DNA of 64,000 bases from an uncultured Pseudomonadota bacterium (GTDB lineage Bacteria; Pseudomonadota; Alphaproteobacteria; Rs-D84): the NCBI GenBank assembly GCA_949296475.1, contig CASFOK010000011.1:2300-66299 (forward strand), in the 5' to 3' direction. Shown here in pieces: positions 1-64,000 of this stretch. How positions within the stretch are numbered: the stretch's first letter is position 1; the number at the start of each line of letters is the position of its first letter. The position numbers and the translations under genes were made by a program. Under the pieces are notes generated by a model that ran no database searches, was not told where the DNA came from, and saw nothing but the letters and a program-made list of their open reading frames with translations.

Positions 1-42
1 TGACAATAACATTGCAAATGTTGTCACGGTTAGTTTTTTCAT
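1..42 (-). CDS. 5' end of a signal-peptide-like protein gene that runs off the left edge (MKKLTVTTFAMLLS...)
   Basis: Read by hand. ATG at 42-40 on the minus strand is preceded by a GGAAGGGAG SD-like run (48-56). The start is hydrophobic. It lies 39 nt downstream of the 82-1773 gene on the same strand. Confidence 0.3.
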   Translation of the reverse strand, partial: MKKLTVTTFAMLLS

Positions 43-81
43 GGTTGCTCCCTTCCTTTCTTTCTTAGTTTTTCAAAGTCT

Positions 82-1773
82 TTAATTTGCAGGATTTGTC
101 ACGTTAACCCACGAGATATTCCCGTCACGATCAACAGACAACACACACAAATTAGATTCCGCCTGACATTCTACGCCAGGTTTAGGTATAACATAATCAA
201 CGACAGCCTTGACACTGGTATACTCGTCAACGCTACCTTTATTTAAATCCGTAATGGTTTCCGCTTTATTATCTTTATCTTCTTTTGCCGCCAATGCCGG
301 TCCAAAGTCCCCTTCCATACCGGCTGTAATGGCCTCAGAAATTTTTGTATCTGTTTCTATTTTCGTATAAGCGTTTGTAATGCCATAGTCCGCCAAAGTC
401 GTACCTTTGTTCGCTTTTTTATCTAATTCGGTACGAACAGCCAATTCTGACGGATAGTCCGTATTCGTCGCAGTATCTATATCGCGAACAACAATTCGTT
501 TATTAGCAACGTCTTCTTTTTTAGCCAATTCTTCATTAACATAAGCTGTTGTAGCATAATTACTTAATGCGCTGCTATCAGCCTTGGTCGCCAATGCATC
601 AGCAACGGCCTTTTCTGACGGATAATTTTCTGTGGTTGCTTCTGATACGGAACGAACGGCCTGAACAATTTTATTTACATCTTGCTTGGTTAACAACCCC
701 GTATTCAGCGCGTCTGTAGTGGCATAATCACCTGCATCTTGTTTACCGGCCAAACCTTGTTCCAGTTCTTCTGTCGTTGCGTAATCGCCAACCGGTTGTT
801 TACCCTGCAATGCCTGATAAATTACCTTGCCTTGAACTGCGTTTGTACCATCAGGTGTTAATTCAGAATCAACAACCGCACCTTCGGGTATAACAGGTTT
901 ATCACTTAAATCGTTATAAGAACCTGTTGTGGCAACCGTTGCCAAATTATCAATTTTAGACGCTGGGATATTATCAGGTAAATCAGATACTGTTAAACTA
1001 GAACTACCCGTTACTAAACCCTTGGAATCATATGTTATTTTGGTTCCTGTACCGCCCGTAATTGCAGCATTTGCGGTAACTTTTTGATTCAACTCTTCAA
1101 CAGTCGCATAATTGCCAACAGGCTGTTTTCCGGACAAACCTTGTTCCAATTCTTCTGTCGTTGCATAATCACCTGCATCTTGTTTACCCTGCAGGGCTTG
1201 ATAAATTACCTTGCCTTGAACTGCGTTTGTACCATCGGGCGTTAATTCTGAATCAACAACCGCACCTTCGGGTATAACAGGTTTATCACTTAAATCGTTA
1301 TAAGATCCCGTTGTGGCAACCGTTGCCAAGCCCGTAATTTTATCTGTTGATAGTTGCGGTATATCTTCTGCTGTCAAAGCCTCGCTGCCCGTTACTAATC
1401 CCTTGGAATCGTATGTTATCTTGGTTCCTGTACCGGGTTCTATATCAGGATTTGCGTTTAACTTGCCGTCCACAGCATCAAGGTTTGCCTTGGTTTCCAA
1501 AGCACCATATACCGCAGCAGCAGAAGGATATTGTTCAGACGTTGAAGAAGAATCTATGGTCTGGGTTTTATTCGTTACATCTTCTTTCTTTGCAAGTTCT
1601 GACGCATCTGCTTTTAAATCAACAACCACACTTAAATCATTAACAGTTTGCAATATTCCGTCATCTTTTCTGTCCACATAATCTTTGCTGGCAATTTGCG
1701 CAGCGTTTGCAGAACCGGTATATAATAACCCTGCAATAACTAATAAAGAAACTACATAACTGTTGTTTTTCAT
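82..1773 (-). CDS. Secreted fibrous repeat protein with phage-tail-fibre-type motifs (563 aa)
   Basis: Signal peptide MKNNSYVVSLLVIAGLLYTGSANA|A. Tail-fibre-type motifs present: KITYDSKGLVTG, TGSYNDLSDKP, repeated DYATTEELEQGL, and TLADYGITNAYTK. It contains a ~128-aa internal duplication. No enzymatic motifs seen. Confidence 0.75.
   Translation of the reverse strand: MKNNSYVVSLLVIAGLLYTGSANAAQIASKDYVDRKDDGILQTVNDLSVVVDLKADASELAKKEDVTNKTQTIDSSSTSEQYPSAAAVYGALETKANLDAVDGKLNANPDIEPGTGTKITYDSKGLVTGSEALTAEDIPQLSTDKITGLATVATTGSYNDLSDKPVIPEGAVVDSELTPDGTNAVQGKVIYQALQGKQDAGDYATTEELEQGLSGKQPVGNYATVEELNQKVTANAAITGGTGTKITYDSKGLVTGSSSLTVSDLPDNIPASKIDNLATVATTGSYNDLSDKPVIPEGAVVDSELTPDGTNAVQGKVIYQALQGKQPVGDYATTEELEQGLAGKQDAGDYATTDALNTGLLTKQDVNKIVQAVRSVSEATTENYPSEKAVADALATKADSSALSNYATTAYVNEELAKKEDVANKRIVVRDIDTATNTDYPSELAVRTELDKKANKGTTLADYGITNAYTKIETDTKISEAITAGMEGDFGPALAAKEDKDNKAETITDLNKGSVDEYTSVKAVVDYVIPKPGVECQAESNLCVLSVDRDGNISWVNVTNPAN
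718..1434 (-). repeat. Intragenic tandem duplication, two ~381-384 nt units (aa ~114-240 and ~241-352 of the 563-aa protein)
   Basis: The stretch ataaattaccttgccttgaactgcgtttgtaccatc... starts at 817 and again at 1201 (offset 384). Identity is near-perfect through ~950/1335. A second conserved block (cttggaatc.tatgttat) sits at 1021 and 1402. Confidence 0.9.
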
Positions 1774-1784
1774 ATACCTGCCCC

Positions 1785-4166
1785 CTAGAATACTATATCA
1801 TACCACGTTTTATCGCCGTTATCGTCTGTACCGAACAACTTATTTTTCCCAGCCCCTTCAATTGTTACAACGCCATCTAAATCAGATTTGTCCGCTTTTG
1901 ATTGCAGTGACGTATGTACAGCCAACGCAGATGGATATTCTTCAGACGTAGAATTTTCATCTATGACCTGGGTTTTATTTGATTTGTCTTCTTTACCAGC
2001 CAACGCTTCATCAACACCTTCTATACCGCCAAGCGTTAAATCTTGCAGTTTTTTATCAATTGTTGATTTATCATAAACGCTGTCCACATTTGCCTTGGTT
2101 GACAAAGTACCATACACCGCCGCCGCAGATGGATATTGCACATCCGTAGAAGAAGCGTCTATGGTCTGTGTTTTATTTGATTTATCTTCTTTGGCGTCTA
2201 ATGAAGTGTTAACAAAATCTGTTGTTGCATAAGCCGATAATTCTTCTTTCGTGGCCAAAACACTTAAAGAAGACTTGTCCGCTTTGTCTGACAACTTATT
2301 ATCAACCTCGGTCTTGGTATAAGCATCTTGGATACCGTACCCAGCCAATGTGGTTGCTTTATCTGCTTTTGCAGCCGCTTCTAATCTTGCGGTATCGGCG
2401 GTATCTTGTGCGGTTTCCGCCGCTGATTGTGCGGATTCAGCGGTTGATTGCGCTGTTTCCGCTGCCGACTGGGCGACTGTTGCGGCCTGACTTGCAAGAT
2501 CTGCTATATTTTTTGCTTCATCCGCTGTTGTCACGGCGCTTTCCGCTGTTGTACGAACTTCATCTACTGCTGATGCGGCTTCTTCTGCGATTGCTTTTGC
2601 ATCTTCTGCTGTTGTTTTGGCGCCTTCTGCCGTTTGACTTGCGGTATCAGCGGTTGTTTTTGCCGTTTCTGCTGTTGTACGAACTTCGTCTATCAATTCC
2701 GTTGCCCTATCCGCCGCCTCTTTCGCGGTATTAGCAGTTGATACAGCAGTAGCAGACGCGTTAACGGCGTTCGCCGCCGCCACACCGGCATCGGTCGCCA
2801 AGGTTTTTACATTTCCAACCTCAGTAGACAAAGAATCCAGCGCAGATTTATCAGCCTTTAATGCAACCTCTGATTTCTGGGCATAATTTTCTAGTTCTGA
2901 CTTATCTGCCTTGTCTTCTAATTCAACTTTTGTTGCATAATTTCCCAGTTCTGATTTATCGGCCTTGGTTGCCAAACCAGAATCAACATAATCTGTTTTT
3001 GCATATGCAGATAAATCTACTTCACCGCCAATCGCAGCCTCTGCTATTTTTTGATCAATCGTTTCTTGGTCATAAGTTTCGGTTTTTGTATAAACATCGT
3101 CGGCGTTGGCTTTTGGTGCCAAACCACGCGATACAAACTCCTCTGTTGCATACCCCGTCAGCGCACCGTTATCTAACTTACCGCTTAGTCCATCAGTTAA
3201 CTCTGTTTTCGTTGCATATGTATTCGCCACATCCTCTGTTTTGGCATAATCTAATAATTCATCTTTTGTTGCATAAACAGTGGCCAAGGAATCAACAGCA
3301 TCTGATATCGCCTGATTCATAACTTCATAAGTAGTATAATTAGATAAATCAACAGACGCTACATCACCTGGTTCACCCTTTTCACCTTGGGGCCCTTGTT
3401 CACCACGTTCACCTTGGGGTCCTTGAATTCCTTGTTCACCCTGTGGACCTTGAATACCTTGCAAACCCTGGTCACCCTTTTCACCTTGGGGTCCTTGAAT
3501 TCCTTGCGCACCTTGTGGACCAGTAATTGCAGATATAGGTAATAACTCTATCCAACTACTATCACCTTCCAGACGCCAAACCAACGCCTGTTGTGCGTCA
3601 TCAAAACCTAATTCTACATTTCTGCCGACAACCTCGCCGATATTTTTACGTAATTCGTCTAAATCAAGCCAAATATTATTATCTTCTACATTAATATATT
3701 TATCCGAAGGAATCAGGTTTTCTTGTTTAACTGTATCTAAACGTTCTATTTCTTTTCGTAATTCAGCAATAATTTCTGGATCAACCGTTACATCACCGCC
3801 AGAACTGCTGCCACCAGATGTTCCGGGATTTTGTGGCCTTAATGAACTGCCACCGCTAACTGACCCACTGCCACCTAAATATTGTCCGATGGACAACCTG
3901 GGCGTTGTAAGAACGCGACCGCTTGTCGTAGAAGAACTTGTATTATTAGTATTACTTTGTGTGGTGGTGGGCGATACCCTGACAGAAGCACCACGGACAG
4001 AAGAAGTACCAGAATCAGATGCAACAGCAGCGGCAGCGTTTGACGCACCGTCATACGTACCACTGCCCCCCAACACCCGAACAGAAGACGCCGCATACGC
4101 ACCAGATACCGCGGTGCACAATACGCAAACTATCGCAAGTGTTGATATTTTAAAGTCTTTTTTCAT
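1785..4166 (-). CDS. Secreted collagen-like / tail-fibre-like fibrous protein (793 aa)
   Basis: Signal peptide ...CTAVSGAYA|A, then an S/T/G-rich low-complexity region and 17 G-X-Y triplets. YATK.EL-type repeats follow, then an Ala/Thr-rich coiled-coil-like region with a 42-aa internal repeat (DEVRTTAE twice). Two NKTQ.ID..ST..YPSA.AV cassettes are shared with the 82-1773 protein. It also carries [13 protein letters not shown]. Confidence 0.8.
3366..3521 (-). repeat. Collagen-like triple-helix repeat, (G-X-Y)17
   Basis: Translation reads [52 protein letters not shown]. The plus strand shows the reiterated ccttg(g/a/t) pattern. Confidence 0.95.
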
Positions 4167-4230
4167 ACATTCTCTCTACTTTTATTTATAATATCATATT
4201 TCTGCGAATCGGGTCAATAGTTTTCCTGTT

Positions 4231-4971
4231 TTAAAATTCATACCTTAATCCGATAGAAATAGAGTTATCCAAAATCAAACCGATTTTATTTTCTATACTG
4301 GACTGGTAGAAAACATTCGGTTCGTCTTTATAATACCATTCAAAATCCCTTGCATGCGTTGTGCCCATCAAACCCGCCAGACGATAACGAATATCTAACG
4401 TCAGGTTATAATCCAACTCTTTTGCAAAGCCCACCATTATACTGCCCATTGGCGAGACACTGCTTTTACTTCTTGCACCGCTTTCCATAACAAAATTCTC
4501 GCTATCTAATGTCGTAGTGGGCAAAGCAGCACCAATACCGGCCCCCAGATAAAAACCATTCAAGAAATCCCTATAACCATTTACTATCGCATAAGGCGCT
4601 GACAACGTAAATTCAAAACCTAAATCTTTGTCTGTAAAACGACCTATGTACCCACCTTCTAATTCAACGCGCCACAAGTAATTAAATTTCCAACCTGCCG
4701 CCAGACTGCCACCAAAAACAGGTTCAAAAGAATAAATATCTTCACTAAACTGACCGACTACATAAGGATAATCAGAATCATATTTATTTTTCCAATTTAA
4801 AAAACTTAGTTCTGCACGACCTACAACGTACCACCCGTCTTTTGCCTTATCCTTATAATCATATGTAACCGTATAACCGCCATTGTCATTTGGTGTTATA
4901 TGACTGGGTACTGCAAAAGCCTGCGTCGTAATGAACCCCATAAAAGCAACAAAAAGCATTTTTGTTTTCAT
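4231..4971 (-). CDS. Outer-membrane beta-barrel protein (OmpA-like TM / OMP_b-brl type)
   Basis: Signal peptide MKTKMLFVAFMGFITTQAFA. Alternating aromatic/Gly beta-strand pattern. C-terminal ...IGLRYEF with terminal Phe. Confidence 0.65.
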   Translation of the reverse strand: MKTKMLFVAFMGFITTQAFAVPSHITPNDNGGYTVTYDYKDKAKDGWYVVGRAELSFLNWKNKYDSDYPYVVGQFSEDIYSFEPVFGGSLAAGWKFNYLWRVELEGGYIGRFTDKDLGFEFTLSAPYAIVNGYRDFLNGFYLGAGIGAALPTTTLDSENFVMESGARSKSSVSPMGSIMVGFAKELDYNLTLDIRYRLAGLMGTTHARDFEWYYKDEPNVFYQSSIENKIGLILDNSISIGLRYEF

Positions 4972-5048
4972 AATTAAAACTCCTTATCCAAACATTTTAA
5001 TATAGTATACCACAAAAACACCTCCGATACAAAGAACAAAAACTCGCA

Positions 5049-5077
5049 TTGACAATTTTTTTACTTTTTGTTATATT
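5049..5077 (+). promoter_or_regulatory. Sigma70-type promoter candidate for pal
   Basis: TTGACA (5049-5054), 17-nt spacer, TATATT (5072-5077). It lies ~35 nt upstream of the pal ATG. Confidence 0.45.
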
Positions 5078-5111
5078 TTTTATGTAAACTTATTTAATAA
5101 ATGGATGCGAT

Positions 5112-5510
5112 ATGAAAAAAATTTTATGCGCTTTTGCTTTAATGGGTTTGGGCGCTTGCACAGGCGTTCCAAATAGTATTAATGATGACAAAGTATTTTT
5201 TGCTTTTGATTCTGCCGTAATTACAGACGAAGCACACCAGTCATTAAAAGAGCAATCTTTATATATGAAAACACACCCAAGTGATACTTTTATCCTAGAA
5301 GGTCACTGTGACGAACGTGGTTCAACAGAATACAATTTGGCACTGGGCGCGCTACGTGCTGGCAACGCCGCCCATACCTTATTTCAAGAAGGTATAAAAG
5401 AAGATCAAATTAAAACAATATCCTATGGGAAAGAACGCCCACAATATCCTGGCACGGGTGAAGCCGTGTGGGCAAAAAACAGGAACGTTACGACAAAAGT
5501 AAAAGATTAA
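5112..5510 (+). CDS. pal: Peptidoglycan-associated lipoprotein Pal (OmpA C-terminal-like domain)
   Basis: Lipobox LGAC. OmpA_C motifs FAFDSAVI...LEGHCDERGSTEYNLALGALRA...ISYGKERP. Confidence 0.85.
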   Translation: MKKILCAFALMGLGACTGVPNSINDDKVFFAFDSAVITDEAHQSLKEQSLYMKTHPSDTFILEGHCDERGSTEYNLALGALRAGNAAHTLFQEGIKEDQIKTISYGKERPQYPGTGEAVWAKNRNVTTKVKD

Positions 5511-5540
5511 AAAACGCGTCAACAGACGCGTTTTTCTTTT
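5511..5540 (+). terminator. Rho-independent terminator after pal
   Basis: Stem aaaacgcgtc (5511-5520), loop aaca, stem gacgcgtttt, followed by a T-run. Confidence 0.7.
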
Positions 5541-5594
5541 ATAAATAAATTAACAAACTTGACCAATTCATCTTTTTTTAATACTATGTAAAAC

Positions 5595-6386
5595 ATGGAA
5601 GACAATACAGCAATTTCTTTTGCAAATGTAGGCGCACGTTATGATAATGCGCGCGAGGTTTTATCTGACGTTTCTTTTAACATCAGCAACGGTGCTTTTT
5701 ATTTTTTATCTGGTGCATCGGGCGCAGGTAAAACAACTTTGTTACGTTTGATATATCAATTACACAAACCTTGTCGTGGTCAAATAAAACTATTCGGCAA
5801 GGTGACTAATGATATGTCGCGTGACGACATTGCAAAATTAAGACACAAAATGGCAATTGTTTTTCAAGAGTATTCATTACTATCCCACATGTCTGTATTT
5901 GATAATGTTGCGCTGCCATTGCGTGTCAGGGGATTACCAGAAAATCAAATAAAAAAACTTGTATCCAAGACATTAGATTGGGTTGGTTTAGGAAAGTATG
6001 CAAACGCAAATCCAAAGTCTTTATCTGGTGGGCAACAACAACGCGTATCGGTTGCGCGCGCAATCATTATACAACCGTCCATACTGCTGGCCGACGAACC
6101 GACGGGCAACCTTGATGACGAGAATGCGTCAAGACTGATGGAACTGTTTATTCAGATGAATAAAACATTTGGTACGACAATAATATTGGCAACGCACAGT
6201 ACCAAGTTAATGGATACATATAAATTTCCTGTTATACGCGTTGAAAATCATAAATTAAGTTTTGTTGGCGGTAAGACATCATCCGCACAAAAAGCAGAAG
6301 ATATAAAAAAAATATGGAAGGGTCCAAAACCACAAAACTATTTTTCAGAACTGTCCAAACAATTTGATGATATAGAGAACGCATAA
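5595..6386 (+). CDS. ftsE: Cell-division ABC ATPase FtsE (with ~40-aa C-terminal extension)
   Basis: Walker A GASGAGKTT, signature LSGGQQQRVSVARA, Walker B LLADEPTGNLD. Its stop overlaps the ftsX start (TAATG). Confidence 0.85.
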   Translation: MEDNTAISFANVGARYDNAREVLSDVSFNISNGAFYFLSGASGAGKTTLLRLIYQLHKPCRGQIKLFGKVTNDMSRDDIAKLRHKMAIVFQEYSLLSHMSVFDNVALPLRVRGLPENQIKKLVSKTLDWVGLGKYANANPKSLSGGQQQRVSVARAIIIQPSILLADEPTGNLDDENASRLMELFIQMNKTFGTTIILATHSTKLMDTYKFPVIRVENHKLSFVGGKTSSAQKAEDIKKIWKGPKPQNYFSELSKQFDDIENA

Positions 6387-7225
6387 TGAAAAAACCGGTT
6401 GTATTTTCTTTGTTACATGAACAGTCTATTTTTATGACGGCAATTATGGGCTTATTAACTTTCTTGGCGGTTTTGGCCTTGGGCATTTCTTTATCTATTG
6501 GTACCGGGGTAATGCGTTGGAATTCGCAATGGGACCTGTTTGCCACAGTACAAATAATGAACACAGACGCAGAAAGTAAAATAAAAAATATAATTGATGC
6601 GAACAAAGATAAAATAACCAAAGTAAATGAAATATCAACCGAACAAATGAAAGAACTGATGCGTCCATGGTTGACCGGTGGCGGTGAAGCGCTGGAAAAA
6701 TATCTGCCTAAAATGTACGAACTGGAATTTAATAGCAAACAAGACCTGCAAAGCATCGGTCAAGAAATGTCTAAACAAGCGCGCTTTTTAACGCACGCTG
6801 ATGCGTTGAAATCTTCTACATCTGCGGGCTGGAAAATGATTTTAATTTCAACGTTTGTATTATTGTTAACCTTGGGCGCAATAGGCGTTTGCATTTCTTA
6901 CATTGCCCGCAATACCGCAATGCTGCACAAACGCGAACTGGAAATTTTGAATCAAATCGGTGCACGTGATATATTTGTCGCCCATCAAATGCAGATAATT
7001 GTCGGTAAAATATCGGTTATCGCTGCAAGCGCTGGATTTGCGGTTGCTGTACCGGTTTTGCTGTTAATTTTATCAACGGCACACAGCGCCCGCGTAGGTT
7101 TAATGGCAATGTTAGGTCTATCTTCTATTGGTTGGACTTTACTGGTTCTTTTACCCATTGCGATAATAATATTTGCTATATGGATAACAAAAAAAACAAC
7201 TTTGAACATTTTGAAAAATAACTGA
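6386..7225 (+). CDS. ftsX: FtsX-like cell-division permease
   Basis: Translationally coupled to ftsE. Topology is an N-terminal TM, a periplasmic loop, then 3 C-terminal TM helices. Confidence 0.65.
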   Translation: MKKPVVFSLLHEQSIFMTAIMGLLTFLAVLALGISLSIGTGVMRWNSQWDLFATVQIMNTDAESKIKNIIDANKDKITKVNEISTEQMKELMRPWLTGGGEALEKYLPKMYELEFNSKQDLQSIGQEMSKQARFLTHADALKSSTSAGWKMILISTFVLLLTLGAIGVCISYIARNTAMLHKRELEILNQIGARDIFVAHQMQIIVGKISVIAASAGFAVAVPVLLLILSTAHSARVGLMAMLGLSSIGWTLLVLLPIAIIIFAIWITKKTTLNILKNN

Positions 7226-7734
7226 TGAGATTATTGGCACCATCTTTATTATTGATAAGTCTTTTTGTGATTGGTGGTATGGTTTTCAAAACGACCGCCC
7301 CCAGACAATGTGGGACTATATTACCAGAAGATTCTATATTTGTTCTAACTGGCGATGTACGCCGAATACCTTTTGCCATGCGCCAACTACGCAATCATCC
7401 AAAGGCAGATTTATATATAATCGGCGCGGGCATGCCTGGGTCTCAAAAAATGAAAAAGCAAGTTACGATTGAATCGGACTCTAAATCTACTTATGAAAAC
7501 GCGCTGGCAATCAAAAAAATAGTAAGCAAAAAAGGATTGGACAGAATTGTAATCATAACAACCGAAGACCATATGCATCGTGCTAACTATCTGATAAAAC
7601 AAGAATTACCCGGCATAGAAATTGTTACATGCCCAGTTCCGCTTAGCGACATGCCCGTTTCAAAAAGACTTGAAAGATGGGCCACAGAATATGTAAAATA
7701 TATCGCCACGATGTTCGGAATAAAAGAAAGTTAA
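7225..7734 (+). CDS. DUF218 (YdcF/ElyC-like) domain protein
   Basis: TGATG overlap with ftsX. N-terminal TM. Pattern IFVLTGD...YIIGAG...STYENA...IVIITTEDHMHRA is typical of DUF218. Confidence 0.5.
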   Translation: MRLLAPSLLLISLFVIGGMVFKTTAPRQCGTILPEDSIFVLTGDVRRIPFAMRQLRNHPKADLYIIGAGMPGSQKMKKQVTIESDSKSTYENALAIKKIVSKKGLDRIVIITTEDHMHRANYLIKQELPGIEIVTCPVPLSDMPVSKRLERWATEYVKYIATMFGIKES

Positions 7735-7745
7735 AGGGAAAAAGC

Positions 7746-8453
7746 ATGTTAAAAACCGTTGTATTTAAATTTGTTCTTGGCGTTTATTTTGTTTTATGGA
7801 GTCCGATATTACTACTCGGCCTTATATCAAAGAAACTGACAACGATATTAGTTCTGACCTGTGCCAACGGTGTATTATGGTTGGCAAAAACGGTTGCAGG
7901 CATAAAATACGTTGTACATTATCCGCCAACCGAAGAAAACGGCGTACCAGTTGCACCAAACGGCAACATTCGCCTAGACGGCAAGGCCATAATTGCCGCA
8001 AAACATATGTCCATTTTAGAAATAGCAATTTTAACAAATGTTATACCTAACTCTTTCTTCATAATAAAGCGCGAGTTATTATGGATACCGATTTACGGAT
8101 GGGCGTTTTGGCGTATGGGTTTGCAACCTGTAAATCGTGCACGCGGGGCGACAAATATGCAAAAGTTAACGAACGCCGTCGCAGAAAAAATAATGAACGG
8201 TAAAATTTTAATAATCTTTCCCGAAGGAACGCGTGCAAAACCAGGTCAACACATTCCTTTGAAACGCGGTTTATTATTCTTGGCCCATCAATTAAAGTTA
8301 CCTATTTTACCGGTTGGTACTGACGCCGGTTTATATTGGCCTAAACGCGGGAAAATAAAAAGCGGAACCGCAAACTTATGGTTTGAACCGTTACTGCCAT
8401 GTAACGCATCATTGGACGAAATAAGCGAATCAATTAATCGTCATAGCGCTTGA
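7746..8453 (+). CDS. plsC: 1-acyl-sn-glycerol-3-phosphate acyltransferase
   Basis: Acyltransferase motifs KHMSILE (HX4D/E-type) and FPEGTR. Start moved to ATG 7746 (MLKTVVF...) behind AAGGGAAAAAG; the ORF-track start at 7677 would overlap the previous gene. Confidence 0.8.
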   Translation: MLKTVVFKFVLGVYFVLWSPILLLGLISKKLTTILVLTCANGVLWLAKTVAGIKYVVHYPPTEENGVPVAPNGNIRLDGKAIIAAKHMSILEIAILTNVIPNSFFIIKRELLWIPIYGWAFWRMGLQPVNRARGATNMQKLTNAVAEKIMNGKILIIFPEGTRAKPGQHIPLKRGLLFLAHQLKLPILPVGTDAGLYWPKRGKIKSGTANLWFEPLLPCNASLDEISESINRHSA

Positions 8454-8455
8454 AT

Positions 8456-8482
8456 TAAAAAACTGCCTGCCGGCAGTTTTTT
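8456..8482. terminator. Bidirectional hairpin terminator between plsC and the nuclease gene
   Basis: aaaaaaCTGCCtgccGGCAGtttttt, with an A-run and a T-run on either side. Confidence 0.65.
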
Positions 8483-8891
8483 AATTACACCAACTGTCAC
8501 GTTTTCCACCGTTATATGAACGTCCCAGTTTTTCTTGCAACAAAATATTACCGACATCACGACCATCTTGCAAAATAACGTCGGCATCTATTCTGCCCAA
8601 ATATTTATCGTCTTTTATGTTTTGTAATTCCACCACAGAACCAATTGATAATAATTCTGCCAACCTATCTTTTGCAAGATTTGCCATTCTTATTTCTTTG
8701 TCGCAACTACCTTTTAACTCGGGCGTATCAACATTTTTCAATCGCACACGAACGGAAATTTTTGTATCATCTTGTAATAAAACAAAGGCTGCAAAAGTAT
8801 CGCCGTCAAAAATATAATCAACCACTGCAGGTACAGCACTTGCCGCATTTATAAATAAACAAGACAATAAACAAACATAAAAATATTTCAT
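8481..8891 (-). CDS. Secreted thermonuclease (staphylococcal nuclease, SNase-like)
   Basis: Signal peptide MKYFYVCLLSCLFINAASA. SNase pattern DGDTF...VRLKNVDTPE...A..RL...V.L....DKYLGRIDADV. Confidence 0.7.
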   Translation of the reverse strand: MKYFYVCLLSCLFINAASAVPAVVDYIFDGDTFAAFVLLQDDTKISVRVRLKNVDTPELKGSCDKEIRMANLAKDRLAELLSIGSVVELQNIKDDKYLGRIDADVILQDGRDVGNILLQEKLGRSYNGGKRDSWCN

Positions 8892-8892
8892 T

Positions 8893-10212
8893 TTATGGTA
8901 ATTTTGGCGACCAAGTCGGTTCCACCCCGTTTATATCATCTGGCAATTCTATGTCATAAACATGCTGACCTGTTATATCAACACTGCGAATATGACTTAT
9001 ACGTTCTATGCTGTCCAGCGCTCTTTCTGTTTCATAGTAAACCAAACGACGCGAGCCCGGTGCCCAAGAAGGTGCCTCCATATACCAGCCACCGGCTAAT
9101 ATTTTTTCATTTCTGCCGCGTGGGTCCATGATGCCAATATAAAAAGTATCATCTGCCATTTTCGTAAACGCGATGAATTGCCCGTCTGGCGACCAAGCGG
9201 GCGTAGCATATCGCCCTGCTCCATAAGTTAAACGTTCTACTTTACCTGATTCCAAATCTAAAACATATATTTGTTGATTGCCGCTGCGATCTGAATTAAA
9301 CGCTAACTTTTTCCCGTCTGGCGAATAAGACGGACTGGTATTCAAAGAATTTCCGAAAGTCAACTGACGTAACGCTTTGGTTTCTATATCATATTCATAT
9401 ATATGTGTAATGCCATTTTTTACCAAAGATAAAGCAATTTTTGTACCGTCTGGTGAAAATCGCGGTGCAAAATTCATACCGCCGAACTGACCCAACCTAC
9501 GTTGTTCACCGGTATCTAAATCCAAAGTCCAAACCATCGGGTCATCATCACGGAACGACAAGAACACTATCGTTTGCATATTAGGCGAAAAGTGTGGCGA
9601 CATAACAAAGGTCTTTTTGTCCGACAAATAACGCATACCATAACCGTCTTGGTCCATAATTGCCATACGTTTTGTACGATTATGAACGGGGCCGGTTTCA
9701 GCAATAAACACAATTTGAGTATCAAAATAGCCAATTTCACCGGTCAACCTTTCATATATAGAATCAGCCATAATATGCGCCAAACGACGCGCCGATTTTT
9801 TAGAAGCAACTAAACTTTGTGCTTCTATTTGTTCCTTACCGTTTACATCCCAGACATAAAATTCCAAGTTATACTTTCCGTCAGATTCTGCAGATATTTT
9901 ACCTTGAACCAAAACCTGTGCCTTTACAGCAGACCATAAACTAAAATCAGGCAACTTTCCCATTTCAACGAATTCCGGCATTGCATCATGCGACACTATA
10001 CGGAATAACCCAGTTGACTTCAAGTCAGCCTCTACGACATTACGTATCATTTTCGCGTCCCTAGAAGAAACATCGCCAACAGTTTCAAACTTTTGGACAG
10101 CAACAGAAATCGGTTCCATTGCACCCGCGATAATATCAACCTTGATTTCCGCATGCGCAGGTACAACTGATATCAACATTAATACAAATAACGATAAAAA
10201 CTTTTTTAACAT
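8893..10212 (-). CDS. tolB: Tol-Pal system beta-propeller protein TolB
   Basis: N-terminal TolB domain followed by repeated WD-like SPDG..IAF/SPDGKKLAF/SPDGTKIAL blades. Start set at ATG 10212 (MLKKFLSLF... signal peptide) behind GGGAAAGGAA; an upstream ATG at 10236 is possible. Confidence 0.9.
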   Translation of the reverse strand: MLKKFLSLFVLMLISVVPAHAEIKVDIIAGAMEPISVAVQKFETVGDVSSRDAKMIRNVVEADLKSTGLFRIVSHDAMPEFVEMGKLPDFSLWSAVKAQVLVQGKISAESDGKYNLEFYVWDVNGKEQIEAQSLVASKKSARRLAHIMADSIYERLTGEIGYFDTQIVFIAETGPVHNRTKRMAIMDQDGYGMRYLSDKKTFVMSPHFSPNMQTIVFLSFRDDDPMVWTLDLDTGEQRRLGQFGGMNFAPRFSPDGTKIALSLVKNGITHIYEYDIETKALRQLTFGNSLNTSPSYSPDGKKLAFNSDRSGNQQIYVLDLESGKVERLTYGAGRYATPAWSPDGQFIAFTKMADDTFYIGIMDPRGRNEKILAGGWYMEAPSWAPGSRRLVYYETERALDSIERISHIRSVDITGQHVYDIELPDDINGVEPTWSPKLP

Positions 10213-10400
10213 ATATATTCCTTTCCCAGAAAACAATTCGCTGTAATTTTATATGCTTATTTATAAAAAAGCAAGACAGCAAAAGACCTTTTTAGAAAAT
10301 AAAAATCCTATCAGACAAAAAAACATCAACAAAAAACAACAATACACCCGCCTTTACAAAAGCCATCACAACAGTCATTACAAACATAATTACAAATGTA

Positions 10401-10428
10401 TTGACAAGCGCCAATACAATGTTATAGT
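10401..10428 (+). promoter_or_regulatory. Sigma70-type promoter candidate for the RHH/DinD-like gene pair, with flanking inverted repeat
   Basis: TTGACA (10401-10406), 16-nt spacer, TATAGT (10423-10428). ATACAAT (10414-10420) and ATTGTAT (10448-10454) form an inverted repeat. The palindrome TACAAATGTA sits at 10391-10400. Confidence 0.5.
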
Positions 10429-10473
10429 CACTTGTAAAGACTGTGGTATTGTATAAAGTATAGGAGATTGTGT

Positions 10474-10701
10474 ATGCCAAATGTAATGCAACAGTTATTC
10501 ATTATGAACATAGAATCTTTATTAAAAGAATATGCTGCCTATCGCACATTTAACAAATCTGATTGCGTTATAAACATGCGCATACCACGTCCAGTACTGG
10601 AAAGCATCAAACAACTGGCAGAAAAACAACACGTACCCTATCAGTCTTTGATATCTTCTGTATTATTTTCACTTGCAAATATAGAAGAAAACAAATCTTA
10701 A
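10474..10701 (+). CDS. Small ribbon-helix-helix (CopG/BrnA-antitoxin-like) protein
   Basis: AGGAG at 10462-10466, 7 nt before ATG 10474. The segment INMRIPRPVLESIKQLAEKQHVPYQSLISSVL matches the RHH/BrnA pattern (beta strand, helix, then ..PYQSLI..). Confidence 0.5.
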   Translation: MPNVMQQLFIMNIESLLKEYAAYRTFNKSDCVINMRIPRPVLESIKQLAEKQHVPYQSLISSVLFSLANIEENKS

Positions 10702-10718
10702 AAAATAAGGATGCAGAT

Positions 10719-11666
10719 ATGCCACTTCCAAAAACAAGTAAAGTATTCAAATCACTAAGCAACAATATTCACCATTCCGAAAAGATAACTATTCAAAAAA
10801 ATATTTTTGACACGAACAGTACAATAAACGAACATTATGGGGACTATTGGAAATTTTCCGATTTGTATAATCTATTTGGTCCGGACATAATGGGAAACCC
10901 AAAACTTATAAACGAAACCGTCAAAAAAATAATAACAAACGACGTTTTTATAAGTCTACCAACACAAAACAAAGATAAAATATTACGTCCGAATACTTTT
11001 GATGAATTTTACAACAACCATATAAAATTAATTTATTCAGATTATTCTATTAAACAAAAAAATAAAAACGAAATTACTGATGCCAAACTTAGTCGCTTTA
11101 CATGTTGGAAAATATTAAAACAATATCCCAACCTGATTTTTTCACAACTGTACTTTATGCATCCAAATATATCAGAACAAGAATTACAAAAACTGGCGAC
11201 CAGTTTTTCAAGGGTGTATTTACGACACTATGTATCAAAAGCCGAACGAATTTTATGTGGCATAGCATACAAAAATAATATAGATTTATGTAAATTCAAC
11301 CACGCAATCACACAATTATTCTTTTATAACAACGACACAGACACGTTAAAAAGCATACATAATATTAGGTTGCGTGACAAAGACCCGATTGCAAATTACA
11401 TGGGATGCTATTCTTTGTCTGCATTTAATACAGGGCTTAGCAAATCTATTCAATACTTCAATGCAACTAATCAACAAATGCCAATTGATAAATTCCTAGA
11501 TCAACTATTACACGAATTGTATTATCAAAGAACCAACATGTATAAAAAGAGAGGAATTTATCCAGAACAAGACATAAAACCAATCTCGGAACAACAAATT
11601 CATGCGGAATTAAAAACCAAAGAAAAAGAATTTATAAACAAATACGCATTTGAAAAAATTAGATAA
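10719..11666 (+). CDS. Hypothetical protein, possibly DinD/Bro-N-like (315 aa)
   Basis: Start trimmed to ATG 10719 (MPLPKTSK...). By-eye resemblance to the DNA-damage-inducible protein D layout: LSRFTCWKILKQ resembles LSRYACYLVVQN, and ANYMGCYSLSAFN resembles DHMGSTELAANLF. Asn/Lys/Ile-rich. Confidence 0.35.
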   Translation: MPLPKTSKVFKSLSNNIHHSEKITIQKNIFDTNSTINEHYGDYWKFSDLYNLFGPDIMGNPKLINETVKKIITNDVFISLPTQNKDKILRPNTFDEFYNNHIKLIYSDYSIKQKNKNEITDAKLSRFTCWKILKQYPNLIFSQLYFMHPNISEQELQKLATSFSRVYLRHYVSKAERILCGIAYKNNIDLCKFNHAITQLFFYNNDTDTLKSIHNIRLRDKDPIANYMGCYSLSAFNTGLSKSIQYFNATNQQMPIDKFLDQLLHELYYQRTNMYKKRGIYPEQDIKPISEQQIHAELKTKEKEFINKYAFEKIR

Positions 11667-11675
11667 AGAACAAAA

Positions 11676-11706
11676 TAAAAAAAGACGGCAACGCCGTCTT
11701 TTTTTA
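11676..11706. terminator. Bidirectional terminator
   Basis: aaaaaaaGACGGCaacGCCGTCttttttt lies between convergent genes. Confidence 0.7.
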
Positions 11707-12081
11707 AATTAATCCAAAATTACTAAACTGGTTCACACAACCTATCATATTCATACCGGTAGAACTTATTAAGAATTTTAATACAAATCCTATTCCCAGC
11801 AACAAAGAAAAACCAACTATTAAACCCACACCTTTTTTCTTAATATCGTCAGATTTGACGTCGCCAGCAGCAATAAATCCCCATGCCCAACCGGCGATTA
11901 TAAAAGCCGCCCCTATAAACGCAAGTGTACTTAATAAATTAAAAACACCCGACATTTTTACAACTAAATCACATAATGCTGGATTATTTTGCGAGGCAGG
12001 TGCTGCGAAAGACTGACCTAACCCCGTTATAAACATAGCACCGGCAAAACCGATTTTTTTCAATACGTTTTTTAATTTCAT
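11704..12081 (-). CDS. Small membrane protein with TrbC/VirB2-type pilin architecture
   Basis: Signal peptide ...GLGQSFA|APAS, then two hydrophobic helices separated by a short charged loop (…AFIIAGWAWGFIAAGDVKSDDIKKKGVGLIVGFSLLLGIGFVL…). The layout is comparable to Agrobacterium VirB2. Confidence 0.4.
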   Translation of the reverse strand: MKLKNVLKKIGFAGAMFITGLGQSFAAPASQNNPALCDLVVKMSGVFNLLSTLAFIGAAFIIAGWAWGFIAAGDVKSDDIKKKGVGLIVGFSLLLGIGFVLKFLISSTGMNMIGCVNQFSNFGLI

Positions 12082-12140
12082 ATAAAACCCCTTTCTTTTG
12101 TAATCATTTTATCACAAAAAAGTCGGCTCTTCAACATTAT

Positions 12141-12173
12141 AAAAACAAAAAGCGTTCTTTATCAAGAACGCTT
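12141..12173 (-). terminator. Rho-independent terminator of the 12196-12585 gene
   Basis: Stems aagcgttctt and aagaacgctt with loop tatc, followed on the minus strand by a T-rich run. Confidence 0.6.
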
Positions 12174-12195
12174 TGAACTTTGTAAAAACCACCTG

Positions 12196-12585
12196 TTACA
12201 TTGCGGAAACGATAACATATCTACGTTTCAAAACTGGTTGATTGCAGGTATTACAACCGCAAGTACGTTTTTCCACCCTTGCTGTACAAGCCGAGCAAGA
12301 CCAACCATCGTTCACTGGTGATAAAATTTGTCTTTCTTGACGTGAAGCGCGACCAAACGTATCGCTTGCGTACAAATCTTCACAGCGTGTGTTTTTATAA
12401 ACTATTTTCTTATTATTATCCATACCATCTATATAGTCAGAAAAATTGCGGCCACGTTCACCAACGTAATAAATACAATCACTGCCATCTTGGGTGTATC
12501 TTACACCACCTTTGTAATAATCATAATAACCGCCGCAACCCGCCAACGCAATTAATGCAAATACAGAAATAAATAAATTTTTCAT
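12196..12585 (-). CDS. Cys-rich lipoprotein, function unknown
   Basis: Lipobox LAGC. Eight further Cys residues, including CSAC and CGCNTC clusters. No recognisable domain. Confidence 0.55.
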   Translation of the reverse strand: MKNLFISVFALIALAGCGGYYDYYKGGVRYTQDGSDCIYYVGERGRNFSDYIDGMDNNKKIVYKNTRCEDLYASDTFGRASRQERQILSPVNDGWSCSACTARVEKRTCGCNTCNQPVLKRRYVIVSAM

Positions 12586-12745
12586 AACGCATCCCTTTAT
12601 TAAATTCTTTACATCTCTTACCTGCCCCCGATTCGTGATTTAATTGTTGCACAAAAATACCCGTTGTCAAGCAAGACAAAAATACATTTATATAATCCAC
12701 AGATAGTATTTATGTTATAATAAAACTATCTAAAAGGACTTTATT

Positions 12746-13690
12746 ATGACTTATGCAGATTATGGTTTAGTTAATACAAAAGATATTTTTACAGACGCAA
12801 TTACAAGACACTATGCGGTACCCGCGTTTAACGTTTATAATATGGAAACGTTATCAGCCGTTGTATCTGCCGCGCGTGACAGCCACAGTCCTGTAATCCT
12901 AGCGGTATCAGAATCCGCCTTGAAATACATGGGTGCCGATATGTTAATGGGCATGGTAAAAGGACTAAAAATCAAGGAATCAGAAAAAATTTCCTTGCAC
13001 CTGGACCATGGCTCTTCACCGGAAATATGCCAAGAAGTTATAAAACTTGGTTTTTCCAGTGTAATGATAGATGCGTCTAAAATGTCGTTCAAAGACAACA
13101 TGTCTGTATCCAAAAAAGTTGCCGACTTTGCACATCAGTTTAATGTCAGCGTAGAAGCAGAACTTGGAACCATTTCCGGCATAGAAGACGAAAACACCAA
13201 AAGCCTGTATTCCAGTTATACCAATCCAGACGACGTTATAAAATTCGTAGAATTCACCAATATAGATTCACTGGCAATTGCAATCGGCACAACCCATGGT
13301 GCTTATAAAAGAAAATCCGAAACAGAAGAACTGCGATTTGATATTTTAGACAAAATCGCACAACGTTTACCAAACTTTCCGCTTGTTTTACATGGCGCAT
13401 CAAGTATACCAGAACATTTTATCAACCTGATTAATAAATATGGTGGCAAGCTGTCTAACGCGCGCGGGATTCCAACACAGCAACTAAAACGTGCCGTAGA
13501 ACTAAATGTTTGTAAAATAAATGTAGACAGCGATTCCAGGTTAGCCTTTACCGCCGGGATACGTGAATCTTTGGCGCAACAACCAGAAAACTTTAACCCA
13601 CGCGAATATTTATCTTGTGGCAAAAAAAACATATACGATAATTGCATAAAAGAAATTCAAGAAATAATGAATTCCGCAAACAAGGCGTAA
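12746..13690 (+). CDS. fba: Class II fructose-1,6-bisphosphate aldolase
   Basis: Motifs PAFNVYNME, LHLDHG, VMIDAS, VEAELG, IGTTHGAYK, LVLHGASS. Confidence 0.9.
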   Translation: MTYADYGLVNTKDIFTDAITRHYAVPAFNVYNMETLSAVVSAARDSHSPVILAVSESALKYMGADMLMGMVKGLKIKESEKISLHLDHGSSPEICQEVIKLGFSSVMIDASKMSFKDNMSVSKKVADFAHQFNVSVEAELGTISGIEDENTKSLYSSYTNPDDVIKFVEFTNIDSLAIAIGTTHGAYKRKSETEELRFDILDKIAQRLPNFPLVLHGASSIPEHFINLINKYGGKLSNARGIPTQQLKRAVELNVCKINVDSDSRLAFTAGIRESLAQQPENFNPREYLSCGKKNIYDNCIKEIQEIMNSANKA

Positions 13691-13720
13691 AAAAAATTCC
13701 ACATAAAGTGGAATTTTTTA
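13689..13720. terminator. Bidirectional terminator between fba and efp
   Basis: aaaaaaAATTCCACataaaGTGGAATTtttt. Confidence 0.65.
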
Positions 13721-13733
13721 TAACCGCCGTGTT

Positions 13734-14303
13734 TTATTTTGCACGTTCTACATATTCCAAAGTTTCCGTGTTAACAACGATTTTTTCCCCCTGTTCTATA
13801 AACAAAGGAACCTGAACACGAACGCCATTATCCAAAATAGCAGGTTTACCGCCACTTGTTGTTGCAGTTTGACCCTTTAACGCGGGCTCTGTTTCCTCAA
13901 CCGTTGCGATAACTGTTTTTGGCAAAGAAATAGATACAGGTTGACCTTCTACAAAGTTTGCCTTTACCTGCATTTCTGGCGCCAAGAATTTCATTTGTTC
14001 ACCCAAAGAATCAACAGGCATTGTAAATTGCTCGTAATCGGACAATCTCATAAAATAAGCGTCGTTACCATCCGAATATAAATACTGACAATCTAAATCC
14101 TCAACCATCAACTTTTCAACTTTATCTTCTGCGCGCCAACGGTCGCCACCCTTGTTACCAGTATCAATATCACGCAGGTCAGCCTGCACAAACGCACCGC
14201 CCTTACCTGGTTTAACCTTTGTAATAGACATAACCGAATAACGTTTACCGTTATGGGAAATAACCCAACCAACACGCATGTCATTCGCGATGTATGAAGC
14301 CAT
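13734..14303 (-). CDS. efp: Elongation factor P
   Basis: 189 aa. KPGKGGAFVQ loop motif and the typical EF-P three-domain length. Confidence 0.9.
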   Translation of the reverse strand: MASYIANDMRVGWVISHNGKRYSVMSITKVKPGKGGAFVQADLRDIDTGNKGGDRWRAEDKVEKLMVEDLDCQYLYSDGNDAYFMRLSDYEQFTMPVDSLGEQMKFLAPEMQVKANFVEGQPVSISLPKTVIATVEETEPALKGQTATTSGGKPAILDNGVRVQVPLFIEQGEKIVVNTETLEYVERAK

Positions 14304-14371
14304 TTATATACCTCTTGTTAAATTAAAAATTATACGAAATTATACGGCATTAGCAACATAAAGCAAGAATA

Positions 14372-14914
14372 TTATTCCGATTTATGCTTATGTTTATTAT
14401 ACCTTTCTATGCTATCCATAATGGTTTTATCGGCATGATCACGATCCGCCCAACCCTTAACCTTGGACCAAGAATTAGGCTGCAAATCTTTGTAATGCTT
14501 AAAAAAGTACTCTATTTTTGCGCGCAAAATTGCCGGCAACTGATCAAGATATTCTGTGTTTGTATAGAACGGATCTATTTTATCGCGCGGAACGCAAATA
14601 ATTTTTTCGTCGCCTCCTGCCTGATCCTCCATTAACAACGCACCAACAGGTCTTACCTCTATTATAACGCCCGGTCGCAAAGGCGCATTGCATACGACAA
14701 CGCAATCCAATGGGTCCCCATCATCGCCCAAAGTACCCGGAAAATACCCATAATTTGCCGGATACGCCATAGGCGTATGTAAAATACGGTCAACACGTAA
14801 CAAACCGGTCCCCTTGTCAATTTCATACTTTACAAAACCGTTTTCTGGAACCTCAATAATAGCATTCATCTTTTTTGGGGGCATTTTACCCGCTGGTATT
14901 TCCTTAATTTTCAT
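14372..14914 (-). CDS. ppa: Inorganic pyrophosphatase (family I)
   Basis: Motifs YPANYGYFPGT, DGDPLDCVVV, DEKIICVP. Start trimmed to ATG 14914 (MKIKEIPAG...) because the dnaN terminator occupies the longer ORF's 5' part. Confidence 0.88.
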   Translation of the reverse strand: MKIKEIPAGKMPPKKMNAIIEVPENGFVKYEIDKGTGLLRVDRILHTPMAYPANYGYFPGTLGDDGDPLDCVVVCNAPLRPGVIIEVRPVGALLMEDQAGGDEKIICVPRDKIDPFYTNTEYLDQLPAILRAKIEYFFKHYKDLQPNSWSKVKGWADRDHADKTIMDSIERYNKHKHKSE

Positions 14915-14992
14915 ACGACTTACATCCTTTTTACATCGCAAAATATTATCATATAAAACATCTTTTTCAATATAGGATTGCATAAAAGTATA

Positions 14993-15020
14993 AAAAAACT
15001 GCCAATCGGCAGTTTTTTTT
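14993..15020 (-). terminator. Rho-independent terminator of dnaN
   Basis: aaaaaaaCTGCCaatcGGCAGtttttttt lies immediately after the dnaN stop. Confidence 0.7.
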
Positions 15021-15021
15021 A

Positions 15022-16140
15022 TCACATTCTCATCGGCATTAAGATAAATAATGCATCTGTCTTTTTATCGGTAGACTTAATAATAGTTGGCGACAACGGA
15101 TCTTGCATTTCCATTTGGAATTTATCACCCTCTACCTGTCCGGCAACATCCATCAAGAACTTTACGTTAAACGTAACAGTAAAAGATGTATCACCGTTAT
15201 ATTCAATATCTAATTCTTGGGTTGCCGTTCCTGCATCTGGGCTTGAAGCGTTAACAACCAACTTATTCATAGAGAACGTTAACTGTACAGATTTCGTTTT
15301 ATCAACGCTTGCCACAGAAACCAAGTCAACCGCGTTTAAGAACTGTTTTCTATCCAGAATTGCAATCTTATCGTTACCTTTTGGAATTACCACGCGATAA
15401 TTAGGATACTGCGCATCAACTAACTTGCTGGTCAAAGTTGCACTGCCGACTGTAAAACGTGCCTTGGTATCAGACAACTCAACGGTAACGTCGTCAACGG
15501 TTGCATCTTCTAACAATTTTGACAATTCACCAATTACGCGACGCGGCAAAATTACGGCTGGCATTTCTGCACTTCCCGCAGGTGCGTTCATCGCACACAA
15601 CGCCATTCTTTGTGCATCGGTTGCAACCGCGGTCAACATTTTTGCCTTTCCTTCGTCAGAGATGTGGAAGTAAATCCCACCCAAATGATAACGAACGTCA
15701 TCTGTTGGAATTGCAAATTTAGTTTGATTTATCAAATGCGCTAAATCGCCCGTCGTCATCTGGAATTTTGTAGTTAAATTACTACCCGCCATTGCCGGGA
15801 AATTTTCCGCAGGTAACGTAGGCAAATGAAATACAGCCCTGCCACTGGAAACAATCAATTGATCGCCAGATTGTTTAAAGTTAATTTCTGAATCATCTGG
15901 TAATTTACGAACGATATCATACAACATTTGAACAGGAACCGTTGTCTTTCCCCCCAAAGTTATATCTGCCGCGACATGTTCTACTAATTCTAAATCAACA
16001 TTAGTCGCTGATAATATTAAATCGTCTGCTGCTTCTATCTTGACGTTCATTAATATCGGCAAAGTTGCGCGCTTTTCAACAATAGACTGCATATGCCCCA
16101 GCGCACGAATTAATACCTGACGAAATACCGAAAATTCCAT
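15022..16140 (-). CDS. dnaN: DNA polymerase III beta sliding clamp
   Basis: 372 aa. N-terminus MEF.V.R..L...L..MQSIVEKR.TLPIL.NV.IEA, three-domain length, C-terminal ...LMPMRM. Confidence 0.92.
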   Translation of the reverse strand: MEFSVFRQVLIRALGHMQSIVEKRATLPILMNVKIEAADDLILSATNVDLELVEHVAADITLGGKTTVPVQMLYDIVRKLPDDSEINFKQSGDQLIVSSGRAVFHLPTLPAENFPAMAGSNLTTKFQMTTGDLAHLINQTKFAIPTDDVRYHLGGIYFHISDEGKAKMLTAVATDAQRMALCAMNAPAGSAEMPAVILPRRVIGELSKLLEDATVDDVTVELSDTKARFTVGSATLTSKLVDAQYPNYRVVIPKGNDKIAILDRKQFLNAVDLVSVASVDKTKSVQLTFSMNKLVVNASSPDAGTATQELDIEYNGDTSFTVTFNVKFLMDVAGQVEGDKFQMEMQDPLSPTIIKSTDKKTDALFILMPMRM

Positions 16141-16279
16141 TTATACGCTCCTGTTTATTCTGATACTGTATGTACCCTACATTCTTTAATATTGATTTTA
16201 TCAAAAAATGCCGATTCGGTGCAAGGGTAAAAGGAACTTGCGATTCTTTAAAAAAGAACCGCCGTTACAGGCTGTTGTT

Positions 16280-17044
16280 TTATTTATCCATAACCTTTTC
16301 AATTTTTGCGCGCAACTTCTTCATATCGTCGTATTTTACAAATTTTCCTTTTTCAGCGACAGATATATCGCCACTTTCTTCGGACACAACCAAAACAGTT
16401 GCCCCGGACACCTCGGACAAGCCCAAGGCCGCCCTATGACGCGTGCCGTATTTCCAATTCAAGTTATTATGAGACAATGGTAATATCGCCCCAGCATATG
16501 CGACACGGTCCTTTTCTATAATAACGGCCCCGTCATGCAAAGGGGTTTTATTAAAGAATATAGTTAATAACAATTCACTTGTAATAACCGCATCAATTTC
16601 AACACCCTTTTTATCAATAGCACTTTCATCAAGACTGCTGGGGAACACAATCAACGCCCCTGTATGTTTAGCAGACATATATTCTACTGCTGAAACAATA
16701 GCGTCTAATGCGGCTGTATTTTTTGTTGTAACACCACCTTTTTTAAATATCCTGCGCCACTCGTTAACGTTTCCCATCAGCGCCATAAACTTGCGCAATT
16801 CTGGTTGAAATATAACAATCAAACTGATTGACAAGAACAAGGCCGTCCAATGCAAAAAGCCGCCCAGCAAGTCCAAATGTGCCCAAGACAAAATGAAACT
16901 AACCAACCATAACCCAGCCAGTCCCAACAGACCACGAACCAGTTTTTCCGACGATGTATTTTGTATAAAACTTCTATAAAACAACAAAATTATAGCTACA
17001 ATAAGTATGATTTGAATCAAACTAATCCAAGTAAACATATTCAA
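16280..17044 (-). CDS. cdaA: Diadenylate cyclase CdaA (membrane-anchored DAC domain)
   Basis: Three N-terminal TM helices. DAC motifs TGALIVF, PLHDGAVII, GTRHRAALGLSE, LVVSEESGDISV. Confidence 0.88.
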   Translation of the reverse strand: MNMFTWISLIQIILIVAIILLFYRSFIQNTSSEKLVRGLLGLAGLWLVSFILSWAHLDLLGGFLHWTALFLSISLIVIFQPELRKFMALMGNVNEWRRIFKKGGVTTKNTAALDAIVSAVEYMSAKHTGALIVFPSSLDESAIDKKGVEIDAVITSELLLTIFFNKTPLHDGAVIIEKDRVAYAGAILPLSHNNLNWKYGTRHRAALGLSEVSGATVLVVSEESGDISVAEKGKFVKYDDMKKLRAKIEKVMDK

Positions 17045-17050
17045 CTCCTT

Positions 17051-19108
17051 TTATAAAACATTTTTCTGTAATTCTGTAATAGGCAGATTTAACCACTCTG
17101 GGTCATCGCGCATAGCTGGTGCACCTTCTTCCATTGCTGTTTCGCAGGGATGATCATCTGCCAACCAATTTTCCAACAAGTCACCTGCCAACAAACCGAC
17201 ACCGGCCCCCGCCACCAAACCGATACCACCAGTCAACGGCGCCAATAACAACCCCAAACCAGTAGCAGAAGCGACCTTACCTGCAACGGCAGCACCGCTA
17301 ATTTTTATGTCGGGTTCGGCTAAGTTTCCAGTAATCTCCATAGAATTTACAACGTTACCAGTCAACGATAATTTTAACCCACGAACAGGTACAGTTGTCA
17401 ACGCCATTTTCATTGTTTCTTTCCCTAGATTCAAATTACCCGCCAAACGCAAATTAATCGCATTAGTTTCAATGGCAAACCCCTGTTTAGTTTCTATTTC
17501 GCCGTCGCGTATTTTTGCGTTTAGTGCAAGACAAGATATTTTCATTTGATTATACTTTTTTTCTGTTCTGAATAAATCTTGAACGTTATGACGAAGCGTA
17601 GTTAAAAAATCTGTTCCATACATATTGGCCACCAACGCAGAATGCGCGTATCCTGATCCCACAGAGTATATCTGTACAGGTCCCGTCAAATTTTGCATCC
17701 ACTGCGATAAATTATCACCTTTTGTTTCCAGATACAAATCAACATTTACAGGCAAATCTGAAATTAAATTATCTACATTTACTTGTTGTAATATCTCGCC
17801 GATATAAATATTTCTACCTACGACACCGACTTTCGCTTGCATAGCGCCATCTGCATCTATATTTATATTACCTGCGACATCAACATCGCCGCCACCGATA
17901 ACAGATTTTGCATCAACCCTTGCCTGACCGTTTTGCAAATTTAACAACAGTTCAAGATTCTTTATATTAAAGTCTTTATAAACAATAAAGTCATTTAACT
18001 TTGTGCGCAAATTCAAATTAAACTTTAAAAATTCTTTTCCATACAAAGGAATATCTTTAAAAACGTTTAATTCGCGATTTGGTCTTACCCATTGCCCTTC
18101 GTACATTTCCGGGAACAAATCCATCAAACTGACATAATCAGAATTTACAACCAGTTTAATGTCGGGAATTGTTTTAGACCAATCAACACTGCCGGAAAAA
18201 TCAAAATTAGTTCCCCTGATTGTTACGGAAGATTTCCTGAAACTTAGTTTATTTCTATCAAAACCACCTGCCACATTTAGTTTCATTTTTGGCATTTGAA
18301 CAAAATTCAAATCAAATATTTTTCCTACATATTCAATATCTGGGATATCGCCCTTTATTATAAAATCAATTGGTGCTTTGCTGGTACCTTCCAAAGCGAC
18401 GTTCGCAATCAACGCATCACCACCCGTTGAAAACGCAATTTTAACAGGATAAACTTTCCTATCTGCATTATACTTAGAAAAAGAAACTATGAACGGTAAA
18501 GGGTCTTTGTTTGGTTTTATCCATCCGCTGTATTCCCTGGTATCATCTTTTAATGAATATCTGACTTGTACACCACCCAGATGATAGTTATGCCCCAAGG
18601 CATCTATTTCTATATTTTTAACCTCTACCCCGCCTAAACCAAAGTCTTCAAAAGGATAGTCTGTTGGGTCGGTACTTTCTGTCGCCATTTCAGAATTTTT
18701 GTTATTTGTTTTTAAAGAAAATTCACCTTTATCATTTTGCTCCAGACAAACAGTTGCGTCATAAACTTTCACGTTTTGAATTGTTGGTCTATCTCGTAAT
18801 AAAGAAATCAAATTTAACGTAACGTCTATTTTTTCAGCACTAAAAGCATTTTTATGCTTTGCCCAATCTGCATTAGGCACGCGCACCTGATGTAATTCAA
18901 TTTGCGGTCTTAAAGACAGTTTCCAAGATACTTCACCATCTATTTCAACGGGCAAACCCGTAGAGTCGCGTAAGATTCCCAAAACATCGCCACGCAAAGA
19001 TTCCAAATCAATTTGTGATAATGCTATAACAAACGCTACAACCAGCCCCATAACGAACAATACAATGACGCGCGAAACCGTAAAAAAAATTTTTTTCTTT
19101 TGTATCAT
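17051..19108 (-). CDS. AsmA-family outer-membrane biogenesis protein
   Basis: N-terminal anchor helix, then a long beta-rich periplasmic region of AsmA-like length with a Gly-rich C-terminal hydrophobic segment. Call is by architecture only. Confidence 0.5.
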   Translation of the reverse strand: MIQKKKIFFTVSRVIVLFVMGLVVAFVIALSQIDLESLRGDVLGILRDSTGLPVEIDGEVSWKLSLRPQIELHQVRVPNADWAKHKNAFSAEKIDVTLNLISLLRDRPTIQNVKVYDATVCLEQNDKGEFSLKTNNKNSEMATESTDPTDYPFEDFGLGGVEVKNIEIDALGHNYHLGGVQVRYSLKDDTREYSGWIKPNKDPLPFIVSFSKYNADRKVYPVKIAFSTGGDALIANVALEGTSKAPIDFIIKGDIPDIEYVGKIFDLNFVQMPKMKLNVAGGFDRNKLSFRKSSVTIRGTNFDFSGSVDWSKTIPDIKLVVNSDYVSLMDLFPEMYEGQWVRPNRELNVFKDIPLYGKEFLKFNLNLRTKLNDFIVYKDFNIKNLELLLNLQNGQARVDAKSVIGGGDVDVAGNINIDADGAMQAKVGVVGRNIYIGEILQQVNVDNLISDLPVNVDLYLETKGDNLSQWMQNLTGPVQIYSVGSGYAHSALVANMYGTDFLTTLRHNVQDLFRTEKKYNQMKISCLALNAKIRDGEIETKQGFAIETNAINLRLAGNLNLGKETMKMALTTVPVRGLKLSLTGNVVNSMEITGNLAEPDIKISGAAVAGKVASATGLGLLLAPLTGGIGLVAGAGVGLLAGDLLENWLADDHPCETAMEEGAPAMRDDPEWLNLPITELQKNVL

Positions 19109-19121
19109 TTTATATTTTCCA

Positions 19122-20093
19122 TCAAGGTATCTTAAATTCTAAAAATTCTATTACAGGTGCCATAAAATCGGGTATGGCCGCCTTAAAAGTCATCTTTTTT
19201 CCGCTGGACGGATGCTGAAATGTTATCTTATACGCAAATAAAAACAAGTTATTTGTATCAAACATTGAATGCAATGTTGCGTCTAACTTTTTATCGTATC
19301 CGTATAAATTATCGCCGACAATTGGCGCGTGCAAAACCAGCGCACTATGAACACGTAACTGGTGTGTCCTGCCTGTTTTTGGCAAGAAACGTACCCAAGA
19401 TAAATGTCCGCCTGCCTGACTCAATACCTCGTATTCTGTAACAGCCCTTTGCGGTCTTTGCCCTGTTCCATCGTTTAAACGTGACGGCGAATCAAACACC
19501 TTTCCTTTTATCATATAATTATCTATAACGCCTTTAACTGGCTTTACATCGCCGTTCAACAAGGCCAGATATTCTTTATAAGCACTTTTATTTTGAAACG
19601 CATTTGATAAAAATTGCGCTGATTTTTGATTTTTAGCAACAACCAACACACCACTTGTTTCCCTGTCCAAACGGTGCACCAAAGATATTTTATTATACGG
19701 AAACAAAGCCATTGCCATTTTATCAACAGACTTTCTTATTCCTGTTCCACCTTGAACGGCTAATCCAGCAGGTTTATTAAAAACGACGATATCGTCATCA
19801 TCATGTATAATGCATTTACGTAAAGTTTCTAAATCAGACAAAGAAAAATTGTCGCCGGATTCCGTTTTTTTGTTTTTAACTTGTTTATATCCAGCCACAG
19901 TTGGCGGAATTCTTATGATATCGCCCGACCTCAAGATCTCTTGACCACGTGCACGCGAAGAATTAACCCTGATTTGTCCGCCACGACATAACTTATAAAA
20001 TTCGCGTTGTGGCATTGCTGGAAAATGTCTTAGGAACCAACGCAACAAACGCGTCCCATCTTCTATTTTTGAAACTTCTACTAATTCAGCCAT
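19122..20093 (-). CDS. RluA-family 23S rRNA pseudouridine synthase (RluC/RluD-like, with S4 domain)
   Basis: S4-like N-terminus. Catalytic HRLDRETSGVLVVAKN motif. C-terminal THQLRVH. Confidence 0.85.
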   Translation of the reverse strand: MAELVEVSKIEDGTRLLRWFLRHFPAMPQREFYKLCRGGQIRVNSSRARGQEILRSGDIIRIPPTVAGYKQVKNKKTESGDNFSLSDLETLRKCIIHDDDDIVVFNKPAGLAVQGGTGIRKSVDKMAMALFPYNKISLVHRLDRETSGVLVVAKNQKSAQFLSNAFQNKSAYKEYLALLNGDVKPVKGVIDNYMIKGKVFDSPSRLNDGTGQRPQRAVTEYEVLSQAGGHLSWVRFLPKTGRTHQLRVHSALVLHAPIVGDNLYGYDKKLDATLHSMFDTNNLFLFAYKITFQHPSSGKKMTFKAAIPDFMAPVIEFLEFKIP

Positions 20094-20114
20094 TCAAAAA
20101 CATTCCTAAAAACA

Positions 20115-20579
20115 TCATTCGCCGTATGTTATCTGAACGATATTTTGACCGTTTGGATAATTGCAAGCACCAACCGCGCCACTTTCTGTGCGCCCTGATT
20201 GTTCGTACCCGACAGAGCCGTCCCAAGCCTTTGTTACGAAATATTCACAATCAGATTGCGATAAACCAGTTATAGAAATAATAAACTGTCTGGTATTAGA
20301 GGGGTTGACGGATATTTCATATAAACCACCATAAGGGTTCTTGTTTGATATACCAATTGCCCCAAATATTGTAGAATTATTTATATTTGAATAATCGTCA
20401 TATTCACCAAATAATTGTCGTACTTGTGTAACCATCTGCAAAACGTCGTCATTGACCGAGTTCTTTTTTTGCAAACTCATTGCGCTGGAAATTGCCGCAA
20501 TGGCGCCGACAGTTATAACCCCCATAATTGCAAGTACACCCATCATTTCTATCATTGAACGTCCTGATTCTTGTCTCAT
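20115..20579 (-). CDS. Type IV pilin-like (prepilin-type N-terminal cleavage domain) protein
   Basis: MRQESG|RSMIEMMGVLAIMGVITVGAIAAI has a short basic leader ending in Gly, Glu at +5, and a ~20-aa hydrophobic helix. Start set at ATG 20579 behind GGGGGA. Two C-terminal Cys residues. Confidence 0.65.
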   Translation of the reverse strand: MRQESGRSMIEMMGVLAIMGVITVGAIAAISSAMSLQKKNSVNDDVLQMVTQVRQLFGEYDDYSNINNSTIFGAIGISNKNPYGGLYEISVNPSNTRQFIISITGLSQSDCEYFVTKAWDGSVGYEQSGRTESGAVGACNYPNGQNIVQITYGE

Positions 20580-20630
20580 TATAATATCCCCCATTTGCTA
20601 TTTATTTTTTATTATTCTATCATATTTAGC

Positions 20631-22043
20631 ATGAATATTCAATTTTCTGATTTAATTGAAAATAGTCCCAACGCCCCCGGTGTCTATAAAATGTACGACG
20701 CCGACGGCAACTTGTTATATGTGGGTAAAGCAAAAAATCTGTCCAATCGCTTGAAACAGTACACAGATATATCAAAACTAGAACCACACAAACAAGTCAT
20801 GCGGTCTTTGGTTGCACGCATAGAATGGGACATAACACAAAACGAATCGGACGCGCTGATACTGGAACAGAATCTAATAAAGACCTTGAAACCAAAGTAT
20901 AATATTATGCTGACAGACGGGAAAATGTACCCGATGATAGCGTTAACCAATCACCAGTATCCGCGCCTATTAAAATTTCGTGGTAAAATATCCCAACGAC
21001 GCGATGTTTACGGTCCATATCCTTCCGTTTACGCACTTAACGAAACGATAAAAACGATACAAAAGGTATGTCAACTGCGAACATGTACAGATACATTTAT
21101 GAACAACCGCAGTCGCCCTTGTTTATTGTATCAAATCGGTCGTTGCAGTGCGCCATGCACATTACCCCAGCCACATTACACAGAAAACGTTCAATTAGCG
21201 CGTAAAATTTTAACCGGTGACAGTGAACCGATAATTTCTGATTTAACCCAACAAATGAAAAAATATTCCGAGCAGATGGACTTTGAATCCGCTGCAAAAT
21301 GCAGGGATAAAATTGCAGAATTAACCCACACATCAAATCGCGGTATACGAAGAAATCCTGTACATAGGGCGAATTTTAACTGGTCAGAAAGCGTCAAATT
21401 ATTAGAACGCTGGTTGGGTCTTGAATTGAATACAGTTGGCGTTTTTGATAACTCGCATTTGTTTGGGAAAAATCCTGTTGGCGCAATGATATGCTTTGGT
21501 CATGACGGTTTTATAAAATCTGGATACAGACACTTTAAATTGCAAGACTTTTCACGCGCGGGAAACGACATCGCTATGATGGAAGAATTTATATCTCGGG
21601 CAGTACAAAGGGGACCGCACTTAGACTTAATTATCGTTGACGGTGGACCTGCCCAATGGAACATTGCGCACAAAACCGCGCCGGACATACCTGTACTGGG
21701 TGTTACAAAAGGCGAAGTCCGAAACGGGGATGAACATTTTATCATGCCTAATGGTGATGTATGTCGCAATATTCCCAAAGATTCAAATTTATTCTTGTTA
21801 TTAAGGGCGGTTCGTGACGAGGCGCACAGATTTGTAATAACTTTTCATCGTACAACACGCGCAAAAACTATGACATCATCTGTTCTTGACGAAATAGAAG
21901 GCATAGGACCAGGACGAAAAAAGGCCCTATTAAATCATTTCGGTTCTGTACGTGCCGTTTCAGATGCAGATATGGCAGCATTATTAAAAGTACCAGGGCT
22001 GGGCAAATCTGCTGCCGAAAAAATTTATGCATATTTCCACTAA
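20631..22043 (+). CDS. uvrC: Excinuclease ABC subunit C (compact, 470 aa)
   Basis: GIY-YIG N-terminus (GVYKMYD...LLYVGKAKNL..R), UVR motif (...QMDFESAAKCRDKIAEL), endonuclease V-like domain, and C-terminal (HhH)2 LDEIEGIGPGRKKALL...VPGLG. Start trimmed to ATG 20631. Confidence 0.88.
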   Translation: MNIQFSDLIENSPNAPGVYKMYDADGNLLYVGKAKNLSNRLKQYTDISKLEPHKQVMRSLVARIEWDITQNESDALILEQNLIKTLKPKYNIMLTDGKMYPMIALTNHQYPRLLKFRGKISQRRDVYGPYPSVYALNETIKTIQKVCQLRTCTDTFMNNRSRPCLLYQIGRCSAPCTLPQPHYTENVQLARKILTGDSEPIISDLTQQMKKYSEQMDFESAAKCRDKIAELTHTSNRGIRRNPVHRANFNWSESVKLLERWLGLELNTVGVFDNSHLFGKNPVGAMICFGHDGFIKSGYRHFKLQDFSRAGNDIAMMEEFISRAVQRGPHLDLIIVDGGPAQWNIAHKTAPDIPVLGVTKGEVRNGDEHFIMPNGDVCRNIPKDSNLFLLLRAVRDEAHRFVITFHRTTRAKTMTSSVLDEIEGIGPGRKKALLNHFGSVRAVSDADMAALLKVPGLGKSAAEKIYAYFH

Positions 22044-22089
22044 TAAGTGATATAATTAAATTACACATAAATTATCAAAGGAGAAAAAT

Positions 22090-22692
22090 ATGAAATTTTT
22101 TGTTAACTTTTTATCCGCATTCCGCATTGCATCGGCATTTGCGATAATCCCGTTATTAATGTTCGGAATGTATTGGACTACTTTTGTAGTATACGTCTTG
22201 GCCGCGTTATCAGACTGGTTTGATGGATACTTGGCACGTAAATATAATGTTTGTTCAAAACTAGGCGGCGTAATGGACCATATCGGTGATAAATTATTGG
22301 TTGTAAATACGCTTATTATGTTAACTGTCATGATTCCTGTTTGGTTCGTAGTTATACCTATTATATTAATGGTTGCACGCGAATTATACATCAGCGGATT
22401 GCGCGAATTTCTTGGCACGCAAAAAATTGAAATGCCCGTACCAAAAGCTCGCTTTTCAATGGGTAAAATAAAAACAACATTACAAATGATATCTATTGGT
22501 GCGTTTTTATTGTTCTTTGCTATTGGTACAATGGTAATGACGACAACAGACAGCAGACTTATTATGTTCTTGATTTACGTGTTACCTCAAATCGGTATTT
22601 GGGGCATGTGGTTGTCATTAGTTGCATCTATTTGGTCTGCAACACAATACACACTAACATTTGCTGACAAATTAAAGAAAATAAAGAAATAA
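22090..22692 (+). CDS. pgsA: CDP-diacylglycerol--glycerol-3-phosphate 3-phosphatidyltransferase
   Basis: CDP-alcohol phosphatidyltransferase motif DWFDGYLAR...G...D...DK. Multi-TM. Confidence 0.8.
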   Translation: MKFFVNFLSAFRIASAFAIIPLLMFGMYWTTFVVYVLAALSDWFDGYLARKYNVCSKLGGVMDHIGDKLLVVNTLIMLTVMIPVWFVVIPIILMVARELYISGLREFLGTQKIEMPVPKARFSMGKIKTTLQMISIGAFLLFFAIGTMVMTTTDSRLIMFLIYVLPQIGIWGMWLSLVASIWSATQYTLTFADKLKKIKK

Positions 22693-22722
22693 AAAAACCG
22701 GTTTTTACCGGTTTTTTTTTAA
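22691..22722. terminator. Bidirectional terminator between pgsA and dnaJ
   Basis: aaaaaAACCGGTttttACCGGTTttttttt. Confidence 0.65.
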
Positions 22723-23849
22723 AACCACCCGCGTTTTTCAGGTTTTGTGCCAGCAAATTCATTTAATAATTTCTTTTGCTTTTCTGTTAATTTTGTTGGC
22801 ACTGTCATATTAATTTCTATATACAAATCCCCAAAACTACCTGCGCGCCGCCCCGGCATACCATGACCACGAACGCGTAATTTTTCACCAATTTGAGTAC
22901 CTGCCGGAACTTTTACAGATAACTTTTTATCATCAATTGTTTCAACTTCTATTTCACCACCCAGCGCAAGAGTAGTAAACGGTACGTCAATTTTTGTAAT
23001 TAAATCTGTCCCATCACGTTCAAACCGTTTATCTGGTCTGATACGCACATCAAGATAGAAATCACCTGCCGGGGCGCCGTTCTGTCCGGCTTCGCCCTGC
23101 CCCGCCAAGCGCAACCGCGTACCATCTTCAACGCCTGCAGGTATATTTACCTCTAAGGTACGACTTTTACGAACCGTACCGGCACCGTCACAAACAGAAC
23201 ATTTCTTGTCTATTTTATAGCCCAAGCCATTACATTCTGGGCACGGCGTTTGCATAGCAAAGAAACCGCGATTTGTATGTACGTAACCGGTTCCCCCACA
23301 ACGCGAACACTTAGGCGCCTGCTTACCATCGGCGGTACCAAAGCCATGACATTTTTCACATTGAACGTCGCTAGAAAACTTTACGGTATGCGCCTTGCCG
23401 AAATAAGCATCTTTTAAATCAATTACAACCTCATCTAATAAATCGCGTCCTGCCCGCCTGCCATCACCGGCTGCGGCGCCGCCAAAACCGTCAAAACCGA
23501 AACCACGCATAGCCTCGCGCAGGATATCTTCCATACCTGCCCCGCCACCCATATTAAAGTGGAAACCGCCGTTTCCAAATGGATTACCACCTGCGCCAAA
23601 AGGATTCGCCCCAGACGCATTTCCGCCTGCGAACGCCGCATCGCCAAACCTATCATAAGCAGCACGCTTTTGCGGGTCTTTTAATATGTCAAACGCGTTA
23701 TTAACTTCTTTAAATTTTTCTTCTGCCGACTTGTCACCGGGATTTTTGTCCGGATGATATTTCAGAACTAATTTATGATAAGCCTTTTTAATATCAGCAT
23801 CAGACGCATCACGTGCGACCCCCAATACTTCATATGGATTTTTATTCAT
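22719..23849 (-). CDS. dnaJ: Molecular chaperone DnaJ
   Basis: J domain with HPDKN, a G/F-rich region, and four CxxCxGxG zinc-finger repeats. Confidence 0.95.
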
Positions 23850-23968
23850 TTTTAAATGCCTACGTAGTTAATTCTCAGAATATATAGGATCTTTATAAAA
23901 AAAATCAAGTCCATTAAAAAATTCTTTCACTTGCAAGGAATCAAATAATGTTCTAATAATAATATGCT

Positions 23969-25948
23969 ATGACAGAACAAAACACACATTCTTATGACGC
24001 GTCAGATATTCAGGTGCTGGAAGGTTTAGAACCCGTACGTCTACGTCCTGGCATGTACATTGGCGGGACGGACGAAAAGGCTTGGCATCACCTGCCGGTT
24101 GAAATTATGGACAACTCTATTGACGAGGCGGTCGCCGGTTTCGCAAAAAAAATCATCGTTAATTTAATTGATGCGAAAACGATTGAAATTACAGACGACG
24201 GTCGCGGCATTCCCGTGGACGAACATCCTAAATACCCCGGCAAGTCCGCACTAGAGGTTATTTTAACGACCTTGCATTCTGGGGGTAAATTTAATAACAA
24301 CGTCTATAAGACCAGCGGCGGTTTACACGGCGTTGGCAGTGCTGTTGTAAACGCCCTTACATCTGAAATGCTAGTTACGATATCGCGCGACGGGTATGAA
24401 TGGTGCCAAAGTTTTTCACGTGGCAAGCCAACCAGTAAAATGACGCGAGGCGAACCGACAAAGAACCACGGCACAAAGATAAGATTCACACTAGACGACG
24501 AGATTTTTGGTGCTTCTGCTGTTTTCAAACCGATAAAAATATATCGTATGGCACGTGCCAAATCGTTTTTATCCAAGGGCGTAAAGGTTGAATGGCACTG
24601 TAATCCAACTTTATTAACAGAGGATATGAATATTCCGGCAGACACTACGTTCTATTATCCAAACGGTGTTGCGGATTTCTTGGAAGAAAAAACAAAAGAC
24701 AAGCCAAGAATTTTACCCAAAATATTCAGTGGCAGCGTTGATTTTCCTGATGACGCTGGTCGTGTTGAGTGGGCATTAACATTTTTAACTGATGAAAACG
24801 GTGCTGCATCTGATGACGGATTCTTTTCGTCTTACTGCAATACGATTGCAACAATAGACGGCGGCACGCATGAAACAGGCTTCAAATCTGCAATTACCAA
24901 GGGTATAAAGGCATATGGCGAGAAAGTAAATAACAAGGCCGCGGCTTCTATTATTGGTGATGACGTATTTGACTCTGTTGCTGCGATAGTGTCTGTGTTT
25001 TACAAGACGCCACAATTTTTGGGCCAAACAAAAGAAAAATTATCTAATCCTGAAATCGCCAGGTATACAGAAAACGCGCTGCGCGATCCATGGGACATAT
25101 TCTTAGCATCCGACCCAAAGACGGCAAATAATCTGTTAGATTTCGTAATAAATTTGGCTAACGCCCGAATCAAGACGAAACAAGTCAAAGATATTGCCCG
25201 TAAAACGCCTACGAAACGCATCAGAATGCCCGCGAAACTGGCAGATTGTTCTAAACACGGGGTAGAAGGCACGGAATTGTTTATAGTAGAAGGCGAATCG
25301 GCTGGTGGCACTGCAAAGCAGGCACGCGACCGTGCAACGCAGGCGATTATGCCGCTGCGCGGGAAAGTTTTGAACGTTATATCAAATTCAGATGAAAGAT
25401 TCGGTGCAAACAAGGAATTAAACGAATTAATTGATATTATTGGTGCCGGTACAGCAAAAGATTGGGACGACAGCAAATTACGATATGAAAAAATCATCGT
25501 AATGACTGATGCCGACGTTGACGGCAGCCATATTGCGTCTTTATTAATGGCGTTTTTCTATCAACACATGCCCCAACTGATTTATGGTGGTCATTTGTAT
25601 TTGTCTTGTCCGCCGCTTTATAAACTAACATGCGGTACCGAATCGATATATGTAGACACAGACGAAGAACTGGAAGATTTGAAAAATAATAAGTACAAGA
25701 ATAAAAAGATAGAAATATCACGATTCAAAGGGCTTGGTGAAATGATGCCTAATCAGTTAAAGGAAACAACCATGTCACCAAAGACGCGGCGACTAATTCG
25801 TGTTGACCTGCCCCCGCGTACGGACGAAGGTGCCGAAGACACGGAAAAAACCCGCACAATCGTATCCGAACTGATGGGCAAGAAACCGGAATTTCGGTTT
25901 AAGTTCATAACAGAACATGCACAATTTGTAAAAGATTTATTTGTATAA
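23969..25948 (+). CDS. parE: DNA topoisomerase IV subunit B
   Basis: GHKL ATPase and Toprim motifs (LEGLEPVRLRPGMYIGG, EGESAGG, PLRGKVLNV, DADVDGSHI). The 659-aa length fits ParE rather than the ~800-aa GyrB. Confidence 0.8.
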   Translation: MTEQNTHSYDASDIQVLEGLEPVRLRPGMYIGGTDEKAWHHLPVEIMDNSIDEAVAGFAKKIIVNLIDAKTIEITDDGRGIPVDEHPKYPGKSALEVILTTLHSGGKFNNNVYKTSGGLHGVGSAVVNALTSEMLVTISRDGYEWCQSFSRGKPTSKMTRGEPTKNHGTKIRFTLDDEIFGASAVFKPIKIYRMARAKSFLSKGVKVEWHCNPTLLTEDMNIPADTTFYYPNGVADFLEEKTKDKPRILPKIFSGSVDFPDDAGRVEWALTFLTDENGAASDDGFFSSYCNTIATIDGGTHETGFKSAITKGIKAYGEKVNNKAAASIIGDDVFDSVAAIVSVFYKTPQFLGQTKEKLSNPEIARYTENALRDPWDIFLASDPKTANNLLDFVINLANARIKTKQVKDIARKTPTKRIRMPAKLADCSKHGVEGTELFIVEGESAGGTAKQARDRATQAIMPLRGKVLNVISNSDERFGANKELNELIDIIGAGTAKDWDDSKLRYEKIIVMTDADVDGSHIASLLMAFFYQHMPQLIYGGHLYLSCPPLYKLTCGTESIYVDTDEELEDLKNNKYKNKKIEISRFKGLGEMMPNQLKETTMSPKTRRLIRVDLPPRTDEGAEDTEKTRTIVSELMGKKPEFRFKFITEHAQFVKDLFV

Positions 25949-25963
25949 AAGAGAAGATGTATC

Positions 25964-26383
25964 ATGAATAACAAGACTTATAAAAAAAAGAACACATACA
26001 TTATAAACCCGTATAACATCAATAATTACGATTCCATGCACAACATAACCATACCAGTGGTAAAAATAAACGGCAAGCCTGTAACAGATACCACCAAGCA
26101 GTTTCCAAAAACAGGTATCATGAAATTACTGAACAGGCACGAACATTTAAAGACTGTTATGAGTGAAGAATTATCTTGTACGATTGTAGAATATTTGGAC
26201 AAAAATACAGCGGAACCAATTTTATTATTATTTCCGACGAACGACATAATGGGCATATTTGAATCTGAAGAGATATTATCAAAACTGAATCACGCATCAA
26301 GACAAGATTTAAAATACCAAGTGTCCCGTCGCGAAAAATATTTAAATTTGCTACGGCACAAAACGCACGAACAGCAAAAATAA
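25964..26383 (+). CDS. Hypothetical protein (139 aa)
   Basis: ORF only. Followed by the hairpin GCCGGatgaaCCGGC plus a T-run at ~26383-26412. No recognisable motif. The start is uncertain (an internal Met at MHNITIPVV is possible). Confidence 0.35.
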   Translation: MNNKTYKKKNTYIINPYNINNYDSMHNITIPVVKINGKPVTDTTKQFPKTGIMKLLNRHEHLKTVMSEELSCTIVEYLDKNTAEPILLLFPTNDIMGIFESEEILSKLNHASRQDLKYQVSRREKYLNLLRHKTHEQQK

Positions 26384-26419
26384 AAACGCCGGATGAACCG
26401 GCATTTTTATTTTCCCATC

Positions 26420-27562
26420 TTATCGGATACCGACGCGGAACTGATCGCCCCAATCGGCAACGACCTGGCCGCCAACGGTGCATTTAATATCTTCAAAACC
26501 ACTTTCTACCTGATTCTTTTTAACGACGTTACTTGTAATCAAACCGCCTGCGGTACCCAGCACGACCCCAGCGACCGAATCGGAAACCAAACGTGCAGTA
26601 TTAAAATTACCGTCCTCGTCTTTCCACACACTAAGTTCAAATCTACCAGAAATATCATCTAATATTTTAATAGTACTTGTAATTTTTGTACGCGACTGTT
26701 GTTGCTCCTTTTCATTTGCTGCCTGTTTTGCTGCTTCTTGTTCTTTCTGTTTTTGAAGCGCATTCTCTTCTTCTAGTTTGTCTATCATTTCACTTAATGT
26801 TTGATACATTGTGTTAAAATCATCTGGCTGTTTATTCTTGCCTTCACAATAGTCTTCCAATTGTTTAATTGCGGCCAAAATCTTTTGGTTAGTAGCATAT
26901 GTAATCTTCCACCTTACCAGCTGTTGCAACTTCTCTTGATCGCATTCATATTCTTCTACTATTGCTTGTTGTTGTGACGGTGCTGGCTTGTTACTTGATG
27001 TATTATTTTTTTGTGCTGTTTGATTGCTATTTTTTGTATTACTTACTTTTGTTGTTGACTGTGGTGACGTATTTGTTGTGTTTGCATTTGATGTTTTTTT
27101 CGTATTTACTTTACAAATACCTGTTGCAGTAGCACCAACACAATAATTATCAAAAACAGCTTCACAATAATAATCATAATCGCCTGATGTAATAAATTTT
27201 TGTTTACCGTTAGTATCTTTACAATTTGATATATAATCCAAATTAGATTTTGACCATGCATTGCTACCAGATGTTGAGCAGGTATACACTCCAATAGCTT
27301 CATGTCTTTCGTTTCTCCAATAGTGTTCACTGTTTATCATGACCTTAGCACCAGAATCGCATCCTTTTGTACCTCTATGTCCACAAACCAATGCACGCCC
27401 ATTTGCATCTTTAAAATCCCCAAATGTAGGGAATAGAAATTCATTAGATACTTTAAATGAAAACGGCGAAATTTCTTGAACTCGACACTCATAAGTTGCT
27501 GCGAACGAAGAAAAATTCAACCCACAAACAATAAAAGTGTTAAATAATAAAAACTTTTTCAT
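26420..27562 (-). CDS. Secreted hypothetical protein (Cys-rich N-domain, T/S/N/Q-rich linker, coiled coil, Gly-zipper segment)
   Basis: Signal peptide MKKFLLFNTFIVCGLNFSSFA|A. About 13 Cys in the first ~150 aa after it. Low-complexity TSNANTTNTSPQSTTKVSNTKNSNQ. Coiled coil EEENALQKQKEQEAAKQAANEKEQQQ. Gly-zipper VAGVVLGTAGGLI. Confidence 0.6.
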   Translation of the reverse strand: MKKFLLFNTFIVCGLNFSSFAATYECRVQEISPFSFKVSNEFLFPTFGDFKDANGRALVCGHRGTKGCDSGAKVMINSEHYWRNERHEAIGVYTCSTSGSNAWSKSNLDYISNCKDTNGKQKFITSGDYDYYCEAVFDNYCVGATATGICKVNTKKTSNANTTNTSPQSTTKVSNTKNSNQTAQKNNTSSNKPAPSQQQAIVEEYECDQEKLQQLVRWKITYATNQKILAAIKQLEDYCEGKNKQPDDFNTMYQTLSEMIDKLEEENALQKQKEQEAAKQAANEKEQQQSRTKITSTIKILDDISGRFELSVWKDEDGNFNTARLVSDSVAGVVLGTAGGLITSNVVKKNQVESGFEDIKCTVGGQVVADWGDQFRVGIR

Positions 27563-27668
27563 AATGTCCCCCCCGAATATATCCAGAACTTTATATATCT
27601 TGGTATCATTTTATCATATTTTTACCGGGGAACCAATAATTAAATACCAAACTTTTGCCAAAATTCAA

Positions 27669-28955
27669 TTATCTGCATTCTTCTATCATTTGATTTATCT
27701 GCGCTGCTAATACTAAATCCGTCTTTTTCAATTTTTCAATTTGATTTATCGCATACAATACTGTCGCGTGATCACGATCACCACATACATAGCCAATCTC
27801 TGTCAAAGACATGTCCGTCGCGCTTTTTAATACAGACATCATCATTTGACGTGCCAATACCAAACTGCGACTGCGACCCTTGCCACATACCGCATCGTAT
27901 GATACGCCCAACTTTTCACACATCCCACGAACCATCGCAACAGGTGTCTTGGCCTTTTGCAAGGTATCTGATAATAAACGTTGCGCAATGTCCAATGTTA
28001 CTGTTTCACCCATCAGGTCCGAATACGTCTTTATCTTGTTGGCAACGCCGCCAACCAAATGACCGTCGCCTGCAATACGCGTCGCCAAAGCAGACGCAAC
28101 ATCCGATGATACGCCCGCACGCATTAACATAACACGCTTTACATTCGCATTCGGCGCAACAACATCTGCAACCAAACCAGATGCCAATAAAGATTGCATA
28201 CGACGATCAAAACCAGACAAATTATTCGGCGCCGCATTAGATGTCAAAACAATGTTTTTACCCGCTGCGCGTAAATCAATTATTAATTGAATGAATTCTT
28301 CGCATGTCGCACGTTTACCAGACAATGTCTGAACGTCGTCCAATATAAAAGTATCACAATTACGGCAGAAATCTTTGAATGCAAAAACAGTTCTATCATG
28401 CAGGCTGCGTGTAAACTCTGCAACGAATTGCCCGCCAGACATCTTGATTGTACGCCCCTGCGCAGCAGAATTAATGCAGTCCGCCAACAAAGATTTGCCA
28501 CAGCCCGCAGGTCCATAAATAAACAAAGGCGAAAACGTAACCGCACCTGCCGATAATTTTTTACACGCAGATACAACAAATGCGTTTTCTTCAGACGCAA
28601 TAAACGAATCAAACGCGGTTTTTACAGAAACGTTTACAACACGTTCAACCGTTGCAGGTGAATAAGATTGAACGTTATTATCGTTTGCAACTGATGCAGG
28701 CAATTTGGCACCACGTACACAAATTTTTATTCCTAACCCAAAATCAGATGCAACAGATGATAAAACGCCGGAATGAACACTGCCGATGAAATCAGCAGAG
28801 AATTGATTTTGCGCAGTTAAAACCAAAACATCATCAACAACATCAAATTGTAACGGCGCAATCCAAGAAGAATAACTTGCAGAATCTAACTTCGCGGCGA
28901 TGGCCCCCTTGATTTGTTCCAAGTCAGTCTTTGTTTTTTTTACCGCTACCTGCAT
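27669..28955 (-). CDS. dnaA: Chromosomal replication initiator DnaA (divergent)
   Basis: AAA+ core (GPAGCGKSLL, ILDDVQTLSGKRATCEEF, IVLTSNAAP) and domain IV (ARQMMMSVLK..T..SL.EIG...G.RDHATVLYA..QIEKL). Start trimmed to ATG 28955 behind AAAGGAGAAACG. Confidence 0.85.
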   Translation of the reverse strand: MQVAVKKTKTDLEQIKGAIAAKLDSASYSSWIAPLQFDVVDDVLVLTAQNQFSADFIGSVHSGVLSSVASDFGLGIKICVRGAKLPASVANDNNVQSYSPATVERVVNVSVKTAFDSFIASEENAFVVSACKKLSAGAVTFSPLFIYGPAGCGKSLLADCINSAAQGRTIKMSGGQFVAEFTRSLHDRTVFAFKDFCRNCDTFILDDVQTLSGKRATCEEFIQLIIDLRAAGKNIVLTSNAAPNNLSGFDRRMQSLLASGLVADVVAPNANVKRVMLMRAGVSSDVASALATRIAGDGHLVGGVANKIKTYSDLMGETVTLDIAQRLLSDTLQKAKTPVAMVRGMCEKLGVSYDAVCGKGRSRSLVLARQMMMSVLKSATDMSLTEIGYVCGDRDHATVLYAINQIEKLKKTDLVLAAQINQMIEECR

Positions 28956-29236
28956 GTCGTTTCTCCTTTCCTTCCTTAAAAGAGTTTCCTGCCAGCGCAA
29001 GAGTGCAAAAGACACCCGCACATAAATACCGCATCCTATATCACTTAATATATTATGCCGGTATTTATTTTTGCCCTACTTTAAACCCTCTCGCTTTTGG
29101 TGATTGAGTTATCTCAATCGTTTTGGATACATCAAATAAGTTATATGATTAATTCGTCTTTGCAACAATTTGTTAAACAATTTTTTAACATTTATTTTTT
29201 GACAACGATTCGTTTTTTTGCCAGATTTCTGCGCCT

Positions 29237-29258
29237 TGTATATACACTGTATATACAC
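29237..29258. repeat. Perfect tandem 11-bp repeat TGTATATACAC x2 in the dprA-dnaA intergenic region
   Basis: Read directly: tgtatatacac (29237-29247) followed by tgtatatacac (29248-29258). Confidence 0.9.
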
Positions 29259-29266
29259 AAAAAATC

Positions 29267-30289
29267 TTATGCACGAATGTATCCGCCATCAACTTTTATG
29301 ACTAAGCCTTGTAATTCCAATACCACTAAATCGCTTTTTATTTCCGAAATATTTTTTTTGACAATTTCTGCCAATACAGATTCTGATACGGGAATTGTTC
29401 CTAAGGCATCTAATAAAGAATTTTCTTTTTCTAATTTTACAGAATTTTTTTTCTTAATTTCGTCTTTTTTATCTGTACCAAAAAAGTCAGACACCCCCAT
29501 ACATAACTTTGCCTGCCCCGATTTAATCAATGAATTCGGCCCCAAAGACCTGGAATCCGTAGGATGTGACGGTATTGCATATATATCTTTATCATAATCA
29601 ATACCGAATCGGGCGGTTGTCATACTGCCGGACTTCAAGTCCGCCTCGCCCAGAATTAATTTTTCGCAAATTCCCGCCACCCAACGATTGCGCTGAACAA
29701 AATTAGTAGCAACAGGCACAAAGCCAACAGGCATTTCACTTATAACTGCACCACGCGAAACGATATCCCAATACAGCGATTCGTTCTCCAATGGCCATAT
29801 ATAATCAACGCCACCTGCAACAATCGCTATTGTTTGCGAATCGCCGGCAGATTGTAAAGCCCCAATATGTGCCGCACTGTCCGTACCAATTGCCATACCA
29901 GATGCAACCGCAAAGCCATTATTTGCAAAAGCGCCACTTAATTCAGAAACCATATTCATACCATGCACGGTTGCATGGCGCGTACCAACAATGCTTACCA
30001 CTGGTTTAGACAAAGTATTAATATTTCCACGAACGCTTATAATCGGTGGATGATTTTTTATTTTTTTTAACCTTGCCGGATATTTTTCATCTTCATCACT
30101 TATATAATATATATTTTTATTGTGTGCTTGTTCCATTTCATGCAGAACCGATTCACGAACCGAATCGTTGTCAGTTATGGTTTTTGCCGCAGCTTCTGCG
30201 CAACCAAATTTGCGAATCAGTTCATTATACTTAACGGGCCCGATTCCCGGTGTACGTAATAGCAATAATTTATGAAATAAATCTGACAT
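29267..30289 (-). CDS. dprA: DNA-processing protein DprA (Smf)
   Basis: Motifs GIGPVKYNELI, IVGTRHAT, SGMAIGTDSAAH, IAIVAGGVD..WP.EN, F.QRNRWVAG, SGSMTTAR. Confidence 0.88.
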   Translation of the reverse strand: MSDLFHKLLLLRTPGIGPVKYNELIRKFGCAEAAAKTITDNDSVRESVLHEMEQAHNKNIYYISDEDEKYPARLKKIKNHPPIISVRGNINTLSKPVVSIVGTRHATVHGMNMVSELSGAFANNGFAVASGMAIGTDSAAHIGALQSAGDSQTIAIVAGGVDYIWPLENESLYWDIVSRGAVISEMPVGFVPVATNFVQRNRWVAGICEKLILGEADLKSGSMTTARFGIDYDKDIYAIPSHPTDSRSLGPNSLIKSGQAKLCMGVSDFFGTDKKDEIKKKNSVKLEKENSLLDALGTIPVSESVLAEIVKKNISEIKSDLVVLELQGLVIKVDGGYIRA

Positions 30290-30367
30290 ACAAACACTAT
30301 AAAAATATCTTACAATTAATAAAAGAAGTATTTTTATTTATAATTAAAGCCCTTTACAGGGCTTTAA

Positions 30368-31201
30368 TTAATTAACCCCCAGTAAATATTCATAATTATA
30401 TTGACTGCACTCGTCAGGTTTCTCTGCCCCATTCCAAATATTTTTTTCACATTCTGTCTTCAGTGTTTGCAGTGCCTGCTTAAATTTATCAAATTCTTGT
30501 TTATTTTCTTGTTTTAACACAAGCAATTGAGAACGCATTCTATCTTCTGCTGACAAATTTGTGTTTTTCTGACCTTCAACACTGCCACCTATTAAACGAT
30601 TACCAAACAGTTCCATTGAACCAACGCCAATACCTGCACCACCAACAACGCCACCAACAGTTGCCCATGTACGTGCGGTTTTCTTGGCATCCAAGATTCG
30701 TTGCCGCAATGTCTCTTCATCTGCCCAAGAACCACAAGTTATATCGCGCCCCATTTCAAAATATTGACTTGGAACATCAGATACGCTTATTTTCGGGTCA
30801 TCGGAACGCAGTTCAACCTTAACAAAACAAATGTTATTTTCCGGGTTTTGCGTATCTTCTATCATGGAAGCATAGTTATTTGAATTGCTATACCGCGACG
30901 CCCAAACAAAAGTATTTCCGACGCCGATATTATTGTTTATACATGCCGCCTTTTCTTTTTCGCGCAAATCAACTGTATTTGCTGGTTTCGCATCTATATC
31001 AACGCGCACAGACGATTCGACATTTGTATTACCAGAATTTGCCGCCGCCATAGCACTTATTTGATTGGTAGAGGCCGTCGCACGTGGCGCGGTCATAACC
31101 ATTTGAGAATTCATAGAACGTCTTGATTGCGTATCTGCGGTAACCGCCATTGCCGGCAAACAAGCAGAAAACGCGATAAGCGAAAAAATAAACTTTTTCA
31201 T
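30368..31201 (-). CDS. Secreted hypothetical protein (277 aa) with Gly-zipper segment and C-terminal Cys-containing helix region
   Basis: Start trimmed to ATG 31201 (MKKFIFSLIAFSACLPAMA|V signal peptide). Contains TARTWATVGGVVGGAGIGVG. Followed by the hairpin AAAGCCCTttacAGGGCTTT at ~30343-30366. Confidence 0.6.
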   Translation of the reverse strand: MKKFIFSLIAFSACLPAMAVTADTQSRRSMNSQMVMTAPRATASTNQISAMAAANSGNTNVESSVRVDIDAKPANTVDLREKEKAACINNNIGVGNTFVWASRYSNSNNYASMIEDTQNPENNICFVKVELRSDDPKISVSDVPSQYFEMGRDITCGSWADEETLRQRILDAKKTARTWATVGGVVGGAGIGVGSMELFGNRLIGGSVEGQKNTNLSAEDRMRSQLLVLKQENKQEFDKFKQALQTLKTECEKNIWNGAEKPDECSQYNYEYLLGVN

Positions 31202-31309
31202 TATTCTCTTTCCTCTTTCATTAAAATAATTATACCACAAAATAAGTAAAAAATAAAGGTAAACTATGTTTATATTATAAAACCGCACTAATTATTGTGC
31301 GGTTTGATT

Positions 31310-31897
31310 TTACTTTTTCCACTTCCATTCAATTTTTGTTTCTGTGCCACCGACCAACCGTCCAATATTCTCATGATGACGCCACAAACATAACAACGCG
31401 ATTGCCAGTAAAGGCAATCCGAATTGCCACCCCATAACAAAACCTAATACCGGCATCACGCAAAAAGCCACAACCGCCCCCAAAGAAGAATACCCTGTGG
31501 TCAATGCTACGATTAACCATTCTATGCCGCAAACGACGAACAATAATGGATTAACAGCCAACAGCACGCCAAACATAGAAGATATACCCTTGCCTCCATG
31601 AAATTTCAACCACACAGGATAACAATGACCTAAAACCGCGACAAAACCGCACCAAACTGCAAACACGTCACCACCAACATAACCCCCAAACAAAACAGCC
31701 GCAACAGCCTTTAACATATCCAACACCCACGTTAATGCCGCCATTCTTAATCCCCCGACGCGCATAACGTTTGTGGCCCCGATGTTTCCGCTGCCAACCT
31801 TGCGCAAATCGCCCTTGCCCATAAATTTTGTCAGTAATAACCCCATTGGTATAGATCCTAACAGGTACGAAAAAATAATTGCCAATATGTAAATCAT
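31310..31897 (-). CDS. plsY: Glycerol-3-phosphate acyltransferase PlsY
   Basis: GSGNIGATNVMR motif, LD.LK, multi-TM, 195 aa. Downstream hairpin AAACCGCAC...GTGCGGTTT at ~31279-31306. Confidence 0.9.
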   Translation of the reverse strand: MIYILAIIFSYLLGSIPMGLLLTKFMGKGDLRKVGSGNIGATNVMRVGGLRMAALTWVLDMLKAVAAVLFGGYVGGDVFAVWCGFVAVLGHCYPVWLKFHGGKGISSMFGVLLAVNPLLFVVCGIEWLIVALTTGYSSLGAVVAFCVMPVLGFVMGWQFGLPLLAIALLCLWRHHENIGRLVGGTETKIEWKWKK

Positions 31898-31970
31898 TTT
31901 CTTTTTCCTTGATTTTATGTTTGTTTTCTATAAAATAGCAGAAAACGTGACTAAATAAAAGGAAAATAAA

Positions 31971-32228
31971 GTGGCAAATCACAAGTCATCAAAAAAAAGA
32001 ATTTTAGTAACAGCAAAAAAGAATGCTATAAACACATCACGTCGCAGCGCGGTTAAGACAGCAACTAAAAAGGTCTTGTCTGCAATCGCATCTGGCGATA
32101 AAGCAACGGCGATTAATGCAACACGCGCAGCGGAAAGCAAGATAATGAAATCTGCGGGTAAAATTATGCCTAAGAAACGTGCTGCACGTAAAATATCGCG
32201 TTTAACGAAAAAAGTCGCAGCGATGTAA
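31971..32228 (+). CDS. rpsT: 30S ribosomal protein S20
   Basis: GTG start. MANHKSSKKRILVTAKKN..N.SRRS..KT. 85 aa, highly basic. Confidence 0.9.
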   Translation: MANHKSSKKRILVTAKKNAINTSRRSAVKTATKKVLSAIASGDKATAINATRAAESKIMKSAGKIMPKKRAARKISRLTKKVAAM

Positions 32229-32242
32229 AAACTAAATATTCT

Positions 32243-32273
32243 AAAAAAGTCGCATATTAATGCGACTTTTTTA
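32243..32273. terminator. Bidirectional terminator after rpsT
   Basis: aaaaaGTCGCAtattaaTGCGACttttt. Confidence 0.7.
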
Positions 32274-32288
32274 TAACCGTATAAAAAA

Positions 32289-32678
32289 CTAATTAACCCA
32301 AATAAAAGCGCGTCCCTCTGGCGCATCTCCTGATGGCATAGTCATCGGAACAGAATCTAATGCCGGGTCAGACTTGTCCAATTTAGTATCCAACGCATTT
32401 TTAACGGTTTGTGCGTTATAGTATTGCTGCGCGTTTGATACAGCGTCCAAACTGGTTAATTTGTTTTCAACGTTCTCTAAATTGCTTATATCAGGTATAA
32501 CCGGTTTATTTTTAATATAATCGGGGGCCGACGAATCGCTTTGATTCCAATCTGCTTGTATATTTTTTACGGCATCTACTATGGAATTAACGTACCCCTG
32601 TGATGCAAGTTCCGCATTAGCAGGCAATGCGCACAACCCCATAATTAAAGTAAAAATATATATTTTTGTATATTTCAT
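32289..32678 (-). CDS. Small secreted protein with phage-tail-fibre-type motif (129 aa)
   Basis: Signal peptide ...LCALPANA|E. ADWNQSDSSAPDYIKNKPVIP matches the DWN..D...P.YIKNKP tail-fibre motif. C-terminal GRAFIWVN resembles the C-termini of the 82-1773 and 1785-4166 proteins. Begins 28 nt after the secretin stop. Confidence 0.65.
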   Translation of the reverse strand: MKYTKIYIFTLIMGLCALPANAELASQGYVNSIVDAVKNIQADWNQSDSSAPDYIKNKPVIPDISNLENVENKLTSLDAVSNAQQYYNAQTVKNALDTKLDKSDPALDSVPMTMPSGDAPEGRAFIWVN

Positions 32679-32706
32679 TCTCTCGCACTATCCCGTAAAG
32701 AAACCT

Positions 32707-34335
32707 TTAATTTAAAGGCGCCCCCCAATGCTGTTGTATGCTACGTTCTACATCCATCGGACTGATTAATACCTGTGGCGTTAAAATAACCACCAGCACA
32801 TCACGTGTTGCCGACGTTTCGCGCGAACCAGACAAAGCCATAAAGTCAGGATCGCCCAACCCATAACGCGTATCATTATTTGTCTGTTTTTCAAACCCTG
32901 ACACGACCAGCATTTGCCCAGATTCCATAATAACTTCTTGCATGAAACTACGTTCCTCAACTTCTGGCAACTGCAAAGTAACTTCGCCGATCGTTTGCGT
33001 TGACATTTTCAACAATTCACGAACAGACATTCTGAACAGCAAAAGTATTTTACCATTTTCCAAGACATTTGGCAACAACTGCATTGAAAAACCTGTTTCC
33101 AAATCGTCTTGATCAACGGTACTTGACTCTACTGTTGTGAAGTTTCTAGACTCAAACCTTTTGATGTAACCCGTTGTTTTTGTGTTGTTTACTGGCGCAA
33201 CGCGATTGTTACGAGTAGTAACGCCGACGTTGGTAACCAAGGATACCTTTCCTTGTTTTGCAAGTGCTTCTATCAAGGCATTACTTCCTGCAACGCCGGA
33301 TAAAGACCCATTTTGTATTTGATCTTGGGTATAAGCACCTACAACTTCTGTACCATTTTCTTGGTGCGTCGCCCCTGTTAACGCGGATACTGTATTAGAC
33401 AAAACCGCGATATTCATGGCATTTGCTTCTGTCGTAGCCAAGTTATTCTTTGGGTTTGCGACGATATTCAAACCAGATGCAGAATTTATCGCAGCTGCTA
33501 AATTCAAACCAAAAGCCGAATCGTTTGATATAGAAACTTGTAACACTTTGACATCAATTGTAACTAGTTGTGATAAACGTTTATTCTGGCGCGCGATATA
33601 TTCCCCTACTCTATTTAATATGGACGGAGGCGCGGTTACAGTAATAGTTCCCAAACTGCGAGAAACAGTAAATTTAGCGTTATCAACATCGCCAACAATT
33701 GCAGATATTGCACTTTCTACTTCGTCCCACTCTTTTAAAGTAGATTCCAAAGACACCTGATTACCGTCATCTGTTTCTACGGCTGTTTGATAAGACACAT
33801 CCGTTCCCAGCGCATATAAAGTAAACGTTTTTGTTTCTGTTTCATAAAAAACGATTGACGTTTTATTATAATACCATAACAAGTCCAAATCTGTCGCAAT
33901 CTGAGACAATAACCCAGATAGTTTTCCTGTATAAGCAACGTTTATAGTTTTCTTTAATTTTTCTGAATTAACTTGACTGTCTATTTTAACTGGTATGCCT
34001 GTAATTGAAGTTATATCGTTTGCCAAAACCTGCAAGCTTACGGGCTCATTTAATAAAATTGTAATACCTGTATCCGTTTCAAACTGTGAAGGTAAATTAT
34101 TTCTGTGTTCTAAAATCGTTGACGATGCCCCCAACCAAACGCCTTCGGACATAGACACAGTATCGCCGCTTTCAACTTTGGCGCGCGGATTTTTTGCCAT
34201 TTCAAAAGCATCATATGCATTTATAAAATCTTGATCAACAGACGCAGCAACTTTTGCGGATTCTTCTTTTGCGCAACCCGTAAACATCGTGCATAACACA
34301 CCGCATACTATCAAAAATTTCATTGGCTTGATCAT
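32707..34335 (-). CDS. PilN-type (type IVb pilus) lipoprotein secretin
   Basis: Lipobox MFTGC. C-terminal secretin-domain pattern ...SGQMLVVSGFEKQ....RYGLGDP...LSGS......RDVLVVILTPQVL. 542 aa. Confidence 0.7.
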   Translation of the reverse strand: MIKPMKFLIVCGVLCTMFTGCAKEESAKVAASVDQDFINAYDAFEMAKNPRAKVESGDTVSMSEGVWLGASSTILEHRNNLPSQFETDTGITILLNEPVSLQVLANDITSITGIPVKIDSQVNSEKLKKTINVAYTGKLSGLLSQIATDLDLLWYYNKTSIVFYETETKTFTLYALGTDVSYQTAVETDDGNQVSLESTLKEWDEVESAISAIVGDVDNAKFTVSRSLGTITVTAPPSILNRVGEYIARQNKRLSQLVTIDVKVLQVSISNDSAFGLNLAAAINSASGLNIVANPKNNLATTEANAMNIAVLSNTVSALTGATHQENGTEVVGAYTQDQIQNGSLSGVAGSNALIEALAKQGKVSLVTNVGVTTRNNRVAPVNNTKTTGYIKRFESRNFTTVESSTVDQDDLETGFSMQLLPNVLENGKILLLFRMSVRELLKMSTQTIGEVTLQLPEVEERSFMQEVIMESGQMLVVSGFEKQTNNDTRYGLGDPDFMALSGSRETSATRDVLVVILTPQVLISPMDVERSIQQHWGAPLN

Positions 34336-34373
34336 TTATCATCTCCTCTGGCAAAAAACAAGAAACACAACAC

Positions 34374-35315
34374 CTACTCTTCCGAAGTAGAAATCACAAG
34401 TACCCTGTTACCCTTGTAAAACTTTGCATATGGTATTGGGGTTGCCCTTGCAAAATTTCTGACTAACGCGGACGCAACATCAACAAAACGTCCTTTAAAG
34501 ACCGCACTGGCTTCTATTGGATATTCACGAGACGTTGCCCATACTAAATCCCAACCTTCTTTATTACACCAATCTTGTAAAACCTCTCTCAACGTTTGAC
34601 CGCTGGCGACCACCCAAGAACGAACCTGATCCGACACGTTAACTGGCGCTTCTGCATCGGCAGAAATATCAACAGAAATTTCTGTCTCTGTCGTTTCAGA
34701 AGTTGAACTTTCATTAACGTCGGCTATTTCCGTTTCTGTCATCCCCATTTTTACAGCAAACGCCTGATAATCATCGGTATAATTACCACAGTTTTTTCTA
34801 CCGCTACGAGACACAGTCAAAACAGCCCCGCCATCGTCTTCTAGCATTTCACGATGCAACAACGGCATTTCAGAGCCATTATTACACTCGTCATCAAAAC
34901 CGACAGGAATTTGCGTTCCATGTAACATATTTGCACCGCCAGACCAACCGTTAAAATCGCCATCTGTCGCGCCTAAATTAAAATTATTTTCAACCACTAA
35001 ATCCGCGCCTATTTTTGAAACAACGCGAATATTATCAGACTGTTTTGACTGCGAACACATACCATCTTCGCACGCGATTTCCACATCTGCATCAGACCCA
35101 GCAATTGGCCAAACAGGTACCGTTGCGGGATTTGACTCTTGTACAACCACCTGCCCAGTTGTCTGTTCTTGCACCGCATAATTATTCGTTTCAGAGTCAT
35201 TTTGTTGGGTATAAAACACCTCTGACGTAACGACCTGGGGTGGAACCATATCCGCAGCAAAGCAATAACCCGCAGCGGTTGCAAACATTGCGACAATTAA
35301 AATTTTACGGAACAT
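34374..35315 (-). CDS. PilL/TcpQ-like pilus-biogenesis protein (TcpQ C-terminal domain)
   Basis: Start trimmed to ATG 35315 (MFRKILIVAMFATAAGYCFA signal) behind GGAAAGGAAG. The C-terminal W.V..GQTLREVLQDWC.KEGW.LVW....YPIEASAVF.G.F..... matches the TcpQ/PilL domain pattern. Confidence 0.6.
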   Translation of the reverse strand: MFRKILIVAMFATAAGYCFAADMVPPQVVTSEVFYTQQNDSETNNYAVQEQTTGQVVVQESNPATVPVWPIAGSDADVEIACEDGMCSQSKQSDNIRVVSKIGADLVVENNFNLGATDGDFNGWSGGANMLHGTQIPVGFDDECNNGSEMPLLHREMLEDDGGAVLTVSRSGRKNCGNYTDDYQAFAVKMGMTETEIADVNESSTSETTETEISVDISADAEAPVNVSDQVRSWVVASGQTLREVLQDWCNKEGWDLVWATSREYPIEASAVFKGRFVDVASALVRNFARATPIPYAKFYKGNRVLVISTSEE

Positions 35316-35510
35316 AAAAACTTCCTTTCCTGAATTAATTACTCTATTAATTAAACTTATTATATCAATTTGACCGAATCTGTGCAAGATTAAAACGCAC
35401 CGCAATTTAGCAAAACTTTAAAAAGTTACAATTATTCCAAGATAAAATCGCACGAATCGCAAAAACGTGTTATACTAGGCATATTAAACAAACATCTTCA
35501 GGATTAAATT

Positions 35511-36056
35511 ATGAACAACACATTGTTTTTATTTAGTATTTTGACGCTTATCGTTATATCAACTGTCATGTTATATTTTATGTTCAAAATACACACACGT
35601 ATAAAAGGCATGAACAAAACTTTGACCCATCAATACAACTTGATTGTTAAGATACAATCCGTATTAAAAAACAAATCTGCAACGAACGCCATTTCAGAAA
35701 ACGCAGAGATGATTTATCAAGACTTACTACAAAATTTGATTCCGATTATGGCGGCGATTGATGTTATGCCACGAAATACCGCCGAACATCCGCTATGGCG
35801 TGCACTTGGCGGAATAATGGACGAATACGCCAAGAACCCATTTGCATTGGAAAAATTGCGCCGTTGCATTAAACTTGATTCAGAAGTGTCTCGTTGCATA
35901 GACAATTATATAAATCGCGCAGATACATTTTTACATTACTTGACTACCACCGACCCAGAAGGCATTTTATCTGCAACCTTTACAGACGGTCTGCTGGGGC
36001 AATCGTTAACCTTTTTTACACAGGCAAAGCAACTGGCCCTGCAAACGAACGAATAA
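35511..36056 (+). CDS. Membrane-anchored hypothetical protein, abutting sufB
   Basis: N-terminal TM (LFLFSILTLIVISTVMLYFMF) followed by a helical soluble domain. Its stop TAA (36054-36056) directly abuts the sufB ATG at 36057. Confidence 0.5.
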   Translation: MNNTLFLFSILTLIVISTVMLYFMFKIHTRIKGMNKTLTHQYNLIVKIQSVLKNKSATNAISENAEMIYQDLLQNLIPIMAAIDVMPRNTAEHPLWRALGGIMDEYAKNPFALEKLRRCIKLDSEVSRCIDNYINRADTFLHYLTTTDPEGILSATFTDGLLGQSLTFFTQAKQLALQTNE

Positions 36057-37400
36057 ATGCCGAAGTTATCAGAAAATCTTATAAAAGAAATTTCTGCCAA
36101 TCGTCAAGAACCAGATTGGTTATTAAAATGGCGTCTTGATGCTTTTAACAACTGGAAGAAAATGCACGAGCCTCATTGGGCAGAAATAGAATACGATAAA
36201 ATAAATTACGATAATTTAAATTATTACAACGAAGTGCAACCGATTGATAACTCTGATTTACAACAAACGTATGAAAAAATGGGGTTACCAGAAAGCGAAC
36301 AAAGGGCGCTGCTGGGAATGGCAACTGATACCGTAATAGACAGTAAATCCGTTCATACCTCGTACAGCGCAGAATTAGAGAAATTAGGAATCATATTTCT
36401 TCCTTTTTCCGAAGCGGTCAAAAAATATCCTGAATTAGTGAAAAAATATCTTGGGACGGTTGTACCATCTACGGATAATTTTTTTGCAGCCTTGAACGCC
36501 GCGGTATTTTCTGATGGAACGTTTGTTTATATTCCGCCAAAAGTTAAATGCCCAATAGACCTTGCCAGTTATTTCAGAATAGAAACAGCCAAGATAGGTC
36601 AATTTGAAAGAACATTAATAATTGCCGACAAAGGTTCAACATTAAGTTATATGGAAGGTTGCAGCGCGCCCCGTCGTCCGAATCATCAATTACATAGCGG
36701 CGTCGTAGAAATAATCGTACAAGATAACGCGACGGTAAAATATGCAACCGTTCAAAATTGGTATGCGGGGAAAACAAGCACATACAGCGAATCAGAAAAA
36801 CCAAAATCTGTCGGCGGAATACTTAATTTTGTAACTAAACGTGGTCGCTGCGGAAAAAAGGCGCGTCTTGATTGGACACAGGTTGAAATAGGTTCTGCAA
36901 TGACCTGGAAATACCCTTCTACTATATTGGCGGGCGACGATTCACAAAGCGATTTTTATTCGTTAACTATAACCAGCGGTGCCCAACAAGCGGACACAGG
37001 CACAAAGATGATACACATTGGCAACAATACCGTATCAAACATATTGTCTTATGGTGTTGCCATGGATTATTCCAGACAAACTTTTCGCAGTCTTGTCAGT
37101 TTTAGCGGGGAACACGGTAAAAACGCTTCAAAATGCGACACTAAAATCATAGGAACAAACGCTGTTGCAAATACTCTTCCTACAATCATTCATTCAAACG
37201 GTTTAAACAGTCAAAGCCACGAGGCAAGTACCGGTGCAATAGATGCGACCCAGTTATTATACTTGATGCAATCGGGAATATCAGAAGATATGGCAACCGC
37301 ATTAATAATCGGCGCTGTTGCATCCCCAATTATTGCTAGGTTACCAATGGAGTTTTTGGTTGAATCAAAACAACTCATTCAAATGGCAATATCAAAATAA
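36057..37400 (+). CDS. sufB: Fe-S cluster assembly protein SufB
   Basis: SufB/SufD beta-helix family. Matches include FLPFSEAVKKYPELVKKYLG, EGCSAP, and the position upstream of sufC. Confidence 0.88.
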   Translation: MPKLSENLIKEISANRQEPDWLLKWRLDAFNNWKKMHEPHWAEIEYDKINYDNLNYYNEVQPIDNSDLQQTYEKMGLPESEQRALLGMATDTVIDSKSVHTSYSAELEKLGIIFLPFSEAVKKYPELVKKYLGTVVPSTDNFFAALNAAVFSDGTFVYIPPKVKCPIDLASYFRIETAKIGQFERTLIIADKGSTLSYMEGCSAPRRPNHQLHSGVVEIIVQDNATVKYATVQNWYAGKTSTYSESEKPKSVGGILNFVTKRGRCGKKARLDWTQVEIGSAMTWKYPSTILAGDDSQSDFYSLTITSGAQQADTGTKMIHIGNNTVSNILSYGVAMDYSRQTFRSLVSFSGEHGKNASKCDTKIIGTNAVANTLPTIIHSNGLNSQSHEASTGAIDATQLLYLMQSGISEDMATALIIGAVASPIIARLPMEFLVESKQLIQMAISK

Positions 37401-37412
37401 CAGGATAAAAAT

Positions 37413-38090
37413 ATGCTAGAAATACAAAATCTTTCTGTATCTTTTAACGGTAAAGGATTATTGTCCGATATAAATATAAATATTGAAACAGGCGCCAGAC
37501 ATTTATTATCTGGTCATAATGGTTCTGGCAAATCAACGCTTGTAAACACAATCGCCGGCGCGCCAGATTATAAAATAGACGCGGGGAAAATAATCTTTGA
37601 CGGACGTGACATTACAAACGAAAGCCCGACATCACGTGCATTATTTGGGATATTCTTAGGCGGACAAAACGTTCCGGAAATTCCGGGTTTAACGGTGCTA
37701 AGTTTTTTAAAACACTCTCTTTCAGCGCATACGCATTTTAATACAGGCAAAGAACTTTCTATGGGTCAGTTTTTAACGCGAATAGAAGAAATACGTAACA
37801 AATTGGACATACCACGAGATTGGTTAAACCGCAGTATAAACGTAGGTTTTTCTGGCGGAGAGAGGAAAAAATTGATGTTATTAAGACTGTTATTAATTTC
37901 ACCAAAGTTTGCCATATTGGACGAACCAGATTCCGGCGCAGACCACCAAGTACAAAATCAAATTGTAGATGTTATGCATTCCATGACAGATACAACATTT
38001 TTATTTATCAGTCATCAACAACACTTTACCGACCTGGTAGAGCCCACACATATAACTACTTTATCCGACGGTAAAGTTATGATAAAATAA
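37413..38090 (+). CDS. sufC: Fe-S cluster assembly ATPase SufC
   Basis: Walker A GHNGSGKSTL, signature FSGGERKK, Walker B AILDEPDSGAD. Confidence 0.88.
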   Translation: MLEIQNLSVSFNGKGLLSDININIETGARHLLSGHNGSGKSTLVNTIAGAPDYKIDAGKIIFDGRDITNESPTSRALFGIFLGGQNVPEIPGLTVLSFLKHSLSAHTHFNTGKELSMGQFLTRIEEIRNKLDIPRDWLNRSINVGFSGGERKKLMLLRLLLISPKFAILDEPDSGADHQVQNQIVDVMHSMTDTTFLFISHQQHFTDLVEPTHITTLSDGKVMIK

Positions 38091-38114
38091 AACATAACAA
38101 CGAAAGGATAAAAA

Positions 38115-39008
38115 ATGGCAGAAAAAAAATCTATGACTATGCTGAATTGGATTTTATGGAAACCGCTTAAATTTGGACTTTTATCATTTTGCTTGATGAT
38201 ACTGTCTCGTTTTCTATATACATTCTTATCATCAATGATTTATATTCCTCAGTGGGTATTGCCAAGTTTAATACTTTTATCGTTTATAATAAGTGCTTTT
38301 TATATGTTAAAACATATGCCTACAGAAAATTTAGATAGACATAGTTTTATAGCATTAAATAATTTGCAAATATTTATATTGTCTTTTGCCTTTATAATAT
38401 CCACATTGATAATCATTAATTCAATAAGTTATCAGATGATGATGTTAAACACGCATTTTAACGCATCATTTTTACTTTTAATGTTATTAATTGGCATTGT
38501 ATATATGTATCTTTGCGGATTATTGCTTTCAAATATTTATGCAAAATATAAACGCTGCTGTGCGTTGGGTATAAAGCCATGGAAAATCATAGCAAGTATG
38601 CCATTTGGATTTGGCATGCTGTGGATACCTGGATATATTTTACCAGAAGACAAAAAACAAAAAACAGTGTTGCCCATTAAATATCAATGGTATGATAAAT
38701 TTACACATTGGGTAACAAAAGACATGATAAATTCCGCCTTTGTTTTCACTGTATGTGTTGCGTTATCAAGTTTGTTCTTCGGATTAAAACTAGTGTTACT
38801 TACTTATTGCTTGGCAATCGTATTTGCCATATGGGTTGCCAGCATAGGTATGAAAAAATTTAAAAATTTAATGAACAATAAATACGTTAACTTCGCAATT
38901 ATACTAAACGTAATTGTAATTATTTTATTAATTGCTTTTACAACATATTCGGCTGTTAATTCGCCGGACATATTAAACATAAGTATTAATGAAATTGCAA
39001 TGTTATAA
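38115..39008 (+). CDS. Polytopic membrane protein, unknown function (297 aa)
   Basis: At least 7 hydrophobic helices. Very Ile/Leu/Phe/Asn-rich and AT-rich. No recognisable motif. Confidence 0.5.
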   Translation: MAEKKSMTMLNWILWKPLKFGLLSFCLMILSRFLYTFLSSMIYIPQWVLPSLILLSFIISAFYMLKHMPTENLDRHSFIALNNLQIFILSFAFIISTLIIINSISYQMMMLNTHFNASFLLLMLLIGIVYMYLCGLLLSNIYAKYKRCCALGIKPWKIIASMPFGFGMLWIPGYILPEDKKQKTVLPIKYQWYDKFTHWVTKDMINSAFVFTVCVALSSLFFGLKLVLLTYCLAIVFAIWVASIGMKKFKNLMNNKYVNFAIILNVIVIILLIAFTTYSAVNSPDILNISINEIAML

Positions 39009-39060
39009 TAAACACATAAAATATCGCTATGTACATGAATACAAGCCATAGGAGAGATTT

Positions 39061-40110
39061 ATGAATGGATTAATTTTATTTGTTGCGATAATATTTTTCT
39101 TATGGCTTGGTCGTTCTATTTTAATACCTATATTAGTTGCTGCTTTTTTATGGTATTTAATAAACGCCATATCTGCATACTGTCGCATTCTGTTTCCTTT
39201 CCACTCCAAAGAATCAGAATCAAAGCATCCAATAACGGCAAAAAGTTTTGATTGGATATCAAATATAATTGCTGCTGCAGTATTGTTTTGTGTCGGGTAT
39301 TTATTCGTTACACAAATACAACCCATGTTCAAAGAATTATCAATGGCATTGCCGGCATTGCAGCATAAACTGATTATATTTGGTAACTATTTATCAAATT
39401 ATTTCGGGTTCAAATTTGATGCCAGTTTGTTACCTAACTTCACACAACTGGCGACCAGCATCGGCGCATCGGCGGCGACGATAGTTACATCTATGGGCAT
39501 GGTTTTAATATATATGTTATTCATGTTCATAGAACAAAGTACGTTTAACAAAAAATTTTCTGCGTTATTTCCGAATAAAAATCAATCAAAAAAAATGCGA
39601 TATATACTAGATAGCATTGACGAAAACATGAAGAAATACCTGTTTATGAAGACTTTATTATCTGGCATAACAGGCGTTTTATCTTATTTTTGGCTTGAAA
39701 TGATAGACGTTCAATTTGCGGGCATCTGGGCATTCATTGTATTCATCACCAGCTATATACCAACAATCGGTGCAATTGTTGCGTGCGGTCTACCTATAAT
39801 GTACACGCTTATTACCGCCCCGTCGTTGCATCAGCCGGTACTAACCGCGCTTGGTCTGATTGGGTTACAGATTTTATTCGGCAATATCTTAGAGCCAAAA
39901 TTTACGGGAAAAACTTTAAACTTATCAACGCTTGCCATATTAATAAACTTAGTTTTTTGGGGTATGATATGGGGCATTGCCGGAATGTTTTTCAGCGTGC
40001 CACTATTAGTTGCGACCTTTATCATAACAGCCCAATTTGATTCAACGCGCTGGATTGCGATATTACTTTCTGCGGACGGAAAAATACCCGACAAACGTGA
40101 AGAAGACTAA
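39061..40110 (+). CDS. AI-2E family transporter (PerM/YhhT, UPF0118)
   Basis: 8-TM layout. Conserved C-terminal ILEPKF.GK.L.LS.L.I....FWG.IWG..GMF.SVPLL. Confidence 0.75.
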   Translation: MNGLILFVAIIFFLWLGRSILIPILVAAFLWYLINAISAYCRILFPFHSKESESKHPITAKSFDWISNIIAAAVLFCVGYLFVTQIQPMFKELSMALPALQHKLIIFGNYLSNYFGFKFDASLLPNFTQLATSIGASAATIVTSMGMVLIYMLFMFIEQSTFNKKFSALFPNKNQSKKMRYILDSIDENMKKYLFMKTLLSGITGVLSYFWLEMIDVQFAGIWAFIVFITSYIPTIGAIVACGLPIMYTLITAPSLHQPVLTALGLIGLQILFGNILEPKFTGKTLNLSTLAILINLVFWGMIWGIAGMFFSVPLLVATFIITAQFDSTRWIAILLSADGKIPDKREED

Positions 40111-40138
40111 GAAAGCGGTATTTTTATACCGCTTTTAT
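40111..40138. terminator. Bidirectional terminator between the AI-2E transporter gene and ruvX
   Basis: AAAGCGGTATttttATACCGCTTT. Confidence 0.65.
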
Positions 40139-40140
40139 AA

Positions 40141-40590
40141 TCATAGTCTTTTTAACATGGAAATTGCATTTTCTAAAATTACGGCTGCAGATTCAGAATC
40201 TAACTTTTGTTTTAACTCATTAACCCTAACTTTTCCCAATTTTTCTTGCGCCGCAACACTTGTTAGGTTTTCTTCTATGAAAACTATTGGTAAATCAGTA
40301 TAACCGGTCAATTCCGCTGCACAATCACGAACCTTTTTTGTTGTTTCTGAATCCGATCCATCAACATACAAAGGCAATCCAAGAACAATTCCCACAACCT
40401 TTTCTTTTTCTGCAATTTCTAATATTTTTTTGGCCAAAGAATCGCCATTTTTTTTAACGTCTATGGCAGGACGCACAAATACAAAATCACGCGTATCATC
40501 TGACACCGCAATTCCCGTTCTTCGCGCCCCCCAGTCAACACCTAAAATGCGTCCTTTTATTGGAAAAGCCTTGAAATCTGGCAAAATCAT
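40141..40590 (-). CDS. ruvX: Holliday-junction resolvase-like / pre-16S rRNA nuclease RuvX (YqgF)
   Basis: ILGVDWGARRTGIAVSD, ...VVGIVLGLPL..DGS.S, ...DE.LTS. Start trimmed to ATG 40590; the remaining 5' part of the ORF is antisense to gatC. Confidence 0.85.
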   Translation of the reverse strand: MILPDFKAFPIKGRILGVDWGARRTGIAVSDDTRDFVFVRPAIDVKKNGDSLAKKILEIAEKEKVVGIVLGLPLYVDGSDSETTKKVRDCAAELTGYTDLPIVFIEENLTSVAAQEKLGKVRVNELKQKLDSESAAVILENAISMLKRL

Positions 40591-40639
40591 TGTATAATTT
40601 CCCTTGTTTAATTTATTTACATATAGAATAGGATTGAAA

Positions 40640-40933
40640 ATGGCTTTTAGCAAGCAACAATTGAACAAATTTGCAGATTTAATAAAGATAGACATTTCAG
40701 AAGACAAACTGGAAGAAATGAATATTGACTCTGTAATTGAGTGGTTAAACAAACTGCAACAAATTGACACAGCTGGCATAGAACCAATGTTAAGTCCAGC
40801 GGAACATAAACTGCCGCAACGCCGTGACGTTGTAACGGACGGGAATATACGCGATTTAGTACTTGCCAATACGCCCGATACCGCAGGTGTATCGCGCGGT
40901 TATTTTGCAGTGCCAAAAGTTATGGACGAATAA
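40640..40933 (+). CDS. gatC: Glu/Asp-tRNA amidotransferase subunit C
   Basis: 97 aa, with the ...L.I...E........I..WL..L..IDT pattern. Start at ATG 40640 (MAFSKQQL...). Confidence 0.85.
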   Translation: MAFSKQQLNKFADLIKIDISEDKLEEMNIDSVIEWLNKLQQIDTAGIEPMLSPAEHKLPQRRDVVTDGNIRDLVLANTPDTAGVSRGYFAVPKVMDE

Positions 40934-40951
40934 ACTATAATAAAAATCAAA

Positions 40952-42427
40952 GTGAAAAAAATGATAGACCTAACTATTACAGAAGCATTAGAAAAATTAA
41001 AATCTGGTGAAATTAGTTCAACGGAACTAACAAAAGCATACCTGAACAGAATTGAACAATACGGTAAAGAACTAAACTGCTATATAACCGTGACGCCAGA
41101 ACGTGCTTTGTCAGACGCAGCAGCATCTGACGCACGTTACGCTGCGGGTAACGCCCTGCCCTTGGACGGTATTCCCATTGGAATGAAAGACCTATTTGCA
41201 ACGCGCGGTATTAAAACAACCGCTGCATCGCGCATGCTGGAAAATTTTATACCTGAATACGAATCAACGATTTCACAAAAATTTATTGATACGGGTACGG
41301 TTTTACTAGGAAAAACCAACCTTGATGAATTTGCAATGGGAACTTTCAGCAAGACAAGTTATTTCGGTGCGCCTGTAAACCCATGGCAACTAGAAAAACG
41401 ATTAACAGCTGGGGGTTCATCAGGCGGGACAACCAGTGCCGTTGCTGCCGGATTGGCCATTGGTGGCACAGGAACGGATACCGGTGGTTCTATACGTTTT
41501 CCATCTGCAATAACTGGGCTGGTTGGTATGAAGCCCACATACGGTTTATGCAGCCGTTGGGGTTGTATCGCATTTGCATCCAGTTTGGACACGCCTGGTC
41601 CAATAGCCAGAACAGTTGATGACGCTGCGCTATTGCTATCTGCTATGGCGGGTCACGACAAAAAAGATTCAACCAGCGCTGATAGCGGATTTAGTGCACA
41701 TACACCACTTCAACCAATTTTAGGAGACGGTAAAAATTTGCGTGTTGGTATAATAAAAGAATTTGCAGACGTTGCAATATCTGCTGATATGAAACGTTTG
41801 TTTAACGCGCGCATAAAAGATTTGCAATCAATTGGTGCCGAAATTATTGAAATCTCTATTCCTAACATATTAGACGCTTTGGCGGCGTATTATATAATCG
41901 CACCGGCAGAAGCATCTTCTAATTTGGCACGTTACGACGGAATGAGATACGGGCTTCGCGTGGAAGGCAAAGATATTTATGATACCTATAAGAAGACCCG
42001 CGCGGCCGGATTTGGTGACGAAGTAAAACGTCGTATGATTATAGGAACGGCTGTATTATCCAGCGAATCGTACGAAGTTTATTTCTTACAAGCCGCACGT
42101 GTACGTCGTATGATATCAAACAGCTTTGAACAAGCGTTTCAAAAATGCGATTTAATATTATGCCCATCAAGCGCCGGCACGGCTATGCCACTGGATTCAG
42201 ACTTAACGCCTTTGGAATACTATGCGTTGGATTTGTTTACGGTTGCGATGAATCTTGCAGGCATCCCTGCATGCAGCGTACCATGCGGCTTGGCAGATAA
42301 CGGTTTACCGCTTGGTATACAAGTTGTTGGGAAACGTTTTGATGACTTAAAAGTTCTGCAACTTGCAAAACACATTGAACAGTTTGCAGGGATTGATAAC
42401 AGACCGACAAAAGTAATGGGGAAATAA
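40952..42427 (+). CDS. gatA: Glu/Asp-tRNA amidotransferase subunit A
   Basis: Amidase signature GGSSGGTTSAVAAGL...GTDTGGSIR.PSA. The start may be GTG 40952 or ATG 40961. Confidence 0.93.
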   Translation: MKKMIDLTITEALEKLKSGEISSTELTKAYLNRIEQYGKELNCYITVTPERALSDAAASDARYAAGNALPLDGIPIGMKDLFATRGIKTTAASRMLENFIPEYESTISQKFIDTGTVLLGKTNLDEFAMGTFSKTSYFGAPVNPWQLEKRLTAGGSSGGTTSAVAAGLAIGGTGTDTGGSIRFPSAITGLVGMKPTYGLCSRWGCIAFASSLDTPGPIARTVDDAALLLSAMAGHDKKDSTSADSGFSAHTPLQPILGDGKNLRVGIIKEFADVAISADMKRLFNARIKDLQSIGAEIIEISIPNILDALAAYYIIAPAEASSNLARYDGMRYGLRVEGKDIYDTYKKTRAAGFGDEVKRRMIIGTAVLSSESYEVYFLQAARVRRMISNSFEQAFQKCDLILCPSSAGTAMPLDSDLTPLEYYALDLFTVAMNLAGIPACSVPCGLADNGLPLGIQVVGKRFDDLKVLQLAKHIEQFAGIDNRPTKVMGK

Positions 42428-42430
42428 AAA

Positions 42431-42506
42431 TGGTGGCTAGAAGTGGAATCGAACCACTGACACAGGGATTTTCAGTCCCTTGCTCTACCAACTGAGCTAT
42501 CTAGCC
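42431..42506 (-). tRNA. tRNA-Phe (GAA), CCA encoded
   Basis: Folded by hand: GGCTAGA TA GCTC AGTTGGTA GAGC A AGGGA CTGAAAA TCCCT GTGTC AGTGG TTCGATT CCACT TCTAGCC A CCA. Confidence 0.93.
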
Positions 42507-42559
42507 AACGCGAAACGAATAATAAAATACTAAAAGAAAAAAAGCAAGGAAAAATAAAA

Positions 42560-44080
42560 ATGTTTACGATAAAAGGCAAAACAACAGATTGGGAATTAGT
42601 CATAGGCTTAGAAACGCATATAGAGGTTCTGTCTAATAGCAAACTTTTTAGTGGTGCATCTGCTGACTATAATCCAACTGTTGCCCCAAACACACAGGTA
42701 TCTATGATAGACGTTGCGATGCCTGGGATGTTGCCCGTTTTGAACGAATTTTGCGTTGAACAAGCAATTCGTATGGGGCTGGGCTTAAATGCAAAAATAT
42801 CCAGGAAAAGCAAATTTGCCCGTAAACAGTATTTTTATCCTGACCTGCCCCAAGGGTATCAAATTTCACAACCTGCCGAAGAACCGCCAATTGTTGGTCG
42901 TGGCTGGATTGAAATTCTGGGTGACGATGGTAAACCTAAAAAGATTTTAATTGAACGTGCACATTTGGAACAAGATGCGGGAAAATTAAAACATGACGTA
43001 CATCCGACCAAGTCATTTGCGGATTATAACAGAACGGGTGTCGCGTTATTAGAAATCGTTACTTTTTTGGATACAAAAAATCCAGAAAATAATTCTTATA
43101 TAACATCGCCCGATGAAGCGGAACGATATCTGCGTGAAATTCGCGAAATTGCGCGCGCACTTGGCGTATCAAAAGCAAATATGGAAGAAGGATCCATGCG
43201 CGCGGACGTAAACGTATCTGTCAGACCAGTTGGTTCTAAAGAATTCCGGACGCGCACAGAAACTAAAAATATGGTTTCATTCAAATTCATTAAATCTGCC
43301 ATTGAATACGAAGCACGTCGCCAGATAGAAATATATGAAAACGGCGGCACGGTATCTCAGGACACGATGAGATATAATCAATCAGAGGGAACAACGTCTG
43401 TAATGCGTAGTAAAGAAGACGCCTTGGATTATCGCTATTTTCCAGACCCAGATTTATTACCTTTGGAAATCAGCGAAGAAACAATTGAACGTATAAGAAA
43501 AACTATGCCAGAGCTTCCCGCTGCAACACGTGCACGTTACATAAACATGGGTTTAAATGAATATGATGCTGCACGTCTAACGGAAACAACAGATATATCC
43601 AAATGGTTTGACGCGGCAGTTGGCGACAAACCTGCGCGTGCAAAATCTATTGCGAACTGGATGATAAGTGAACTGTTCGCACACCCAGAAAACTGGGATG
43701 CAAAAAACGCTGTGGATACAGCAGACAGTGGCATAGCGCGAATTATTACACCTGCAAATTTGGCAGAATTAGTTGATATGATTTCTGCAAACGAGGTTAA
43801 TGGTAAACAAGCAAAAGAAATATTTATAAAAATGCTAGACGGCGAATTAGGCACACCAAAAGAAATTGCAGATAAATTTGGCATGAAACAAATTACAGAT
43901 ACAGGTGCAATTGAAAAGGTCATAGATGAAATAATTTCCGCCAATGCTGCCCAGGTTGAACAATACAAATCCGGTAAAGTCGGACTGCTGGGGTTCTTTG
44001 TTGGTGCAGTTATGAAAGCAACCGCTGGAAAAGCGAACCCCGCCGTTGTAAATGAAATATTAAAGAAAAAATTATCTTAA
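42560..44080 (+). CDS. gatB: Glu/Asp-tRNA amidotransferase subunit B
   Basis: WELVIGLETHIEV, QYFYPDLPQGYQISQ, EQDAGK, and a C-terminal GatB/YqeY domain. Confidence 0.95.
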   Translation: MFTIKGKTTDWELVIGLETHIEVLSNSKLFSGASADYNPTVAPNTQVSMIDVAMPGMLPVLNEFCVEQAIRMGLGLNAKISRKSKFARKQYFYPDLPQGYQISQPAEEPPIVGRGWIEILGDDGKPKKILIERAHLEQDAGKLKHDVHPTKSFADYNRTGVALLEIVTFLDTKNPENNSYITSPDEAERYLREIREIARALGVSKANMEEGSMRADVNVSVRPVGSKEFRTRTETKNMVSFKFIKSAIEYEARRQIEIYENGGTVSQDTMRYNQSEGTTSVMRSKEDALDYRYFPDPDLLPLEISEETIERIRKTMPELPAATRARYINMGLNEYDAARLTETTDISKWFDAAVGDKPARAKSIANWMISELFAHPENWDAKNAVDTADSGIARIITPANLAELVDMISANEVNGKQAKEIFIKMLDGELGTPKEIADKFGMKQITDTGAIEKVIDEIISANAAQVEQYKSGKVGLLGFFVGAVMKATAGKANPAVVNEILKKKLS

Positions 44081-44094
44081 TATAGGAGACAAAT

Positions 44095-44283
44095 ATGAGT
44101 GGTATCTCAGAAATATATAGATTTATATTAGCTCTTTCAAAATGCTTTTCCTATGACAAGAACCCTTTTCTTCCTAAATTTCCATCCAGAGACATTAAAC
44201 AATCAAACGCACAAAAGCATTTCTACAAAGAACAAGACATAAAACGCAAGTTTATAAGATATCAAAGAACACAAAGTAAATAA
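44095..44283 (+). CDS. Small basic hypothetical protein (62 aa)
   Basis: TAGGAGAC SD 6 nt before the ATG. It fills the gatB-miaB gap exactly. No recognisable motif, so it may be non-coding. Confidence 0.25.
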   Translation: MSGISEIYRFILALSKCFSYDKNPFLPKFPSRDIKQSNAQKHFYKEQDIKRKFIRYQRTQSK

Positions 44284-44287
44284 GACC

Positions 44288-45598
44288 ATGAAAAAAAAAT
44301 TCTTCATTCATACTTTTGGTTGCCAAATGAACGTTTATGACGGTCAAAGAATTGCGACAATGTTAAACAAGCACGGATTTGAACAAACAGACATTTTAAC
44401 CGATGCGGACATAATAATTTTAAATACGTGCGCAGTTCGCGAAAAAGCAACAAATAAAGTGTTTTCTGCTCTTGGTCGCATAAGACAGGCAAAAAAGCCC
44501 TCTGCCCTGTTCGGCATAGTGGGCTGTGTTGCCCGTGAAACTGGCGGCACCGCTTTTAAAAGAATTCCCGATTTAAATTTCGTTTTAGGACCGCAAAGTT
44601 ATCATAAACTGCCTGAAATATTAAAAAATCCTGATACAAAATTATTAAATATTGATTTAACGGGACTTGAAAAATTTGATGAACTTCCACAGATGGAAAA
44701 GTCCCCTGCTGTCGCATATATACCTATTCAAGAAGGTTGTAACCATTGTTGTACGTATTGTATTGTACCCTATACTCGTGGGCGCGAATTATCCAGACCT
44801 TTTGAAGATATAATCAAAGACACAATTCATGCCGCCAATACTGGCGCCCTAGAGATTTGCTTCCTAGGTCAAAATGTTAATGGATATAAATATACAGATG
44901 AAACAACAGGTAAAATTTACAGGTTATCTGATTTGATCAAAGAAACCGCAAAACTGGAATCTATTAAACGTATTCGTTTTACATCCAGTTATCCGACAGA
45001 AATGACCGATGACCTGATAGATATATTTAAAACAGAACCTAAACTTTTACCTTTTTTAAACATGCCTATACAAAGCGGTTCACAAAATGTATTGACAAAG
45101 ATGAATCGTCCTTACAGTCTAGATCTATATATAGATATAGTTGACAAATTAAAATCGGCGCGTCCTGACATTCAAATATCCAGCGATTTCATTGTCGGAT
45201 TTCCTGGCGAAACAGACCAAGATTTTGAACAAACAATGGAAATCGCCCGCAAAATAAAGTATATCAATTCTTATTCGTTTAAATATTCGCCACGTCCACA
45301 CACCGCCGCGGCACTTATGAAAGATCAAATTCCAGAAGCGATCAAAGCAGCGCGTTTGGCGAAACTAGATTCTTATTTAAACGAACTACAACGTGCGTTC
45401 AACGAATCCTGCGTCGGCAAAACAATGGAATGTTTATGCGAAGGACCGGATAAAACAGGCAATCATATCGTATATCGGACGCCTTATATGCAACAATGTA
45501 TCGTAGATGCACCAAAAGATATGCCCGTTAAACAATTGGTAAAAATACGCATTACAGATGCGAACAAGGCATCTTTACGTGGTGAAGTCATAAACTAA
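44288..45598 (+). CDS. miaB: tRNA-i6A37 methylthiotransferase MiaB
   Basis: UPF0004 N-domain FGCQMNVYD. Radical-SAM motif CNHCCTYCIVPYTRG. C-terminal TRAM domain. Confidence 0.92.
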   Translation: MKKKFFIHTFGCQMNVYDGQRIATMLNKHGFEQTDILTDADIIILNTCAVREKATNKVFSALGRIRQAKKPSALFGIVGCVARETGGTAFKRIPDLNFVLGPQSYHKLPEILKNPDTKLLNIDLTGLEKFDELPQMEKSPAVAYIPIQEGCNHCCTYCIVPYTRGRELSRPFEDIIKDTIHAANTGALEICFLGQNVNGYKYTDETTGKIYRLSDLIKETAKLESIKRIRFTSSYPTEMTDDLIDIFKTEPKLLPFLNMPIQSGSQNVLTKMNRPYSLDLYIDIVDKLKSARPDIQISSDFIVGFPGETDQDFEQTMEIARKIKYINSYSFKYSPRPHTAAALMKDQIPEAIKAARLAKLDSYLNELQRAFNESCVGKTMECLCEGPDKTGNHIVYRTPYMQQCIVDAPKDMPVKQLVKIRITDANKASLRGEVIN

Positions 45599-47156
45599 AA
45601 CCTATCCCAAAGCGGATATTATAAGAATCACCTATGACTGCATCATGTATAGTACCGACTTCTAAGCCAGCATCCACATCATCATTATCAAACCTGGCCC
45701 CGATTCGTATTGCGGCGGCATATGTATTTTCATTAAATATTTTTATGCGTACACCATAATCATATTTAACATCATAATCAGACTGAAAATATTTTATCTC
45801 CGAACCAACACCAACCAAAAACTTTGCATCCTTTTCATCAACAACAGTTAGATAATCTGACGTCACTGATACAAATGGACTGACTATAAAATTATCATTT
45901 ACAACAAACTCTTTACCAAAATCTCCTGACATATATAAACTATATCCAGTTGGATTATTTATAATATCTTTACCGTTAAATACTGTACCAGTTTTAAAGT
46001 CCGCCTTGTTCATACCAGCACCCAAATTAACAAACAGCAAGTCCGATTTATAGAACGCATTTAATGTTCCGCCATAAAGCATAAAATCATAAACATTTAT
46101 ATAATCAGAATATGCTGTATATGCACTATACAAAGACATAGAAAGTTTTATATGTTTATTTATCTGATGAGACAAACCAGCGTTTACGCCATAAGAATAA
46201 AAATTTTTATTTATAACATATAAAGGCATTATACCTATCGGCTCATCAGAATCAACATATGTCATATTTTCAAAATAATTAAAAATCCGAATCGGATTCA
46301 TTAATTGAATTGGGTTCAAACGCACAGAATCATTCATTATGTTTTTCAAATCGTTCATATTCGTTGCCGAATCCATGGCGGTTAATAATTTATCATTCGG
46401 ATTTTCGTGTCTTATTGAATTAATAAATTTGCCTGTATCATTTCTAAAAATTTTATAATAATCAGTCTCACGCACCAATCGCCCATATAAATTTCCATCT
46501 TGCACATAAGAATGCACTGCATACAAAGGATTAGAATCACGAGCATGGATATAAACAGTCCCATCTCCGACAACATTTGACAATATGGGTCCATCAGATA
46601 CATCATCCATAGAATCTAGATAAATATTAACATTGCCCACAATTTTTATATCCGGTTTTAAAGAATAGCGACGCGATTTAATGATGACCTTATTAAAAAC
46701 CAACGACGAATTATCCAAAATTATTTGGTCTGCCCCACTACTTGTGCCGAATAAATGATTTAAAGAAACATCTTTTGCGTTTTTTACCAAAACAGTATAA
46801 TCGCCATTAACGTTTAATTGCCCAACATCTTCATTCTTATGTATTATCTGTATTAAATCGGACCTTTCACCAAGGTTAATAAAACTGTTTATTACACCGG
46901 GACCGGTAACAATCACCTGATAACCATCGTCAATATTTATGTTGCCGTTCATCACACCTTTATTATGTATGATTGCGTTTGAATGAAAATTCATATTCGT
47001 AATAGTTAATATAGCCCCACTATCAACACAAATATTTTCTGACAAATCAAGACTTTCTGCATTTACAGACCCTGTAAACACATAAGCCGCCGTTCCCGAA
47101 AAAGGATACAGCACGCAATAACAAAATAACGAAAGAAAAATCTTTCTAATCTCCAC
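45588..47156 (-). CDS. Putative autotransporter-like outer-membrane protein (522 aa)
   Basis: N-terminal signal-like segment. The N-half is Asn/Ile/Val/Gly-rich and repetitive (beta-helix-like). The C-terminal ~250 aa show alternating aromatic/Gly strands ending ...YNIRFGIGFSL. Call is from architecture only. Confidence 0.35.
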   Translation of the reverse strand: MEIRKIFLSLFCYCVLYPFSGTAAYVFTGSVNAESLDLSENICVDSGAILTITNMNFHSNAIIHNKGVMNGNINIDDGYQVIVTGPGVINSFINLGERSDLIQIIHKNEDVGQLNVNGDYTVLVKNAKDVSLNHLFGTSSGADQIILDNSSLVFNKVIIKSRRYSLKPDIKIVGNVNIYLDSMDDVSDGPILSNVVGDGTVYIHARDSNPLYAVHSYVQDGNLYGRLVRETDYYKIFRNDTGKFINSIRHENPNDKLLTAMDSATNMNDLKNIMNDSVRLNPIQLMNPIRIFNYFENMTYVDSDEPIGIMPLYVINKNFYSYGVNAGLSHQINKHIKLSMSLYSAYTAYSDYINVYDFMLYGGTLNAFYKSDLLFVNLGAGMNKADFKTGTVFNGKDIINNPTGYSLYMSGDFGKEFVVNDNFIVSPFVSVTSDYLTVVDEKDAKFLVGVGSEIKYFQSDYDVKYDYGVRIKIFNENTYAAAIRIGARFDNDDVDAGLEVGTIHDAVIGDSYNIRFGIGFSL

Positions 47157-47250
47157 AACAGAAAATTAGCATATAAGATTTTTTTCTTAAAGCAAATAAT
47201 AAAAAAACCCTGAAAGAATCAGGGTTAAAATACAACAAAATTTTTATTTA

Positions 47251-47859
47251 TTACAGCATTGATTCCTTTTTCAATGTTCCCCACGCAGCCTTGTAACCGC
47301 CATCACGTTCCAAGTATATTTTTGCGTTATTTAGTTGTTCTGCGTTTATGCCGCGTAAAATGAAAGTTTCTTCCAATTTTCCCGGATTTTCAATCATCAA
47401 AGTAGGCATATTCGTAGCAAGCGCGTTTTTATCACAGCACATTCCTGTTGAACATTTGTTGCACTGATGTATGCTCATATTATATTTTACGCCTGGGCGC
47501 AAATCTTTTAAATCAACGACCATTTTTAAGCCTGCATCTGTTTCATTAAACTTTATATACCCCATTTCCGATTGTCCGCCATGACTGCTGTGAGTGTACA
47601 TTTTTGCATGAACTCTTGTTATATCTGCATCTTCATATGTTTGATAGAAAACTACTTTTTCTGGTTTTTGATTTTGTTGCATTTGATTTTGTTTCATTGG
47701 CTTATTAGGCATTTGTTTTTTTGCCATTTGTTTTTGTTGTGGATGTCCTTGGGGATGATTCATCATATTTTTCTGACCACACCCTGTACAACCAGATAAT
47801 AATACGGCTACCCCTAAGATAGACGTCATGATTAATAGTTTCTTTACTAAGTTTTTCAT
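47251..47859 (-). CDS. Lipoprotein with Met/His/Gln-rich linker and degenerate Cu,Zn-superoxide-dismutase-like domain
   Basis: Lipobox LLSGC. Linker MMNHPQGHPQQKQMAKKQMPNKPMKQNQMQQNQ. The core G.I.FNETDAGLKMVVDLKDLRPG...SIH...C aligns by eye with the SodC pattern G.V.ITETD.GL....L..LPPG.HGFHIH..G.C, but most metal-ligand His residues are absent. Confidence 0.45.
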   Translation of the reverse strand: MKNLVKKLLIMTSILGVAVLLSGCTGCGQKNMMNHPQGHPQQKQMAKKQMPNKPMKQNQMQQNQKPEKVVFYQTYEDADITRVHAKMYTHSSHGGQSEMGYIKFNETDAGLKMVVDLKDLRPGVKYNMSIHQCNKCSTGMCCDKNALATNMPTLMIENPGKLEETFILRGINAEQLNNAKIYLERDGGYKAAWGTLKKESML

Positions 47860-48028
47860 AAAGTTCTCCTTTTTATTATGGTTACAATCATTATTTTATA
47901 CTATTTTTAACCGATTTTCGTCAGGTTTGAATACCTATATAAGCCAGGATTTTATGCATATAGACAAGTTTTAAGTAAAACAATGGTCTTGCCTTTGCAA
48001 GACCATTTTAACTTAAGAAAGTCAAAGT

Positions 48029-49654
48029 TTAACTATGCAACTTCAAAAATGATTTAAGTAAAACTTTTGGTGAAAATTGATGGTTACTAACCGGTGTTAA
48101 ATCTTTATCAACGCCCATTAAATAATAAACAGCCCTCTGCGCGGCACGTACAGAATACTCCATAGTGAACACAACATCATCTGGTAATTCTGCAAACTGA
48201 CTGACGAAAGCAAAATTTTCATATCCTTTTGGGTTTACCAAAGGTCTGTCACCGATGTTTCTTGGTTGGAATTGTGATGTTATATAAGGCATCAACGAGG
48301 TTCTGCATATTACACCTTTCATAAAATCTGCTTGTTCTTTTTTAGGTATATGCAGATGCCCCATTAATTCTGTCAACACATCTTTTCCTGTGCATTTATA
48401 CATAGGCTTTTTAACAAAATCGCCTTTTGTAAACATGTTTAACGAATACCCCCAGAAAATCTGTGTATCCAACGGTTGGTTTTTAAAATGTGGTTGCCGC
48501 GCAACAACAATAGATAATCGCCATGCAGAATCTTTAAACGTCACTAAGGCACCACCACCGGGATGATTTCTTGTAAAATCTTGAATATAATTCAATAACA
48601 TTGGATTTTTATTAATTGTCACTGTAAAAGACATCCACATGCTCTCATCGGGATTACCGTAAAACACCTCTGGTTTACCAAACTCTGGCCTATTTTCGGC
48701 AATTTTTTGCCACAACGCAAAAGACGGCCCGATATGTTTAGTTTTATATTCAGGAACCGTTTTCATATCTGCTTGGTCAGAATTATCTGTCATGCACCCG
48801 TTTGTAAACAAAACTATATCCGTGGGTAAAATTTCTATTTTTTTGTTTTTACCCGCTTGTTTATAAAAAATCTTATTTGCGACAATTTCACCGTTATTTA
48901 ATTTTACGAAAGAAATATCATCAACATTTGCATTTAATACTAACTGTACGCCATTTTTTCGCAACCAGTTCACAATAGGCGTAACAATTGAATCATATTG
49001 ATTATAAGCGGTACGAGCGACACCGGCCAACGTGTGTATACGCGGAAATTCGTGCATAAAACGTATCATATATCTACGCAGTTCTGCAGCACTGGACCAG
49101 GGCTGAAAAGCAAAAGTTGTTTGCCACATTAACCAAAAATTTGTCTTAAAAAAATGCTTACCAAATACTTGATCTATGCGTTTATTACCCAAAGATTTTT
49201 CGCTTTCTAACAAAATCAATTTTTCCATTTCTTTTCTATCTTCATCAGAAAAGCCCATTTTTGTAACGTCTACTTTACTGCCGTCTTGCTTAACAAGACG
49301 TGCGCGCGAATGCGTTTTAAATTCTTCGTTAAACTCCAAGAATTCTTCTTCCATGCTTATATTATCAAATTCTTCGGACGGAATACTGCGCATAACGTCT
49401 TGCAGGCATTCATATGTGGGTATATTTAACATACGTCCGCCACGAATCATATAACCTTGTTTTGAACTTCCCGCACCGTCCAGGCTTCCTCCTTCTATGT
49501 CCAAAGTTTCTAATATATGAATATTTTTACCTGGAACTTTGGCGTCTCTTATTAAATAAACCGCTGCACTTAAAGAGCCAATTCCAGCGCCTATCATATA
49601 AACATTTGTATTTTGTGGTTTGCGTTTAATTTTGCTTTTTCCTGCTGTTGCCAT
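48029..49654 (-). CDS. ohyA: Oleate hydratase (MCRA family, FAD-dependent)
   Basis: N-terminal FAD fold YMIGAGIGSLSAAVYL. MCRA-type motifs GGRML/GGRMLN.PTYEC and ...FAFQPWSSAAELRRY. Start set to ATG 49654 behind GGGAGGGA. Downstream hairpin at ~47981-48010. Confidence 0.85.
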   Translation of the reverse strand: MATAGKSKIKRKPQNTNVYMIGAGIGSLSAAVYLIRDAKVPGKNIHILETLDIEGGSLDGAGSSKQGYMIRGGRMLNIPTYECLQDVMRSIPSEEFDNISMEEEFLEFNEEFKTHSRARLVKQDGSKVDVTKMGFSDEDRKEMEKLILLESEKSLGNKRIDQVFGKHFFKTNFWLMWQTTFAFQPWSSAAELRRYMIRFMHEFPRIHTLAGVARTAYNQYDSIVTPIVNWLRKNGVQLVLNANVDDISFVKLNNGEIVANKIFYKQAGKNKKIEILPTDIVLFTNGCMTDNSDQADMKTVPEYKTKHIGPSFALWQKIAENRPEFGKPEVFYGNPDESMWMSFTVTINKNPMLLNYIQDFTRNHPGGGALVTFKDSAWRLSIVVARQPHFKNQPLDTQIFWGYSLNMFTKGDFVKKPMYKCTGKDVLTELMGHLHIPKKEQADFMKGVICRTSLMPYITSQFQPRNIGDRPLVNPKGYENFAFVSQFAELPDDVVFTMEYSVRAAQRAVYYLMGVDKDLTPVSNHQFSPKVLLKSFLKLHS

Positions 49655-49821
49655 AATTTTCCCTCCCATTTTATCTGATATAATAATATCAATTAGTTCG
49701 TGATAAAGTCATAGGATACAAAACATAAAAAAATCGCCCCTATACAAGCGATTTACTTATATGAAAAGCAAAAGATAAAATTTTATCCCGCAACAAAAAC
49801 TGCTGCGGGATAAAAGACACC

Positions 49822-50430
49822 CTAGAACATAAATCTGATACCAACATCACCGCCAAAATTATGCAGACCAGAATTAACGTCTACGTAATTATAACGTGCT
49901 GCCAAATCAACAGCAAAACGCTGCATATCAAACGTTACGCCCAATGTACCCATCGCAGAGAAACGGGTTTTACTTTCGCCACGTTCATAAATTTCTGGAT
50001 AAGTACGTTTGACATCTGTAAATGCAGCACCAGCACCCAAACCTACGAATGGGCGAACAATACGATAGTTACCGAATTCCCAGTACATATTCCATAACAA
50101 AGTTTGCAGTTTTGTTTCAACTTCTATCTTACCAGCATCGCCAAAATCTGCGTGATCTTTTGCCTTGCTATAGATAGACCATTCAATTTCCGATCTTACT
50201 GTATCACAGATTTCCAAACCCATTGCTGCACGGCCTTGGAATACCATATCTGACAAAGTTTCTTTATGATCATTGAAACTGTAGTTAAGGTTGGTATACC
50301 CTGCACCGCCGCGAATACCGATATATGGGTCAAAACCGAACAGTTGCCAACTGCTGCCCCCTTGCTGTGGTCCAGCAAACGCGGGACATGCAATTAATAC
50401 TGCCAATGTAGACATAGCTATTTTTTTCAT
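49822..50430 (-). CDS. Outer-membrane beta-barrel protein (OMP_b-brl/OmpA-like TM type)
   Basis: Signal peptide MKKIAMSTLAVLIACPAFA. 8-strand-like alternating pattern. C-terminal GDVGIRFMF. Confidence 0.65.
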   Translation of the reverse strand: MKKIAMSTLAVLIACPAFAGPQQGGSSWQLFGFDPYIGIRGGAGYTNLNYSFNDHKETLSDMVFQGRAAMGLEICDTVRSEIEWSIYSKAKDHADFGDAGKIEVETKLQTLLWNMYWEFGNYRIVRPFVGLGAGAAFTDVKRTYPEIYERGESKTRFSAMGTLGVTFDMQRFAVDLAARYNYVDVNSGLHNFGGDVGIRFMF

Positions 50431-50568
50431 TTTCTCTCCTTTTTATTTTTTATCATGTCAACAATTATATTGTATCAAAGCTAAGCACAAGTTTGCATAG
50501 GTATAGATACCTGAATTAAACACGCGTTCAAAAATGTAACTTCAAAAATATAAAAAACATATAAACAC

Positions 50569-50596
50569 TTGCATTTAGTAAGAAAAAGTCTATAAT
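50569..50596 (+). promoter_or_regulatory. Sigma70-type promoter candidate for tRNA-Lys
   Basis: TTGCAT (50569-50574), 16-nt spacer, TATAAT (50591-50596). It lies 26 nt upstream of the mature tRNA 5' end. Confidence 0.55.
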
Positions 50597-50622
50597 CAGC
50601 ACGGTAAAAAATAAAAGGACCC

Positions 50623-50698
50623 GGGTGCGTAGCTCAGTTGGTAGAGCAACTGACTCTTAATCAGTGGGTCCAGGGTTCGAGTCCCTGCGCGCCCACCA
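50623..50698 (+). tRNA. tRNA-Lys (CTT), CCA encoded
   Basis: Folded by hand: GGGTGCG TA GCTC AGTTGGTA GAGC A ACTGA CTCTTAA TCAGT GGGTC CAGGG TTCGAGT CCCTG CGCGCCC A CCA. Confidence 0.93.
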
Positions 50699-50705
50699 AT
50701 ATAAA

Positions 50706-50734
50706 TAAAAAAGCCGTTTTTTACGGCTTTTTTA
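50706..50734. terminator. Bidirectional terminator (tRNA-Lys / nlpD-like gene)
   Basis: aaaaaAAGCCGTtttttACGGCTTtttt. Confidence 0.7.
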
Positions 50735-50755
50735 TATCAATCGCTAAATCATCGT

Positions 50756-52138
50756 TTACTTTAAATATGAAGACGGATTATAAGCCTTGGTTCCCTTGCG
50801 TATTTCAAAATGCAGTTGTGGTTTATCCACTTTACCTGTTGCGCCGACGGTACCTATTTTCTGTCCGACAGAAACTTTTGTACCGCGGCGAACTGTCATT
50901 GTATCCATATGTGCATAAACCGTCATCCAACCACCTGAATGTTGAATAATTATTAAGTTTCCCATCCCTTTTACTTCATTACCAGCATATGCAACAACCC
51001 CATTTTCAGCGGCCTTGACAGTTGTTCCTTTGTTCGCGCCTATGTTTATACCATCGTTAAATAACCCGCCGGACTTTGCACCATAACTGGATAATATTTT
51101 TCCTCTGACAGGCCAAGAGAATTTAGATGAAGAACGCGCACTAATTTTCGGTAACTTTGTATTTGGATCCGAAGATATTTTCGTTTTTGTTTTTGCCGCG
51201 GGCTTTGTCGCTGTTTTAACTGGTTCTGTTTTTGTTTTAGCAACTGTTTTTGATGTCGTTTGCTTTGCTGTACCTGTGGATAATTTTGTCTGGGCAGTCG
51301 TACTTCTAACCGGCGTCATAGTCATTACTGGTGCTTTACTAAGGTTCGGTACCTTCAATTTCTGCCCGACGGATAGCGTAAACGGCGCACTTAATCCGTT
51401 CATAACAGCCAAATCATTAACTGGCACAGAATATTTACGTGAAATTGAATACAAAGTATCGCCAGCCTCTACAGAAATCTCTTGTAATTCAACGCGCGTA
51501 GTTGTGTTGTTTGTGACGGGCTTTTTAACAGTAACTGTTTGAACAATCGCGGTTTCAACAACACCGGGTAATATCAACTTCTGTCCAACAGATAAAGCAT
51601 AAGGTTCATGTAAATTATTTAATTTCGCAATTTCTTCTACATTTGTATTGTACTTCTTTGCCAAAGAATATAATGTATCCCCCGGCTGTACAATGACCTC
51701 TTTTTCTGTTTGCTCTGTTTTAATACCGCCATACATTGGCACCTGTAAATATTCTTCTTGTTCTGCTAAAACAACAACCGGCTCTTCAACAATGGGCTCA
51801 CCATATTCCACATCAATTTCAGTGCTTTGTGCGATTTCTCCATACATAGCACCTGCTTCTGCCTGTGGCGGTATGATATAATCGTCAACGCTGGCATATT
51901 CTATATAATCCATACTTGACACAGAACCGTATAAATTAGGTGACGCATATACCCCATAGTCACTTGCAGCGGAATTATAAATTTCCGGCTGAGTTTCCGG
52001 GTCTGCCAACAATGCAGGATATCGCGTAGAAATGAATTCACCAACAGTATCAGGCAATGCCACTATTTTCGGCTGTAAATCACAGGCAGGCAATGCCAAT
52101 GTCACAATAACTAAAAAGCAATAAAAGATTTTGTTCAC
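50756..52138 (-). CDS. LysM-domain M23 peptidase lipoprotein (NlpD-like)
   Basis: Lipobox LALPAC. Two LysM repeats (V.PGDTLYS.A.KY......A.LN.L......VGQKL..P). Pro/Thr/Lys-rich linker. C-terminal M23 domain (GINIGA..GT.V.AA..G.V.YAG......GN...I.H..G..T.YAH). Confidence 0.85.
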   Translation of the reverse strand: MNKIFYCFLVIVTLALPACDLQPKIVALPDTVGEFISTRYPALLADPETQPEIYNSAASDYGVYASPNLYGSVSSMDYIEYASVDDYIIPPQAEAGAMYGEIAQSTEIDVEYGEPIVEEPVVVLAEQEEYLQVPMYGGIKTEQTEKEVIVQPGDTLYSLAKKYNTNVEEIAKLNNLHEPYALSVGQKLILPGVVETAIVQTVTVKKPVTNNTTTRVELQEISVEAGDTLYSISRKYSVPVNDLAVMNGLSAPFTLSVGQKLKVPNLSKAPVMTMTPVRSTTAQTKLSTGTAKQTTSKTVAKTKTEPVKTATKPAAKTKTKISSDPNTKLPKISARSSSKFSWPVRGKILSSYGAKSGGLFNDGINIGANKGTTVKAAENGVVAYAGNEVKGMGNLIIIQHSGGWMTVYAHMDTMTVRRGTKVSVGQKIGTVGATGKVDKPQLHFEIRKGTKAYNPSSYLK

Positions 52139-52177
52139 AGAAAAATTATATCATAAAAAGACAGATAAATAAACAAT

Positions 52178-52894
52178 CTAAACGTTATCATCCGACTTCA
52201 TAAACAAAAGACTTAATTCAAACAACAACCACATTGGCAACGCTAATAAAACCTGAGATACGACATCTGGCGGCGTCAAGACCGCAGCAATTATAACGAT
52301 AAAGACGATTGCATACCTACGCATTTTTGTTGCATAAGACTTTGACAAAACACCAATTCTATTTAATAACACCAAAACCAAAGGCAACTGAAAAGCCAGA
52401 CCAAATATTTTCAACATTCCTATTGTGAACGCCAAATAATCTTTCGCCATTGGCAGAACGACCGAAGGCACCGGTGCAGATTGATTTAACTCAATAAAGA
52501 AACTAAATACAAAAGGAAACAAGATATAAAAAGCGAACGCCGCACCAATTAAAAACAACAACGGCGAACAAATCAAAATTGGCCACACAAAATCTTTTTC
52601 TTTCTTGTGTAAGCCGGGGGCAACAAAAGCCCAAATTTGCCAAAAAGCAAATGGCGTTGTTACGAATAAAGAAAACAAAACAGACAAAGAAAAACGAATC
52701 ATCAGTCCATCTGTCACACCGCCATATAACAAGGCACCATCATTCCAAACATCTAATAGAGGTTTTGTTAAAAACTCTTGCAAGAAAGGCGAAACAACCC
52801 ACCCCACACACAACGCCAAGACAAAAACGCACGCAACCCACAGTATTCTGCGTCTTAATTCAACGAAATGTTGCCCCAAGGTCATTTTTTTCAT
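52178..52894 (-). CDS. tatC: Twin-arginine translocase subunit TatC
   Basis: Six TM helices. L..HF.ELRRR and ...LTPPDV.SQ motifs. 4-nt overlap with tatB. Confidence 0.9.
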   Translation of the reverse strand: MKKMTLGQHFVELRRRILWVACVFVLALCVGWVVSPFLQEFLTKPLLDVWNDGALLYGGVTDGLMIRFSLSVLFSLFVTTPFAFWQIWAFVAPGLHKKEKDFVWPILICSPLLFLIGAAFAFYILFPFVFSFFIELNQSAPVPSVVLPMAKDYLAFTIGMLKIFGLAFQLPLVLVLLNRIGVLSKSYATKMRRYAIVFIVIIAAVLTPPDVVSQVLLALPMWLLFELSLLFMKSDDNV

Positions 52895-53199
52895 TTGTTG
52901 CTTTTACCTTTGCGCACGCTTTTGCGTTTATTTTTTTGTTGCTGTATATTTTTTATAGGCGTAGAAAAATCCGCCAGTACATCGTCTGTTGTCGTGCGTA
53001 TTAAATCGTCAATAGGCTTTTCCAAATCAATTTGTTGTTTAATATGCTCTGACGCGTCTGATATTTTCCAGATTAAACCACGAATAAAGTTAACGACCTT
53101 GGCTAAAAACTTAGCAACATCAGGCCACATACGCGCAGGGATTACCAGAACCCCAACCAATAAAATAACTAAAAATTCTGCCCAACTTATACCAAACAT
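52891..53199 (-). CDS. tatB: Twin-arginine translocase subunit TatB
   Basis: MFGISWAEFLVILLVGVLVI.P (TatA/B N-terminal TM plus amphipathic helix). Located upstream of tatC. Confidence 0.8.
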   Translation of the reverse strand: MFGISWAEFLVILLVGVLVIPARMWPDVAKFLAKVVNFIRGLIWKISDASEHIKQQIDLEKPIDDLIRTTTDDVLADFSTPIKNIQQQKNKRKSVRKGKSNK

Positions 53200-53201
53200 T
53201 T

Positions 53202-53816
53202 TTAATCATAAAACGAATCGCCACCACTGGTATTAACTGTCTTGTGTCTTTGAATCTGAAAATAGTTTTTACCAAAATTAGTTTTAGTTTTTAAACCAGA
53301 AAACACAACGTCTGTCTTGGCACCAGTTGCGTCAACAACGGTCCAAGAATTTAACTTAACCGGTTTTTTATCAAAAACAACCGTCATGTTTCCCAACCCT
53401 TCTTGCCCGCGCAAGTTCATTTTTAATGCAAACGTATTTTTCCCTGTTTCTGTTTCGTAAACGTTTATATCGGCATTTTTTAAATCAATATTTTTTCTTA
53501 TTAATATCCCGGCAGGCGTACTAGTCAGCGGAACCGTTGTAATCTGATCCAAAGATTTATCAAAAAAATATAAATCTTTTCCGTCTGCTATTAACTGTAC
53601 CGGCATATTGTCATAATCTAAACGTACACGCCCAGGACGCAACATAGAAAAGTCGCCCTTTTCTGTTTTGCCGTTTGCCTTTTGCACGAAACCACCGGTC
53701 AACCCCGTAATAGAATTTAAATATTTTTCAGCAGAATTCACCAATGAAGCGTCAACCGCCGCATTCGCCGTTGTAGCGACAGCAAATAAACATAACGTTA
53801 TTATTAACTTCTTCAT
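53202..53816 (-). CDS. lolA: Outer-membrane lipoprotein carrier LolA-like protein
   Basis: Signal peptide. The L.G.F.Q........G.F...PG..R..Y......L.ADGK.L..FD..L.Q pattern is typical of LolA. Confidence 0.65.
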   Translation of the reverse strand: MKKLIITLCLFAVATTANAAVDASLVNSAEKYLNSITGLTGGFVQKANGKTEKGDFSMLRPGRVRLDYDNMPVQLIADGKDLYFFDKSLDQITTVPLTSTPAGILIRKNIDLKNADINVYETETGKNTFALKMNLRGQEGLGNMTVVFDKKPVKLNSWTVVDATGAKTDVVFSGLKTKTNFGKNYFQIQRHKTVNTSGGDSFYD

Positions 53817-54766
53817 TTTTCCCCCTTAAATAAATCCAATACCATTGAACGTGCGTTATCCAAAGTATCATATATCACAGCACCCGACGCATACATATGA
53901 CCGCCGCCGCCCAAAGCAACAGCAATATGTTCTATGGGTTTCGTACGACTGCGCAAAGATACACCAATTTGTTTTTCTTTTTGTTGTTTCAATAATACGA
54001 TATATTCAATACCTTTTATTTGCCCCAACAAATTCAACACCGTATCACCACGCCCGTCTAAATTTTTATATTCTTTTTTTCCTATTACGGCCAAAGCCAA
54101 GCGACCGCCAAATAAAAACTCTGCCTGCGAAGCAACGGTGGCTTCCATCAAAACGGTTTTTTTAGATTTATTATTTAACGCATTAGATATATTTTCTATA
54201 CAAACGCCCATATCAACCAAGTCCGCCATTACTTTTAATGACTTACCTGACCTGACATATTTAAAATTCCCGGTATCTGTTAATATTGATACAGCCAACA
54301 AATCTAAAACATCCGAATCGTATTTCCAATTCATCTGTCGCATTAAATCGTACAATATTTCACCAACAGCAGCGGCTGTATTATCATTTAAACACACAAT
54401 TCCAATGGGCGAATCGTTTTTATGATGATCTATTTCATATACAACCTTTGATTCCGACACCATTGATGCTACGCCACCAAGATTTTTTTCGGTGCCGTAA
54501 TCAACCAATATCATACAATCCACACTCTGCCGTGCATCAACATGTGCGAAATACTGTATTTTTTTTCTATCTGGTATATTATCCAAGCAATCTGGTATAT
54601 TTCCATCATATACGCACAAAGGAACTTTATTATAGTTTAACTCTATCAATCGTGCCAAAGCCAAAACCGAAGCCAAAGAATCACCGTCAGGATTTTTATG
54701 CCCAGCAATTACAATAGATTTTGCATTTTGTATAGTCTCTATAAAATGTTTTAAACAATTTTTCAT
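53813..54766 (-). CDS. nrnA: DHH/DHHA1 phosphoesterase NrnA (oligoribonuclease / pAp phosphatase)
   Basis: HKNPDGDSLAS, DHH (EIDHHKN), GGGHMYASG. 317 aa. Confidence 0.8.
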   Translation of the reverse strand: MKNCLKHFIETIQNAKSIVIAGHKNPDGDSLASVLALARLIELNYNKVPLCVYDGNIPDCLDNIPDRKKIQYFAHVDARQSVDCMILVDYGTEKNLGGVASMVSESKVVYEIDHHKNDSPIGIVCLNDNTAAAVGEILYDLMRQMNWKYDSDVLDLLAVSILTDTGNFKYVRSGKSLKVMADLVDMGVCIENISNALNNKSKKTVLMEATVASQAEFLFGGRLALAVIGKKEYKNLDGRGDTVLNLLGQIKGIEYIVLLKQQKEKQIGVSLRSRTKPIEHIAVALGGGGHMYASGAVIYDTLDNARSMVLDLFKGEK

Positions 54767-54768
54767 TC

Positions 54769-56532
54769 TTAAACCGCGATATCCTCTATAAAGAATTGTG
54801 CGCTGATGCGACCGTTATAGTTATTTTCTTTTAACTTGCCCAACAATTTTATTTTAGTGTTTACATTCGCATCGTCCAGTAAAAAATCACCGACGGGCGT
54901 ACCTACCAGATTAAAAGCAACAAAAGGTAATTGACCGCCATTACTTGTTGTAACCGCGCCACGTAAATGATTACCCTTGCCCATTACACTGGCATATCGT
55001 AACACAGCCCCATGCAACACCAAAGTTGGTTCTGGATTCCCCTGTCCGAACGGTTCTAATGCAGACATTTTTTCTACTAAACTCATATTTGCGCTGCCTG
55101 CATCTAATTCAGCATCAACAAAAATTTCTTGATGCGGCATTTCGCCGTGCAATTGATTTTTGACGGCCTGCTCTAGAAACTCGCAAAAGGCGCTTTCGTT
55201 TTCCGCAGGCAAAGAAAAACCTGCCGCGGCCGCATGACCGCCACCTTCTGACAACACCCCTTGTGCCAACGCGTCGTGAATAATTTGTCCAAGATCTATC
55301 CCCGGTATAGAACGGCCAGACCCATTAATTATACCGTCACAACGGGTAGCAACACAAGACGGTAAATTATATTTATCTTTTAATCTACCCGCAATTATTC
55401 CCATTACACCGCCATGCCAGTTATCACCGCAAACGAACAAACTACAATGTCCTGCATCACAACATTTTTTTGCCAAGTCGTTTGCAGATATCATTATCGC
55501 GTTTTGTATATCTATACGTTCTTGATTCATTGTATGTAATTTTTGCGCCAAATCACGAGCAATTAATGGATTATCTGTCAACAATAATTCCAACGCCGGC
55601 GTGGCAGAATCCAAACGTCCCGCTGCATTCAACCTGGGCCCCAAAGCAAACCCAGCCGCATATACAGACGGCTTTTTTATACCTGCAACATCCATTAACA
55701 CGCACAGCCCCAAATTATTACGTAAACCTAAAACTTTTAATCCTGTTGCAACAAAAGCGCGATTAAGACCAATTAATGGCATTGTATCGCAAATTGTCCC
55801 CAACGCGACCAAATCCAAATAATTCATCAAATTCGTATTTTCTATTTTTTCTTTAAGCGATGCATCTGTAACGCATGATTTCAGTTCACGACGCAACCCG
55901 ACCAATGTCAAAAAGGCAACGCCGACACCGGCAAGATAAGACAACTCAGACGTATCATCTGCCCTTTTAGGGTTTATAACAGCGTCTGCATTTGGCAAAG
56001 AAATATCTGGCGAATGATGGTCTGTAACAACAACTTTCATACCCAAAGACTTTGCATATTCAACTTCTGCTATGCCGCTAATTCCGCAATCAACAGTGAT
56101 TAATAACTTTGCGCCGTTGTTGTAAATATCATCTATGGCACTTTTATTTAATCCGTACCCTTCACCTTCCCTTGTTGGCAAATGCCAAATAACATCCGCA
56201 CCTAATGTACGTAAATATTTCACAAAAATTGCCGTAGCAGTTATACCGTCTACATCGTAATCACCATATATGGCGATTTTTTCACCCGACATCAAAGAAT
56301 TTGCAATGATCTTCGTTGCCTTATCCATATCTGATAAAACAGATGGGTCCGGCATATACTCTTTTATGGTAGGATTCAAAAATTTTTCCATTGCCGCAAT
56401 ATCAGTAATACCACGGCTACTTAAAATATTTTGAACTAAGTTATCCGCCTGATGTGTGTTATATGTATCACCAGGATATGTCACAACTGTCCAGGCTTTA
56501 CCCAGCATGGACTTATCTACGATATTCTTCAC
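54769..56532 (-). CDS. recJ: Single-stranded-DNA-specific exonuclease RecJ
   Basis: YGDYDVDGITA, VTDHH, GGGHAAAAG, and a C-terminal OB-like region. 587 aa. Confidence 0.92.
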   Translation of the reverse strand: MKNIVDKSMLGKAWTVVTYPGDTYNTHQADNLVQNILSSRGITDIAAMEKFLNPTIKEYMPDPSVLSDMDKATKIIANSLMSGEKIAIYGDYDVDGITATAIFVKYLRTLGADVIWHLPTREGEGYGLNKSAIDDIYNNGAKLLITVDCGISGIAEVEYAKSLGMKVVVTDHHSPDISLPNADAVINPKRADDTSELSYLAGVGVAFLTLVGLRRELKSCVTDASLKEKIENTNLMNYLDLVALGTICDTMPLIGLNRAFVATGLKVLGLRNNLGLCVLMDVAGIKKPSVYAAGFALGPRLNAAGRLDSATPALELLLTDNPLIARDLAQKLHTMNQERIDIQNAIMISANDLAKKCCDAGHCSLFVCGDNWHGGVMGIIAGRLKDKYNLPSCVATRCDGIINGSGRSIPGIDLGQIIHDALAQGVLSEGGGHAAAAGFSLPAENESAFCEFLEQAVKNQLHGEMPHQEIFVDAELDAGSANMSLVEKMSALEPFGQGNPEPTLVLHGAVLRYASVMGKGNHLRGAVTTSNGGQLPFVAFNLVGTPVGDFLLDDANVNTKIKLLGKLKENNYNGRISAQFFIEDIAV

Positions 56533-56575
56533 GCTATACTCTTTTTTTATTATCGTAGATAATTATATCCAAAAT

Positions 56576-58201
56576 TTATTCAAATAGCAACGGCAGGATA
56601 CTATCAAGAATCTTTCCGGCGGTTGGCACCGCATTCCAAGCAGCAGTTCTAAGTCCGAAAGATTCTTTTGTTCCCTTTGGTTCATCCAACACAACCAATA
56701 TCGTATACTGAGGGGCGGCGACGGGGAATATCCCAACAAAAGCGGTTAAATTTTTCTTACGATCGGCATGCCCGTTTACATATTTTTCTGCAGTTGCGGT
56801 TTTTCCACCAATTTGAATTCCTGCAATTCTTGCTTGCTTACCGCTGGTTTCTTCGGCGATTCGTAACATAATTCCACGCAATCTTTCAGATATTTCACTT
56901 GATAAAACCCGTTCACCCTTTACAACGCCTACATTACGTTTTAAAAGCGTTGGATATATGTATATTCCGCCATTGGTCATAGAATTTACCGCCAACAACA
57001 AATGCATAGGCGTAACAGATATACCATGCCCAAAAGATACCGTTGCCCGTTCAACAGGGCCCCATTTAGCAGGCATAAGCGGTCTTTCTGTTTTTCCGAA
57101 CTCCAACGAAAGAGGTGCATCCAGATGTATTCTATGAAAGAACTCTTGCTGAGTGCCATCAGGTAAATCCAGCGCAATTTGTGCACTACCTGCATTGCAG
57201 GAATGCAACATTATTTCTTCCACCGTTAAGTTAGGCCGAGGCGGTTTAAAACTGCTAACATCGCCGATTCTTGCTGCTGTTCTGCCAAATTTATCGGGTA
57301 TCTTAAACGGCTCTGCGATATAATATTCTTTATTTATACCGTTTTCCATGGCCATAGCGGTATTAAATACCTTGAATATTGATCCCATTTCAAAAACACC
57401 ACGCAATGGTTTAAACATTCTATTTGCAACAGGGTCCAAACCTATGTTTTCAGGGTCAAAATCCGGTAAAGATACCATGGCTATCATTTCACCGGTACGC
57501 GAATTAATCAGCAATCCCATTGCGGCCTTTGCTTGATACTTTTGCATTGCAAAAGACAGTTGCTCGTAAAACACAGATTGAATGCGTGCATCCAATGATA
57601 ACTGCAATGGGTCCCTGTTTTCACTAAGGTAATCATCATAAGTACGTTCAACGCCTTCCAATCCATGTCCATCGTTACCGACGAAACCAACCACATGTGA
57701 AAACAACCTGCGCTTTGGATATCTGCGCGTTTGAATAGGTTCTATTTCCAAGCCCTGCAATTTCGCTTTTGCGATAATATCACGTTGGGCATCGCTGGCA
57801 TATTTCTTTACATATATGAATCTTCGTGAAGAATTAACCAACTGCAAGGCCTCATTCAAAGAATATTCATATGGCAATGCTTTATGAATTGTTTCTGCGA
57901 CTTTATCCCTATCTGTGACAACTGGCGGTCGCAAAGTTATATGACCAGACATTACATTCTTGGCCAATATATCACCATTTCTATCAACTATGTCAGCACG
58001 TTGAACCAGCCAAGCGCCATCTGCACCCGCCAACCGAGACCTGTCTGTTCCCTGTATTCCCAACCATAACGTACGAACGGTAAAGATAACAAAAGCGATT
58101 ATAAACAATGAATATATAAAACGAAGGCGTCGCCGTGCGACAACGTCGCCGCCGATTCCTTTAAACCCATGCTTAAAAATATCCTTTCCTACTTCAAACA
58201 T
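56576..58201 (-). CDS. ftsI: Class B penicillin-binding protein, division transpeptidase (FtsI/PBP3-like)
   Basis: N-terminal anchor and dimerisation domain. SxxK = SIFK, SxN = SCN. The third motif reads KTA (GGKTATAE) instead of KTG. It follows an ftsL-like gene. Confidence 0.85.
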   Translation of the reverse strand: MFEVGKDIFKHGFKGIGGDVVARRRLRFIYSLFIIAFVIFTVRTLWLGIQGTDRSRLAGADGAWLVQRADIVDRNGDILAKNVMSGHITLRPPVVTDRDKVAETIHKALPYEYSLNEALQLVNSSRRFIYVKKYASDAQRDIIAKAKLQGLEIEPIQTRRYPKRRLFSHVVGFVGNDGHGLEGVERTYDDYLSENRDPLQLSLDARIQSVFYEQLSFAMQKYQAKAAMGLLINSRTGEMIAMVSLPDFDPENIGLDPVANRMFKPLRGVFEMGSIFKVFNTAMAMENGINKEYYIAEPFKIPDKFGRTAARIGDVSSFKPPRPNLTVEEIMLHSCNAGSAQIALDLPDGTQQEFFHRIHLDAPLSLEFGKTERPLMPAKWGPVERATVSFGHGISVTPMHLLLAVNSMTNGGIYIYPTLLKRNVGVVKGERVLSSEISERLRGIMLRIAEETSGKQARIAGIQIGGKTATAEKYVNGHADRKKNLTAFVGIFPVAAPQYTILVVLDEPKGTKESFGLRTAAWNAVPTAGKILDSILPLLFE

Positions 58202-58204
58202 ATA

Positions 58205-58498
58205 TTAGTTCTGTTCCCTATTCGGTAAATCGTCTATGGCGACGGATTTATGAAAACTGATGACTTCTGTTTTTGGGTAAACGCTGACGACCAAGTTTCT
58301 TAAAATTTCCGGTCTGACATAAGACGCAAAATTTGCCTGCGCAACCGCTATTTCTTGTTGTGTTTGAACAATTTCGGCACGAACGCGATTTCTCGCCCGG
58401 TTCTGAGTTCTATAACAAACCTGTAAAACGGCGGCCAAAACAGACACCAATATACACGCCCATAACCCAAATTGAAACATTTTCTCGTCTTCGCCCAT
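58205..58498 (-). CDS. ftsL: FtsL-like small bitopic cell-division protein
   Basis: One TM (LWACILVSVLAAVLQV) followed by a short coiled-coil-like tail. Positioned immediately upstream of ftsI. The start could be Met7. Confidence 0.55.
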   Translation of the reverse strand: MGEDEKMFQFGLWACILVSVLAAVLQVCYRTQNRARNRVRAEIVQTQQEIAVAQANFASYVRPEILRNLVVSVYPKTEVISFHKSVAIDDLPNREQN

Positions 58499-58535
58499 TT
58501 TTACAAACGCCCCTATGAATTCTTCACTAAGTGTA

Positions 58536-58898
58536 TCATAAATTTTGTAAAAAACGAATCATTGAATTAACGCCTGCTAACCGCCCCGTACCTAAATTGA
58601 TATTCAGACTATGAAATTCTGCGTCTAAATCCATTTTTTTTATATCGGCCGGACTCTTTCCGTCAACCATCGCAGTTATAATTGCGACTATGCCGCGAAC
58701 TAAAACCGAATCGGCCCGCCCGTAAAAATTGTTACCATCTATACAAATTTCTGCCCGCGATGCGCATCCTACTATTTCATGACAAGTGACTGTATCGGGC
58801 ACTTTTGGCATATTTTTTCCAAAATCCATGACCATTTCCAGTTTTTCAACGGGGTCAGATATCAAAGACAAAATATTTTTCATTTCGGCATAAGTCAT
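58536..58898 (-). CDS. sufE: Cysteine desulfuration protein SufE
   Basis: The V.GC.S...I....DG..F.G.ADS.LVRG..A.I.....GK....I pattern includes the conserved GC(A/Q)S Cys. Start trimmed to ATG 58898, 2 nt after the upstream stop. Confidence 0.75.
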   Translation of the reverse strand: MTYAEMKNILSLISDPVEKLEMVMDFGKNMPKVPDTVTCHEIVGCASRAEICIDGNNFYGRADSVLVRGIVAIITAMVDGKSPADIKKMDLDAEFHSLNINLGTGRLAGVNSMIRFLQNL

Positions 58899-58900
58899 GT

Positions 58901-59215
58901 CTACCACCCCTGCTCTGTTAAATCTAATTCCAGACGCGCTGCTTCCGACATACGCGATAAATCCCACGGTGGATTCCAAACCAAGTTCACTTTTACAACT
59001 CTGCCACCAGCGACGTTTTCCACCTCTGCCCTGACTTGTTCCAATAAATCTTCCATCATCGGACAAGTTGGACTTGTGAAGGTCATATTTATGATAATTT
59101 CCGAATCATTTATCAAAACATCATAAATCAAACCCAAGTCCCATATATTTACCGGTATTTCTGGGTCATATATATTTTTTAAAACGGCAATTATGTCATC
59201 TTTTGTTACATTCAT
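58901..59215 (-). CDS. sufT: DUF59 / MIP18-family Fe-S assembly protein (SufT/PaaD-like)
   Basis: L..IYDPEIPVNIWDLGLIY...... followed by TFTSPTCPM. 104 aa. Confidence 0.8.
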   Translation of the reverse strand: MNVTKDDIIAVLKNIYDPEIPVNIWDLGLIYDVLINDSEIIINMTFTSPTCPMMEDLLEQVRAEVENVAGGRVVKVNLVWNPPWDLSRMSEAARLELDLTEQGW

Positions 59216-59216
59216 T

Positions 59217-60359
59217 TTACTTCACAATATTTTCTATTATATCAGCAACGGCAATAATTTCTTCTTTTGTATTCCAAGACCCAACCGATATACGAACAGA
59301 ACCGGGAATACCTATTAATTTATGAATCCAACTTGCACACATATTACCTACCCGCAAGCACACATTACGAGCACCAATCAAAGCCCCAAAATCCAACGCA
59401 TGCATGTCTTTTATATAAAAACTAAGCATACATGCATCGCGCGATGTAATTATTTGTATACGACTGTTTTTATTTAGTCTGTCATACAAATATTTTATTA
59501 AATCCAAGTTGGGCCGGTTTGCACAAAGGTGATTAATCGCCGCCGGCAACCCAATAATTTGTGTTACTGGTAACGTACCCGCCTCAAACTTAGCGGGCGC
59601 AGGCTCCCATTGCAGAGAATAATGATTATTTACCGCACTACCTGTTATTCTAGCGATCATCCCTCCACCGAATTTATCTGGTGAAACCCAACGGTCTGGA
59701 TTTTTTATATACATCACACCAAGTCCCGTATCAGCACCTATTTTATGCGCAGAAAAGCACATAAAATCACAATCCCATTTTTGTACATCTATTTCATTAT
59801 GTACCACATACTGGGCTGCATCAACGATTGTAATTACGTCAGGATTTTTTTTACGTGCCGCTGCAACTAAACTCGCAACATCTTGCGGTGTTCCTAAAAC
59901 ATTAGACATAGCGGTAATCACAAAAACATCAGCCTTAGGTAAATCTGCATCCACTAAATTATATTTCGCATCTAACGGACACAAAACTATTTTACACGCC
60001 ATAGATTCCCGCAAGACCTCAAACGGTAAACGTGCGGAATGGTGGTCTAGGTCCGATACCATTATAGTTTTATTTTTTAAAGAATCGCCACAAACAGAAT
60101 CGTTAATTATTCTTGCTATTCTATTCATACCATCTGTTGTGCCTGCAGTAAAAACAATTTGTTCGGGTGATTTTGCGCCTATAAAATCTGCAACTTTTTT
60201 GCGAGCCTCGGCAATTTTATCGTCAACGGCAATCGCCCGCGCACAAATGCCCCGCCCTGCATTAGCATACGAATCACGCAAAAAATCGGTTTCCGCTTTT
60301 ATAACAGATTCGGGCTTCAAAGCGCTGGCGGCTGCATCTAAGTATATGATATTATTCAT
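59217..60359 (-). CDS. sufS: Cysteine desulfurase, SufS/CsdA class
   Basis: IYLDAAAS, PLP-Lys motif FSAHKIGADTGLG, active-site loop RVGNMCA. Start trimmed to ATG 60359; the upstream 119 open codons are antisense to trxA. Confidence 0.85.
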   Translation of the reverse strand: MNNIIYLDAAASALKPESVIKAETDFLRDSYANAGRGICARAIAVDDKIAEARKKVADFIGAKSPEQIVFTAGTTDGMNRIARIINDSVCGDSLKNKTIMVSDLDHHSARLPFEVLRESMACKIVLCPLDAKYNLVDADLPKADVFVITAMSNVLGTPQDVASLVAAARKKNPDVITIVDAAQYVVHNEIDVQKWDCDFMCFSAHKIGADTGLGVMYIKNPDRWVSPDKFGGGMIARITGSAVNNHYSLQWEPAPAKFEAGTLPVTQIIGLPAAINHLCANRPNLDLIKYLYDRLNKNSRIQIITSRDACMLSFYIKDMHALDFGALIGARNVCLRVGNMCASWIHKLIGIPGSVRISVGSWNTKEEIIAVADIIENIVK

Positions 60360-60432
60360 TTTATGATTTCTCTTGCATTTTATGCTGATTATAATACACT
60401 CCTGGCAAATATCAATAACGAAGGAGAAAAAG

Positions 60433-60753
60433 ATGGCACTAGAACATGCAAATGACGCAAATTTCGCATCTTTATTAGGACAAGGCATAACATTGGTTGA
60501 TTTTTGGGCGTCTTGGTGTGGTCCTTGTCGTATGTTTGGTCCGATATTTGAATCCGCCTCAGAAAAAATAACGGATGTAAAATTCGTAAAGTTTGAAATA
60601 GACGAATCAAACAGACGCACACCCGCAAAATACGGCATTCGCAGCATACCCAGCGTTCTGGCCTTTCGTAACGGTGAATTAATAGAAGCAAGAACCGGCT
60701 TAATGGATGAAGACACCTTGACGGTTTGGATTAATGAATTAAAAGGAGTCTGA
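60433..60753 (+). CDS. trxA: Thioredoxin
   Basis: AAGGAG SD, ATG 60433, active site WASWCGPC. 106 aa. Confidence 0.93.
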   Translation: MALEHANDANFASLLGQGITLVDFWASWCGPCRMFGPIFESASEKITDVKFVKFEIDESNRRTPAKYGIRSIPSVLAFRNGELIEARTGLMDEDTLTVWINELKGV

Positions 60754-60755
60754 AA

Positions 60756-61190
60756 ATGGCAACAAAAGCAAAAAATTATAAAAATATTGAATTACCGGAA
60801 AAATACGTTCCAAAAAAGTCTGAGCCTTATATGTGTCCAGAACACTTGGCATATTTTTATAAAATATTAACAGCACAAAAAGAAGAAATTATACAAGACA
60901 GCGATTCTGTACTTAGCGCCGTTAGATTAACAGAAAAAAATGAAAATTCCAGCGTCGGCGACGAATCAGATAACGCCGTTGCAGAACAAGATATTACAAT
61001 GAATCTACGCATGTCTGAACGCGATAATAACCTGCTGAAAAAAATCAACAGCGCACTGGAAAGAATTGACAATGGTACATTTGGTTACAGTGTCGTGTCG
61101 GGTGAACCGATTGGTTTATCCAGAATGTTGGCAAGACCGCTGGCAACATTAACCATAGAAGAACAAGAAGAACACGAAAAACGTGAATAA
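60756..61190 (+). CDS. dksA: DksA/TraR-family RNA-polymerase-binding regulator lacking the 4-Cys zinc finger
   Basis: Coiled-coil region with a D..D tip (DESDNAVAEQD) and I..AL.RI..GT.GY. The CxxC...CxxC positions read S..S...T..E/Q. Confidence 0.7.
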   Translation: MATKAKNYKNIELPEKYVPKKSEPYMCPEHLAYFYKILTAQKEEIIQDSDSVLSAVRLTEKNENSSVGDESDNAVAEQDITMNLRMSERDNNLLKKINSALERIDNGTFGYSVVSGEPIGLSRMLARPLATLTIEEQEEHEKRE

Positions 61191-61194
61191 GAAA

Positions 61195-61226
61195 TAAAAA
61201 ACGCCGACTTTTATCGGCGTTTTTTA
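61195..61226. terminator. Bidirectional terminator between dksA and tatA
   Basis: aaaaaCGCCGActtttaTCGGCGttttt. Confidence 0.7.
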
Positions 61227-61229
61227 GTA

Positions 61230-61487
61230 TTATATAACGTCTTTATTTTTTCTTTGGCTTTTAGATGTCTTTACAGACTTAGCAACTTGTTTTTTTGCGG
61301 GATTTTTTTTCACCGTTTGTTTTTTTTCTGTGACATCTGGTTGTTTTTTACCCTTCAATTCTTTTTTGAAAATATTAATACCATCGGCCAGATTTTTCAT
61401 CATACCCGGAATTTTATTATGACCAAACAATATTAATATCAAAACAACTATTACTAATATTTCAGCCCAACCAAAACGTCCAAACAT
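61230..61487 (-). CDS. tatA: Twin-arginine translocase subunit TatA/E
   Basis: MFGRFGWAEILVIVVLILILFG..K.P followed by a basic tail. 85 aa. Confidence 0.85.
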   Translation of the reverse strand: MFGRFGWAEILVIVVLILILFGHNKIPGMMKNLADGINIFKKELKGKKQPDVTEKKQTVKKNPAKKQVAKSVKTSKSQRKNKDVI

Positions 61488-61499
61488 TTATATCCCCTT

Positions 61500-62306
61500 T
61501 TATTTTGCAACATAACAATCTAAGCCATCAGACTTTGCATTGCGACAAAATCCATTTGCCTCACCCGAAGAAGAAAACGCGATACGTAATCTGTACGTTG
61601 TTTTTCCGTCTGGCAGAACGGCCGCCAATATAACAAACTGTTTACCAGCGAACAAACTTTGATGCCCCGACCGGATTTGTTTTTGCGCGTTTTCTGCCAA
61701 AGCCCTTGTACTATACGACCCAAACTGTACATACCAGCTGCCCTTTGGTGCCGTTTGAACTTTTGGTGCGGTCTTTTTTGCAGCGGTTTTCTTTGCAGCA
61801 GGCTTTGTTGCAGGTTTCGCCGCTTGTTTTGTAGTCTCTACCTTATCGGGATTGAAAGTAACTTCTTTTCTATCTTCCACCACACGAACAGGTGCACTTG
61901 GATTAGCCTGTACATTTTCAACTTTTGGTGCTGGTGCAGGCTCTGTTACCGGTTGCGCAACAGGTTTTACTTCTGGCGCCTTGTTTGGTACCGGCGCAGG
62001 TGCCCCTGCCCCGACATTAACAGGTACAGGCGCGGCGTTTGTGTCAACAGGTACCGCCGGCGCATTTTCACCGTCTACGACAACCGCGGGCGCATCTAAA
62101 TCAATTTCCACTGACGATGAAGAATCCCCACCAATAACACGAATAATTATGTAGGTTGCCAATACTATTGCTACCAAGCCGACACCCAGCAATAACCAAG
62201 GTTTTTTCGGACGTGGCGACGCAAACTGTGACGTTTCCGGCAATGTATCCATGGATTCTGTATCATCATTTAAATCCAATAAATCCAAGTTATCATCATT
62301 ATTCAT
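61500..62306 (-). CDS. SPOR-domain protein (bitopic, Pro/Ala-rich linker)
   Basis: Acidic N-terminus, TM (WLLLGVGLVAIVLATYIII), PA-rich linker, and a C-terminal SPOR pattern WYVQFGSYS....A........ Confidence 0.75.
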   Translation of the reverse strand: MNNDDNLDLLDLNDDTESMDTLPETSQFASPRPKKPWLLLGVGLVAIVLATYIIIRVIGGDSSSSVEIDLDAPAVVVDGENAPAVPVDTNAAPVPVNVGAGAPAPVPNKAPEVKPVAQPVTEPAPAPKVENVQANPSAPVRVVEDRKEVTFNPDKVETTKQAAKPATKPAAKKTAAKKTAPKVQTAPKGSWYVQFGSYSTRALAENAQKQIRSGHQSLFAGKQFVILAAVLPDGKTTYRLRIAFSSSGEANGFCRNAKSDGLDCYVAK

Positions 62307-62379
62307 CAGGACTCTCCCTATGTTCGTTATTTAGCTATATTATACCACAAAAAAGCCAGATAACAAAAAATATATGCAA

Positions 62380-62523
62380 TTATTTTGGCATTTGACCAAA
62401 ATTAGGCGGGACAATTAATTTATGATTTTCTTCTACTATTGGTTCCGTCTCACACTTTGTTGCGCATGCAGATAAAACCATTGGTGTTATCAAAACCGTT
62501 AATACTAACAAGACTTTTTTCAT
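62380..62523 (-). CDS. Small lipoprotein (47 aa), absent from the ORF track
   Basis: Hand translation gives MKKVLLVLTVLITPMVLSACATKCETEPIVEENHKLIVPPNFGQMPK*. Lipobox LSAC. ATG at 62523-62521 behind GGAAG. Confidence 0.45.
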   Translation of the reverse strand: MKKVLLVLTVLITPMVLSACATKCETEPIVEENHKLIVPPNFGQMPK

Positions 62524-62588
62524 ATAACTTCCTTTCTGTTTAATTTATCGCCGGCACATACAAAATGTATGCGCCAGCAACGTTTAGA

Positions 62589-64000
62589 TTACAAAGGCAT
62601 TTTAACCGCGTTTTTCATTTGCGCGATAAAATCTGCCAAAGATATAGTTTCCTGTTTATCCGTACCAAGTCTGCGCAAGGTAACCGTTTTATCCGCAGAT
62701 TCTTTTTCACCTACAACTGCGATAATTGGCGTTTTGGTCAAAGATAATTCGCGAATCTTATAATTAACCTTTTCATCGCGTAAATCAGCGCGAGAATAAA
62801 CACCAACTCTGTGCAATTCGTTAACTACTTCCATTGCATAGTCTTTGTACTTTTCTGAAATAGGCGTTACAACGACGGGCTCTGGCGATAACCATAACGG
62901 TAAATTACCACCTGTTGATTCTAACAAAACGCCCATAAAGCGTTCAATTGAACCCAACATTGCACGATGCAACATAATTGGACGATGCTTTTCACCATCT
63001 TCGCCTATATAGGACAAATCAAAGCGTTCAGGTAAATTCATATCCAACTGCACAGTACCGCATTGCCAAGTACGCCCAATAGAATCTTTTAAATAAATGT
63101 CTATTTTAGGGCCGTAAAACGCGGCGTCACCATGTGCTATTTCATAGTTAATACCGTTTGCGTCCAGCGCATGTTGCAGCGCCCCTTCGGCTTTGTCCCA
63201 AATTTCATCTGAACCGATACGGAATTCAGATTCTTTACGCGTTGCTAATTTAGTAGAAATTTTTTCAAAGCCAAATTTGGAATAAATATCTTTAATAAAG
63301 CGCAATATTTTAACAACCTCTTCTTCTAGTTGTTCTTCCGTGCAGAAAATATGTGCATCGTCTTGCGTAAATTCACGAACGCGCATCAGCCCAGACAAAC
63401 CGCCAGCCGCTTCGTAACGATTGACCTTGCCAAATTCTGCCAAATACAACGGCAAATCTTTATAAGATTTAATGCCCTGCCCGAATACCAACATACCCCC
63501 TGGGCAAGACATTGGCTTAACACAGAAGGTTTTACCGTCTTGTGTTTTTCCAGAATAATTATGTTCCCCGTATTTTGCCCAATGACCGGACCTTTCCCAC
63601 AAACACCTGTCCATAACGGATGGCGTAGAAATTTCTTGATAACCTGCCAGCTCTTGACGATGACGAACGTATTCTATAAGTTTACGATAGATTTTATAAC
63701 CCTTGTCATGCCAAAAAACAGCCCCCGGTGCATATTCAGGTTCAAAATGGAATAAATCCATTTCTTTCCCTAACTTTCTATTATCGCGCGCCGCTGCTTC
63801 TTCCATCATTTTCAAATGACTTTCTAATTCTTCTTTACTTGCAAAAGCATCTACATAAATACGTTGCAACATTTTATTCTTGGAATCACCCTTCCAATAC
63901 GCCCCGGCGACACTACGAATTTTGAAACTGTCACGTGGTAAATCTTTGGAAGTTTCAACGTGCGGTCCGCGGCATAAATCCGTAAAATCACGGAATGTGT
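62589..64000 (-). CDS. thrS: Threonine--tRNA ligase, 3' portion (gene continues past the right edge)
   Basis: Class II core plus anticodon-binding domain. The frame stays open upstream of the ORF-track Met (…TDLCRGPHVETSKDLPRDSFKIRSVAGAYWKGDSKNKMLQRIY…), so the gene is truncated by the window. Confidence 0.93.
   Translation of the reverse strand, partial: TFRDFTDLCRGPHVETSKDLPRDSFKIRSVAGAYWKGDSKNKMLQRIYVDAFASKEELESHLKMMEEAAARDNRKLGKEMDLFHFEPEYAPGAVFWHDKGYKIYRKLIEYVRHRQELAGYQEISTPSVMDRCLWERSGHWAKYGEHNYSGKTQDGKTFCVKPMSCPGGMLVFGQGIKSYKDLPLYLAEFGKVNRYEAAGGLSGLMRVREFTQDDAHIFCTEEQLEEEVVKILRFIKDIYSKFGFEKISTKLATRKESEFRIGSDEIWDKAEGALQHALDANGINYEIAHGDAAFYGPKIDIYLKDSIGRTWQCGTVQLDMNLPERFDLSYIGEDGEKHRPIMLHRAMLGSIERFMGVLLESTGGNLPLWLSPEPVVVTPISEKYKDYAMEVVNELHRVGVYSRADLRDEKVNYKIRELSLTKTPIIAVVGEKESADKTVTLRRLGTDKQETISLADFIAQMKNAVKMPL

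Follow-up and report, generated by a model that had tools for sequence, protein, structure and literature searches.

The window (the whole 64,000-nt stretch of DNA analysed) opens with a minus-strand cluster of genes encoding long, fibre-like proteins. The first-pass annotation had placed three co-directional genes here, and the open reading frame coordinates agreed, as 1785-4166, 82-1773 and a third gene running leftwards from position 42 were separated by gaps of 11 and 39 nt. The cluster nevertheless exceeds three genes, since it also includes a small outer-membrane protein gene directly upstream on the same strand (64-nt gap) and at least one more fibre gene, a paralogue with at least 133 collagen G-X-Y triplets. 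The features of the cluster, all on the minus strand, are as follows:

4231..4971, minus: putative small outer-membrane β-barrel protein, 246 aa; has a signal peptide and ends in LRYEF, which resembles a β-signal
1785..4166, minus: fibre protein B (type B), 793 aa, first fibre gene
4092..4166, minus: B aa 1-25, signal peptide whose sequence (MK..LKIS.LSIVCVLC) is conserved to an unusual degree among family members
3792..4091, minus: B aa 26-125, Ser/Gly-rich, predicted disordered (pLDDT below 55)
3525..3698, minus: B small α/β domain with two conserved Trp, aa 157-214 (AF2 pLDDT 85-95)
3360..3521, minus: B collagen-like (G-X-Y)18, aa 216-269 (Pfam Collagen E 3.8e-10; 27-nt DNA period)
2367..2759, minus: B Ala/Thr-rich heptad segment of trimeric coiled-coil type, aa 470-600 (Pfam Alanine_zipper E 3.6e-9)
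1893..2177 (2091-2177, 1893-1979), minus: B two NKTQ...YPSA.AV cassettes, aa 664-758 (DNA repeat D3, common to gene A)
1788..1874, minus: B C-terminal module, aa 765-793, ending in a hairpin motif
82..1773, minus: fibre protein A (type A), 563 aa, second fibre gene
1672..1773, minus: A aa 1-24, signal peptide, followed at aa 27-34 by IASKDYVD, the conserved N-terminal motif of the mature protein
670..1437, minus: A tandem duplication of a ~128-aa phage-fibre module, aa 113-368 (TGTKITYDSKGLVTG ... LATVATTGSYNDLSDKPVIPE ... YATTEEL)
85..210, minus: A aa 522-563, C-terminal module with the pattern IPKP..C......CVLSV..DG...WVNVT.PA, a conserved pair of Cys and a predicted β-hairpin
1..42, minus: 5' end of the type C fibre gene, third in the row, beginning MKKLTVTTFAMLLS; 375 aa in the same species

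The third gene was completed from a near-identical contig; assembled sequence of the window species reaches no further than the fourth fibre gene, and the context on the left side was read in syntenic relatives. Seven related lineages share the order FtsEX, Pal, small outer-membrane barrel, fibre genes, DedA, RbfA and LepA, with tolB also adjoining the locus. Complete fibre genes number three to four per locus in the related lineages and more in the window species, and the fibre gene order B-A-C-D, with type-specific protein ends, was fixed wherever it was read (five lineages, and a sixth in part). The position of the barrel gene was constant in all syntenic loci; its orthologues give a weak Pfam OMP_b-brl match, its product is 47-56% identical between lineages, and no PDB relative was found by sequence. 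This co-encoded barrel is too small for a channel. Flanking proteins are 60-90% identical between lineages, whereas the fibres range from 17 to 42% with large changes in length. All named members of the family are annotated as 'hypothetical protein'.

The classical signal peptide previously noted at the start of each of the three genes was confirmed by reading the sequences. A carries MKNNSYVVSLLVIAGLLYTGSANA before a predicted cut leaving mature AQIAS, the third gene carries MKKLTVTTFAMLLSVISVGVANA before mature AITSQ, and B is predicted to be cut before ASSVR, all three showing a basic n-region, a hydrophobic core of 12-15 residues and A-x-A before the predicted cut. The disordered stretch that follows in B (aa 26-125) bears the invariant linear motifs SVRxLGGxGTY and PRLSIGKYLGG and is a candidate docking or targeting peptide. 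This type-B N-terminal region was matched by 275 clusters, always at residue 1, and had no relative in 2.9 million viral contigs (IMG/VR); judged by sequence, it is a private family. In types A, C and D such a region is missing and there is no separate N-terminal domain; a helix starts straight after the signal peptide, which in A is predicted over aa 29-62 and opened by IASKDYVD. Amphipathicity was not detectable in these helices, so an anchor like the N-terminus of the Legionella adhesin Lcl is not supported. Additionally, neither a lipobox nor a C-terminal Lys was found in the fibre proteins.

The products had been described as enzyme-free and repeat-built, which held true, as Pfam detected no enzyme domain and the repeats can be seen in the DNA itself; a toxin domain was likewise not found. 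All the phage-tail-fibre motifs listed earlier are present, with KITYDSKGLVTG and TGSYNDLSDKP each occurring twice in A, and TLA[GD]YGI.[DN]AYTK found as a single copy in each of A and B. The copy numbers reported for the NKTQ cassette were also correct (one in A, aa 68-96; two in B, aa 664-692 and 730-758), but its spacing was off by one residue at two places and reads NKTQ.ID..ST...YPSA.AV...L..KA. The tandem duplication in A is recorded in DNA repeats D2 and D6 at 75-85% identity, with a 384-nt-spaced copy at 85%, and the duplicated module (aa 113-368) is 39-40% identical to tail fibres from Pseudomonas jumbo phages of the PA5oct group, with β-hairpins predicted at KITYD..GLV. The AF2 model of the A monomer is poor (pLDDT 53). 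In B, the collagen run previously counted as 17 triplets has 18 and matches PDB collagens and BclA; among the types, collagen is found only in B, where it is dispensable, being absent from the 410-aa orthologue of L008. The small α/β domain directly before this run had no significant Foldseek match (PDB; in BFVD the best was a tail fibre protein, E 0.012). The Ala/Thr-rich segment, suspected from the start of being coiled-coil-like, scored 37 bits against the Alanine_zipper cut-off of 23, and its DNA repeats with a period of 21 nt. Paralogues exchange modules, as seen in the cassette DNA (68-82% identical between A and B) and in the chimera P0012, in which a B-type N-terminus is joined to an A-type C-terminus.

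The C-terminal hairpin motif of B was found in at least 86 of 150 B-type representatives with its Trp invariant, and AF2 places strands at 543-547 and 553-557 of A (pLDDT about 70-75). Types A and C share two conserved Cys in their C-terminal modules, which fit an oxidising compartment. The first-pass annotation had quoted a similar ending for all complete members and had read it as an anchoring or recognition tag. The quoted sequences are accurate, but GRAFIWVN, from the protein at 32289-32678, belongs to another C-terminal class than the first two. Conservation of the tag and an invariant Trp in a predicted β-hairpin were recovered; as for its role, we favour an element for folding or trimerisation over an anchor, since the position of the hairpin and its conservation across lineages agree with the former no less well than with the latter. 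By eye it resembles the T4 fibritin foldon, a predicted β-hairpin (AP.DG..YV....G..W..L) ending a trimeric rod, although the strands are longer in the window family; PDB profile searches gave no foldon match and the hhalign probability was below 4%. The conservation of these C-termini differs from the diversified receptor-binding tips of phage fibres and of the Bdellovibrio mosaic adhesive trimers (MATs), and counts against a surface-fibre reading.

Together, these observations suggest that the proteins most likely form fibres on the cell surface and belong to a family not described before, and we consider it probable, though far from assured, that the locus encodes homotrimeric rod-like fibres of adhesin or coat type in an uncultured gut alphaproteobacterium, which are built from modules also used in phage tail fibres but are now encoded by fixed host genes. 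We infer their surface location and export route and, from the types of module only, their trimeric state. Each protein would be exported by Sec and its signal peptide cut at A-x-A, after which the chains would trimerise in the periplasm, nucleated by the conserved C-terminal Trp β-hairpin module, with a disulphide added at this stage in types A and C. The collagen, Ala-zipper and phage-fibre β-modules would then zip up from the C-terminal module, and the fibre would pass the outer membrane, one candidate route being secretin-dependent, of the Lcl/T2SS kind. A conserved cell-proximal end would hold the fibre on the cell, namely the disordered N-terminal peptide in type B (SVRxLGGxGTY, PRLSIGKYLGG), possibly docking on the co-encoded outer-membrane barrel, and an IASxxYVD N-cap in types A, C and D. 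Rods free in length and module content, in combination with fast divergence, point to fibres exposed to pressure from the host, from phages or from immunity. Against this proposal, no outer-membrane export machinery was found linked to the main cluster, the barrel encoded beside it is too small for a channel, and the monomer models are poor.

The likeness to phage tail fibres, as claimed at first, is real: modules are common to PHROGs tail-fibre families and to the PA5oct-group fibres, and one homologue was read in a prophage tail/holin module, as a tail fibre beside the holin. These shared repeat modules, and an integrase-like gene ~4 kb past the cluster in relatives, could suggest that a prophage, tailocin or GTA left a remnant here, with tail-fibre genes that still serve on particles. 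Nevertheless, the integrase-like gene, too, is conserved and lies among housekeeping genes, and the absence of capsid, terminase, portal and tail genes noted earlier was upheld, with no phage structural gene in the 10 kb to the right of the fibre genes or leftwards in syntenic relatives, and no capsid, tail, baseplate, chaperone or lysis gene at the locus in seven syntenic lineages, where the cluster stops at DedA-RbfA-LepA. Phage genes left of the window, which by the first-pass annotation would have pointed to a prophage, were thus not seen in these lineages. All members carry signal peptides, and homologues split cleanly into signal-peptide forms, purely chromosomal and found only at this locus, and phage-like forms without signal peptide, whose N-termini are unrelated. 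Homologues are not confined to phages. The whole fibre protein matched none of 50,697 GenBank phage records, and the IMG/VR search returned no type-B relative. The cluster is thus a fixed chromosomal locus and not a prophage, the remnant explanation being largely refuted and very improbable. Of the domesticated or convergent surface-fibre family first proposed, the host-gene part therefore stands, while the surface part remains presumptive. A different export arrangement is suggested by a second region of the window:

32289..32678, minus: mini-member of the fibre family, 129 aa, with signal peptide, ELASQGYVN, ADWNQ..YIKNKP, a degenerate cassette and EGRAFIWVN
32707-34335, minus: PilN-family lipoprotein secretin (Pfam Secretin; TIGR02520 at 240 bits, under its cut-off of 288)
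34374-35405, minus: TcpQ-domain protein (Pfam TcpQ)

A phmmer comparison with the window's reading frames (E 4.9e-5) and BLASTP (E 4e-6) show that the 129-aa protein truly belongs to the fibre family as a small member, and the PilN/TcpQ pair directly upstream of it is possibly related to fibre export. The fibres might accordingly be substrates or appendages of this secretin, folded in the periplasm and then pushed through or mounted, for which Lcl and its T2SS offer a precedent. The slot downstream of the secretin is variable and holds family members of 105-582 aa in eight related loci, the other occupants read also starting with signal-peptide-like N-termini. The co-occurrence anticipated at first is therefore recurrent but not obligatory, given that the slot is empty of any gene in 22 of 54 related loci. 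Moreover, 15 of the 21 longest slots (≥700 nt) have no detectable family member, the mini-member has only two near-identical homologues among 5.8 billion proteins (word-indexed search), and slot members carry their own C-terminal class, PSGTPP.G..IWFN. With the main cluster 28 kb distant and no ATPase, platform or pilin genes adjoining the secretin, we regard this arrangement as unlikely for the fibres.

Two further explanations, each decidedly improbable and about equally so, concern where the proteins end up. The fibres could stay periplasmic as Lpp-like envelope tethers or spacers working with Tol-Pal, consistent with the adjoining pal, ftsEX and tolB and the Lpp-type Alanine_zipper segment in B, and with Alphaproteobacteria not being known to possess Lpp. 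However, the collagen helix rises ~0.29 nm per residue, so that the paralogue with at least 133 triplets would reach roughly 115 nm, far exceeding the width of the periplasm; the extreme length and sequence variability beside conserved envelope genes, the phage receptor-fibre modules and the missing lipobox and C-terminal Lys also argue against tethers. Alternatively, the proteins could be released, as soluble lectin-like or decoy fibres or bacteriocin-like binders, given that they have signal peptides, that neither a membrane anchor nor a TAA barrel nor a sortase-type signal could be recognised in them, that A, C and D lack an N-terminal domain, and that Lcl occurs in supernatants too (PMC11162425). 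Against release, no toxin or enzyme domain is present, and the conserved termini, along with the fixed gene order and the outer-membrane protein dedicated to the cluster, suggest that the fibres are assembled on a partner.

The proposed surface fibres can be compared with several known systems. Phage tail fibres and phi29-type head fibres (PHROG families, PF11133-bearing prophage fibres, the PA5oct group) have repeat modules in common with them, including KITYD..GLVTG, LATVATTGSYNDL..KP.IP, DWNQ..YIKNKP, YPSE.AV cassettes and collagen runs, but bear virion-attachment N-termini in place of signal peptides, whereas the window fibres have private N- and C-terminal modules and are vertically inherited at one chromosomal site without phage neighbours. 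Trimeric autotransporter adhesins (YadA family) likewise combine a Sec signal with modular trimeric coiled-coil stalks, variation in repeat number and a surface adhesin role, the trimeric state and this role being presumed for the window fibres; the latter lack the C-terminal YadA-type membrane anchor, their C-terminal hairpin of roughly 20 residues being too short for a 4-strand barrel segment.

The closest analogues are the Legionella Lcl and the Bdellovibrio MAT fibres. Lcl of L. pneumophila, a Gram-negative surface adhesin exported by Sec plus the secretin-based T2SS and re-bound to the cell via its N-terminus (PMC11162425), resembles the window fibres in its Sec signal, short N-terminal helical part and variable-number collagen-like repeats, and in the trimeric state and export presumed for them; in the window family, collagen is restricted to type B and dispensable, the N-terminal helix is not measurably amphipathic, and there is no DUF1566 C-terminal domain. 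The MATs of B. bacteriovorus, which carry a signal peptide and are displayed on the surface (PMC10769870), share Gram-negative chromosomal genes with multiple paralogues, a signal peptide ahead of an N-terminal part that is conserved and lies next to the cell, and long phage-tail-fibre-like rods with mosaic module exchange. Their ~130-aa β-rich N-domain and S74 protease/chaperone are absent from the window family, in which A, C and D start as a helix and B with 100 disordered residues bearing linear motifs. Unlike the MATs, whose tips are diversified, the window fibres have conserved C-termini, and their genes, in a gut alphaproteobacterium, form a cluster of constant order that includes one for an outer-membrane protein.

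Three fibre genes follow one another closely at the left end of the window, separated by intergenic distances of 11 and 39 nt.

Fibre genes at the left end of the window
1785-4166, minus strand: ORF of B, the type-B fibre protein, 793 aa
82-1773, minus strand: ORF of A, the type-A fibre protein, 563 aa
start at 42, continuing beyond the window edge, minus strand: ORF of the third fibre gene (type C)

At the start of all three products, a basic n-region precedes a hydrophobic core of 12-15 residues, with an A-x-A site after it. The predicted cut falls between ...TGSANA and AQIAS in A, between ...SGAYA and ASSVR in B, and between ...VGVANA and AITSQ in the third product, which was completed from a 97%-identical contig; these SPase I-type calls combine sequence features with their conservation in every orthologue. 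The motifs quoted in the first-pass annotation were found in A and B and their copies counted: KITYDSKGLVTG and TGSYNDLSDKP each occur twice in A, and TLA[GD]YGI.[DN]AYTK occurs once in A and once in B. The copy numbers given for the NKTQ...YPSA.AV cassette were also correct (one in A, two in B), the pattern as quoted being off by one residue in two places. The cassette common to A and B exhibits 68-82% DNA identity, and a duplication within A has a spacing of 384 nt and 85% DNA identity; the repeats in these proteins are not due to chance. B further harbors a collagen-like region of 18 uninterrupted G-X-Y triplets (Pfam Collagen, E 3.8e-10) and an Ala-rich segment with a DNA period of 21 nt (aa 489-537), which matches the Pfam Alanine_zipper (PF11839, E 3.6e-9, 37.2 bits against a cut-off of 23.1).

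The cluster is flanked on its right, 64 nt away, by a same-strand gene whose 246-aa product has a signal peptide and ends in ...GLRYEF. Orthologues show a weak match to Pfam OMP_b-brl, and we therefore regard the product as a putative small outer-membrane barrel; a PDB sequence search with its profile gave no match. The gap between this gene and B contains one σ70-like site, the promoter and terminator scan giving results at chance level, and no convincing invertible-promoter or phase-variation repeats were detected in the window near the operon start. Past the outer-membrane protein, in divergent orientation, come Pal (OmpA domain), FtsE, FtsX, a DUF218 protein, an acyltransferase, a SNase-like protein and TolB, and the remaining window is of housekeeping content (DnaA, DprA, PlsY, ParE, UvrC, SufB/S, GatA/B, MiaB, RecJ, FtsI, oleate hydratase and two tRNAs). 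On the other side, the readable contigs of the same species (A 94-97% identical) all stop inside a fourth gene, which encodes another protein of type B, with 133 or more uninterrupted and highly repetitive G-X-Y triplets (12980-14812 in L001, a locus of the same species), and it is likely that the assemblies break there because of this long repeat. The window species was seen up to this collagen gene, and the region left of the window was read through only in more distant relatives. In these (L006/L008, L011, L012, L013, L096 and L098/L099) the region is assembled throughout and one arrangement recurs: FtsEX and Pal share a strand, the small outer-membrane protein and three to four fibre genes come next, and DedA (VTT domain) on the opposite strand, RbfA and LepA complete the series.

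This synteny bears on the question of a prophage origin, for which the first-pass annotation had pointed to phage genes left of the window as a sign. No capsid, portal, terminase, tail, baseplate, chaperone or lysis gene was found at the locus in seven lineages, and the reading of the fibre genes as virion tail fibres was rejected, as they lie between pal/ftsEX and dedA/rbfA/lepA flanks in all seven and not inside a phage or prophage structural module. Cytoplasmic assembly of the kind known from phage tail fibres was likewise discarded, since all members of the cluster carry SPase I-type signal peptides. The phage side of this comparison is nonetheless visible in the sequences themselves, as had been recognized from the motifs: the PHROGs tail-fibre families phrog_7389 and phrog_819 match A (8.5e-9) and B (3.4e-15), respectively, most PHROGs matches of B being centred on its collagen run, and the 119-aa repeat module of A is 39-40% identical (tblastn, E ~1e-6) to a tail fibre of PA5oct-group Pseudomonas jumbo phages. 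The whole of A had no match in GenBank phages, and an IMG/VR scan with A as single query, for which the patterns were poor, returned nothing. PDB sequence searches yielded nothing for A and only collagens for B, the BclA match being limited to the collagen run, and a Foldseek comparison of the AF2 monomer model of A (pLDDT 53) with BFVD gave no significant match.

The homologues of A fall into two classes. About 36 of its 122 best relatives have a signal peptide together with the IASxxYVD start and a C-terminus of one of the fibre types, and all those whose contig was read are located at this same locus. The others have unrelated N-termini and no signal peptide (e.g., MAENMIDLNGLVHVWSK...), and match the central modules only, about 30% of A; among them, the gene of P0043 lies between Gp53-like and DUF4376 genes with an integrase and a holin, which is a prophage tail/lysis module. 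Homologues are thus not restricted to phage genomes, the signal-peptide class occupying a chromosomal locus, and the contrast that the first-pass annotation had drawn with real phage fibres was borne out by the signal peptides of the cluster members and by a chromosomal setting free of phage genes. Taken together, the sequences suggest that the products are bacterial surface fibres built from phage-fibre modules, a surface location that we infer.

Several further genes were observed around the locus. An integrase-like gene of 332-334 aa, with weak Arm-DNA-bind_3 and Phage_int_M matches, is located a few kb beyond the fibre cluster, after lepA and before acpP/fabF, at the same place among the housekeeping genes in the relatives, and could be a domesticated recombinase.

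Integrase-like gene in related metagenome loci
L006, 18202-19200
L008, 18122-19120
L011, 8728-9729
L012, 19949-20947
L098, 10278-11282

A SNase-like secreted nuclease gene lies against tolB (window 8481-8891). Past tolB, the relatives have a CopG-antitoxin-like gene and an unannotated 315-aa gene (L001 37-1456), to which a 367-aa ORF with a weak DinD-like match corresponds in the window (10563-11666). The 685-aa protein encoded at 17051-19108 has weak N-terminal similarity to envelope proteins of the AsmA/TamB/YhdP type and could bear on outer-membrane protein or lipid transport.

The order B-A-C-D was kept in the five lineages read and, for the distal genes, also in L011, and wherever the proteins were read each fibre type possesses its own termini.

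Conserved ends of the four fibre types
Type B: ASSVRxLGGxGTY... after the signal peptide; C-terminus ...VLGTDxxGxxxWYEIxF
Type A: IASxxYVD after the signal peptide; C-terminus IPKPxxCx6CVLSVxxDGxxxWVNVTxPA
Type C: IASxxYVD after the signal peptide; C-terminus IPKPxxCx6CVLxxxxxxxWExIAR
Type D: IA[AS]KxYVD after the signal peptide; C-terminus GNVxIPxGSxxxTxYAxIW[IV]E

Between these conserved ends, modules vary freely in number and kind. The G-X-Y triplets range from none in a 410-aa type-B orthologue (L008) through 8 in L013 and 18 in B to at least 133 in the paralogue, and collagen repeats are absent from A, C, D and some type-B orthologues. When the window species was compared with four other lineages, identity dropped sharply on approaching the fibre cluster, from 84-89% for TolB, 79-89% for FtsE and 60-71% for Pal to 47-56% for the outer-membrane protein and 17-42% (of the longer length) for the fibres. 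The locus is the fastest-evolving envelope feature in these genomes, as far as seen here. The homologous protein P0012 (640 aa) is a natural chimera that joins a type-B signal peptide and N-terminus to a type-A Cys-containing C-terminus, and its sequence argues directly for recombination between paralogues. Fixed ends and fluid rods are what would be expected of exposed, recombining envelope proteins whose ends fit conserved partners. Pfam has no models for the private parts of the fibres, and all named members that were looked up are designated 'hypothetical'. Searches of types C and D, chimeras and members of the slot beside the secretin (see below) against Pfam gave only spurious, composition-driven matches (EBNA2_N, PBP1_XylR, Pet20), and the precomputed labels carried by homologues (PF22177 PBP1_XylR, PF08692 Pet20, PF25697 EBNA2_N and others) are sub-threshold and were dismissed as noise and not domains.

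An exhaustive HMMER search with aa 1-215 of B retrieved 275 clusters (50% identity) at E <= 1e-3, 179 of them at E <= 1e-10, and in all of the best 150 of the 275, representing proteins of 151-1095 aa, the match begins at or near residue 1. For one match the genomic context was read, and there it heads the fibre genes of this locus in yet another lineage; Alphaproteobacteria bacterium is the only organism name on the type-B members looked up. Strong conservation extends to the signal peptide (MK..LKIS.LSIVCVLC), which has Cys14 in at least 90% of the sequences (B and P0245-P0394) and no lipobox, in proteins otherwise 35-60% identical, and the cut is followed by the invariant motifs SVRxLGGxGTY, R.GS.RV and a third written in 13 protein letters (not shown). 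In the AF2 model (61 sequences), aa 26-125 are predicted to be disordered (pLDDT <55), and a helix (130-149) connects this leader to a confident small α/β domain (157-214, pLDDT 85-95) just ahead of the collagen. Foldseek found nothing significant in the PDB for the model of aa 1-215, and its best match in BFVD, a tail fibre protein (E 0.012), was below significance; for two of the invariant motifs, no relative was confirmed among 2.9 million viral contigs (IMG/VR). The type-B N-terminal region is thus private to the fibre family and a cell-side feature. We read its leader as a docking or targeting peptide, for which the co-encoded outer-membrane protein would be the obvious candidate partner.

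At the opposite end, types A, B and C, as well as at least 86 of 150 type-B representatives, terminate in Φ-Φ-Φ-x(4-9)-W-x(2-3)-Φ, in which the Trp is invariant, a Gly/Asn/Asp turn before it is usual and AP.DG often stands ahead. AF2 predicts a β-hairpin here in A (strands 543-547 and 553-557, pLDDT ~70-75). The first-pass annotation had assigned a common ending to all complete members; this held for A and B, which belong to the hairpin class, and failed for GRAFIWVN, the ending of a 129-aa protein encoded farther right, which groups with the type-D/slot class (...IW[IV]E, ...IWFN). By eye, the motif resembles the T4 fibritin foldon. Homology to the foldon was not upheld, the tests leaving a resemblance only: neither profile A1 nor profile A3 hit a foldon-tagged PDB chain at E <= 10, hhalign gave probabilities of 0.2% and 3.5%, and the 7.2 bits of a direct comparison, a score that 2 of 5000 shuffles also attained, came from a fragmentary alignment. 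In phage and adenovirus fibres, C-terminal elements nucleate or register the trimer, and by analogy this is the likeliest job of what we regard as a conserved terminal hairpin; the anchoring or recognition tag suggested earlier would be a less likely alternative.

The 129-aa protein (32289-32678, minus strand) has a signal peptide, ELASQGYVN, ADWNQ..YIKNKP, a degenerate cassette and an E value of 4e-6 to A, features that identify it as a genuine mini-member of the fibre family. Directly ahead of its gene stands an operon of its own for a TcpQ-domain protein and a PilN type-IVb lipoprotein secretin (TIGR02520, 240 bits, just below cut-off), with no pilus or T2SS inner-membrane genes adjacent; mini-member and operon together occupy 32289-35405. 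A homologue search with the mini-member returned two near-identical proteins only, and its slot relatives emerged from inspection of the secretin loci. Between the secretin and rpsT, the distance varies from ~100 nt to 3.4 kb across 80 related metagenome loci (L016-L095); among the 54 in which both genes were found, 22 leave no room for a gene and 21 have at least 700 nt. The slot is hypervariable in content across some 60 of the related loci, in part of which it is empty. Eight slot loci hold a fibre-family member (105-582 aa, C-terminus PSGTPPxGxx[IV]WF[ND]), and several others hold unrelated proteins with signal-peptide-like N-termini (a Cys-rich family of 315-714 aa and a family of 321-334 aa). 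The co-occurrence of fibres and secretin is recurrent, as the eight further loci indicate, but optional, given the 22 slots without room, and it is no more than a lead for the export route.

The sequences thus show export signals, modules of the trimer type, fixation in the chromosome, conserved ends with fluid rods, rapid divergence and a private N-terminal region. These features can be assembled into a mechanism in which the fibre proteins would be exported by Sec and their signal peptides cleaved, trimerisation would start in the periplasm from the C-terminal hairpin, to which types A and C would add a disulphide, and the fibre would then pass the outer membrane by some route, to be held by the conserved elements at its N-terminus, perhaps with the small outer-membrane protein as mount, the rod pointing outward from the cell. 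Collagen extends by ~0.29 nm per residue, and at least 133 triplets would span ~115 nm, which exceeds any periplasm; rod length and variability together favour an extracellular location. Behind the conserved signal peptide, the leader motifs, the four-type order and the dedicated outer-membrane protein there could be a novel way of anchoring or export. In its fullest form, this would be a clade-wide, vertically inherited system of up to four non-redundant, Sec-exported trimeric fibre types (B, A, C and D) made of domesticated phage-fibre modules and mounted in a new manner, by docking of the invariant peptides of the disordered leader and the conserved signal peptide on a dedicated small outer-membrane barrel, with no known anchor or outer-membrane secretion pathway; we consider this fullest form rather unlikely. 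The locus shows that phage fibre modules can become fixed host genes carrying export signals. Gut Alphaproteobacteria of this clade are uncultured and frequent in human and animal metagenomes. GatB relatives with 85-93% identity number in the hundreds in gut metagenomes, and among the few that bear an organism name, Alphaproteobacteria bacterium is the commonest; an assignment to the order RF32 would be a guess, and a literature search on gut RF32 yielded nothing about its biology. If the fibres are surface adhesins they would be obvious candidates for attachment to host or mucus, as well as for phage receptors or shields and for strain-level antigenic variation.

Comparison with known systems sets these fibres apart from the families considered. 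Trimeric autotransporter adhesins were rejected as an identity, given that no YadA-like barrel anchor was found (Pfam, E <= 0.1) and that the C-terminus is a single β-hairpin. B shares an alanine-zipper coiled coil with the Lpp-type lipoprotein, but it is cut at AYA before A, has no L-[AS]-[GA]-C lipobox and ends in ...DIVF without a C-terminal Lys. An uninterrupted G-X-Y run, as in the collagen-like proteins Lcl, Scl and BclA, is also present in B and its L001 paralogue, whereas Pfam detected no DUF1566, C1q-like or V end domain. Legionella Lcl uses Sec and the T2SS, re-binds the cell through a short N-terminal helix, and has a trimeric end and collagen repeats that vary (PMC11162425); an amphipathic N-terminal anchor of this kind was not supported by a crude test, the hydrophobic moment being not above that of shuffles in 5 of 6 sequences. 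Bdellovibrio MAT fibres are described as surface-displayed, phage-like trimeric rods that have a signal peptide and a conserved part at the N-terminus (PMC10769870), and it is on this description that our comparison with the MAT superfamily rests. The signal peptide is common to both, judging by sequence features. The ~130-aa β-rich N-domain of MAT is missing here, where A has a helix (29-62, AF2) right after the cut and B the disordered stretch 26-125, the helix 130-149 and the ~58-aa α/β domain 157-214. For the S74 protease/chaperone, no Peptidase_S74 or other Pfam domain was detected, and each type retains its C-terminal module from lineage to lineage, in contrast to the diversified adhesive tips of MAT. 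Membership in the MAT or Lcl families was excluded on these differences (no MAT N-domain, S74, diversified tips or DUF1566). In function, Bdellovibrio MAT fibres and Legionella Lcl are the nearest systems, and the invariant N-terminal peptides would offer a handle on the step of outer-membrane anchoring or export, a question that the MAT fibres pose as well.

What the first reader, a model, noticed from the sequence alone, without database searches (positions are those of the whole stretch)
10250..12585. Accessory islet between tolB and fba: RHH protein, DinD/Bro-like protein, VirB2-like pilin and a Cys-rich lipoprotein
Four genes with no housekeeping role interrupt conserved core genes. A 75-aa RHH (BrnA/CopG-like) gene has a strong TTGACA-16-TATAGT promoter bracketed by inverted repeats, which look like an autoregulatory operator. 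It is followed 17 nt later by a 315-aa Asn/Lys-rich protein that by eye resembles DinD/Bro-N proteins. Two small exported proteins converge on this pair. A small RHH followed by a larger effector is the grammar of toxin-antitoxin or abortive-infection modules, but the large partner matches no toxin family I recognise.
Basis: partly seen in the sequence, partly recalled or inferred. Interest (0 to 1): 0.6.

Follow-up and report, generated by a model that had tools for sequence, protein, structure and literature searches.

The report
Core RHH repressor with hypervariable DinD gene
This is not a mobile islet: a small DNA-binding (RHH) protein next to tolB is a fixed core gene of a whole family of small-genome gut alphaproteobacteria, and only the DinD-family gene behind it is hypervariable, exchanged between lineages and repeatedly lost, as conflict or defence genes usually are.

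Summary
The four ORFs, the TTGACA-16-TATAGT promoter, the inverted repeats and the 17-nt spacing are all present as described. The "accessory islet" reading fails for three of the four genes.

- **RHH (Pfam CopG_antitoxin).** It is single-copy in every genus and family genome that matched, at 74-100% identity apart from two outliers. Its dN/dS is 0-0.05, and it is more conserved than TolB. Its promoter holds the genome's only 12-nt-phased ACA x7 array, and that array is conserved family-wide.
- **VirB2-like gene and lipoprotein.** Both are syntenic across the genus.
- **315-aa gene.** It is a true but very divergent DinD / PADLOC PDC-S13 homologue (hhalign probability 99.9%). It is always an intact ORF 2-45 nt behind the RHH (one locus has a tandem pair). 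It is present in 50 of 74 species and was lost at least 6 times. Genomes with 97-98% identical TolB can differ down to 34% identity in this gene, and its synonymous divergence is 3-5 times that of the flanks.

Best reading: an autoregulated core RHH operon carries a dispensable, recombining DinD-type conflict gene. A classic toxin-antitoxin pair is unlikely, because the RHH persists unchanged without the DinD-like gene, has no toxin-binding tail, and the genome has no BrnT. The function itself is untested.

The parts
8893..10215 (-). tolB, the conserved divergent neighbour (context, not part of the module)
   Evidence: 78-99% identical in 80 relatives; TolB_N/PD40 Pfam on orthologues
10344..10418 (+). 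Array of seven ACA triplets spaced exactly 12 nt apart (TTACAA/TCACAA-type sites), ending in the -35 box and the spacer; putative RHH operator array
   Evidence: unique in the 882-kb genome; none at periods 10, 11, 13, 14; ACA in phase in 52-76 of 76 relatives at seven positions while the spacer letters vary; kept in other genera
10401..10428 (+). Sigma-70-type promoter TTGACA-16-TATAGT with extended TG
   Evidence: 11 of 12 matches; nearly invariant in 75 relatives
10432..10466 (+). Conserved 5' leader blocks TTGTAAAGAC ... GTATTG ... GTATAGGAG (inverted copies of the upstream half-sites, then the RBS)
   Evidence: no notable RNA fold (z -0.22); no Rfam match
10474..10701 (+). 75-aa ribbon-helix-helix protein of the BrnA/CopG-antitoxin family; family-wide single-copy core gene
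10719..11666 (+). 315-aa divergent DinD / PDC-S13 family protein; hypervariable, dispensable second cistron
11676..11706 (.). 14-bp-stem hairpin flanked by A and T runs; a terminator-like site between the two convergent units, probably working in both directions
   Evidence: sub-threshold sRNA-like hits here are terminator-driven
11704..12081 (-). 125-aa exported two-helix protein, candidate TrbC/VirB2-type pilin; syntenic in the genus with hypervariable ends
12136..12165 (-). Promoter-like site TTGATA-18-TATAAT upstream of the pilin-like gene
   Evidence: 11 of 12 matches
12149..12174 (-). Terminator-like hairpin downstream of the lipoprotein gene
12196..12585 (-). 129-aa lipoprotein (LAGC lipobox) with a conserved N-terminal domain, two invariant Cys, a variable Cys-rich middle and a basic C-terminus
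12643..12670 (-). Promoter-like site TTGACA-16-AACAAT upstream of the lipoprotein gene
   Evidence: 10 of 12 matches

Best explanation
The locus is a chromosomal, vertically inherited operon headed by a core ribbon-helix-helix repressor. The RHH most likely binds the 12-bp-phased TTACAA-type sites and their inverted copies, which cover its own -35 box, -10 box and leader, and so sets transcription of itself and of whatever lies behind it (inferred from sequence, not shown). In the Enterousia clade the gene behind it is a DinD-family (PADLOC PDC-S13 type) protein. It is co-transcribed from the RHH promoter, has its own RBS, and ends at the hairpin at 11676-11706. This gene is functional: the ORF is always intact and dN/dS is 0.05-0.39. 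It is also dispensable and hypervariable: alleles are swapped by homologous recombination between lineages, and the gene has been deleted cleanly at least six times. I read it as a conflict or defence-type DNA-binding protein acting on foreign or recombining DNA. This follows from what is known of its relatives: E. coli DinD acts on RecA filaments, and true DinD genes sit inside type I restriction-modification operons. I do not read it as the toxin of a classic toxin-antitoxin pair. The convergent VirB2-like and lipoprotein genes are separate, conserved envelope genes with their own promoters. The VirB2-like gene is probably the pilin of a scattered type IV secretion system and is also under diversifying pressure.
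For: RHH is core. It was matched in 108 genus genomes and in 14 genomes of nine other genera, one copy each, and none of the listed genomes without a match belonged to the genus or family. It is 80-85% identical where TolB is only 64-74%. Its dN/dS is 0-0.05. The operator and promoter block is conserved genus- and family-wide, and the array is unique in the genome. The leader has no notable RNA structure and no Rfam match. DinD homology: NF008573 2.3e-7, PDC-S13 2.6e-12, phrog_8036 3.9e-12; hhalign against true DinD gives probability 99.9%, E 2e-31, over 256 columns spanning residues 28-307; PDC-S13 is the true DinD family (1e-111). All 49 orthologues are intact, 289-330 aa; 48 start within 45 nt of the RHH stop (two overlap it), and one (L073) follows a second DinD-like ORF. 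The gene is present in 50 species and absent in 24, with at least 6 changes on the TolB tree. Absent loci leave only 34-171 nt, two leave about 480-500 nt. Allele replacement: L074 against L075 has TolB 98%, RHH 97%, lipoprotein 96% but DinD-like 34%. DinD-like dS is 0.99-1.54 against 0.19-0.61 in the flanks. Sliding-window identity drops from about 95% to 40-55% from the 3' end of the RHH gene through the pilin gene, with mosaic blocks inside. Defence context of the family: true DinD lies between hsdS and hsdR in three contigs, and a DinD-like module is part of a PADLOC type I specificity model. The pilin and lipoprotein genes have their own promoter- and terminator-like sites.
Against: RHH binding to the array is inferred from repeat geometry alone. 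PDC-S13 is only a candidate defence family, and I found no paper that validates it. The only biochemistry for the family is RecA-filament inhibition by E. coli DinD (Uranga et al. 2011, cited in PMC4849656). The high-confidence AF2 model (pLDDT 90.5) matches nothing in PDB or BFVD, so no catalytic mechanism can be read from it. Hypervariability plus loss is also what a gene drifting towards loss in a shrinking genome would show, although dN/dS below 0.2 and elevated dS argue against pure decay. The slot behind the RHH holds only DinD-like genes within the genus, which could mean a specific functional pairing after all.
Confidence: 0.5

Rival explanations
1. Classic type II toxin-antitoxin or abortive-infection pair: the RHH is the antitoxin that both represses the operon and neutralises a toxic DinD-like protein by direct binding.
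For: A small RHH of the CopG_antitoxin Pfam family, annotated 'BrnA antitoxin family protein' in public records. A larger gene follows 17 nt downstream in one operon. Operator-like repeats sit in the promoter, and that array occurs nowhere else in the genome, consistent with a purely autoregulatory repressor. Within the genus only DinD-like genes occupy the slot. The conserved N-terminal 30 aa of the RHH could contact the conserved DinD motifs.
Against: The RHH is kept at the same conservation in 24 species and in nine genera without the DinD-like gene. No RHH residue or C-terminal tail tracks DinD presence; the tail after helix 2 is only about 5-6 aa and identical in both groups. The RHH is 97-99% identical across DinD alleles that are 34% identical. 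The BrnA equivalog score is far below its cut-off (23.5 against 60 bits), and no BrnT is in the genome. DinD is not a known toxin family.
Confidence: 0.15
2. The DinD-like gene is an ordinary, non-conflict modulator of RecA-dependent recombination or repair, as proposed for E. coli DinD. It evolves fast and is lost simply because constraint is weak in these shrinking genomes.
For: Full-length homology to DinD. RecA is present. Genomes are 0.7-1.1 Mb, so gene loss is common. The gene is AT-rich and N/K-rich, as expected under AT-biased drift.
Against: dN/dS is 0.05-0.19 in most pairs, so selection maintains the gene. Synonymous divergence is 3-5 times that of the flanks, with mosaic blocks, which means imported alleles rather than a faster clock. 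Very old alleles persist among near-identical backgrounds, which suggests balancing or diversifying selection. No LexA was found (tblastn with the E. coli protein only), so the SOS logic of dinD is probably absent.
Confidence: 0.2
3. The DinD-like gene works with the neighbouring VirB2-like pilin and the type IV secretion system, for example by handling transferred single-stranded DNA or RecA during transfer in the manner of plasmid PsiB. The two genes would then form one variable cassette.
For: The two genes lie tail to tail, and both fall in the low-identity tract in some close pairs (L074/L075). VirB3/VirB4 and VirB10 are present elsewhere in the genome.
Against: The two genes vary independently: in L052/L060 the pilin is 90-98% identical and the DinD-like gene 66-93%; in DinD-less L040/L042 the pilin is still variable. 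The pilin gene stays where the DinD-like gene is lost and occurs in other genera without it. They are separate transcription units.
Confidence: 0.07
4. A horizontally acquired accessory islet of four genes inserted between tolB and fba.
For: Lower GC than the flanks (29-33% against about 40%); no housekeeping annotation for the genes.
Against: Same gene order in nearly all of 80 related species. No integrase, tRNA or direct-repeat boundaries were seen. The RHH is older than the genus. No paralogues or second copies exist in the genome.
Confidence: 0.03

Closest known systems
E. coli DinD (DNA damage-inducible protein D, NCBIfam NF008573), which is the same family as PADLOC candidate PDC-S13
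   Same: Homologous over nearly the whole length (hhalign probability 99.9%, residues 28-307 against DinD 11-273). Shared motifs: EYW..DL, HF, D..L(S/T)RYAC(W/Y), AQ.YF, ER...R, D(Y/F)(M/L)G, PE. Similar size (about 280-315 aa). The family is linked to defence loci (type I R-M operons).
   Different: Scores far below the equivalog cut-off (30.5 against 242 bits). No Pfam Bro-N hit, and the N-terminal domain carries a variable insert of about 30-45 aa (residues 62-93). Driven by an RHH promoter, not by LexA (none found). Fixed at one chromosomal site, hypervariable, and confined to one bacterial clade.
BrnA antitoxin of the BrnT/BrnA type II toxin-antitoxin system (Pfam PF12441 CopG_antitoxin)
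   Same: Same Pfam family above the gathering score. Same layout: an N-terminal helical segment followed by a ribbon-helix-helix with the PYQ.L motif. Operator-like repeats in its own promoter.
   Different: No BrnT (PF04365) next to it or anywhere in the genome. Below the NCBIfam BrnA cut-off. Single-copy, vertically inherited and more conserved than TolB across a whole family, which is the opposite of the patchy, mobile distribution typical of toxin-antitoxin genes. The gene order is reversed: in BrnTA the toxin gene comes first (my knowledge of that system).
RHH repressors that coat arrays of short repeats (omega of pSM19035, ParG, CopG, Arc/Mnt); from my own knowledge of these systems
   Same: A small RHH dimer with a promoter holding multiple short direct and inverted sub-sites at a fixed period, overlapping the -35 and -10 boxes.
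   Different: The period here is 12 bp, with seven ACA-centred sites. The setting is chromosomal and core, not a plasmid or phage. Binding has not been tested.
TrbC/VirB2 pilins of type IV secretion systems (Pfam PF04956)
   Same: About 125 aa with a signal peptide and two long hydrophobic helices joined by a short charged loop. 12 of 49 orthologues give TrbC matches, best E 3.3e-6. VirB3, VirB4 and VirB10 are scattered elsewhere in the genome.
   Different: The window's own protein has no TrbC hit at E <= 1. Genome-wide hits in the genus stay under the cut-off (at most 19 bits against 27.9). Two invariant Cys (C37, C115). Not next to any other virB gene.

Membership tests
DinD family (NCBIfam NF008573; PADLOC PDC-S13) | Score above the curated equivalog cut-off (242 bits) | tested here: not met
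   30.5 bits, E 2.3e-7, residues 99-305 only
DinD family (NCBIfam NF008573; PADLOC PDC-S13) | Full-length homology to bona fide DinD proteins | tested here: met
   hhalign of 50 orthologues against 15 DinD-type relatives: probability 99.9%, E 2.1e-31, 256 columns. Six of the 15 were scanned against NF008573: three score above the cut-off and three between 183 and 207 bits. PDC-S13 HMM 2.6e-12. PDC-S13 is true DinD.
DinD family (NCBIfam NF008573; PADLOC PDC-S13) | N-terminal Bro-N domain (Pfam PF02498), as in true DinD | tested here: inconclusive
   None of the 50 orthologues hits Pfam Bro-N. The EYWLFSDLYNLFG motif does align to the Bro-N region of DinD in hhalign. The AF2 model shows a beta-rich N-terminal domain.
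DinD family (NCBIfam NF008573; PADLOC PDC-S13) | SOS (LexA) control, which gives dinD its name | tested here: not met
   No LexA found by tblastn in the genome. The gene sits in the RHH operon 17 nt after the RHH stop.
DinD family (NCBIfam NF008573; PADLOC PDC-S13) | Inhibition of RecA filaments (E. coli DinD biochemistry) | not testable with these tools
   Known only from Uranga et al. 2011, as cited in PMC4849656
Type II toxin-antitoxin system (RHH antitoxin + toxin) | Small two-gene operon with the antitoxin gene tightly linked to the toxin gene | tested here: met
   Gap of 17 nt here; 48 of 49 orthologues start within 45 nt of the RHH stop, and two of those overlap it
Type II toxin-antitoxin system (RHH antitoxin + toxin) | The two genes are gained and lost together, and the antitoxin is dispensable without the toxin | tested here: not met
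   RHH is kept in all matched genus and family genomes, in 24 species lacking the DinD-like gene and in nine genera without it, at unchanged conservation
Type II toxin-antitoxin system (RHH antitoxin + toxin) | Antitoxin has a toxin-binding extension that co-evolves with the toxin | tested here: not met
   The C-terminal tail is 5-6 aa and the same in DinD+ and DinD- genomes. RHH is 97-99% identical across DinD alleles 34% identical. The N-terminal 30 aa are nearly invariant.
Type II toxin-antitoxin system (RHH antitoxin + toxin) | Toxicity of the large partner and rescue by the small one | not testable with these tools
   Needs expression assays
BrnT/BrnA system | BrnA-type RHH (PF12441 / NF047399) | tested here: inconclusive
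   PF12441 38.2 bits, above the cut-off of 28; NF047399 23.5 bits, below the cut-off of 60
BrnT/BrnA system | Adjacent BrnT toxin (PF04365) | tested here: not met
   No match at E <= 1 anywhere in the genome
TrbC/VirB2 pilin (PF04956) | Pfam score above the gathering cut-off (27.9 bits) | tested here: not met
   Own protein: no hit. Genus genomes: at most 19.1 bits. 12 of 49 orthologues match at E <= 1, best 3.3e-6.
TrbC/VirB2 pilin (PF04956) | Signal peptide plus a two-helix hydrophobic hairpin of about 100-125 aa | tested here: met
   AF2 helices 34-72 and 77-105 (pLDDT 70.7); Foldseek returned nothing
TrbC/VirB2 pilin (PF04956) | Other type IV secretion components in the same genome | tested here: met
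   VirB3+VirB4 at C4:57074-59786; VirB10/TrbI on C1; no better VirB2 candidate
Mobile genomic islet | Presence/absence of the whole block among relatives; integrase, tRNA or repeat boundaries | tested here: not met
   The block is syntenic in nearly all 80 relatives. Only the DinD-like gene is variable. No paralogues.

The most novel reading that the evidence does not exclude
The RHH-DinD-like operon is a new kind of chromosomally fixed, diversifying immunity locus. A universally conserved repressor, which sits on a unique 7 x 12-bp operator array and is probably needed by the cell for another reason, holds a DinD-family effector in check and releases it on infection or DNA stress. The effector then acts on recombining or foreign DNA. 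Alleles are kept diverse by frequency-dependent selection and are swapped by recombination between conserved flanks. If so, this would be the first functional assignment of the DinD / PDC-S13 family as an immune effector.
Probability: 0.25. Interest if true: 0.7.

Novelty: new variant of a known kind. Interest (0 to 1): 0.45.

Why it matters
DinD is a widespread family that is barely understood: there is one biochemical paper on RecA-filament inhibition and an unvalidated "phage defence candidate" label. This locus offers a natural experiment. One clade of uncultured gut alphaproteobacteria with genomes under 1 Mb keeps a DinD-type gene at one fixed site under an RHH promoter. There are dozens of very divergent but intact alleles, clean knock-outs in sister species, and clear signs of allele exchange. 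That pattern is typical of genes in an arms race and gives testable allele sets. Separately, a toxin-antitoxin-type "antitoxin" protein that has become a strictly conserved core gene, more conserved than TolB and with a unique phased operator, warns against annotating every CopG/BrnA-like gene as an antitoxin. It also raises the question of what it controls in these minimal genomes. Nothing here is categorically new, and no function is shown.

Tried and rejected
- **Pfam.** No family for the DinD-like protein, in the window's copy or in any of 50 orthologues.
- **PDB by sequence profile.** Nothing below E 0.29.
- **Pilin model.** Foldseek returned zero matches, and the PDB profile search gave nothing.
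- **Word-based homologue search for the DinD-like protein.** It found only 8 relatives, so the exhaustive profile search was needed.
- **Paralogues in the genome.** None for any of the four genes.
- **BrnT in the genome.** None.
- **RNA element in the leader.** No Rfam match, and the fold is not better than shuffles. I therefore rejected a riboswitch or sRNA explanation for the conserved leader.
- **Literature.** No paper mentions PDC-S13, and none links DinD with defence islands. The Uranga 2011 paper is not held.
- **Generic insertion hot spot behind the RHH.** Rejected, because within the genus only DinD-like genes occupy the slot, although other genera have other genes there.
- **MAG assembly artefacts as the source of variability.** Rejected, because all ORFs are intact and dN/dS is well below 1.
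Full report
**What is there.** The window lies on contig C11 of an 882-kb genome that is 98% complete. Its TolB finds 80 related loci, almost all from uncultured gut Alphaproteobacteria, many of them named Candidatus Enterousia.
- a 75-aa RHH protein at 10474-10701 (+);
- a 315-aa protein at 10719-11666 (+), starting 17 nt after the RHH stop;
- a 125-aa exported two-helix protein at 11704-12081 (-);
- a 129-aa lipoprotein at 12196-12585 (-).

The promoter TTGACA-16-TATAGT (10401-10428) and the bracketing inverted repeats are real. A terminator-like hairpin (11676-11706) separates the two convergent units. The pilin-like and lipoprotein genes each have their own promoter- and terminator-like sites.

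**Family assignments.**
- The RHH passes Pfam CopG_antitoxin (38.2 bits against a cut-off of 28) but not the NCBIfam BrnA equivalog (23.5 against 60).
- The 315-aa protein has no Pfam hit. It gives sub-threshold matches to DinD (NF008573, 2.3e-7), to PADLOC PDC-S13 (2.6e-12) and to phrog_8036 (3.9e-12).
- I aligned 50 orthologues (A1) and searched all 1.84 billion representative proteins with the profile. It found 770 hits at E < 1e-3. The distant ones tested are DinD-type: all ten match NF008573 (five above the cut-off), and five pass Pfam Bro-N, with three weaker hits.
- A profile-profile comparison of A1 with 15 DinD-type relatives taken from those distant hits gives probability 99.9% and E 2e-31 over 256 columns. 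It covers residues 28-307 and includes the Bro-N-like EYW..DL motif.
- The PDC-S13 model is the true DinD family (1e-111). DinD also matches the N-terminal 270 positions of a PADLOC type I specificity-subunit model. One true DinD lies between hsdS and hsdR in three contigs.

The AF2 model is confident (pLDDT 90.5, pTM 0.85) but matches no solved or viral structure, so no catalytic mechanism can be read from it.

**Core or accessory?** tblastn of the locus genes on the 80 related loci shows the RHH at the same place, divergent from tolB, in all 75 relatives whose contig reaches it. Its identity there is 76-100%. The pilin-like and lipoprotein genes are syntenic in nearly all relatives (39-68% and 41-97%). 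Only the DinD-like gene is variable: it is 97% identical in the same species, 27-45% elsewhere, and absent from 24 species.

A search of 151 genomes of the order finds the RHH once in each of 108 genus genomes and in 14 genomes of nine other genera of the family. Identity is 74-100%, with outliers at 55% and 45%. In the other families there is only one weak hit. In other genera the RHH is 80-85% identical while TolB is only 64-74%.

The promoter block ...TACAnnTGTATTGACAAnnGnnAATACAATGnTATAGTC..TTGTAAAGAC....GTATTG......GTATAGGAG is nearly invariant in the genus and recognisable in the other genera. Upstream of it, ACA triplets recur every 12 nt. There are seven in the window (10344-10418). 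This is the only such run in the genome, and periods 10, 11, 13 and 14 give none. The phase is kept in 52-76 of 76 relatives while the spacer letters vary. The leader has no RNA-family match and no unusual fold, so the conserved blocks are best read as protein-binding DNA.

**Evolution of the DinD-like gene.**
- All 49 orthologues are intact ORFs of 289-330 aa; 48 start within 45 nt of the RHH stop (two overlap it by 4-5 nt), and the exception, L073, has a second DinD-like ORF in between.
- On a TolB tree, presence (50) and absence (24) need at least six changes.
- DinD-less loci leave only 34-171 nt between the RHH and the next gene. Two leave about 480-500 nt.
- A profile HMM finds no DinD-like gene next to the RHH in 13 loci of other genera, and there the downstream gene differs from genus to genus.
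- Deeper-branching relatives (TolB 75-77% identical) with very divergent DinD-like proteins (profile E 1e-47 to 1e-22) still show tolB <-> RHH -> DinD-like. A slightly more distant hit is an unlinked Bro-N protein.
- In close pairs the gene is discordant. L074 against L075, L066 and L071 has TolB 96-98%, RHH 97-99% and lipoprotein 93-96%, but DinD-like 34%.
- dN/dS is 0.05-0.39, so selection is purifying. dS is 0.99-1.54 against 0.19-0.61 in the flanks.
- Sliding-window identity falls from about 95% to 40-55% beginning in the 3' end of the RHH gene. It stays low through the DinD-like gene and the two ends of the pilin gene, and recovers at the lipoprotein gene. L075 against L066 shows mosaic blocks inside the gene.

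This is allele import by recombination between conserved flanks, not just a fast clock. The pilin gene varies independently of the DinD-like gene (L052/L060 and L040/L042).

**Why not a classic toxin-antitoxin pair?**
- The RHH keeps dN/dS at 0-0.05 with or without the DinD-like gene.
- No RHH position distinguishes DinD+ from DinD- genomes.
- The tail after helix 2 is only 5-6 residues, and the same tails occur in both groups.
- There is no BrnT in the genome.
- The RHH predates the DinD-like gene.

What remains in favour of a specific pairing is the operon structure, the apparently self-only operator, and the fact that only DinD-like genes occupy the slot within the genus.

**Most likely mechanism.** Shown: operon anatomy, conservation, homology, recombination and loss. 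Inferred: the RHH coats the phased sites and represses its own promoter, and the DinD-like gene is co-transcribed and therefore under RHH control. Also inferred: the DinD-like protein is a DNA-associated conflict or defence-type factor. The basis for this last point is the family's position in R-M loci, its PDC-S13 label and the RecA-filament activity of E. coli DinD (Uranga 2011, as cited in PMC4849656). RecA is present, and no LexA was found (tblastn with E. coli LexA), so SOS control probably does not apply.

**The other two genes.**
- The 125-aa protein has the VirB2/TrbC layout. 12 of 49 orthologues give TrbC matches (best 3.3e-6). The window's own copy and genome-wide scans stay below the cut-off. 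VirB3/VirB4 and VirB10 are on other contigs, so a scattered type IV secretion system with this gene as its pilin is plausible but unproven.
- The lipoprotein has a conserved N-terminal domain with two invariant Cys and a variable Cys-rich middle. It matches no family.

**Verdict.** The finding is a new variant of known kinds, namely a DinD/PDC-S13 gene under a domesticated, core BrnA-like RHH. It is of moderate interest, mainly as a tractable entry point to DinD function and as an example of an antitoxin-family protein turned core gene.

Noticed in passing
L041, L051, L065 (public contigs CAVGNU010000018.1, JAMPCO010000043.1, CAZJGX010000020.1): Contigs filed under 'Bacteroides fragilis', 'Prevotella sp.' and 'Muribaculaceae' MAGs carry the Enterousia tolB (L041 and L051 also the adjacent RHH) with 81% TolB identity. 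They look like mis-binned contigs in public MAGs.
   Followed up: no
G000 C4:57074-59786 and C1:32402-33022; window 11704-12081: Type IV secretion genes are scattered over at least three contigs (VirB3+VirB4, VirB10/TrbI, candidate VirB2), as in the Rickettsiales rvh system (my knowledge). No Pfam-level VirB2 exists anywhere in the genome.
   Followed up: partly
window 8481-8891 and 8893-10215; all related loci: tolB is followed directly by a secreted SNase-type nuclease gene instead of pal in nearly every relative whose contig extends past tolB. In one genus (L098) the order is RHH -> SNase -> tolB on one strand.
   Followed up: partly
L073:1411-3197 (Ca. Enterousia scatequi): Two ORFs (263 and 296 aa) lie in tandem behind the RHH; the 296-aa one is DinD-like by tblastn, the 263-aa one only by a motif seen by eye. 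It is the only locus with more than one gene in the slot.
   Followed up: no
L125-L127 (metagenome contigs with true DinD P0124): Bona fide DinD lies between hsdS and an HSDR_N/hsdR pair inside type I restriction-modification operons. A PADLOC 'Specificity_I' model also contains a DinD-like N-terminal module.
   Followed up: partly
G000 whole genome: RecA is present (C2:38511-39464), but no LexA was detected by tblastn with E. coli LexA. The SOS regulator may be missing from this reduced genome.
   Followed up: no
window 11704-12081 and orthologues: The pilin-like gene is itself a diversity hot spot: 73-74% protein identity between genomes with 98-99% identical TolB (L040 against L042 or L044). 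The variable parts are the mature N-terminus and the C-terminus, while the two helices and two Cys are invariant.
   Followed up: partly
L102 and L105 (genus g5), about 2000-3400 nt downstream of the RHH: A 587-612-aa secreted protein gene follows the RHH, and the next ORF contains a masked run of N in both loci.
   Followed up: no

Follow-up and report, generated by a model that had tools for sequence, protein, structure and literature searches.

A TcpQ-like protein and a lipoprotein secretin encoded side by side in a Candidatus Enterousia genome are probably the outer-membrane module of a type IVb pilus whose genes are dispersed, while the short fibre-like gene that follows them is probably an insertion in a hypervariable slot. 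We put the probability of this reading at about 0.6. The three genes lie near the middle of a 64,000-nucleotide stretch of DNA, referred to below as the window, whose lineage is Candidatus Enterousia, i.e., a gut alphaproteobacterium with a genome of less than 1 Mb. The order to which it belongs, Rs-D84, consists of widespread uncultured gut bacteria with genomes of less than 1 Mb. They do not respire, are without standard transporters, show a very limited metabolic potential and are thought to depend on partners (PMC12306168).

All three genes are on the minus strand and, as described in the initial annotation, they are co-directional with intergenic gaps of 38 and 28 nt. The first (34374-35315) encodes the TcpQ-like partner, with 313 residues when counted from an ATG that is also used by its homologues; the second (32707-34335) encodes a 542-residue lipoprotein secretin of the BfpB/TcpC/PilN kind; and the third (32289-32678) encodes a 129-residue, short fibre-like protein with an N-terminus of the Sec-exported type. 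Of the two genes named earlier as flanking the cluster, rpsT does adjoin it on one side, but on the other side a conserved 181-residue membrane protein (p181) intervenes between sufB and the TcpQ-like gene. Upstream of the TcpQ-like gene, the sequence most like a sigma-70 promoter is at 35359..35386 on the minus strand (TGCACA, 16 nt, TG-TATAAT); 10 of 12 positions agree, as a match to the consensus only. Between the 129-residue gene and the convergent rpsT is a bidirectional terminator-like hairpin (32243..32272; AAAAAA-GTCGCA-TTAATA-TGCGAC-TTTTTT), which was read by eye from the sequence and was not flagged by the automated scan. The genes surrounding the locus are housekeeping genes (suf, rpsT, plsY, dprA and dnaA), with no plasmid or integrative-element context.

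The assignment of the first gene as encoding a TcpQ-domain protein was upheld by the Pfam HMM (PF10671; 1e-17, 64.4 bits against a cut-off of 27). Its product, which matches BfpG (PDB 9u5s, chain R) at 5.7e-15, starts with a Sec signal peptide and has a long N-terminal region; the TcpQ (N0-like) domain is C-terminal (residues 232-309). Conservation was followed in 80 Enterousia species loci obtained from a genome contig scan, among the matches listed, at 85-99% identity. In this set, again among the matches listed, a TcpQ gene (58-80% identity) lies directly upstream of the secretin gene at 80/80 loci, and the order sufB-p181-TcpQ-secretin is kept in every one of the 80.

That the second gene encodes a type IVb (PilN) lipoprotein secretin, as had also been proposed, is borne out by three features. 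These are a Pfam Secretin domain (PF00263) at residues 357-523, scoring 51.8 bits against a cut-off of 27.5; a best NCBIfam match to TIGR02520 (PilN type IVb secretin) at 240.2 bits, the next model, MshL, scoring 92 bits; and a lipobox, the signal sequence ending in FTGC with a cysteine (Cys21) that is invariant in 19 relatives. The TIGR02520 score is below the equivalog cut-off of 287.65, and because L094, a relative encoded inside a full pilus operon, also falls below it (245.2 bits), we attribute the shortfall to divergence of the clade. The secretin matches BfpB (9u5s_A) at 6e-38, and a profile of its clade does so at 4.4e-83; chain residues 14-96 of BfpB, in its N-terminal part, are also covered by the profile and probably include the BfpG-binding region. 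In the solved BfpB-BfpG complex, which has 17:17 stoichiometry, the BfpG-type partner binds the N-terminal domain of the secretin and stabilises the ring (PDB 9U5S; PMC12531336). The secretin is the most conserved protein of the neighbourhood, with a median identity of 87.6% across the species loci among the matches listed, compared with 82.4% for S20 and 78.4% for SufB. Because conservation of the TcpQ-secretin pair is too high, decay of the two genes was ruled out.

The initial annotation treated this pair as an orphan and stated that the other genes of a type IVb pilus were all missing from the window. The statement was wrong, and the pair is not shown to be an orphan, because the same window carries a conserved prepilin-type gene at 20115-20579 (minus strand), between uvrC and rluC and about 12 kb from the secretin gene. 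Its 154-residue product, a candidate major pilin of the type IVb type, has a prepilin motif (MRQESG|RSMIEM) and two conserved cysteines; 27 homologues show no variation at G6 (G-1), E11 (E+5), C111 or C139. The protein is kept across the genus at 69-100% identity, under the name "type II secretion system protein" in NCBI sources. An AF2 model (pLDDT 82.6) has a helix at residues 8-57 and, in a fold search of the PDB at E <=0.001, matched only TcpA (8uhf; E 1.4e-4, TM 0.49, and for chain B E 1.7e-4, TM 0.60, rmsd 2.9 A) and the type IVb pilin of ETEC (9iuf; E 4.6e-4). The Pfam N_methyl score of 16.5 bits is under the cut-off of 21.2. Type IVb pilins typically have a long leader of about 15-30 residues, unlike the candidate, whose leader (MRQESG) has 6 residues when counted from the start codon of most homologues. 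A relaxed scan for further prepilins in the window returned only TatB, a false positive.

The separation of the TcpQ-secretin pair from the usual operon, on the other hand, proved to be both real and unusual. An ATPase motif was found downstream of the secretin gene in 0/60 Enterousia loci (those with at least 5 kb of downstream sequence, among the matches listed) versus 41/46 relatives from other lineages, where it lies about 2.8 kb downstream and was scored within 6 kb. The contexts of these distant secretins were taken from a metagenome scan, and a TcpQ gene is upstream of the secretin gene in 52 of 57 of them. The nearest operon-embedded relatives (35-40% identity) have the order TcpQ-secretin-PAP_PilO-PilP-like-T2SSE ATPase-T2SSF platform. 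The window, its flanks (about 17 kb) and the DNA within 10 kb of the secretin gene at 91 Enterousia-lineage loci yielded no homologue of the ATPase, platform, PilO or PilP, and tblastn searches of Enterousia loci with PilO, PilP, ATPase and PilR queries gave no match at E <=0.1. Similar negative results were obtained for a prepilin peptidase and for minor pilins in the 64-kb window, the flanks of about 17 kb and 1.5 Mb of Enterousia secretin loci. About 8 kb of additional DNA on the left of the window and about 7 kb on the right contained only further fibre genes and housekeeping genes. The presence of a conserved pilin 12 kb from the secretin implies that a machine is encoded elsewhere. The sole genomic survey of Rs-D84 reported type IV pili for another lineage and none for Rs-D84 (PMC12306168); a survey based on pathways may miss type IVb genes.

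In the arrangement that we propose, the secretin, a lipoprotein of the BfpB/TcpC/PilN family, would form the channel in the outer membrane, and its TcpQ/BfpG/PilL-type partner would bind the N-terminal domain and stabilise the ring, by analogy with BfpB-BfpG. The two are strongly constrained core genes of Candidatus Enterousia that have become split from the genes for PilO, PilP, the ATPase and the platform. Inner-membrane components whose genes lie elsewhere in the genome would process the TcpA-like pilin and assemble it into a filament, which would leave the cell through the secretin; we infer this inner-membrane half because the pilin is conserved and the secretin is strongly constrained. 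The pilus would probably serve in attachment to the surface of a partner or host, or possibly in DNA uptake. The 129-residue gene stands outside the conserved unit, probably as a recent strain-level insertion between the secretin gene and rpsT, and its product would be a Sec-exported short fibre made of phage-fibre-type modules.

This proposed module can be compared with three characterised systems. Both proteins match the two chains of BfpB-BfpG (PDB 9U5S; PMC12531336), and as with BfpB the secretin is a lipoprotein, but the partner, at 313 residues with a long extra N-terminal region, differs from the deposited BfpG chain of 114 residues. Unlike those of the bundle-forming pilus of EPEC, the genes are chromosomal, in a genome of less than 1 Mb, and the rest of the pilus operon does not adjoin them. 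The toxin-coregulated pilus (TCP) of Vibrio cholerae resembles the window in the TcpQ domain of the partner and in the match of the pilin model to TcpA (8uhf), and it exports an operon-encoded, Sec-dependent protein, TcpF (PMC10120004). However, the tcp genes form one operon, whereas the pilin gene described here is 12 kb from that of the secretin, and no gene for an ATPase, platform or peptidase was found in the window, its flanks or the Enterousia secretin loci. As for the thin pilus of R64 type (pilL-pilV), the best NCBIfam model of the secretin is the PilN family, and the nearest operon-embedded relatives follow exactly the TcpQ/PilL-PilN-PilO-PilP-ATPase-platform order; the Enterousia locus, by contrast, lacks pilO, pilP, pilQ and pilR, and does not share a plasmid or integrative-element context.

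The 129-residue protein has the signal-peptide-like N-terminus and the motif DWNQSDSSAPDYIKNKP (DWNQSD..APDYIKNKP) that had been described for it, and its family ends in ..P.G.AP.G.AFIWVN. A further claim, that it shares a W-V-N ending with the large fibre proteins at the left end of the window, was weak. One repeat module is common to the 129-residue protein and the fibres encoded at 82-4166 (BLASTP 4e-6 and 2e-4); in the 563-residue fibre, however, WVN is nine residues short of the end, the 793-residue fibre ends in TWYDIVF, and an HMM of the family C-terminal motif matched neither of them. A common C-terminal "WVN" secretion signal was rejected because of this lack of an HMM match and because the fibres end differently, in sequences containing cysteine.

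The 129-residue protein itself had no Pfam, NCBIfam or PHROG match, and its AF2 model, with a pLDDT of 39.1, is too poor to use. A search of 5.8 billion proteins gave only two homologues, both near-identical, because the search relies on shared words and so missed more divergent members; family members at 26-50% identity do exist. Longer members of the family have matches (1e-7 to 4e-16) among the PHROG families of head and tail fibres (5711, 23008, 2012, 8780 and others), and the motif DWNQ.D..PDYIKNKP recurs in two 200-residue metagenomic proteins without a signal peptide (P0123 and P0124), which appear to be phage-like. Unlike phage fibres, members of the 129-residue family carry Sec signals and sit in a bacterial chromosome with no phage genes nearby, and a prophage origin of the third gene was excluded on these two grounds.

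The slot occupied by this gene, i.e., the interval between the secretin gene and rpsT, varied widely across the 80 loci among the matches listed: it was empty in 29, held a member of the fibre family in 17 and an unrelated Cys-rich protein in 10, was rearranged in 14, of another kind in 6 and not assessable in 4. The fibre-family gene is patchy on the secretin tree, and in the relatives closest to the window the slot is empty. In empty-slot relatives the gap between the secretin gene and rpsT ends with a comparable hairpin, and when compared with these relatives the 129-residue gene is a clean insertion. The idea of a fibre-like cargo linked to the secretin failed on co-occurrence, because the TcpQ-secretin pair is present in 80/80 species loci and the 129-residue family in 17/80, among the matches listed. 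A strain-specific insert in a variable slot is therefore no good evidence for a dedicated cargo, and export of the 129-residue protein via the secretin is possible but unsupported. Nor would such a link be without precedent, as the initial annotation had supposed, since TcpF and CofJ are known examples of Sec-exported proteins whose genes belong to a type IVb pilus operon and which leave through the pilus machine (PMC10120004, PMC6048534).

In another reading, which we regard as unlikely, the family members would be substrates or tip partners of the type IVb machine, i.e., pilus-dependent exoproteins or tip fibres, and the slot would be a site at which alternative adhesive fibres are swapped. 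After Sec export, the growing pilus would take such proteins out via the secretin, like TcpF and CofJ. In all 17 of the 80 species loci with a match to the family C-terminal HMM, among the matches listed, the gene is immediately downstream of the secretin gene and on the same strand, a placement at least compatible with a functional link. Neither the rest of the window nor other positions in about 3 Mb of related loci gave a match to the HMM, although "never elsewhere" is a weak statement for DNA that is biased to the neighbourhood of the secretin. The family also combines a Sec signal and conserved N- and C-termini with a swapped middle, and operon-encoded exoproteins of type IVb pili are established (PMC10120004, PMC9565799, PMC6048534). 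A Sec-type signal together with a position in the pilus cluster is limited to this strain lineage and 16 other species, among the matches listed. In this strain the gene is probably co-transcribed with that of the secretin, because the gap is only 28 nt and a terminator lies downstream. However, the gap is roughly 150-460 nt in most fibre-bearing species, and L002, a related locus with a Cys-rich gene in the slot, has a terminator-like hairpin directly 3' of the secretin gene. Also against this reading, the gene is patchy and is missing from about 78% of the secretin-keeping species (among the matches listed), the same slot elsewhere holds unrelated Cys-rich proteins or nothing, neither TcpF nor CofJ shares a Pfam family with the 129-residue family, and no candidate minor-pilin receptor was found in the window, its flanks or the Enterousia loci. 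A more elaborate version, in which the slot would be a swap site for alternative phage-fibre-like adhesins exported or displayed by the type IVb machine, is distinctly unlikely. Such adhesins would be a diversifying equivalent of TcpF and CofJ, with which the cells attach to changing partners; in its extreme form the secretin pair would operate without a conventional inner-membrane machine.

Two other readings concern the secretin itself. The pilus might serve mainly in DNA uptake, either to obtain nucleotides or for transformation, with the secretin as the port of entry. In most species dprA is about 2 kb from the secretin gene (in the order secretin-rpsT-plsY-p306-dprA), and the very limited metabolism and missing standard transporters of Rs-D84 (PMC12306168) would fit such a role. 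However, dprA is in a separate operon, and none of comEC, comF and comEA was seen in the window. Known DNA-uptake pili are, moreover, of the type IVa or Com type and not of type IVb, and we think it very unlikely that this was the main function. This alternative concerns only the role of the pilus, and does not conflict with our preferred identification of the genes. We give almost no credence to the proposal of the initial annotation, in which the two genes form a stand-alone gate that exports the large fibre family (1-4166 and beyond) without pilus machinery. No ATPase, platform or peptidase gene was found in the Enterousia DNA examined, the fibres have Sec signals and no recognisable features of autotransporters or type I secretion, and the survey of Rs-D84 gave no type IV pili for the order (PMC12306168), all of which speak for such a gate. 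Against it, the window encodes a type IVb pilin that is conserved and whose prepilin motif is intact. Secretins themselves supply no energy and, to our knowledge, every characterised secretin works with an ATPase-driven machine in the inner membrane. In addition, the fibre array is at least 28 kb away, beside its own gene for a 246-residue outer-membrane-protein-like product, and the fibres lack the C-terminal motif of the 129-residue family.

We therefore favour the view that the TcpQ-secretin pair serves a dispersed type IVb pilus as its outer-membrane module. Every species sampled, among the matches listed, has kept both the pair and the pilin, and because the secretin is also under tighter constraint than a ribosomal protein or SufB, this points to the pilus as being key for attachment or feeding. 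A type IVb pilus in Enterousia, or in Rs-D84, is a point unreported by published surveys; its genes would be scattered around the chromosome, where a search that expects an intact operon can overlook them. The variable fibre slot next to the secretin gene is, in addition, a well-defined target in the search for strain-specific adhesins.

The three genes lie co-directionally on the minus strand with gaps of 38 nt and then 28 nt, as described in the initial annotation and borne out by their coordinates in the window. The first (34374-35315) encodes a TcpQ-like protein of 313 aa (Pfam TcpQ, residues 232-309, 1e-17). The second (32707-34335) encodes a secretin of 542 aa (Pfam Secretin), whose top match in NCBIfam was the PilN type IVb secretin model TIGR02520, with 240.2 bits, a score that falls below the equivalog cut-off of 287.65. 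Its signal sequence terminates in FTGC, with Cys21 invariant in 19 relatives. The third (32289-32678) encodes a 129-aa protein that carries the motif DWNQSDSSAPDYIKNKP and whose N-terminus resembles a signal peptide; the protein had no matches in Pfam, NCBIfam or PHROG. Because there is a sigma-70-like promoter match 5' of the TcpQ-like gene, and the third gene is separated from the convergent rpsT by a hairpin with an A-run and a T-run at its sides, the three genes look, from sequence, like a single transcription unit in the window strain.

The secretin and the TcpQ-like protein each matched one chain of the same solved complex (9u5s_A, BfpB, 6e-38; 9U5S chain R, 5.7e-15), i.e., the BfpB-BfpG secretin complex from the bundle-forming pilus of EPEC (type IVb), which has a stoichiometry of 17:17 and in which BfpG is bound by an N-terminal domain of BfpB (PMC12531336). 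A profile of the secretin clade matched BfpB at 4.4e-83, the aligned part taking in residues 14-96 of the BfpB chain. The match to both 9U5S chains, with those in Pfam and NCBIfam, therefore shows that the TcpQ and PilN-type secretin assignments made originally were correct.

We scanned genome contigs with the secretin and used the best 80 of 442 relatives (one genome per species, 85-99% identical), among which the genus-named records were Candidatus Enterousia, the majority being labelled just uncultured Alphaproteobacteria. Enterousia is assigned to the order Rs-D84 and has genomes of <1 Mb; Rs-D84 genomes are without the TCA cycle, respiration and standard transporters, a partner-dependent lifestyle has been suggested, and type IV pili were reported for another lineage, not for Rs-D84 (PMC12306168). 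A complete MAG of the Enterousia group is 958,618 bp (L018, OZ007020.1). The order sufB-p181-TcpQ-secretin, where p181 is a 181-aa membrane protein, was kept in 80/80 of these species loci. When window proteins were compared with those of 79 species (L011-L090), median identity was 87.6% for the secretin, 82.4% for S20, 78.4% for SufB, 72.5% for the TcpQ-like protein and 65.6% for DprA. The secretin is thus the most constrained protein of its neighborhood, which rules out the idea that the pair is a decaying relic. A value above those of ribosomal protein S20 and SufB is unusual for an outer-membrane protein. The gene for the single-pass protein p181 (35511-36056, plus strand) always separates the TcpQ-like gene from sufB and has a stop codon that abuts the sufB start; the protein is conserved (62-85% identity across species, 46% in the sister lineage) and had no family match. 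One contig with the Enterousia TcpQ-secretin locus (L079, CAVGNU010000003.1) is filed in a "Bacteroides fragilis" bin, probably through misbinning in the public record.

When 1.84 billion representative proteins were searched, the secretin formed one tight cluster, the next best match falling to 43% identity. A metagenome scan seeded with its nearest outsiders gave 80 loci. In the sister lineage (L091), the secretin was 72% identical and the gene arrangement was as in Enterousia. Four loci of other lineages (L093, L094, L096 and L097; 35-40% identity) had an ATPase motif ~3 kb downstream of the secretin; the gene order in L094 and L096 was TcpQ-secretin-PAP_PilO-PilP-like-T2SSE ATPase-T2SSF platform, confirmed for L094 by Pfam and NCBIfam. 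Among non-Enterousia relatives with at least 5 kb of sequence downstream of the secretin, an ATPase motif occurred within 6 kb in 41/46 (median 2.8 kb), whereas it was found in 0/60 comparable Enterousia loci; a TcpQ gene lay just upstream of the secretin in 52/57 non-Enterousia relatives. When PilO, PilP, the ATPase and the platform of L094 and L096 were used in tblastn against the window and 91 Enterousia-lineage loci, none of them matched significantly (E ≤0.1), upholding the claim that ATPase and platform genes are absent from the window. The ~17 kb of flanking sequence covered held just further fibre genes and housekeeping genes, with no inner-membrane pilus genes. Locally, the pair is an orphan, one that has clearly become detached from the inner-membrane half of an R64-type pilL-pilR cluster. 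Another-lineage secretin (L102, Ga0123353_10012618; 35% identical) had no ATPase motif in 10 kb downstream, and may be a second, independent detached type IVb secretin.

The initial annotation had also stated that the window held no pilins or prepilin peptidase, and here it missed a type IVb-type pilin gene standing alone between uvrC and rluC (20115-20579, minus strand), whose product starts with MRQESG and RSMIEMMGVLAIMGVITVGA, divided after the final G. The protein, named "type II secretion system protein" by NCBI sources, is 69-100% identical across the genus, and Gly-1, Glu+5 and two cysteines were invariant among 27 homologues. Its AF2 model (pLDDT 82.6) has a long N-terminal helix and a beta-sheet head, and in a fold search its only significant PDB matches were type IVb pilins, i.e., TcpA from the filament of TCP (8uhf; E 1.4e-4; for chain B, the best TM of 0.60 with rmsd 2.9 A) and the type IVb pilin of ETEC (9iuf; E 4.6e-4). 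In the sister lineage, the pilin is only ~7 kb from the secretin. The pilin keeps its neighbors uvrC and rluC even where the block has been relocated beside the secretin (L052). A conserved, cleavable pilin implies that the genome somewhere encodes a prepilin peptidase as well as assembly machinery. A 125-aa protein (11704-12081, minus strand) with a signal peptide and two hydrophobic helices has a layout resembling VirB2/TrbC-type pilins; no Pfam family matched it at E ≤0.05, and its neighborhood is without type IV secretion genes.

The fibre-like gene had been put forward as a cargo gene linked to the secretin pair, but in the best 80 of 442 loci the slot between the secretin gene and rpsT held its family in only 17 and was empty in 29, with a Cys-rich protein in 10, other genes in 6, rearrangement in 14 and 4 unassessable. 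Among 5.8 billion proteins, just two homologues of the 129-aa protein turned up, both near-identical to it, and its gene was present in 99%-identical strains (L005, L011). Of relatives with 90-92% secretin identity, L006 and L007 had an empty slot, with rpsT ~90 nt after the secretin, and in others the slot held an unrelated protein rich in Cys (434-592 aa). Because fibre-bearing species are scattered across the secretin tree, the slot is empty in the closest relatives of the window (L012-L015), and alignment with empty-slot relatives reveals a clean ~420-nt insertion that follows the secretin stop codon and precedes the terminator, the third gene is a recent accessory outside the conserved unit. 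The family is marked by its signal peptide, an (I/V)AS..YV element near the N-terminus and a conserved C-terminus (D.RF.T.PT..P.G.PP.GQVFIWFN); the middle is variable, and the DWNQ.D..DYIKNKP motif is optional. Longer members matched PHROG head- and tail-fibre families, whereas the 129-aa protein itself did not. In eight species (L024, L026, L033, L048, L050, L065, L086 and L090), a Gly-rich protein of ~325-331 aa (MP.INI.DIQIPVQ ... SFVRIYRFG; weak, sub-threshold Pfam Gly_rich_2 match) directly follows the fibre-family gene (~12270-13470 in these loci), and the two look like a module. The Cys-rich secreted family (260-960 aa, up to 91 Cys) has a common C-terminal segment (..FNTARL.SDS.A.VVLGT.G.L.TSNVVKK.QV.SGFEDI.C..GGQ.VA.WGD.F.VG..) and occurs beside dnaA in the window (26420-27562, minus strand) and in the slot in ~10 species (L001-L004, L016, L019, L027, L032, L060, L071 and others). 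In most species, the plsY-dprA interval encodes a conserved secreted protein of ~280-306 aa without a family match (30368-31288, minus strand, in the window), with the motif NNIGVGNTFVWASRYS and a Gly-rich hydrophobic segment (TWATVGG.VGGAG.GVG).

The large-fibre array (82-4971, minus strand) has Sec-signal fibre genes, of 563 aa and of 793 aa with collagen repeats, after a gene (4231-4971, minus strand) for a 246-aa outer-membrane-protein-like product that ends ...GLRYEF, in an aromatic residue as is typical for outer-membrane proteins. The "same C-terminal W-V-N ending" attributed to the third protein and these fibres was not confirmed, the C-terminal motif of the 129-aa family being absent from the fibres at 82-4166, which form a separate array. 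Their own C-termini, unlike those of the 129-aa family, have a Cys-containing ending (C..CVL....G...W). The array extends past the left end of the window, where related strains (L171 1-8076; L172 1-8911) have at least two more fibres (a protein of 375 aa, and collagen-like ones of 611+ and 885+ aa); contig breaks are frequent in it.

The proposal that the pair is an export gate for fibre cargo recognized the feature correctly and over-interpreted it. An HMM of the 129-aa family matched exclusively genes directly 3' of the secretin; the rest of the window and all fetched loci, among them type IVb operons from other lineages, gave no further match. This pattern is suggestive of a functional link, although the fetched DNA was heavily biased towards the secretin neighborhood. 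Type IVb pili are known to export the operon-encoded, Sec-dependent proteins TcpF and CofJ, whose N-terminal signal binds the tip minor pilin (PMC10120004, PMC9565799, PMC6048534). Given this precedent, a pilus-dependent version of fibre-cargo export would be plausible, and not unprecedented. A stand-alone gate exporting fibres without pilus machinery is not plausible, because secretins, to our knowledge, have no energy source of their own.

The pair is best read as the outer-membrane module of a type IVb pilus, carried by a gut alphaproteobacterium with a reduced genome; it is split from the rest of the ancestral operon and has a type IVb pilin nearby. The fibre-like third gene is one among several alternatives that occupy a variable slot. 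Both this variable fibre slot beside the secretin and the strong conservation of the secretin, despite so small a genome, are noteworthy.
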